Assembly: GCA_910592345.1 (NCBI GenBank)
Contig: CAJVPI010000343.1
Span: 1 to 34,361, forward strand
Length of the DNA stretch: 34,361 nucleotides
Direction: 5' to 3'
From: Paraglomus brasilianum
Taxonomy: Eukaryota
Part shown: positions 1-34,361 of the stretch, one piece after another
Layout: the number at the start of each line of letters is the position of its first letter
Numbering within the stretch: position 1 is the stretch's first letter
Notes under the pieces: generated by a model
Told to the model about the DNA's origin: nothing
What the model saw: the letters and a program-made list of their open reading frames with translations, nothing else
Databases searched by the model: none
Translations under genes and position numbers: made by a program

Positions 1-131
1 ATAATCGAAATTTACTAAGTTCGATCGAATTAAAGGAAGAAAAATCATATGAAAAAATCGGGTCTCACTCAAAGCGATCGAATTATCGGAAAGGTCGAAT
101 TATGGGGGGTCGAATTATCGGCAATCGACTG
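1..131. mobile_element. Right terminus of a pogo/Tigger-like (Tc1/mariner superfamily) TIR element, truncated by the window edge
   Basis: Ends in ...ATCGACTG followed by TA (132-133), i.e. a CAGT-type terminus with a TA target. The subterminal motif TCGAATTAT/TCGAATTA is reiterated about four times, like the motifs in the other TIR elements of the window. Confidence 0.6.
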
Positions 132-137
132 TAATAT

Positions 138-161
138 GCGTGCACTTAGAGGGTTTATCTG
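138..161. repeat. Solo right TIR of the same MITE family as 9184-9770
   Basis: Reverse complement CAGATAAACCCTCTAAGTGCACGC closely matches the left end at 9184, CAGAGAAACCTCTCTAAGTGCACGC. Confidence 0.6.
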
Positions 162-559
162 AATTTTCCACTTGATGACTTTTCTGACCTATTTACAAAT
201 ATATTCAAATTTCTTTTGCTGAGACTTTACCTAACATATTTTTTTTACAAATTAAACACTTTTTTTATTATTCAATTCAATACTCTCATTAAATGAAAAT
301 AACTCTTTATACTCCATAAACCAATTCATTATTTCTCATATTTGATAACATCTACCATATATTTCTTATTTGCATGTTCTTGTGTCGTCCTTTTCTTTTT
401 ACTCATAAAAGTTTATTTCGAACACAGATAAAACGTTATGTACCGGTCTTTATTTATTTTTCAATTTCCATATGCGGGTGCCTTCTTTCAATCTTATTAC
501 CCATAAAAAGCACATGTGATTTGACAGTTAACAGAAGCATGTCAATGTAATTGTCGAAA

Positions 560-1300
560 TTGCAAAAGCAGAACTGGGATATATTAATATTGGACAAATT
601 GTTAATGATAGGGAGTGGTCTCATAGCATTTACTCCACGTGAATGCTCAATAAGCTACAACCAAGGATTCAACCAGAATCAACAATGGGGATGTCAAAGA
701 TTTTGAACTTAATTCAGAAATCATAAATTGTCTATCCAGTGTCCGTAAAACTGTTTGTCAAAGCTGGGGGATGGATATAACTAAAATTTTACATATTTAA
801 CAAAGAAAGCTCGACAAAACTATATTACTGAAGTATTTATTAACAAAAATTCTAGTCACTGGACAATGTTTGATATTGTCGAGTCAATACACGTGGGAGA
901 GCGTAAACATAATGATCTTGAGACTTAACTTTTTCGAATAAGACCTTTGGCTATCTCTGCTAATGTCAAATCTATAATACCTTAACGTTGGGTTTATTAT
1001 ACTCATAATCGGTTTTGTATACGCCAATCCTATTTAATACGTTGATTTCTTTTGATGGGAAAACTTATCGGTCGGGAAATTCTCTCTGCACTAAACGCGT
1101 TTAAAAAAATCAATGACAAGTTCGATCTTATTCGGAAAGGCGATGTAAACCTTTATCAGGGAATGAACGGAATAAATTTATAATTTAACACGAATTTTAT
1201 TAGAAGATAAAGAACCATTTTAAAGGCAAGGAATATAAGAACAATTATTGAATTTGATAGATCTGATATGCTGAAGATACTGTTTGCTAGTGAACTATAA
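560..1300 (+). pseudogene. Decayed coding sequence of unknown family
   Basis: Protein-like open segments in shifting frames, e.g. DVKDFELNSEIINCLSSVRKTVCQSWGMDITKIFTYLTKKARQNYITEVFINKN and GREILSALNAFKKINDKFDLIRKGDVNLYQGMNG. No family recognised. Confidence 0.25.
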
Positions 1301-1450
1301 CTATTGATCGTTTCACTGAATTAATTTATTGTCACGAATTGCGCAGCTATTATTTATAAACCCGATATGTCATAGCTTTATACACTGACAGCGGAAGAAT
1401 AACTTGATCATGGTAGCTATTTCCTAACATGAATTGTATATTCGTTATTG

Positions 1451-1675
1451 TTACGAGGTCTTCTCGATACCATGCTTAATACACTCGTATTTAGTGAACA
1501 TACTCTCTCATCCGTGAGTAAGCATGCTCCGTCATCCCAACCCATAGATTTCATTATCCGCGTTAATTCAAAACATACTGGTCACTGGCAAAAACTCCAA
1601 TCCAGCTTCCACATTAGTGTTATCAATATCTAAAACTTCCAATTTAGTTAGATTTTTCAGATTCACTAAACTGCC
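1451..1675 (-). pseudogene. Leucine-rich-repeat gene fragment readable in genetic code 4 (probably endobacterial)
   Basis: The frame reads GSLVNLKNLTKLEVLDIDNTNVEAGLEFLPVTSMF*INADNEIYGLG*RSMLTHG*ESMFTKYECIKHGIEKTS-TAA. It has an LxxLxxLxxLDIxNT LRR motif, and all three internal stops are TGA (1568-70, 1532-34, 1508-10). Confidence 0.65.
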
Positions 1676-2015
1676 GGGTTACTGATCGCTTGCCTAGAAA
1701 TAATAGTCACTAGGACTTTCATTCCGAGTTGATGGAAAAACTTGCCCTCCTCTGAAATGAAGTAGTATCAACATAACATAACCTTTATAATAAAACCAAA
1801 TTCGTTTGACGATGAATATGAGGGCTAAAGCGTTTTGATAAATCATTAATCCATTCATTCGAACATGCATCAAAGTCATAGTGTTTACAGTCGCCATTTC
1901 CACAAGTTTTACAGTTTAATCTTTATACCATAACGATAAACACAATTTCAGCTTTACCATTTTGGGATAAATAGGTCGACAATTTCTGTCAATACAGGTT
2001 CTAAATAATGATACA

Positions 2016-2896
2016 CAGTCAGTCTCGATGAGCCGGCCAACGGGGCTTATCGAGACGACCGAGTTATCGAGACTCACGTGATGAAAGATATTTAAGTAAA
2101 CAATTTTATTATTAATATGATTTACATCGTAAAATATTCCTGTAAACTAGCTTGTCTTAGAGAATCGACTTGCTTTTTTCATAACCGAGTTTTCGAGTCC
2201 TTTATTGGTCTTTTTTCTTAACTGACGTTGCAAATCTTTCATCCCTGACAGTACAGAACTATTTCTGTATTTACATTTATATCATTCGATTGTTGTAAGT
2301 TCAATAAATTCTGGATGCTTCTAAAACTGTTTTATCTGAAACTAATGGACATTCATCTTCTTCGGTTTCTTCTTCATTTTCAGCTGCCTCCTGAACAGCA
2401 TTGATAATTTCATTGTCATCAATTACCTGAGTTGCTTCTAAAGTTGAGTCAATGTCAATGACATGATCCTGCTCTAATCGTATGATTCAATGACATGATT
2501 CTGCTCTGATCGTATGATTCAATGAGCTCTAATCGCATGATTCAATGACATAATCCTGCTCTAATCGTATGGCATGTTTCAATGACGTATTGTGGTTTAA
2601 TCGTATTAGTATTAGTATGTTTGGTTATTGATTCTAACTATTTGATTTGTTCGATTAATAACATGTTATTTCAACGAATTTATATTGGATAATTGTTACC
2701 GTACGATTTGTGATCAACCGGTTAAAATTGAAGGAAATAGTGTTACGTATTACGAATATCACGTGGGCAGGCTTATCGAGACGCATTCACTAATACCTGT
2801 TGGCCGGCTTACAGATTTACATAGTTTGGCCGGTTTATCGAGAATTTTTAAAGTGAAAAAAACGGCAGAAATTTTTTGGCCGGCTTATCGAGACTG
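2016..2896 (-). mobile_element. Internally deleted pogo/Tigger-like DNA transposon
   Basis: TIRs are CAGTCAGTCTCGATGAGCCGGCCAA at 2016 and TTGGCCGGCTTATCGAGACTG ending at 2896 followed by TA. The subterminal motif GCTTATCGAGAC is repeated. Minus-strand remnant at ~2330-2462, VIDIDSTLEATQVIDDNEIINAVQEAAENEEETEEDECPLVS, resembles the acidic C-terminus of pogo/CENP-B-type transposases. Confidence 0.75.
2455..2605. repeat. Degenerate ~32-bp tandem repeat (about 4-5 units) inside the pogo element
   Basis: Unit TCAATGACATGATCCTGCTCTAATCGTATGAT, repeated with substitutions and one shortened copy. Confidence 0.85.
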
Positions 2897-3446
2897 TAGT
2901 TTGAATTTTCGAGTTCTTTATTAAGCACACATTAACATGGGGAACCCCCTATTTATTGTATAGTTTGAGGATTTATTTATACAGGCCGCTTTGTATTAAG
3001 AGAAACTGTTACCAATACGTACGTGGATATACTATGTGACAATGTGCATATCAATTTAGATTACAAACTTTATTAATTCACTTGCTTTGTACTAAAATTT
3101 ACTTTTGAATGGCATATAATAATGCATAAATAAGCTTAAAAAAAAAAGGTAAACAAACAAACGATTGATTTACCAAAAAATAAATATCGAAATTATGAGC
3201 AGATGCTTATGTTGAATACCACTTCAGGTATCCGTTGCCTTTTTTCTCGAGAAACGAAATACATCGCTTTTTCAATAATAATTTATACACAGACTCTAAT
3301 AGTATTGTTGTGGATGACGATATGTTTGTAACCAAAGCAAGATAGATACGTCTTATTAAAACATGACAATCAATTTTTAAATTAAAATTTCTTTTGTGCT
3401 TTCGCATCGCATAGTCTCCTCTAGCCTCGTCTAGGCTGCCTCTTTT

Positions 3447-3875
3447 TTACTCGGAATCACTGTAACACTTCCAGCAACACAGAGCCTTCAATCCTGGTGT
3501 GCCCATACCGTCGCCAACATCAAACTCTGCATTAGAATAATCTATCTTGTTTTTCTTTGCTTGCGACAAGCTTGGATTCTTATTCTTCTTGGAGTCATTT
3601 TTTTGAGTCATTTCATGATGTTCGTCATCCGCATCCGATGCAGAGTGTGAGTTGTGTTTGCCGGCTTTGTTTTTCGTCTTTTTCCCAACGGGGTCCTTGG
3701 TCACTGTTTTATAAGATTTCTGCGTTCCGTTATCTGCTGGCCTCACAGGATTTATTTTCGGTTTTATAGTTGTGCTGGGATTATGTAAAGACTTGCCTGA
3801 GGAAGCTTGCGTCTTGTGTCTAGCGTTGTTCGAATTGGCTCGGAAAGAATTAGGTACGTTGGGTTTCTGGTCCAT
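3447..3875 (-). CDS. Hypothetical Lys/Asn/Ser-rich low-complexity protein (~142 aa)
   Basis: Long hydrophilic open frame MDQKPNVPNSF...CCWKCYSDSE. A pyrimidine-rich AG acceptor lies just upstream of the ATG at 3875 and a GTAAAT donor near 4005, suggesting a 5' intron. No recognisable domain. Confidence 0.4.
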   Translation of the reverse strand: MDQKPNVPNSFRANSNNARHKTQASSGKSLHNPSTTIKPKINPVRPADNGTQKSYKTVTKDPVGKKTKNKAGKHNSHSASDADDEHHEMTQKNDSKKNKNPSLSQAKKNKIDYSNAEFDVGDGMGTPGLKALCCWKCYSDSE

Positions 3876-5418
3876 TGGTTCTTTGAGAAATAAAAAAGCG
3901 AATGTAAAGTCACTGTCAAACAGAAAAGACATATGTCGGTCTTATATACATTTGTAAGCAGTATAAACTAATAATAGTTGTTCAGTCAAATGAAGTGTTA
4001 TTTACCTTAAATTGAATGCATTTTCCTAGGGGTGCTTTCAAAAAATTGAAATGATGATCGAAATGTGCGATCGATGAGATGAGGTGAGGTGAGATGAGGC
4101 GAGTGGGATGGGGTTGATCGCAACTCGACCAACTGACTTTGATAATTCACGCAACGCAAAGCAATGTTCTTGTAATGTCTCAAAGTGGAGAGAGTGTTTA
4201 GAGACGTTTTTACGCATCGACAAGGTCGGTTTACATATCAAGACGTTCTTACCATTTTTGACAGCATACAATGTGTATTTTTATGTACAGCGAAAATCTA
4301 TTCTCATGTGAACATTTTTTTCTGCGAGTACACGTGTGGCTATAGTGTGTAATGATTGGCTGCGCACAAAAACATGGTTAATAATGTACTATCCAAATTT
4401 AGTGGTTTGTTCTGCAAACAGCGTTCCGCCATCGACGACGACGCACATAGAGAATTAGCTGTACCGAGACCCTTTCACTTCACATGAAGCCTTGTGTATG
4501 TCAGTTATTTTCACGGTTGTAAAATACTTTTATTTGTCGAAATGGTCAAGACTTCGTCTTACTATTCATGTTGCATACGTACAACGTAGGATGGTAAACA
4601 GAAAAACTTTGAATCAATAACCTTATGCTTAATTAATCCACGGTGCCAATCAAAAAAAACAAAACAAACGGTTTTTTTTAACCGAGATAATTGAAGAAGG
4701 GGACACAGACGTTAGTGCAGAAGTCAAAAGTGCTGGTTAATATTAATCAGTAAATGGTTAATCACATGATTATGAATCAGCAGACTTTTTTGGTCGTACA
4801 AACTATATTCTTTAATACCGACAGGGTTTACAATTTACTCGTCAACAAGCAGAGCAACTGTTATTTTACAATAAGAAAGTATCTGTGCTGTATATCTATC
4901 GTCATTTACTGCGGACAATCGATATTACAAATTAATCGACACCAGGAATGTGCTGGAACATACCACATAGAAAAGTCGTTTGAAATTCAAATGCCAAACT
5001 CTATAAGTAAATTAGTGATATATTTTTATTTGCTTTCGGGTTACACTATCGCTACTTAAAATTCAATTAAAAACAATTTGGTTTATTAATTAGGGACATT
5101 GGTGTACGAGTTGTAACCAAGTATGAGTATTCCGATCGGATTAACAAACATATATGGAATTTTGAGGCAACTGCAGCCAGTTTCTTACAGACCATGTTAG
5201 ACTAGTCTTTTTTTCGCGAATATTTTTCCGTGTATAACAAAAACGACGTTTTCCCCCGCCCGTTGCAAAGTGTACAAATCATAAATGTACGGAATAATTA
5301 CGTGGGTGGAATCACGGAACACTTATTCCTGGCAAGCTTTGTTGGATGTTATCCGCGTTTGTGGCTATTGAGTCGTTGAGAAATTTAATATATATGTTAT
5401 ATTTATTGGCTAACTATG

Positions 5419-5540
5419 GACCCGTTTCGGGATTGGCATATTAGAATAGTTTCTTGCACCAATAAACTACAAAAATTGTGTGATAACGTCAAGACAATCT
5501 TGAAACCGGTTGACTCGTTCTCAGATCCCAGAAACGGGTC
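5419..5540. repeat. Short inverted repeat pair, possible tiny MITE
   Basis: GACCCGTTTCGGGAT (5419-5433) pairs with ATCCCAGAAACGGGTC (5525-5540), with one indel. Confidence 0.5.
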
Positions 5541-6174
5541 GCAACATATATGTCAATAATATACAAATCTATAATATACTTGCAGAAAGCGCGGGCTTAT
5601 CAAATTCTTCTTCCGATTATTCTCTTTGCATGACGCGATGAGTTTGGGGCTACGTATTAGGCTACGTATATCTGGTAATATTCCCAATAGTAAAGCTAGT
5701 CGGCCGTAGCCCATTTATATAAACGCAAATAAGGAAAATGACAGGTAACCGGCCAAAGCAAATGTTGTGGGTACAAACCTGTTAGCGTTAACAACAATTA
5801 GAGTAAACTCTTAAATTTGGGCAAGATTGAATACAACATTAAAATGAATATTCTACTAATATGTACTAATACGTTGACAAAAAACGGATTTCAAACTGCT
5901 GGCCTTGGCATCGACCAAAGTATACCATTACGACGATTATTGGATTATTGCCAGTGCATCTAGTATGTAATCTTGATTATAAGACTTGCTCCGAAAGCTG
6001 TAAAGTGGTGTCAAAAGAGTCGTTGGCATAAAGAGAGGACCGGTTGCCAGAGAAATTTAGCGTTATTGAAATCTTGGATATGGGCGCATAATGCGACACC
6101 GTAGTATATTATACGGTTAAATGTTGTAAAGATTTGATAACTATGAAGTTGATAACCTGGTTGAGTTTGACTAG

Positions 6175-6330
6175 ATTACTTTCTCCAAAAATCTCATCGC
6201 AAAACAATTTTAATTGAGCAAGTTCATTAATGTCAATGCTGATAAAAATAACACCGTCATCTTTCATTAATTCTTTAGCCAATCCCAATCTTTTTCGTAT
6301 AGATGAAATTCAATAACTATGCTGAAAGGG
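6175..6330 (-). pseudogene. mod: Fragment of a bacterial type III restriction-modification DNA methyltransferase (Mod, N6-N4 MTase), code 4
   Basis: Translates as PFQHSY[TGA]ISSIRKRLGLAKELMKDDGVIFISIDINELAQLKLFCDEIFGESN. This matches the Mod consensus FRHSxWLSFMxxRLxLAxELLxDDGVIFISIDDNExAxLKLLCDEIFGExN, and the TGA (6310-6312) sits at the conserved Trp. Confidence 0.9.
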
Positions 6331-6429
6331 GTAGTGTGAAGATCGGTAAAGTAAGGTACAAGGAAAAGTTATAATACGAATTAACAGCCTATAAATATGA
6401 GCGTGTTAAAAATGCGATATGTTATTGGT

Positions 6430-7020
6430 TATTATGTATTATACATTGCATATAGGATACGTATTGTATTTTGACAAGCTCGTGTTGTAATTCCGATTTG
6501 AGTAACAGTTCTCGTGGTCTTGTGTTCCGAGCCCCTCATTATTCTATGATCTACAACGTACATTCTGCAACATCTACTTTTGTCTTCAAAAGCAAATACG
6601 TGATAGTAACAATTTATGTTAGAATGGGGGGAAAGCCAGTGATAGGTGTTCATTGGTCTGTTCTAAGTTGTTGGAATGAGCAATTAATCTCGGCAGTTGA
6701 TTCTAAGACCATACATACATACATTTCGACATCTAATATAAAACAATATAATACAAAATTAATATAAAATTGATACAGTACATTGTTAAAGTTATTAAAC
6801 TTACCATGTTTTCTTTTTCTGTTGCCCATACATAACCATCTAACTCGTCATTAAAGACCACAATTACTGGTTTGGTCACCTAAATAACAAGAATTGTTAA
6901 AGTTACATTTGTTACTTTTATTGTTTGAAATCACAGATAACAGTCGACGCTTACTTTTACATGGTATTATTTTTTATCTTGATGTCCTCATCAAGAATGA
7001 CGCCTTCATAAGCATAGAGT
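6430..7020 (-). pseudogene. Spliced host pseudogene of unknown family
   Basis: A clean 75-nt internal exon (6879-6805, VTKPVIVVFNDELDGYVWATEKENM) is bounded by TTTAG and GTAAGT, with GTAAGC and TATTAG sites flanking. The neighbouring exons carry in-frame stops. Confidence 0.4.
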
Positions 7021-7510
7021 CATAATAATCCACAGAAAACTTTTTCCGCTCAATGGATTAATTGATAATTTTTCTGAAAGTAAAAGCAAGAATTGCTCGC
7101 GCCTCCGTGATTAGAAAAGTGCATATGATCACGGCTACAATTAAATTGTGAAAAAATAATAATTAAAGTGCATGATAACTTAGAATGCTTACCAACATGC
7201 AATTTTTGTGTGTATGTACAAATGGGAAGTTTTACTGTCTCACATAACCATATTTCAAGATCCTCTTACGTAAAGTTGCTAATGTTTTCATACAGCGTCG
7301 CAGATAATCGGGTTTCGCAACAGTATCGTCATTTATATTTTGGAGCTAAAAAGAGAGTAAACAAAACTGAGATGTGGCATGTAGTAAACAAAACAACAAT
7401 ATAAAGACAAGTAAACAGCATTCCATTAAGAAAGGTAACATCTTGTAAAGAGAAAATAGCTTTCCCATTGAGAAAAAGAGAATGTTATGCTTACCTAAAT
7501 TTCATTCTAG

Positions 7511-8860
7511 TTAATAATTAAAAGCAAAAAAAAAAGTCTGTGTATGCTTATTAGCCTTCATATTGTGTTGACTCAGAAAAGTTTCAATCTCTCGTGCAGA
7601 AGACAGTGACTGTATCCCAAAACCAAGTTCTTCGCCAATGGCTTTTTTGATGTAATAGGCATTCATTTTGCCTGGATTAGCTGGAATATTATTTTCTTGT
7701 CTGTATCTGTGAACAGATTTTTCGTCTAATTCAAGAGATGTTTGAGATTGTAGAATGTCATGAATGGAGAAGCTAGTTCCATCGGGTGTGTTGACTGTGT
7801 CGGATCGCCACACATGGAAGAGCGTTTGTGAACGACCTTGGGATCTAGCGTTTTCCGGCGGACCTTAGCCTGTCCCTACTATCGCTAAATCTCTAGCCAA
7901 TTAGTGACGACCTAATAGGCTTTATTGATACTCACGGACTAAATTCGACTATCTGTATACGCCATCTCTGGATTTTATTTAACCTCTGAGTCAAACAACG
8001 ATTATGATTCGCTAGGAATTATTAACGAAAATCTGTCGACGCGTTAAACCAATTGAAATTCAATGAGTTCTGTGGTGGCAAGATCAAAAGCAATTTAATA
8101 CTTAACCAGTGATCTATGGTTTGGGAATAAAATCAGGAAGATAACCAATATATTTAATATTCCAACACTTCGTTTATTAAAATATAAAAAACTATTCTAA
8201 AAGGACAAATATTCGAAAGAACTGAAGATAATGTTCAGAACAAACGATAGTAGCATAAATCTTGCTTTGATATCAAATGTATCCATCAGGTATTCTATAG
8301 CGAATGAATATAATCAACAGTTGATGACTAGATTAACCAGTCTATAGACGTAACGACAGACGCTCTTTTTTCAGGCATGCCTGATTTAATACTTCTATAA
8401 GGCAGAGCCTAAAAATGGTGTACACTGCTTGGAGGATCTGTTTATGCTATTAGGTGTATTGATTGTATAACTCTTGCTTCCACCAACAAACAGACTGGTA
8501 CTCTTTGGTGTTGATCGTAATTTGGTGGATGATTGGCTTTTTGGTTGGCTTGACCACTGGGCATTTGCAGCGTTCCACTTTAAACCAGTTGCACGTTTAA
8601 TGAAGTTAATATTCTTATTATATTTCTTAATCATCTGTGTAAGAAAATTTTCATTACTTCCAAGTGTTTTTTCTTGCATTTTTGATAACTTCTGTTTGTC
8701 TTGTCTGTCAGCTACTTTCATGATATTGGCAGCTTGTGTTGTGTATGCAGATTCGGGGTAACCGATGTGCCTCCTTGTAATAACATCCAACTCATAGCCG
8801 AAGCTAACTGAGCGTCTCCCAAAAAGACCATAATCCGAGATGATAGTCTAGTGCCTATAA
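7511..8860. other. Intronless patchwork of protein-like ORF fragments on both strands, unknown (possibly viral or other foreign) origin
   Basis: Minus-strand frames at ~8850-8395 and ~7863-7511, with plus-strand frame pieces at ~7861-8345 between them. No splice signals and no motif I can name. Confidence 0.3.
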
Positions 8861-9183
8861 TTTTGTGGATGATTGGCCTAACAAGCATTTTTGACGGTCT
8901 GTCATGGGGGGAAAAATTAATTGATAAGTTGTGTCGTTGTTGAGCGTTAATAAGGGTTCGTCGTTTGAGGACTTGTTCGTGAGTTGTAGCAACTGTCGTA
9001 TGCGTGTAATATGGAGGAGTGGCGACAAAGGTGTGTTGCGTTGTGTAGATAACGTTGTATTGCGCTTTTGAGGAAGAGGTTTTTATGAGCGCATTGGAGA
9101 GTAGCGTCTGGGTATGTATATATGTACACGTGTAGACAAATGAATGCTACCTTATAAGCATAAATATTGTATATTGTTGTTTA

Positions 9184-9770
9184 CAGAGAAACCTCTCTAA
9201 GTGCACGCTCTCTAAATGCACACCCTCCCTAAATGCAGGTCCCGAGCTTGGATATTTGTATTCTGCACGTGCAATAATTTTCGGTCCTGTCCATATAATA
9301 ATAAACTATATATGTAATCCCTAAATGCACGCACGTGATTGTTGTTTCTATTGACCAATTATATTATTAACATTCTCTTTGTAATTGAAATTTGAATCAT
9401 TGTTGTTGTTCGTGGATGTGGTTGTTGTTCAAGATTGACGCCACAGATGTGAAATAATCATTAACAAGCTCAGAAAATGTACGTTTGTTTTTGTTACAAC
9501 AGGAGGATAGACAAGATTTGTTAGTGGGGAAAAAAAGTAGTCAATAAAACAAACAACCATAAAATTAATTAAATAATAAATTGACCATATTATTATACAA
9601 ATAACCATTCTCTCTAAATGCACACCCTCTCTAAATGCACACCCTCTTTAAATGCACACCCTCTCTAAATGCACACCCTCTTTAAATGCACACCCTCTCT
9701 AAATGCACACCCTCTCTAAATGCACACGATTGTCTGGCCCTAATGATATGCACTTAGAGAGGTTTCACTA
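9184..9770. mobile_element. Non-autonomous pogo-like MITE with TA target-site duplication
   Basis: TA|CAGAGAAACCTCTCTAAGTGCA ... TGCACTTAGAGAGGTTTCACTA|TA: a 22-bp TIR with 2 mismatches. No convincing ORF inside. Confidence 0.85.
9610..9728 (+). repeat. 7 x 17-bp tandem array of the TIR core motif
   Basis: Unit CTCT(C/T)TAAATGCACACC, seven contiguous copies with no spacers. Confidence 0.95.
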
Positions 9771-10240
9771 TAATTGTTTCCGTGACAGTAAATAAAAACA
9801 ATAGTATCAATGTAACATATTAACAAGTCTGATAAGCACATGTATTAAACTGATCTATTTGACAATGATGACAAAAGCACTCATGCAATATGATATCGGC
9901 GTGACCCATGTCCCGTCGGTATTCTTGTCAAAGGTACTAGTGCAATTCGGAAGATAGTAAATCCACGCATGCTGACATCACCTTTTGTTTATAACCATGA
10001 GATCGACATATTATTCTGTGATGTAATCGGCAAGTCGCAGTAAATCGTCCGAAAATGTTAGGAAAAATTTTTTGTCGGTTTATTCTTTCGCGAACCTGTA
10101 TAGCAAAAGGGATATTATTGACAAGTAAAACTATACATTTACTAATTGTTTGAAAGCAAGACGGCGCAGGATTGTTTCTACTGAAAAACACGAAGTGTAT
10201 ATTTTTAGCTTTTTTTTTTCTGCCCTCATTGGAATAATAA

Positions 10241-13200
10241 ATGGAGGTAAAGAAGCTGTTTAACGTGTTTCTTACTCTCAATCTTACAAATGTGAAGACA
10301 CAACGACCCAAGTTTGACGTTATTCATATTTGAAATACTTTATACATACTGTACGGTCATGCTCGCGCGTTGAATATGATTAGGAATTCTGCACGGGTCT
10401 TAATGCACTTCTGAATCAGTTAATCTTTAATGCAACAGATACCGCGACAATACGTGATGTAAGCCTTTATATATGATCGTTCTTGACACAAGTTTCAACT
10501 AATCTAAATTTAATACGTGTATTTTTATCCTCCCCCCACGAAAATGTAATTTGTTTTGTAAAGACAACAGCAACCCTTGATAAGCAATATTATAACAAAC
10601 CTGAATGTATACCTGCCCTTGTAGAAATACTTTCAAAGTCTGAACATTGGCAGGCAAGTTGAAGACGCAGCTTATGGAACGAATGTTAGAACAAAGTATG
10701 ACCGTTTTGTTAACGAATCTAATATGTTCAGGTTCGACAACTATCGGCTGTTGAATTGCGAAAATACACAAATCAATGGTGGTCAAAGCTCGATCAGCAT
10801 ACCATAGAGGGTATTAAGACAAGATTACTTGACGTCATATTGCAAGAACCTCAGTAAGCTTAATTTTTTTGATCAGAGGTCGTATATATAATTCTCTTGC
10901 TTATAATGATAATTTGTTCACAGTACCCTTGTTCGACATTCAACCGCACGGGCAATTTCAGCAATTGCCAATGGTGAAATTCCTGCTGGACAATGGGACA
11001 ACTTGCTAGAGTTTTTGTATCAATGCTGTCAAAGTCCTAATGCGGGTCATCGTGAGGTAACAGACAACAATTGGATCGCAGTATATCGACCGCTTGAGTA
11101 CATTGATCGAATCTGGTTTTTGACTTTGCACCTAGGTTGGAGTCTACGTCCTATACTCTCTATTTGAAGTAATCACAGACGTATTCAACGACCATCGGGG
11201 GCAACTATTCGAATTGTTTAGTAGGTCCTTGAATGACCCCGAAAGCAAAGACGTGAGAACTACTACATTACTGTGAGTAGTGTGAGAGTAATGTATGGTA
11301 GTCGGCATGGGCAATGAGCATAGGAATACGTTTTGGACGGTTGCATGTAGATGATAATAACTCAGATGTTAAATACTAATGCACACCGTCTACCACTTAA
11401 TTACAGGGCTCTTGGTAAAATTGCCGAGTTCATTGAGATTGACGAAGTGGATGATATCGTAAGTCTAATTTTGATGTCAAATCATTTATGATCGCTGTCG
11501 GCTGATCAATTTATCAATTTGGGTCATCAGGCTCAATTTCAAAAATTAGTTCCATCAATGGTCAATGTGCTTCAACAAGCACTCGCCGAGAATGACGAAG
11601 ATGCAGCAACAAAAGGGTTTGAACTGTTCGATACACTGGTTTTGCTTGTATGTTTACCGTGCATTTGTATAAGTGTTTTGATCGTGAATCAAATAACATG
11701 GCTGACCGTTTGTAAACAATTATAGGAAGCTCCACTATTGTCAAAACATATTGCACAATTGATCGAGTTCTTTTTGAACGTAGCTGGAAATCAACAGTAT
11801 GAAGAGTCAATACGTATAATGGCCTTGCAATTTATGATTTGGGTTTCTACATAGTGAGTTGCTTCATTTGTGTACTGACTATTGTATAAAAGAAACTACC
11901 GATTGAATTATTAATCTTTGGACGCAATTACCTATTTAATGTAGTAAAAAGGCAAAAATTCAGCGTCTTAAGCTGGTCAGTCCAATCATTTCACGATTGA
12001 TGCCGATAGGAACTGAGAATGACCCCGATGATGTAACCGAAGATTCTCCCTCAAGGGTATGTTTCTTTCGACTTCTAATTTATATGTCACGTCATTAGTT
12101 GATAATATCTCCATCTTTACTCTTGGTCATAAAAATTTTAGATGGCTTTTCGCGTAATCAATTCTATTTCGACGCAGCTTCCACCTCAACAAGTGTTTCC
12201 AGTAATCTTGGAGCATGTGGTTGCGTACATGCAGAATCATGATCCAACATATCGAAAGGCCGCAATGATGGCATTTGCTGTATGTATATAATACTCGGAA
12301 AACAGTTTCTTACCCTGCGAAACTCAACTCATGCTTTCCTCTTTACTTGTTTAGGTTTTTGTAGAGGGGTGTGCCGAATATATTCGGCCCAAGTTCAATG
12401 ACTTACTGCCTCTCGTCGTTTCTGGCTTACAGGATCCAGAAACTACTGTCAGGAAAGCAGCCTGTATTGCTTTGAGCTGTTTTGCCAGTAAATATAATTT
12501 TTACTTTATGCTTTTTGCCTGAAAACAAGATACACTACTGTCTTTGTCATATAGCCAAGCCCGTGAGTTATCCTTTATCTAACTTTTTATATGATTTATT
12601 TTAGACGAACTTGATGAGGAAGTGACTGAGAATCACAAGACTTTGATGCCGCTAGTATTTAATCTTGTGGATGATCCAAATCCAGAAATTTCAAAACAAG
12701 CCTGTGGTGCATTAGATGCAATTCTTGAAGGCTTGGATGAAGAGATAATTGTCCCATATTTGCCTGCAGTGATGCAAAAATTATTAACACTAGCAGACTG
12801 TGTCTCTGGAGAGAGAGTTATTCCTGTGTTTGCTGCAATTGGTAGTGCAGCGCATTCAGCCAATGGGGTGATTATAATACAGTCCAGCGTTATTATAATT
12901 ATATAATGCCTTTGTTATTCAATGTTCTCTGATTTAAACTTTTATCTTTATGCAGGAGTTTAAGCCATACTTTGCACAAACGCTTCCCAAATTGCAAGTA
13001 TTAATGTCGAAATCAAAGACTGAGGAAGATCTAAAAATTCGCGGAGTTGCTACTGATACCCTTGGCGCTATTGCCGAAGCTGTTGGACGCGACGAATTCA
13101 AGGTATTCACACGAAAGCCATGATCTAATTATATATTACATACGATTTCTAAACATTCCTGTTTTATTGATTCCAATAGCCATACGTTGCAAACTTTATG

Positions 13201-15421
13201 CAGTTGGCAATTGATGGTTTGCAGCATGACCATCCCCAATTAAGAGAATGCAGCTACTGCTTCTTTTCAGTAATGGCTCGCGTGTTTGGTAGTGACTTTG
13301 CACCATATCTTGTAGTGATAATGCCACAATTGATAAAGAGCTGCCAGATTGAGGAAAAGGATTTGTTCGAAATTGAAGGTGAGTTTGTATGTTTTGAATA
13401 CGTGGTGAGTGGACAGTGCGTGCTCAAATATTTTTTTAATTAAGTGCCTGACGAAGAAGACTTGGGTGAATCAGATGAAGAAGATGAAGCCTATACATTT
13501 AATCACGACATAATTGACGAAAAAGAGATTGCTGCTGAAGCGATTGGTGAAATATTTACCAATGCGAAATCAGATTTCTTACCATACGTTGAACCTTGTG
13601 TGAATGAGCTGAATAAACTAGGGACACATCATGCTGAAAGTGTAAGAAAAACGGCAGCACGGTCATTGTGTCGCTTTATGGTTACATTCTATGAAATGGC
13701 TAAGCTTCCGCCATGGGAACCTGGGCTTCCATTGGTAAGAAAGTAAACGTATTTGATACACATCGTTAGCTTGCACCGTGTATTCACACTGTTGTAAACA
13801 GAGAGTTCCAGTACATTCGAACGTGGAAACTATGGTTAAATATGCAATGTCTACTATTGTGGCCATTTGGGAAGATGAAGAGGCCAAGTAAGTAGCTGGA
13901 AGTTGGATTTTTTATCATGGCCCAAAATCTATTCTCAGACTGATGTGTTCAACACGTTAATAGTGAATTATGGCTTATCACATAAGCATCTAATTATGGA
14001 TATGTATTCTAATCATTAGGTCTGTGGTCATTGAAATCTGTCAACAACTCGTTGTCGCGCTGAAAGAATGTGGCCCATGCATAATAGCTGAATGTAAGCC
14101 TTTTCTACATATTGTGTCTCTCGTTATGGATGTGCGTGTCTTATAAGACTAACCGTTGCGTTTTTTATAGGCGTGGACGAAGTTTCCAACATCACATTGA
14201 AGCTCTTTGAAAAAACGCATCCTTGTCAAACAGATCAGGGAGATGAAGATGGAGTTCTTGATGACGATGAAGAAGCAGAACTGGACGCCAAAGTAATTGA
14301 CGTAGCATCGGATCTTGTTGCTGCAACAGCCTCAGTTATCGGACCAGAATTCTCGGAATACTTTAAAGTATTCTTACCACATATTAAAAAATACTATGTA
14401 AGTACGTCTGTTGGTCCTATACTGAAAGCGGCTATTTCAGTCGTTGACTTGCTGCATGTCATTATTATTTAATAGAAAAAATCAAGGCCCGTGTCAGACA
14501 GATCTATGGCAATTGGCTGTTTGAGTGAATGTGCTCTCGGATTGAAAGAAGGAATTACGCCATTCACTGAAGTGTGTATTAAAACACCTTGTGCATTTTT
14601 GCGCATAGGAGGATTAAATTATCTAACTTCTATATGTTAGGCGATATTACCATTGTTTTTGAAATCAATTAACGATGAAGCAGATGAAGTCCGAAGCAAT
14701 GGTGCTTACGGTATTGGTCTTTTATGCCAATATTCAAAAGCGGACATGGTGTCGTAAGTTCAGAGAATGAAATTTATTCGTTTGTAGTGTATTCAACGAG
14801 TTGTGTTAATCTTTCAATTTAACTCACCAAATTTATGTCGGAATAGACACTATCCGGCCATACTCACGGCATTGCATTCATTATTTGGAGCTTCTTCATT
14901 TGTGAATATCGCGGATAATGCATGCGGGGCTGTGTCAAGGATGATTCTAGCTCATCCTGAAGCAGTGCCACTTGAGCAAGTAAGAAATTGGATATATTTG
15001 TTATTAAAGTGTATTTTGCGTTTGTTATCTAAAGAAGTTTTGGTTTTTGCGGGAGCAGGTTCTCCAAGTGTTGTTTTCAACGTTACCGCTTAAACAAGAC
15101 TTTGAAGAGAATGAACCAATTTTCCAATGTATATTCCAACTATTTCGTGCAAATAATGCATTCGTAAGTTACTGTTTCAGTAATTGATGCTATAGTAGGG
15201 CTTCTTGCATTATTTATGATGACTAACTATCATTTACTTCATCGTAACAGGTATTCAATCAGTTACCGACTCTTCTAAATATATTTGCCAAAGTTCTTGG
15301 TCCGCCTGAAGGACAATTAAAAGAAAGCATACGCCATGAACTCATAGAATTGATAAAGGCATTGGCTAAACAATATCCAGAAATTATGAACAGACCTGAC
15401 TTGGTCGCAGTTATGGCATAG
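10241..15421 (+). CDS. KAP123: Importin beta-4 / karyopherin Kap123 (IPO4 family), about 24 exons
   Basis: The spliced translation gives HEAT-repeat importin hallmarks: VRQLSAVELRK (IBN_N), LVRHSTARAISAIA..EIPAGQWDNLLEFL, acidic loops (DLGESDEEDEA..DEKEIAAEAIGEIF), DEVRSNGAYGIG, DNACGAVSRMI and PLKQDFEENEP. Introns are short GT-AG. Proposed exon 1 is ATGGAG (10241-10246); the stop TAG ends at 15421. Confidence 0.93.
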
Positions 15422-16264
15422 CGAATTTAATACTTAGATGGAAATGCACTTTTAATAGTATAATATATCATGAATCAATAAAACAATTTCATTTATGAGG
15501 CCTTTACATCTATGTGTATTGTCTTTTCGAAATTCATGACGTTTGACCATTGTCACATTATTTTATCTCTTTAACACGTGCGCTCCCCAAATTACGTGCT
15601 AGCATCATATGATATCACTAGCAAAAGATTATGTTTCCTGAGCTTAAGAACCCATTGATAGTTTCCCACCATATTGGTAGATGCAAGATCACATGTTACC
15701 CTCCGGCGTTTGTATAATGATATATAACTATCTACCAAATACAGAGATTGATTTCCGTTTTAATCATCCATCCGTCAATTCTGTCTTTTTATACAGTATA
15801 CATTAAGCAGTGTATTGTACTGATATGACTGCAGAAGTAACCGGAAACAGTTGTGGCTACAATCACAATGATAAAGCTTTTGAATGTGTGTTGTTGTACA
15901 GACTATCGAAAAATTAAAAATTTATTCTTATTAAAAATTTAATAATAAATGTCGATGAATGCAAAACGTAAGTATAGTATTGCAGATTGTGGCTATGACG
16001 GTAAACATAGAAGGCCTTGTATTAGGTAGATAAGGTTTTGCAAAATAGTTCTTTCATAGTTTCCCGATTTACTTTTTGCCGTGTACCAGCCAATAAACTC
16101 ATTCTAATCGCTATAAATACTTTCATAGTGTAAACACACATGTAGTAGCGTTTCACTAGCATTTTTGTACGATCTGCTCTTCACGATGTATATATAGCAC
16201 TCTTACACTCGATATGTATTATTGTTTTCAAAAACGACCCGAAGTGGCAGCAATATAATAAGAA

Positions 16265-17977
16265 ATGAGTAAACAAAAGTTTGCATATAATATCGATACG
16301 AGTTATTATTATGGTAATGGAACCACATTTGAAAGAAAAGCTCAGTTGTTTCAAAATGCATCAATGCATGCAAATACATTATTTGCTCTTGCACCATGTT
16401 ATAAAAATGTAACTACAAGCAATCCAAAAGCAGACGTGCAAAGATATGCCAATGCTTTATTTAATCTTGCGTTGAGCTGTAAAAACGAAACTGGAAATGA
16501 TCAAAAGGTTGTTGAGTTATTTCAAAAAGCTGCTGAACAGGGGCATGCCAGGGCACAATTTAATCTTGCTTCTTGCTATAAGAATGGAATTGGAGTAAAA
16601 AAAAATGATCAAAAAGCAGCTGAGCTGTTTCAATTAGCCGCTGAAAAGGGACATGCTAGAGCACAATATAATCTTGCATTATGCTATAAGAATGGATGTG
16701 GTGTGGAAATAGATGATCACAAAGCATTTGAGTTTTACCAAAAAGCTGCTGAACAAGGGTATAGCAGAGCACAATGTAATCTTGGTGTGTGTTATGAAAA
16801 TGGTACTGGGGTAGAAAAAAATTATCAAAAGGCAGTTGAATTCTATCAAAAAGCAGCCGAGCAAGGACATGCTCGAGCACAATGCAACCTTGGTTTATGT
16901 TATCAAAATGGAACTGGAATAGAAAAAGATAGCCAAAAAGCATTTCAACTTTATCAACAAGCTGCTGAACAAGGATATGCTAGTGCACAATACAACCTTG
17001 CTTTATGTTATAAACATAGTATTGGAACAGTTAAAAATGATCATGAAGCAATTAAATTATATCAAAAAGCTGCTGCTCAAGGAGATGCTGATGCACAGTA
17101 CAATCTTGCTCTGTGTTATAAATCTGGAATTGGCATAGAAAAAAAAGATGAGTTTGCAGTTGAATTGTATCAAAAGGCAGCTGAGCAAGGACTTTTGAAA
17201 GCACAATACAATCTTGCTTTATGTTATGAAAATGGAACAGGAGTGGAAATAAATGTCTTGAAGGCAGTTGAATTATATCAAAAGGCAGCTGAACATGGAC
17301 ATGCAAATGCACAATACAATCTTGCTTTATGTTTTGAAAATGGAACTGGAGTAGTAAGAGATTATCAGAAGGCAGTTGAGTTATATCAAAAAGCAGCTAA
17401 TCAAGGACATGCTTGTGCACAGCATAATCTTGGCATTTGTTATCAATATGGAACTGGAATACAGAAAGATGATCAAAAAGCAGTTGTATTTTATCAAAAA
17501 GCTGTTGAACAAGGTAATGCTAATGCACAATATGATTTTGCATTGTGCTATAAATATGGAATTGGAGTAGAAAAGGATGTCCAAAAAGAAGTTGAACTGT
17601 ATCAAAGAGCAGCTGATCAGGGAATTATTGAGGCACAATACAATCTTGCTTTTTGTTATAAATATAAAATTGGAGTAGAAAAAGATGATGAAAAAGCATA
17701 TAAATTATTCCAAAAAGCTGCTGAACAGGGTGATGCCAATGCACAATATAATCTTGCTTTATTTTATAAATATGGAATTGTAACACAACAGGATGACAAA
17801 ATGGCAGTCCAATTTTATCAACAAGCTGCTAAGCAAGGGCATGCCAAGGCACAACACAACCTAGCTTTATGTTATAAATATGGAACAGGAGTAGCCAAAG
17901 ATAACCAAAAGGCAATTGAACTGTTTCAAAAAGCAGCTGAACAAGGGCATAACAGGGCACAGCATTATCTTCTTTAA
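16265..17977 (+). CDS. Sel1-like repeat (SLR) protein, 14 repeats plus degenerate N-terminal copies
   Basis: Intronless 570-aa ORF of 36-aa units with consensus AxAQYNLALCYxxGxGVEKDxxKAVELYQKAAEQGH. No kinase domain and no signal peptide. Confidence 0.95.
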   Translation: MSKQKFAYNIDTSYYYGNGTTFERKAQLFQNASMHANTLFALAPCYKNVTTSNPKADVQRYANALFNLALSCKNETGNDQKVVELFQKAAEQGHARAQFNLASCYKNGIGVKKNDQKAAELFQLAAEKGHARAQYNLALCYKNGCGVEIDDHKAFEFYQKAAEQGYSRAQCNLGVCYENGTGVEKNYQKAVEFYQKAAEQGHARAQCNLGLCYQNGTGIEKDSQKAFQLYQQAAEQGYASAQYNLALCYKHSIGTVKNDHEAIKLYQKAAAQGDADAQYNLALCYKSGIGIEKKDEFAVELYQKAAEQGLLKAQYNLALCYENGTGVEINVLKAVELYQKAAEHGHANAQYNLALCFENGTGVVRDYQKAVELYQKAANQGHACAQHNLGICYQYGTGIQKDDQKAVVFYQKAVEQGNANAQYDFALCYKYGIGVEKDVQKEVELYQRAADQGIIEAQYNLAFCYKYKIGVEKDDEKAYKLFQKAAEQGDANAQYNLALFYKYGIVTQQDDKMAVQFYQQAAKQGHAKAQHNLALCYKYGTGVAKDNQKAIELFQKAAEQGHNRAQHYLL

Positions 17978-20036
17978 TGTTAACAAAATGAAGACATATT
18001 ATTCCAACTATAGAAAATTGATGTATTAATATATAATGACCTTGAGGTTTTAGTTCCGTCCCAGCCTTAACTTTTAGGAATTTTTTAGAATAGTTGTCTG
18101 TTTGAGCTTGGGTCTGAGGACTGTCTTGCTGACAGCAATCCTGGTTTACAATAGAACTATCTTTAACTTTGTCCCTTTATTGTAAGGTCGTTTATCTAAT
18201 GGAAAGAGACTGAGAACTAATGTGTGACTCTAAACATACATGTACAATTCTAATTTATTACAGCCATTTACAGTTACAATAAAAATCAATATCATCTCAG
18301 TGAGAGATTTATTATTTTTGTTAAATATAAAGTCTTCCATTGCATTGTTGTGATGCTTTTCAATAGGCTTTCAGTTTATTCTACTTACTCATAAACTTCG
18401 ACACCATATCTTAGATGATTTTGGAATATTCAAACATGATGAAACGAGAAGCAATTTTTGCATATTATAATTAGTCAATGTTATTACTATTTATTATTAT
18501 GTGATGTCTTAAATAATAACGATAAAGATGTGTGTAACATGTCCTTTTATCAGGTATTAAACTTACCCCGATTACAACATATAAAGTTCATAGTGATTTT
18601 ATTGCGTTGAATTTCAGGCATTACAATACTCATATATGATTGACAAATATTTATAGATTATAAAGAAATGAAAAGAAGCGATGTACTCATTATTGTTTCA
18701 AATAAAATATAGAAGCAAGCCAAAAGTGAAAGTAGTAATGAAGTCTTTTTGTTAGACTCTTTTTATCAAAGAATGTTATACCAAATACATCATCACACAC
18801 ACAGTAAGGGTGACAAAAAGCAACTACGAGTGTTTGTTTAAAATAAAACATTATGTGTAACAGAACAATTTAGCTGTTTACAGCAACTTCTTAGCATCGG
18901 GAATTAATATAGCGGTGATGAAACAGTTCTTACTATTACGAATGTCATTAATTAATTGTACCGATTATATTCTTTAATTCGTTTTTGCCAAAAAAAGGTT
19001 GAGTAATCGGCATTTCAACTGACGAAGACATACTTGAAATAATTTCTGTTCAAAAAAAACGACATGATTCCTTGGATTCTTGGAAAGCTCAACGTACGTC
19101 CTCCGCAAGTTAGTACAGACATTGAAAATACGAGATAAACGGTTGTTTTTCTTTTACGTCTTGAGGAATATTTACTTTACGATAACAAAGCTCAATAATA
19201 AGGTTCATTCTGTACGCTGAAAGAAACCAGATACATATTGTATTACTAAAATAATTCCATTTAAGGAAACACCACATGATTACGTTGTCGGGATTGTGAA
19301 CACGTTAAACCTCCGCTTGCGTAAACATCGATTGGACTTGCTGACCTTGAAAAAATATAATACGTATGTTTGAATGCTGTGATGACTGATTGAACGTCTG
19401 TCTCATTGTCGATGAGATTAGTAAACCAGTGAAGTGCATTTACTCCGTCAGTTTCAGATTCTTTGCATCAACATTTGGCATTATACGTAAGAAAAGGAAC
19501 AAAGAACCGTAATACAACAACGCAAACAGTAGGTCAACATTCCCTTCAAGCCGTATTCGGCATTGTAGTATTTTGAACGTTGAAGAATGCTAACCGACAA
19601 AGAATTTCTAATTTATTTGAAATTCATCGTAGGCACAGTAGACATATTGTCAAGACAAACCATTTACGTTTGTACGAGGATAAACGTAATGTGAACGCAA
19701 TATATATAGTAGCTGCGTATATATGCATGTTTATATGTTTATGCGTATATTTATGAAGTCATATGATTAATTTACTTGTCAGATGACACTCAACGTACAT
19801 TTTGTGGTACCATACCCATCCAAAAGTACAATCGCTGTGCCACAGAGGAATATAAACGTTACAAATTTTACGCCTTCATTTGGAAAAACAATAAACAGTG
19901 TTACCAGTTATAAGCTGGAGTAGCAACCTTATCCGGTCAAATACATTTCAAGGGAGAAATTGATAAGTTGACTGACAATCGCACAAAAATCAATTATTTA
20001 AGAGATCAAAATCTTTGCCTGCATCATATCAAAAAT

Positions 20037-21839
20037 ATGCAAAAATTTTTCTGCTTTCACAATAAGGCTAAATCAAAGCCGAAGGCCAAAGATGCTGAGG
20101 CCAACTCTGATTCCACCACGGCTACTCTCGTCGCTTCAGCGCTCATATCAGATTTAGAGAAACAAAATCATCCCGAAATATCGTCAAAGCGTTACATCGA
20201 TGATGCCGAGTCGAAAAATGGCGCTACCGTGGTCTCATCATCACTAATACCCGATTTAGAAAAGCTGAATCTTCCAGAAGAACGTCTGAAACGGTACATC
20301 GATGAAGTGGAAGCAAAGGAATCACATTCCGACTCCGATCTAGAATTAAGAAATAAAGCTGCTGCGTTGCGAGAGAATGCCATCTCCAAGACACTCAACA
20401 AAATAAAGCGCTCGATGGAAGTTGATCTTTGTTTTGTTTTAGACTGCACGAGCTCCATGTATGGTCACATTGCTGCTGCTAAAGATTGCATCTTGCAGGT
20501 AGTAAACTACGTAAAGAGTACAAATCCTAGTATCAAAATCTGTGTTGGCTTTTGCGGTTATCGTGATCACTGTGATGGACGCAAACGTCTGCAAATTCTT
20601 GATTTTACCAGCTCCTACGAGAAATTTAGAGCCTACTTGTCTCACGTACCAGCAACAGGGGGCGGTGACACACCAGAAGATGTCCTCGGCGGTCTTAATG
20701 CAGCTATAACTAAACTGAGCTGGCGACATGGGACTCGCATTCTTCTTCACATCGGTGATTGTCCACCGCACGGTCGGCGCTATCATGCTGTGGATGATAC
20801 CTACCCAGATGGCGACCCGCATGGCTTGACAGCGGAAAGCGTACTCACGGAGATGCAAATAGAAAATATTCTTTATTTCTTCGGAAAGGTTACAGACCAG
20901 ACAGACACAATGATTGAAGTCTTCCGTAGCATAATTGGTGAATTTCCGGTATTTGATCTGGTGGGTGGAGATCCGATCACATTAATCGACAGACTTTATA
21001 AAGCCGCTTGTTCAGCCATTACCAGTTCTGTCACACTTACTAGTACGATAGGAAGCGATATCAAAAATGTATACTCAATGCGGAAGAAAAGACTCGAGAT
21101 GAATCCGAATGAACCAGATTGGAATGAATCAGTGTCACATACAGGGGTGGTGCTGTGGTACCGTACTCCCAAAACGGTGGGCGAGCTTAAACATCACGGA
21201 TATTTCAACAAGTCAAACCTCTTTTCTCGAAATTTCTCTTTCAAGATGTCTGCAGAGCCATTTTCAGCTGGTGCCGAGAGATATGCATACTTTGGTATGG
21301 ACACGAAAAGTGAACCAAACCGAAAAGTCGTGATAAAAGAATATCTTAGCCTTAAACAACATACAAATCTCATTGAAAAATATCTTGAAGCAGTGGAAGT
21401 CTCTACGGTCGCGCATTATCTTTCCGTCAAATTCAATTTAGCCATAAAGCGAATGGACGTTAAAAAAGTAAATTTTCTTGAAGTAAAGCTGTTGCGTAGT
21501 ACTATCGACTTTAAGACTCAGTACTATGCAGTAGAGCCGAGGCTTCAAGATGCAGAATTTAAGAGATTCAATGTGAACAGTGGTGTGATTGTGGAACTTC
21601 GTCCTTCTCTCGAAGCATTTGCCCATTTCACGTACGAGTACACCAACAAATATTTGGTAGTTTATGATCTTCAAGGAGTAGAGCTGTCCGATGAGTTTTT
21701 CTTAACGGATCCTGCAATACATTGTGTTGATCCATTAAGATTCGGAAAAACAAATCTTGGTGTAAAGGGAATTACCAATTGCTTTCTTGCAAATCATAAA
21801 TGTAATGACATTTGTAAAAAGTTGGGCTTAAGCCGCTGA
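20037..21839 (+). CDS. von Willebrand factor A domain + alpha-kinase (eEF2K/MHCK family; VwkA-like architecture)
   Basis: vWA motifs: DLCFVLDCTSSM (MIDAS-like), GYRDH, TGGGDTPED, HIGDCPPHG. Alpha-kinase motifs: PFSAGAERYAY, VVIKEY, VEPRL, FNVNSG, AFAHFTY, DLQGV, LTDPAIH, FGKTNLG and the Zn-site HKCNDIC. First ATG is at 20037; the frame is open from 19968. Confidence 0.95.
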   Translation: MQKFFCFHNKAKSKPKAKDAEANSDSTTATLVASALISDLEKQNHPEISSKRYIDDAESKNGATVVSSSLIPDLEKLNLPEERLKRYIDEVEAKESHSDSDLELRNKAAALRENAISKTLNKIKRSMEVDLCFVLDCTSSMYGHIAAAKDCILQVVNYVKSTNPSIKICVGFCGYRDHCDGRKRLQILDFTSSYEKFRAYLSHVPATGGGDTPEDVLGGLNAAITKLSWRHGTRILLHIGDCPPHGRRYHAVDDTYPDGDPHGLTAESVLTEMQIENILYFFGKVTDQTDTMIEVFRSIIGEFPVFDLVGGDPITLIDRLYKAACSAITSSVTLTSTIGSDIKNVYSMRKKRLEMNPNEPDWNESVSHTGVVLWYRTPKTVGELKHHGYFNKSNLFSRNFSFKMSAEPFSAGAERYAYFGMDTKSEPNRKVVIKEYLSLKQHTNLIEKYLEAVEVSTVAHYLSVKFNLAIKRMDVKKVNFLEVKLLRSTIDFKTQYYAVEPRLQDAEFKRFNVNSGVIVELRPSLEAFAHFTYEYTNKYLVVYDLQGVELSDEFFLTDPAIHCVDPLRFGKTNLGVKGITNCFLANHKCNDICKKLGLSR

Positions 21840-23004
21840 GTTATTTGTATATAATCTGTATTTGCAAATTAGTAAATATAATAAATAATGCTTGAATAGC
21901 TTACATAAATGGATTACTCGCTTAAGGTTATTGATATGCACACATGTCATTGCATGCATAAATAGCACTGTAACACAACCGTCCCGTAACATCACTTTGT
22001 TTGATCGTAGACATACAGCAGCGCGAATAAATAATTTAGAATCCCTCTGACTATAAATTCATGCAATTCGACACAAAACGACGATAAAATGACATCGGCT
22101 TCTACCGCTTTACGAAAGCCTAGAGTTAATAAATAAATATCTTATTACGAAACTTATTAATAGTCGACGTACTATTGTGTCTATACATAAGCTGCGATTA
22201 CAACGTACAGATTTATAAAGGAATAGAGTAAGACTTTGAAAAGTCGCTCCAATAATGTTTACGTAATAAACTGCACGCAAAAAATGCTATCAAACAGTAC
22301 GAATTATATGCACGACTTCTTAAGTTTCGCTCCCTCCAGAAGAATTCTTCCAGAACCCAGACACTCGGTCAAGAACCCAGTTGTCTCAGTCCAGAACTGA
22401 GACAGGTCCCAACTGAGGTATAACTATACGTTGAGATCCAGAGATTTGGCTCGCTATAATTGAATTTTGACTTTCGAGCCTTTACCATTGTCGAAAACAT
22501 TTTATACATGGTAAACCAAACGAGTTATTTGATAGATACGAAGACAGCTGAATTCAAGAGTTAAGGGATTTAAAGCTGTAATTTGGTTAAATCTGACACG
22601 ATTATCGTCGAGATGTTTTTCAACTCACTGTTTTTAGCCAAGCCGTAGCCGCTTGCAGATAGATACATAGTGCTTTATAATATTAATATTAAGCTAGTCT
22701 TCATTTTATTTCAACTTGTATGGTATTAACCGTAGTGATCAATTTCATATGATTTAGCACGTTACATATGATATTTTAGTATGGCTCTTTGGATGGGCAA
22801 TTTAGGTTAATTATTGAAAAAAGAGGTTGCGTAATACGATACTGCGCGGTATATCAACCAATTTTATCATTTTTTGGGGCGGGATCGCCTCACATGGAAT
22901 CGAAATGTCTTATTAGTAACGGCCCGATATACGCATATATAAAAAAGCTCAGGAAGCAATTCAACATGTAGTAACTTCACTACAGAATTCTGAAAAACGC
23001 TCCC

Positions 23005-24180
23005 ATGGCAGTTCCTCAGGCTACAAAAGAATGGATTACTGCGGAAGACGGCGAGAAAATATACACAAAGAAATGGCTGGTAAATATAAAATTGTCGTTG
23101 TGGAAAAACTCCGTCCTCTCTTTCTGCGCTAAATTTTGCGCATGTTATAATAGCCTGCAAACGGATCACCGGTAGCAACTGTGGTCTTCTGCCATGGTTT
23201 CGGTGAACACATAAATCGCTACTGCCACGTATTTGAAAAGTTTGCCGAAGCTGGAATAGAAGTATATGGTTATGACCAACGAGGATTTGGTCGTACTGGC
23301 AAAAAAAATAATAATCTCGGTGTCACTGGCGGATGGGGTATTTCCTGTTCAGACATTACTGATGCACTTAGGAAACAACGTAAACAAGGAATTCCTCAGT
23401 TTCTTATGGGTCATAGTATGGTAAGTAGCCTGCGTGTCTCTTTATTAGAGAATGTTTGGTTTGAATTAACATCACCACGACTAATTATTAATCTAATAGG
23501 GTGGCGGCCTTGTGCTTCACTATGCAACAGTGGGAATGGAAAGAAACAATATATCTGGCGTCATTGCATGCTCCCCGTGGCTGGATCAGCCTCCTGCAAT
23601 AAGAGCAGGATGGATGCAAATGTGGTTGGGTGATATTGGGTCAATCCTCATGCCGAACAGGACCGTATCCCTTTCTGTTGATGCAAAAGGAATCAGTCAT
23701 GTCCCTGAAGTAATAGAGAAATATAAAAATGACAAACTTAACATTTCAAAGCTAGCGATTTCTGGAGGTATGTTCGACACGCATGTCATGTAGGAACCCG
23801 ATGTGGTTAGTCACAAATATGATATAAAACTTCTATTTAGTGATGGAGATTTTACACAATGGTCGGAAAATACGCGATACGGATTATATTAATTTGACAC
23901 AGCCTCTTCTGATGGCGCATGGGACTGATGATCCAATAACATGTTTTCACGCTTCAAAGGAACTTTTTGATAAAGCTCCATCAACTGACAAGAAATTTGA
24001 GCCATGGAAAGGACTATATCATGAACGTAAGTAGGCTATTCTCAACAAACTCTCAACAACAGTATTTGTTTCTAATTTCTAAAACATTGTGCTGTTACAG
24101 TTCACAACGAACATCAACAAGATCAAGTGATCAAATTATACATTAACTGGATATTAGAACGCGCTGGAAAGAGTAATTGA
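23005..24180 (+). CDS. Alpha/beta hydrolase, monoglyceride lipase / lysophospholipase (Hydrolase_4, Yju3-like), 291 aa, 5 exons
   Basis: Exons 23005-23079, 23154-23420, 23500-23767, 23841-24026 and 24101-24180 join in frame. Motifs: HGFGEH, DQRGFGRT, nucleophile GHSMG (split by intron 2), HGTDDPIT, GLYHELHNE. Confidence 0.93.
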
Positions 24181-25529
24181 GTAATAATTGGTGCTATCGG
24201 GAATACAACACAATGGTGGGTAATATATTAAGAGACTAGCGAATGTCATTAATATCAACAATTAACCAGTTACATTTAATATTCTACAGATCCTGTTATC
24301 GCGAACTCGATCACATTATTATTATCATATACATTTATTCAAATTTTTGATTTTTTCCCCTCTATTATAAATAGCAATATATTTATTGTTAAGAGTTTTT
24401 TATCTGTTTTCTTTGTTATCGACTTCAAATTGTTATTTATTATTATTATATATACTAATGAGATTATAGCATCTGATTAAGTTTTAAATATAATAAAAAC
24501 TTTGGTTAATATTCGTGTAGGATAGTTTGTGTGAATTCAGGTTGGTTCAATTGTCCTTAATTTCTAGCCGTCGGAGTTATTTACTTGTGCAGTTCTCATG
24601 TACGAGCTAATACTATTATTATATCGGTTTTTTGCTCAGATTAATAACAACGACGTTCCGGTGGAGAAGTTGTACTTTATCACTGCGTTTTCAAAACTTT
24701 CTCGATTACTAATCTAGAGAACCCAATGTTTAGTTTATTAACGTTATTACGTTAAAATGTTTGCATGTTTATGAAACATGAATTCCATATATCAAAACTA
24801 GCAAAAACTTGTAGTTTAATTTGGCTGCGTGCGGGTAAGTAAGTATAACGTGCGACAGTGAAAATTTTTATAATAATTTCAGCAATATAGATCATAGCCA
24901 GCCTTTAATTGAAATAAATAGAAGACGAATTAGCAATTGGTAAAATAATTCACAGTATGAAATATTTTGTAGTGTGTAATAGAACCAAATGCATGAAGAA
25001 TGTTTATAGACGAGTTTGTCTGATGATGTTATTATTAGCTAAACGGTTTACATTCCACTGCTTACATTAAAAATTCTGTCTGCATATTCACAATCAATGC
25101 AGAAGTTATGTCAGATACAGTATACATTGATTATGTCTACTGTTGCAGTCAGGTCAGTTATCTTCATGAGTCATTCTACATACCAAGAGCTAAACATGAA
25201 GTGACTGATGCATCGGCCATAATGCTTACAATAAGAGTTTACTTTTTTAATTCCTCTGAGAAACCATAAAAGAGCTGTATTTTTTCCTAACGTGTGTAGT
25301 GTTCCGCGTTGAACTTTACTGGCTTTCTTCCCGTAGCATCATAGGCAAATGGAGCTCGCCTTAAAATAGTGAATTAATTTGTTCCAGGACCGTAAATTCG
25401 CAAGTTCCACAACCGTAAAATAAGTAAGAAGCTTCGATTTAACGGCATGGCAGTATAAATGTGTGATGCGGGTGTACCTGAGTAGAATAATTCTGACAGA
25501 ATAGCTTAGTATCTTAATCACATGAAAAG

Positions 25530-25990
25530 CGTAAAAACCGAATATTTGTTAAAATAGAAATAATCAATTAAACAGGTTGGAAGTTTAAGGTTTTCCCAAA
25601 AATAGGGTCTGGCTAAAGCGGAGTAGTTTGTACACCAGAAATTATAATTTTATTGGTTGACATACAGTTTAATCCTGCTTTTAGTCTAGCCCCAAATCTG
25701 CTCATAGTGGTTTTTGGAAAAGCAATTCTTATATTGTTCACAGCCAGCAAATCCAAAAAGTGAAAATATATAACCGAAACCTTAAGAAATTGTACATAAG
25801 TACTGACGTAGATACTGTAAGGGAGATAGAGTTTTTGATTATAATGGATGATATTTAGAGATTAGTTTTTTAGATTAAAGTTAGTAATATATCTGCAGAC
25901 CATCTACGCCCGCCGATATGTGCTCGGGCAGTTGGGAAAACGAGAATAATAGTAAGGGAGGTTATTTGAATTTCTTGACTATTTGAGCCA
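25530..25990 (-). pseudogene. Decayed intronless ORF, possibly bacterial-type hypothetical protein
   Basis: Frame-shifted segments SLNIIHYNQKLYLPYSIYV / GFGYIFSLFGFAGCEQYKNCFSKNHYEQIWG*TKSRIKLYVNQ*NYNFWCTNYSALARPYFWENLKLPTCLIDYFYFNK. No splice sites; family not identified. Confidence 0.35.
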
Positions 25991-27701
25991 TTTTTTTCTG
26001 CTCTCGGTTGTAAGAGAGCGCTAATTATTACAATGAAATGTAGATGTTAAAGGTATTGGAACTAGGCAAATACCGGTTATTAGAATCGGTCCTTATGATT
26101 ATAGTCAAGAAATCCAGCACACTTTTCCAACACTTTTAAAATTCCGGTCTTTTGAATAGTATAATGATCGCTTGGTAAGAAGGAGAGAAGGAAGTTTTTT
26201 TCTAACTCAAACAATGCAATAAAAAGCAGGCCATAACGGCGGTGATACCGTTTTATTTAGGGCAAATGTATACGTCTTTTCTTTTTATTTAATCAGTCAT
26301 CGACAGTTAGACAAATTCAACAAATATCAGCATTGTACTTCTGTCGTTAAAACAAACATACGATTTTATTTCGTGAACGTGAAATGTCGTACTATTTGTC
26401 TGTCGTGCTATTTGTTAGATTATCTGTTAGAATAATTACGTTTATTGCATTTGCCAATTGAAAGTTTAATCTAACAAGGATATTAGATATGGACGTAAAT
26501 TTGCGTCCTGTAAAGGATTCATCTAATATTAGCATTGTCCTGAAAGTATACACCCGAAGCTGAACGAGAAGCTAAATTGTGGGATTGGCTGTTGGGAACT
26601 GAACAGCTTGACCTAACAATCAATCAAATCGATCTTAACCCGAACCAGATGTTCATCGTACAATAATTTTAATAAAGTTATATGTCACTGACTTGATCGG
26701 TTATACATAGAATATAAAGTCGAAACAAATGCATATTGCGTTAGAACTATACGTTTATTTCAGCCTAATATGTAGATTCTAATATGAAATAAAAAACGAC
26801 TAGCTATACATGAGTAATGAAGATCCTTACGATCAATGCGTTTAATAAATATCTTGTATGTTCGCTGAGTTTTTCTTTTCCTTTTTTTGAAGTCTAGTAC
26901 AAGTCACTATAACAATAATATGACGTCCGGAATTTTCGCTGGTCATAATCATGATGATCACCTTATATTATATATGGGAATATACTGTGCGACGTTAAAA
27001 GTGTTGGAAAAGTGTGTTGGATTTCTTGACTATAATGTCCTTATGCATTACAAAGTCATGAACGCAAGATGTGACACAGAATGAATTTAATAAATGCAAT
27101 GTTATTAATCTAGAGAATATCACTTTCAATCATATATATGATTATAATTAGTACTCGGGCTAACAATAACAATCAACAAATGATCTGCACAAATATTCGG
27201 GGTTCGAATTCGAAATCCAGCCCCTATCACTATATTAATCAACTTTAAACTGTTGTAGTGAATTGTTTTACTAATGTACTTGAGGTAAGATACGTAGAAA
27301 AATCTTATTTTGTGTAACCAGGCCATTAATCTAAAATAACGTTTTATCTCTCCTTGATAGCGCATTCATCGATAGACACAATTCATCTTCAGGCTAGGAG
27401 CTTTTTCGAATGCATATACAATGTCCATACTTCTCATACATGAAGTTTTTTTCTTGCTGATCACTTTCAATAGTAATAGTAAAGGCAAATCGCTAAAAAA
27501 GCAGGCTACGCTACACTCATAGACTGCAACACCTGACTATAAAACGCCACTATTTTTTGATTTTGCTATAAAAAAGGGATAAAAAGTTTTACATATGCAA
27601 ACTTATGATTTTATATTCAAAATTTGAAATTTACTGTTGAACCTTGCCCCTTGTTAATTTCTTAAACGATTTATTTCTTTTTCTTGCTCCCCATTAATCT
27701 C

Positions 27702-27866
27702 TCGAATGCCGAAATTTATGGCGGCTTAGCAAAGTCCTGAGATTTAGGCCCTTATGGAGCAGAATTAAAAAGAAATTTAAAAAATCTCTGGTGAAGGTAT
27801 TTTATCACCTCTAGTCCTTATAATATTGGCTGCGATAGTCAAGTAATTACCCATCCTCAAGTTTTC
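27702..27866 (+). pseudogene. glyQS: N-terminal fragment of alpha2-type glycyl-tRNA synthetase, genetic code 4
   Basis: Translates as SNAEIYGGLAKS[TGA]DLGPYGAELKRNLKNLW[TGA]RYFITSSPYNIGCDSQVITHPQVF, matching the consensus SSEIYGGLANxWDYGPLGxELKxNIKxxWWxxFV...GLDSxIxxHPxV. Both TGAs (27738-40, 27792-94) fall on conserved Trp positions. Confidence 0.93.
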
Positions 27867-28063
27867 CGCACAAGAGTCGATTTACCCAAAAGAATGCACG
27901 TTAAAATTTTGATCCTTAGTGAAAATGTCTAAGTTTTAGATTTTTTTTCAAGTAAACTAATTTAATCAGGGGTAGAGAAAATAGATTTCCGAGACTAGAA
28001 ACTGGTTTATATTTTTATACCGCAATAACTTTCAAAGAAAGCGAGGAACAACGACAAACAGAG

Positions 28064-28438
28064 TTACAACATGCCAAAAACGAAATCGCAAGAAAAAATG
28101 ACGAAGTGGTTAGTAGTTCCATCCTTAAGCCAAAATACTAACTTATACTTTTCCTCTCCAAACGGAATTCTTTTTAAAACATAATGGTCTCTTTTCCAGG
28201 TCGGTTTTTTCTTAGGTTCTGGTTCAGCATCCTTTCCGTTTAATTTTTCTTTAAAAATACTTAAAATTAGTTCTTTGGTAATTCCCTCTCTGCCTTTTTT
28301 ATCTTTCCAAGTGTAGTCGGTAATGGTTAAGTAGTTAATTTCCAGTTCGTTAAAAGTAAAGTTAAAGTTGATGGAGTAAGTTCAGCGTCATTCGTTATCA
28401 ATTTCCTTTTCCTCAATTAAACTAAACAGTTCGGACAT
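28064..28438 (-). CDS. Small bacterial ORF, open only in code 4 (124 aa); putative toxin partner of the adjacent HTH gene, 3' end probably replaced at a junction near 28103
   Basis: MSELFSLIEEKEIDNE[W]R[W]TYSINFNFTFNELEINYLTITDYTWKDKKGREGITKELILSIFKEKLNGKDAEPEPKKKPTWKRDHYVLKRIPFGEEKYKLVFWLKDGTTNH... Codons 17 and 19 are TGA, and the ATG overlaps the HTH gene end by 17 nt. Confidence 0.7.
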
Positions 28439-28806
28439 GTATTTTTTTATCAATTTCTTTAATGGTGATTTTTACTTCACAAGGAGAAAACAATTTATTG
28501 GTATAATCCATTAGTCGGTCCAAAGTAAAATGTTCCAGACGACAGTATAAAATGTCTTCAGTTTCCGCTTGGCTTAACTGGATTTTTTTAGCAAATTCCT
28601 CGGTGGTTAATTTATTATTTCGCTTATATCTGATTACTTTTTGACAAATCTCGTATTTAGCCTGTTCCAAAGGGGTAGGATTTTCGGGCAAAGTCCAAGA
28701 ACCTCCCTGATAATTAGGGTCTTCTAACTCCTCTAAATATTTTTGATATTCCTCTTTTTGAGAAAGTTCCTCGGAAAGAGTGTGTTTTTTTTTTATTACT
28801 CTTCAT
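28422..28806 (-). CDS. XRE-family helix-turn-helix protein (putative antitoxin/regulator), with a +1 frameshift in an A10 run near the start
   Basis: With A9 instead of A10 (T-run 28785-28794 on +) it reads MKSNKKKHTLSEELSQKEEYQKYLEELEDPNYQGGSWTLPENPTPLEQAKYEICQKVIRYKRNNKLTTEEFAKKIQLSQAETEDILYCRLEHFTLDRLMDYTNKL... The LTxEEFAKKIxLSxxExxxI....FTLDRL pattern is typical of XRE/HTH_37 domains. Confidence 0.85.
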
Positions 28807-28815
28807 ATCTATTAA

Positions 28816-29049
28816 CTATTTTTTATAGTTTTCTAATTCGGTTTGTACTTTTTTTTTTTGCTCTTGGTAATAAATTAATTTCTTTTTTTCTTCTGCTACT
28901 AATTGAGGAGGTGCTTTTTTGAGAAAATCACTGTTTGCTAGTAGTCTTTTACTTCTTTGACATTCTGATTCGTATAGTTTTAATTGCTTTTCTAAATCTT
29001 TTTTATCAATTTTTTCACGATATCATAAAATTCCAAAAGGTTGTAAAAA
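28816..29049 (-). pseudogene. valS: 3' end of bacterial valyl-tRNA synthetase (C-terminal coiled-coil arm)
   Basis: LQPFGIL[TGA]YREKIDKKDLEKQLKLYESECQRSKRLLANSDFLKKAPPQLVAEEKKKLIYYQEQKKKVQTELENYKK-TAG matches the ValRS C-terminal motif ExxRSxxxLxNxxFxxKAPxxxVxxExxKL. It ends 9 nt before the HTH ATG. Confidence 0.88.
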
Positions 29050-29283
29050 GTGTCACTTACGAATATGTTTAATTTTATACAGTAATAAAGCTACTGTATA
29101 TATATTTATTGTGATGCTAAAGTCCACATGTTTGATTTCTATTACCTAATTGTCGTGGGCCCATTATCTGAAATTATGTTTATTGTCACAGATACATATT
29201 ACCTTTTCAGAGAAGCAAACTATCATAACCACCCATGAATAGCCCAATTTAGTAATATTCGGCGAAATTGGACAATAAGTACA

Positions 29284-29890
29284 TAGTAAAACTCGATAAG
29301 TCGGGGTGGGCATGGTTGTCCGACTTATCGAGGAATCCGAGTTTATCGAGGGACCAATAGGATTCATCGTAACATAATTTCCTTTAATGTTATATTTCAG
29401 TATTTATAAGATTATCGGTTATTCAATACAGCAATAACGTAAATTTTATTTTAATAAACAGATAAAGAACGAAAGATTGTTATTACTATCGCTTGTTTAA
29501 ACAAATGTTCCTTCCGCATTCATAATTATTTATAGCTTTAACTTTGGTCTTTATTAAAGAATTCTGAAGGCTGGGACATTAGCCTTTTTCTGAAATAAAT
29601 AAACACGTTGTTTCGAAATGCAAATAATCGTAGAATGATATCATCAATGAATATCTTATGACGTATAATACATTACAAGAACGTCTTTCTAAATCGTCAA
29701 ATAAAATAGCAAAATCATCAATGACATAACGAGGTACAAACATTTTCTTTAAATTACACATAGCAAAAATCTTCTGCCGATCTTTGTGTAATCACGTGAA
29801 TCCGACTTACCCGAGAGTCATTTTAAATATGAAAAAAGGGGTGAGAGATTTTGTCCGACTTAAGCCAAATCCGACTTATTGAGTATAGCA
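29284..29890. mobile_element. Degenerate pogo-like TIR element / MITE
   Basis: Left end TAGTAAAACTCGATAAGTCGG pairs with right CCGACTTATTGAGT. The motif TCCGACTTA is reiterated near both ends; the termini are eroded. Confidence 0.6.
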
Positions 29891-30507
29891 CAGTCATCTC
29901 TACTTTTGCACGGACCGATGTCTTATAAAATGATTATCTGTGCTTTGCCATTTTCAACCACCATAAATGATCAATATAAAGGGAGCGAATGAAGTGATCG
30001 TCAAATCCGGAATTAGCTCTGCATAAATCTGCCAATCAGAAATTACGATAGGTAAACTAGATAAGTATTATACGTACAAAGCCTATCTAACATTTCAATA
30101 TTGTTATAGCTCTTACTAAACTTCAAACTTGGCGCTGACTATTTAAAGAGTCTGTGCACACTGTAGTTCAAATATCGATGTTCCAAAACTAACATCGGGT
30201 TTGGAATGTTCAATAACTTTGTTCCAATCAAGAGATTGACAATCTCGGTGGAATTTCCTGATTTAGCGTTGAATTTATATTTAATATTAGTCATATACTC
30301 AATATACTCTTCATCAATTATACTATCAAAACCACATGCTGTTAATCAACACCAGGCATACTCTTCGTCATATTTTCTCATTGGGAATTACCATAATAAG
30401 TATTCCGTTGAGAACTGTTGTTTCAGAATTTCAGGATCAGCACGCTGTATGTATATATATATGACATTTGTATGGACAAAGTTTCAGGAAAAGAATTTTA
30501 TTTTACA

Positions 30508-30703
30508 ATGAAGTACTTCATCTGGTTTATTGTTATTGCACTTTACGCGTTACCTCTCACTCAAGGTAAACTTTTTTTTTAATTTTTACCTTTTCTTTTT
30601 CCCACTAATTATTTGACGCTTTTTATTGGTAGCTGAACTCCACAAACGTCCCAATGAGGGTGGTGGTGGTTGTGGCGGTGGTGACTGTTGTAATTGCAAG
30701 TAA
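30508..30703 (+). CDS. Small secreted Gly/Cys-rich peptide precursor, 42 aa, 2 coding exons
   Basis: Exons 30508-30565 and 30633-30703, separated by a 67-nt GT-AG intron with a CTAAT branch site, give MKYFIWFIVIALYALPLTQA-ELHKR-PNEGGGGCGGGDCCNCK. A further GTAAGT...CAG intron lies at 30707-30780 and AATAAA near 30978. Confidence 0.75.
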
Positions 30704-32581
30704 AGAGTAAGTATTTATAAAATACGCAAAATTTTTTTATTCTTTATTAGTTTTTGATGGTCTCTTGTATTTGAAAACAGCAGAACAATACCTTAGCGAC
30801 ATCAACAGCACAACAGCGACGATGATGGCGACTAATAGCGACATCGATTATAAATGATGGTTGCATTGTTTAACTAGATTATGAATTTGCCTGGCTTCGT
30901 CAGGCAAGCTTGATATTAGTATTTTTATTATTTTCATGCAAAAATGAACATTGTTTTCCTCTTGCTTTAATTATTATAATAAAGGTAATTGTAACATTCG
31001 ACATTGAATGAAATATTGACTTTACAACCGTCTCGCTGAAGATGGAAAACAATGGATGAATGTATTAAAAAGAAAATATTCAACGTCAAAGTACATTTCA
31101 AGTAACTCAAAATTGGCCCGTGGTCAAAGAAAGCCCCCGACTATTCAAAAATAATAACGAAGAAAAAGTTGGACAGTCGACAAATGGATGAAGAAATCTT
31201 AAGAAGGATAGATTTAAGAATTACGGAAGAGGAGGGATAGACAGTCTCATCTATTTTATTTTCTAATTGTTTAATTGCTTTTTATATAATAACTTTAAAT
31301 AAAGGTTATTTTCATTCGTAAACTATGCCTTTTAGTTTATGTTTTAGCATCTCTCAAGTATTGGACATTTACAACCCAGGCTACGTTGCAATACATCGTT
31401 AAGTATGCCACTTTAAACATTGTAACAATTTGTTGTTTTGCTTTGCTAGACGAATCCTCTCGACTCACCAACCAAGATTATGTGTGGGTATTTCTGACGA
31501 AATAAATACCAATCAGTTGAAATGTGAGTGAGCAAGTTTGAGTTCACGATCCTATATCTAGCAGGTTTGTTTTTAATAACAATTACGCAGTTATAGTCAT
31601 ATGATTACAAGGGTAGCTAGTGATCGACGGATAGTTAAATTATTATGTTTTACAATCAATCAAGAATCAAGTGTATTCGGTTCAAACAGCTACAGCTGTA
31701 GCTTGTAGGGGATAATTTCACATGTTTTGCTCATTGATATTTTCAACAACCCGTTGTCGTTAGTATTCTCAATGTTGGAATGTCCTTATTATTTATTTCC
31801 ATTTGCTCAAGTTCACAAATTACTCCTCGGATGTTGTGCAAACACAAGACGGCATGGTGAATCATTAATGGCTTGATAAACTGTGTATTTATTGCCACTA
31901 TAAGTACGTATGTAATTAATTATAACACATATTTTTTAATCATTAAAGATTGTTTACATACAGCATCACAAGCAGATAATTTTAGCCACAAACTTCTTGT
32001 CACGGACTGCAAGATTGTTAGGAGACCCAAAATTTGGAAAGAAAACCTACGACGTATATAGCTTGTTTTTCGAGGCGGTTACCCATGAAAATTGTGTAAC
32101 ATGGTCTCTTCGTATGTAATGCATTTGTATTCACTATTTTGACGACTTCTCATATCAATAAGATCGACCTGTGTTTCATTGTAAAAAGAGAAAAGATAGT
32201 TAGCTATTTTTACTTATACACAGCCTAGGAATTCGTTTGCTATGATAAGTCTTGCCGATCTGTCTTTCTGAGCGGACGTCTAGTTATCAATTACTACTTG
32301 TACTCACAAACTTGACAACTAGTATTCAAGGGACGTAGCTGTATTGCCGATTATCTACAAATTGAAATAAGTATTATGTGGAATTATTTATTAAGAATTG
32401 CTTGGCATTTATAAATCCGTTAGATTCCATATCACTATAATCGAGTAAGTGCATATATATATACTGAGGACTACGCTTGAATATCAATAAGTAGAACATT
32501 GCGAGTAGTTGCTCTTCCCCTTAATTTTTTTGTACCTTCAAAAAACAGAAGGTAGGATGTAATTAGAATAAAGTTCACTTA

Positions 32582-32800
32582 CTCTCGTATCTCTTTATTA
32601 GGGTTTTTGTTGAGGATATTGAGGATATTTTTAACAATTTTCCCAAAATTGCTTCGCAAAGGCCTTCTGGATCAAGGGTCGTCTTCCAAGTAGTTTCTTC
32701 CATTTTTAATCAGCTGTCTAACTGTGCATAATATTAGTGCATTATGTGTACAAGACTTCATTAATATTGCATTAATTTTACTAACATCTATCGCGTCTGG
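32582..32800 (-). mobile_element. Mariner transposase N-terminal (HTH) relic
   Basis: DVSKINAILMKSCTHNALILCTVRQLIKNGRNYLEDDP*SRRPLRSNFGKIVKNILNILNKNPNKEIRE resembles the mariner pattern TVRRW..F.NGR.SLEDDPRSGRP. The stop at 32672-74 replaces Arg, consistent with CGA>TGA. Confidence 0.65.
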
Positions 32801-33229
32801 CCATTTCAACAGATTTGTAGAAATCGGTATTGTTCATGTGAAATTCGAGCCAGTGGTTTCGATGAACAAACTTTGAACAAAGATATCTCAACAACCGTCT
32901 ATTTACAACAATGATTTGGTTTGAAGATCAGAACTTGAGCTTTTATTTGATTAGTAAGCCCGTAAAACGGGAGGCATGTGGCAAGAACTTTTTGATCCTC
33001 TCGGATTGTAACTTATTGAAGCCGGCGCTCATCCAGCACGTCATGTATGACACAGATTATATCATCGTATTCTCTTTAACACACGCAGAGTTTTTTACAT
33101 TCTTTAGTAATTTCGCCAATATGCATCACAGTGAATGTATGCTGTATCCAGTGTTTAAACTTCGGATTTGCACCCACATTTGAACCATCAAGAATTTCGA
33201 TTGCCTGGATTGCAATTTTCTATGCAGTT

Positions 33230-34200
33230 GAAGACCTATGGAATTGCAATGAGAGAAAACCAATTCATAGTATTAAAGATCAACAAAATTAAGTGCTCTT
33301 TCACATTTCTCCTCCTAGTGTAGTAGAACTCAGTATTTTCAGTATTCCAAGGTTGAACCATTAGCATCACACCTGAGAAATATGTTTAAAAACTGTATGT
33401 GCCTGGTACAAATGTTTTGGCTGATGAAATGATTGCAAGATTTCTGGTAGAAGTATACATAAGTCCAATACCAAATGGATACAAAATTGTGATGCTGGTT
33501 ATACATGGACCTTCACATTCACATCATGAATTGAGAAGAATAGACAAATTACTGGACTTTGGGTGTTTGGTATGGCATTTAGTACACCAGCTTCCTAAAA
33601 CTGAATCCTATGATGTGTATATGGATAATTACTTTTCTAGCATTGCACTTTTCAAGTATATGTGTGATAATGGTTATGAAGCTTGTGGGACTGCTTGTTA
33701 AATTATGCCAAGAGTTAAAACTTGGCAAATTAAAATACCAACATTTGGATTGGAATACGTTGTTAGGAAAGGTATTAGAAAATGGGTTGGCCATATTATG
33801 GATTGACAATGGCCCAGTAATTATGTTACCTACAATCCATAATATTGGTAAAGAATGGACTGTGACACATGAGCATTGTAGACTGAGAGAAACTAGTTCT
33901 AATGCAAATACTGTTTGTTGAGTCTTCAGGAATCTTTCCAGGAAAGCATTAGAGATTTCCAAGATTATTATGACTATAATCATTATATGGGTGGTGTGGA
34001 CATTGCAGACCAACTGATATATGAGAGGGTATTACAATTGTCAGTTAACAGTTTGCAGAACATGGTTTCCCTTGTTTTTCTGGTCATTAGATACTACACT
34101 TGTTAATTGCTTTAAACTTTATTGTAAAGTCACTGACCAGAAAGTTGCAAGCAAATAATTTAGACTTGATCTGGCATGGGATCTGATAAACAGTACTGTG
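33230..34200 (+). mobile_element. piggyBac-family transposase pseudogene (DDE_Tnp_1_7)
   Basis: Frameshifted motifs KVEPLASHLR, PGTNVLADEMIARF, PIPNGYKI, VYMDNYFSSIALF, ACGT, WIDNGPVIML, YNHYMGGVDIADQL and WFPLFFWSLDTTLVN. Confidence 0.92.
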
Positions 34201-34361
34201 GAAGATGTGGGTAAAAGAATCACTAGATCAGACTTGTCTAATGCTAAAGACACATATCTCAGAAATTTCAAGATACATGTATCTATATCAGTCACTGAAC
34301 ATTTCACAAAATTTTTGATTGACTTGCAATTTCATATGGGGCAGACTGCAACAAAACCAGA

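Follow-up and report, generated by a model that had tools for sequence, protein, structure and literature searches.

The window analysed here, the whole 34,361-nt stretch of fungal contig CAJVPI010000343.1, contains an insert of 1,389 bp that runs from 27655 to about 29043. It holds a 161-bp internal piece of glyQS, the 3' end of valS, an XRE/HTH_37 gene, the truncated partner ORF of that gene and several small scraps (Table 1). The host side of the window carries intron-split fungal genes; its importin has matches in Mucoromycota, its alpha-kinase/vWA cluster is commonest in the same group, and Sel1 and piggyBac-type sequences are also present. From the Sel1 and alpha-kinase content we take the host to be an AM fungus. 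No tRNA genes were found in the window, and comparison with four MRE-group genomes revealed no other MRE-like DNA in the window outside the insert, save one Sel1 match.

Table 1. Features of the insert and its surroundings (positions in the window)
Feature	Position	Strand	Description
Left fungal flank	27300..27654		single-copy depth; continuous with right flank in empty allele
Piece A	27655..27704	-	50 bp; charged coiled-coil-like scrap; absent from empty allele
Piece B	27705..27865	+	internal MRE glyQS fragment, about residues 19-71 of about 460; two TGA=Trp
Piece C	27866..27898		33 bp; exact copy at another place in source sample
Piece D	27899..28019		121 bp; third locus; inside 2,890-letter soil contig (14 other letters, 4 gap letters)
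Piece E	28020..28103	+	about 84 bp; coiled-coil-like reading, from sequence only
Small ORF, HTH partner	28104..28438	-	two TGA=Trp; cut 9 residues short of end
XRE/HTH_37 gene	28422..28806	-	full length, one base out of frame near start; HTH_37 E 1.3e-6
valS 3' end	28816..29043	-	last 75 codons, one TGA=Trp; stop TAG 28816-28818
Right fungal flank	29044..29219		dispersed repeat; 85 letters joined to left flank in X6 contig 25
MITE-like multicopy element	29291..29884		21-nt imperfect inverted ends; neighbour outside insert

The glyQS, valS, HTH and ORF pieces are of MRE origin, and the insert shows cuts in mid-gene and mixed orientation. The glyQS piece matches the NCBIfam glycine--tRNA ligase profile PRK04173 (E 8.5e-16, profile positions 17-71 of 454), and in two whole MRE-group genomes an 81% match covers exactly its 161 bases, which bears out the forward-strand glyQS fragment proposed in the initial annotation. 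Soil contigs align from 27705 on, and upstream of that point continue natively. The 28 glyQS matches comprise six named Mollicutes/MRE, three filed under AM-fungus assemblies and 19 without an organism; none is named as another bacterium. The five in-frame TGAs that had been read as tryptophan (27738, 27792, 28384, 28390 and 29025) are confirmed, and the two in glyQS do fall at conserved GlyRS tryptophans, aligning to Trp in 28/28 and 26/28 homologues (the other two being gaps).

The valS end matches Pfam Val_tRNA-synt_C (E 2.9e-10). Its stop is separated by a 9-nt spacer from the HTH ATG at 28806, and the HTH stop overlaps the small-ORF ATG (28438) by 17 nt, so the reverse-strand block keeps the bacterial spacing earlier ascribed to it. 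From 28104 to 28834 the DNA is 87% identical to that of metagenome locus L011. The named matches of the HTH protein are GvMRE and RV_VA103A. In genome contigs the protein as a single query found no match, while the HTH alignment as query matched a single MRE chromosome plus nine distant bacteria. Overall, the named best matches are Ca. Moeniiplasma, DhMRE, GvMRE and RV_VA103A, and the pieces derive from bacterial aminoacyl-tRNA synthetase and HTH genes; the donor DNA is thus neither mitochondrial nor plastid. Soil runs X5 and X6 carry MRE-like homologues at 80-95%; soil and rhizosphere runs X7-X20 (n=14, small shares) were left out of the comparison.

The small pieces are harder to place, and A, C, D and E have no significant match among 101 loci. 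Piece D probably comes from an MRE: the soil contig that contains it has a depth of 9.4, and in that run the glyQS-like and HTH/ORF-like contigs have matching depths, 8.0 and 9.6. Piece A is probably also of MRE origin; it has a weak tblastn match to locus L055 (10/17 aa, E 0.002) amid many chance rows. Judging by its sequence, piece E may stand alone or continue piece D. For piece C a host and a bacterial origin are both possible, and it may represent captured host DNA. It is single copy within the window and has no match in viral contigs. In run X2 it stands as a contig of its own, 33 letters long at depth 150, with distinct loose ends to either side; contigs also break there in X1 and X4, but not in X3.

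An independent soil metagenome from another study (run X6) contains the empty site, whose presence the initial annotation had proposed to check in related strains, with flanks about 97% alike (2-3.5% apart). Its contig 25 joins 27642 to 29044, skipping 1,401 letters and placing 17 between. Over 27300-27642 it differs from the window at 8 letters and has 4 gap letters; 11 of the intervening letters correspond to 27644-27654, and the flanks are then linked by 6 bases missing from the window, with no target duplication. The evidence for the empty site is a single contig (depth 5.3), aligned at 80% likeness and with 85 letters on the repeat side; the site appears in one of the two soil runs compared, the contigs of the other stopping short of the junction. 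Comparison with the empty allele corrects the left edge from 27700 to 27655, before the 50-bp scrap that precedes glyQS. The right edge, formerly set at about 29050 against a MITE, lies at about 29043 and adjoins a dispersed repeat with many divergent copies in the source runs; the MITE-like element (depth >1000 in X1 vs about 190) begins only about 250 bp further on. The internal junctions formerly listed at about 27866 and 28103 stand, with one more added at 27898/27899. In X4, a different copy of the right-flank repeat, at depth 151, follows on from the final letters of the left flank.

The insert is fragmented Moeniiplasma-type (MRE) DNA in a Mucoromycota chromosome, absent from a close relative's allele, and was likely ligated from at least three, probably five or six, pieces during end-joining repair of a double-strand break. 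This upholds the initial description of a mosaic of Mollicutes-type endobacterial DNA in a fungal chromosome as regards MRE origin, nuclear location and construction from several fragments. Endobacteria lysed or degraded in the cytoplasm would release DNA that reaches the nucleus, where loose pieces would be ligated into the gap of a double-strand break. The joining, through NHEJ or microhomology-mediated end joining, would coincide with integration or shortly precede it, and stray host DNA, possibly piece C, could be captured in the repair. The outer joints show a 6-base target loss and no duplication, which fits end-joining repair as in complex NUMTs. The valS homology extends to 29047, 4 bases into the fungal flank; this overlap, judged from the donor's relatives, would represent microhomology.

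We infer that the pieces were joined during insertion rather than earlier inside the bacterium. Alternatively, the insertion is real, but the patchwork arose earlier, in an MRE chromosome prone to heavy recombination, and reached the nucleus whole. MRE genomes are indeed described, in excerpts of PMC11423566 and PMC10507103, as having many pseudogenes, repeats and Xer recombinases. The HTH gene and small ORF form a conserved two-gene unit with overlapping frames (a small-ORF homologue lies downstream of the HTH gene in 56/80 metagenome loci and in L001), and the gene upstream of the pair varies from locus to locus, so the pair changes its place. That valS and the HTH gene may have been neighbours in the donor is indicated by one 157-letter soil contig (95%), possibly itself a filled fungal allele, and by L020, where two ORFs stand between them. 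The distance between glyQS and valS is 13-26 kb in three of four related genomes and 364 kb in the fourth. The fragments are therefore non-adjacent (adjacent in 0/4), as had been claimed, but they may come from one neighbourhood rather than from distant parts of the chromosome. Against a pre-built patchwork, the scraps of 33-161 bp are cut in mid-codon run, include part of a housekeeping gene cut at both ends and are hardly decayed. The joints at 27704/5, 27865/6, 27898/9 and 28103/4 are crossed by none of the listed soil contigs and in 0/101 loci; DNA matches to the small ORF in L011-L014 and others stop at 28104, where those homologues run natively beyond. Piece C has its exact copy elsewhere in the host sample. 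We consider prior assembly in the bacterium unlikely.

It is far less probable that amplification or assembly fused fungal DNA with co-purified endobacterial DNA. MRE contigs occur in 19/389 public Mucoromycota assemblies (excerpts of PMC11423566), the uneven depth across runs suggests amplified libraries, and the junction data come from one sample, as assembled contigs only, with depth compared over 22000-34361. In X4 there is also one odd path, where the insert-bearing contig departs from the window sequence after 29175 into another repeat copy. However, both outer junctions lie, in identical form, on assembled contigs in all four runs of the source sample (X1-X4), whose depth profiles differ strongly, and one contig covers the entire insert (27020-30312, 0 differences). 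Depth over left flank, left junction, right junction and right flank was 185, 203, 188 and 171 in X1; 65, 64, 40 and 14 in X2, with 42 directly right of the insert; 35, 41, 41 and 11 in X3; and 21, 35, 19 and 18 in X4. The insert thus follows its flanks, with no step at the joints. The foreign DNA leaves and re-enters fungal sequence within 6 bases of the site set by an independent empty allele, and in X2 and X4 no same-sequence donor contig branches off at the glyQS, ORF or valS ends. The junctions in every run, the flank-like depth and the empty site together make a chimera very unlikely. Delivery by a transposon, virus or plasmid is the least probable explanation: the site is rich in repeats and flanked by two MITE-like elements and a piggyBac-type remnant, but there are neither inverted ends nor a target duplication at 27655/29043, target bases were lost instead, the insert has no recombinase, and 27640-28110 has no match among 72,556 plasmid records.

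Returning to insertion during break repair, we infer a young event that does not predate the split from the soil relative. This fits the little decay seen: only 3/318 otherwise invariant first and second codon positions differ, which is within the range of living homologues, and there is one frameshift. The dN/dS of the insert against living homologues is 0.04-0.19, so the divergence arose in bacteria under selection. The frames had been called near-intact, and little decay is indeed evident, but from its ATG the HTH frame is broken, as a ten-A run (28785-28794) shifts it by one base relative to L011, and the last 9 residues of the ORF are missing. CpG retention, formerly taken to indicate a recent event, is rejected as a clock, since CpGs are also kept outside the insert (observed/expected 0.95 over the whole window; 1.35 and 1.65 in the two MITE-like elements). 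The insert is very likely functionless. It would have been dead on arrival, because TGA is a stop in the fungal code and the sole complete gene free of TGA is frameshifted.

Complex NUMTs and NUPTs and mosaic 'numins' consist of fragments in mixed order and orientation, with blunt or microhomology joints, non-functional and placed at a chromosome break (excerpts of PMC6215612). The insert resembles them in its several non-adjacent fragments, mixed orientation and very likely lack of function; it differs in that its DNA came not from an organelle but from a heritable bacterium, parasitic or commensal, and in that one piece may be host nuclear DNA. It also resembles the nuwts of nematodes and insects, in which host chromosomes carry fixed DNA of an intracellular symbiont, Wolbachia, for the most part in dead fragments (excerpts of PMC3849323, PMC4046930 and PMC4299567). 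Unlike nuwts, it has a fungal host and a Mollicutes donor with TGA=Trp, is tiny and scrambled, and comes with an empty allele. The donor's code makes most of the coding pieces unreadable by the fungal host.

Known gene traffic in the MRE-fungus symbiosis runs mostly from fungus to bacterium, and the reverse has been a matter of gene-level calls that are hard to separate from contamination. One study, as excerpted, set aside Glomeromycotina-only matches because of contamination risk (PMC10507103). In Diversispora epigaea, whole MRE genes for RNase III, endonucleases and a methyltransferase were proposed to be useful to the fungus (Sun et al. 2019, as cited in excerpts of PMC8227670). Direction and donor group are the same here, but the insert is raw scrap DNA made of housekeeping-gene pieces, with readable junctions. 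MRE contamination of Mucoromycota assemblies takes the form of whole bacterial contigs (excerpts of PMC11423566), whereas the 1.4 kb here sits among intron-bearing fungal genes on a 34-kb contig and has an empty allele. Within the excerpted literature we found no raw, polymorphic, scrambled MRE insertion; the original article of Sun et al. 2019 and its supplements may describe similar fragments.

This young insertion, for which both junctions and the empty allele are available, displays the raw step of transfer directly and indicates break repair as its route. It suggests that MRE DNA leaks into the host nucleus much as mitochondrial DNA does. Moeniiplasma may even be organelle-like in one respect, an idea that we hold tentatively and at slightly less than even confidence: its DNA would continually rain into the nucleus and patch breaks together with stray host DNA such as piece C. 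If so, mycorrhizal genomes would contain numerous small MRE patches that are polymorphic between strains and keep a record of earlier infections and host switches; contamination filters would so far have discarded them, and the TGA=Trp code barrier would determine their fate. Patches of this kind could be used to date earlier MRE infections, inform the debate on early versus late invasion and mark strains or nuclei.

The small ORF has no family in Pfam or among PDB sequences. Its homologue at L011 gives a predicted model of pLDDT 92.5, for which Foldseek returned nothing at E 0.001. In VIA-align the best row for this model is BrnT (Z 5.2, rmsd 2.8, 73 aligned), with many RelE-family rows below, which hints weakly at a RelE/BrnT-like fold.

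The data support the initial annotation in treating this feature as real and its source as a Mollicutes-related endobacterium (MRE). The glyQS piece has 28 protein matches at 62-94% identity, six carrying Mollicutes or MRE names (Ca. Moeniiplasma glomeromycotorum twice, DhMRE, GvMRE and two MAGs), three filed under AM-fungus assemblies and 19 without organism; in this word-based, non-exhaustive search none of the 28 was named as another bacterium. The HTH gene has 147 protein matches, GvMRE and RV_VA103A among the named ones, and its second-best match clusters with a GvMRE protein. DNA matches, mostly weak, occur in 9 of 21 relatives of the MRE chromosome that carries locus L001. The two best of these genomes match exactly 27705-27865 at 81% identity, and soil locus L011 is 87% identical across 28104-28834.

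Translated with table 4, the glyQS fragment matches its NCBIfam profile at E 8.5e-16, the HTH_37 gene gives 1.3e-6 and the valS C-terminal arm 2.9e-10. All five in-frame TGAs reported from the sequence alone were located (27738, 27792, 28384, 28390 and 29025). The glyQS pair, placed there at conserved GlyRS tryptophans, aligns with Trp in 28/28 and 26/28 homologues, and under the standard code this piece is interrupted twice. Loci L020 and L101 have Trp at the position of the valS TGA, and the second TGA of the small ORF falls on a Trp that is almost invariant. In translation, pieces A and E resemble charged coiled-coil scraps, with no significant match in a search of 101 loci.

Features of the window discussed in the text
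Feature	Position	Remarks
Sel1 gene	16262-17977	fungal; 13 repeats; CpG observed/expected 0.16, strongly depleted
MITE-like element	26098-27036	inverted ends of 42 nt, 98% complementary; depth indicates multiple copies
Piece A	27655-27704	
Piece B (glyQS)	27705-27865	
Piece C	27866-27898	
Piece D	27899-28019	
Piece E	28020-28103	
ORF, HTH_37 gene, valS 3' end	28104-29043	minus strand
MITE-like element	29291-29884	
Small intron-split gene	30508-30700	
piggyBac-type transposase remnant	33390-34000	CpG observed/expected 0.06, almost CpG-free

The window, an entire contig of 34,361 bases, is fungal DNA judged by gene content, placed to phylum level; the gene content may further point to an arbuscular mycorrhizal fungus. 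Its intron-split importin exons have protein matches in Mucoromycota and chytrids at 52-67%, its alpha-kinase/vWA protein belongs to a cluster commonest in Mucoromycota, and it also holds an alpha/beta hydrolase gene and the piggyBac-type remnant. A 490-letter contig from X6, a soil metagenome run of another study, follows the left flank (27300-27642, with 8 other letters and 4 gap letters), continues with 17 letters, TTGCCCCTTGTAGCTGT, and resumes at 29044 for 85 letters. Because 11 of the 17 are identical to window 27644-27654, the insert runs from 27655 to about 29043 and replaces six bases; the comparison shows no target duplication. The locus first proposed, 27700..29050, was right, but its edges were not. 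Because depth in source runs X2 and X4 marks the left flank as single-copy, we took the X6 contig as the orthologous empty allele of a close relative, the empty site that had been sought, in one contig of depth 5.3 aligned at 80% likeness. Contigs of X5, the second soil run compared, stop short of the junction. A repeat copy in X4 has the final letters of the left flank directly before 29051, so two sources indicate that the flanks were once adjacent.

The claim that the insert is built from several endosymbiont pieces is borne out by homologues that run on natively past its internal borders. Soil contigs lose the match at 27705, continuing with the native glyQS start, and at 28104, continuing with the native ORF end, while loci L092 and L093 continue natively beyond 27865. 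Another X6 contig, of 2,890 letters, holds piece D in its interior and has the depth of the X6 glyQS-like and HTH-like contigs. Piece C forms its own 33-letter contig in X2, with other sequence on both sides, and X1 and X4 contigs also break there, which indicates an exact copy elsewhere in the sample. As no other piece branches in this way in X2 or X4, piece C seems somewhat likelier to be host DNA than DNA of a living donor.

Given the source, the junctions, the empty allele, the loss of target without duplication, the mid-gene cuts and the mixed orientation, we think it probable that endobacterial fragments were captured by end-joining at a double-strand break. Endobacterial DNA would have been set free in the cytoplasm and entered the nucleus, and its pieces would have been joined during repair; the donor relatives L020 and L101 suggest a 4-base overlap at the right joint. 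A mosaic already built inside the bacterium is an unlikely source. One 157-letter X5 contig spans the valS-HTH border at 95%, and may come from a bacterium or a filled allele. L020 has two ORFs between these genes. In four related genomes the distance between glyQS and valS is 26, 364, 13 and 15 kb.

That the joining is a chimera seems very improbable. Contigs from four source runs of one sample (X1-X4, holding 74-96% of the window's words) cross both joints in every run, at the left joint with no differences. A single X3 contig spans the whole insert (27020-30312) with no differences, and overlapping X2 contigs chain from 23856, in the hydrolase gene region, to 29615. The abrupt coverage change that would betray a chimera was absent: depth from left to right is 185, 203, 188, 202, 171 in X1, 65, 64, 40, 42, 14 in X2, 35, 41, 11 in X3 and 21, 35, 19, 18 in X4, with no step at the joints. 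Dropouts fall at strongly different places among the runs, which suggests separate amplification. Weighing against the joining, the insert-bearing X4 contig switches at 29151-29175 into another copy of the flanking repeat, with 1,133 unlike letters beyond; this may reflect misassembly, a switch during amplification or an allele that is genuinely rearranged. Transfer carried by an element is the least probable account.

The insert works like a complex NUMT (PMC6215612), although it is not a NUMT; it belongs with nuclear endosymbiont insertions such as the nuwts. MRE-to-fungus gene gains in Diversispora epigaea were reported by Sun et al. 2019 (cited in PMC8227670), the bacterial gene donors identified in Rhizophagus reportedly were not MRE (PMC5982333), and MRE sequence in fungal assemblies is handled as contamination (PMC11423566, PMC10507103). 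The available portions of PMC13315312, PMC12306442 and PMC10386755 name no such insertion, and that of PMC13419823 is about weevils. In a literature search, with subscription papers and supplements, chiefly Sun 2019, outside its scope, none of the papers listed dealt with scrambled or polymorphic insertions of MRE DNA into a fungal chromosome. MRE-type proteins (P0059, P0063, P0095, P0121, P0124, P0161, P0176, P0177) are annotated as genes in the assemblies of Ambispora, Funneliformis, Gigaspora, Paraglomus and Cetraspora, and are either contaminating contigs or further insertions.

Most of the insert's divergence is older than the transfer, as comparison with living homologues gives a dN/dS of 0.04-0.19 wherever computable (two pairs were saturated). 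The insertion itself is young, because the flanks are only 2-3.5% from the empty allele. The insert differs at 3/318 otherwise invariant first and second codon positions, which is no more than living homologues show when each is left out in turn (0-7 of 101-173). Recency had been argued from near-intact frames and retained CpGs. The youth holds, on the flanks and codon count; an additional A in a ten-A run, gained either before or after insertion, shifts the HTH coding frame away from its own ATG. The CpG argument fails: at an observed/expected ratio of 0.96 the insert resembles the window as a whole (0.95), and the MITE-like elements reach 1.35 and 1.65. All that its CpGs indicate is that the insert escaped the depletion seen in the piggyBac remnant and Sel1 gene. 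Short MITE-like elements keep CpG while the piggyBac remnant has almost none left, and decay driven by methylation apparently leaves short elements untouched.

The small ORF lies downstream of the HTH in 56/80 metagenome loci and in L001, and the genes upstream of the pair vary. The ORF has about 120 residues, no Pfam family and, in a predicted model, a weakly RelE/BrnT-like fold. For the model of the L011 homologue (pLDDT 92.5), a 73-residue alignment with BrnT gives Z 5.2 and rmsd 2.8, and RelE, MqsR, HigB and ParE rank lower; Foldseek returned nothing for it at E 0.001. The pair is widespread in MRE (L011-L090, L001) and is likely a toxin-antitoxin unit, probably of an undescribed family. 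The window copy of the ORF is truncated and has two TGAs.

The neighbourhood holds other curiosities. The Sel1-repeat gene has 64-65% DNA identity to G003:C1:502136-502667 in an MRE-group genome, a likeness that would fit transfer in the direction opposite to that of the insert. X2 is identical to the window over 26933-29615 but has divergent contigs across 22838-26962, with 28 and 23 other letters and 61 and 83 gap letters; a paralogue, repeat collapse or a second haplotype plus a crossover may explain the divergence. The small intron-split gene begins with what resembles a signal peptide, ends in a Gly/Cys-rich stretch and possibly encodes a small secreted peptide.
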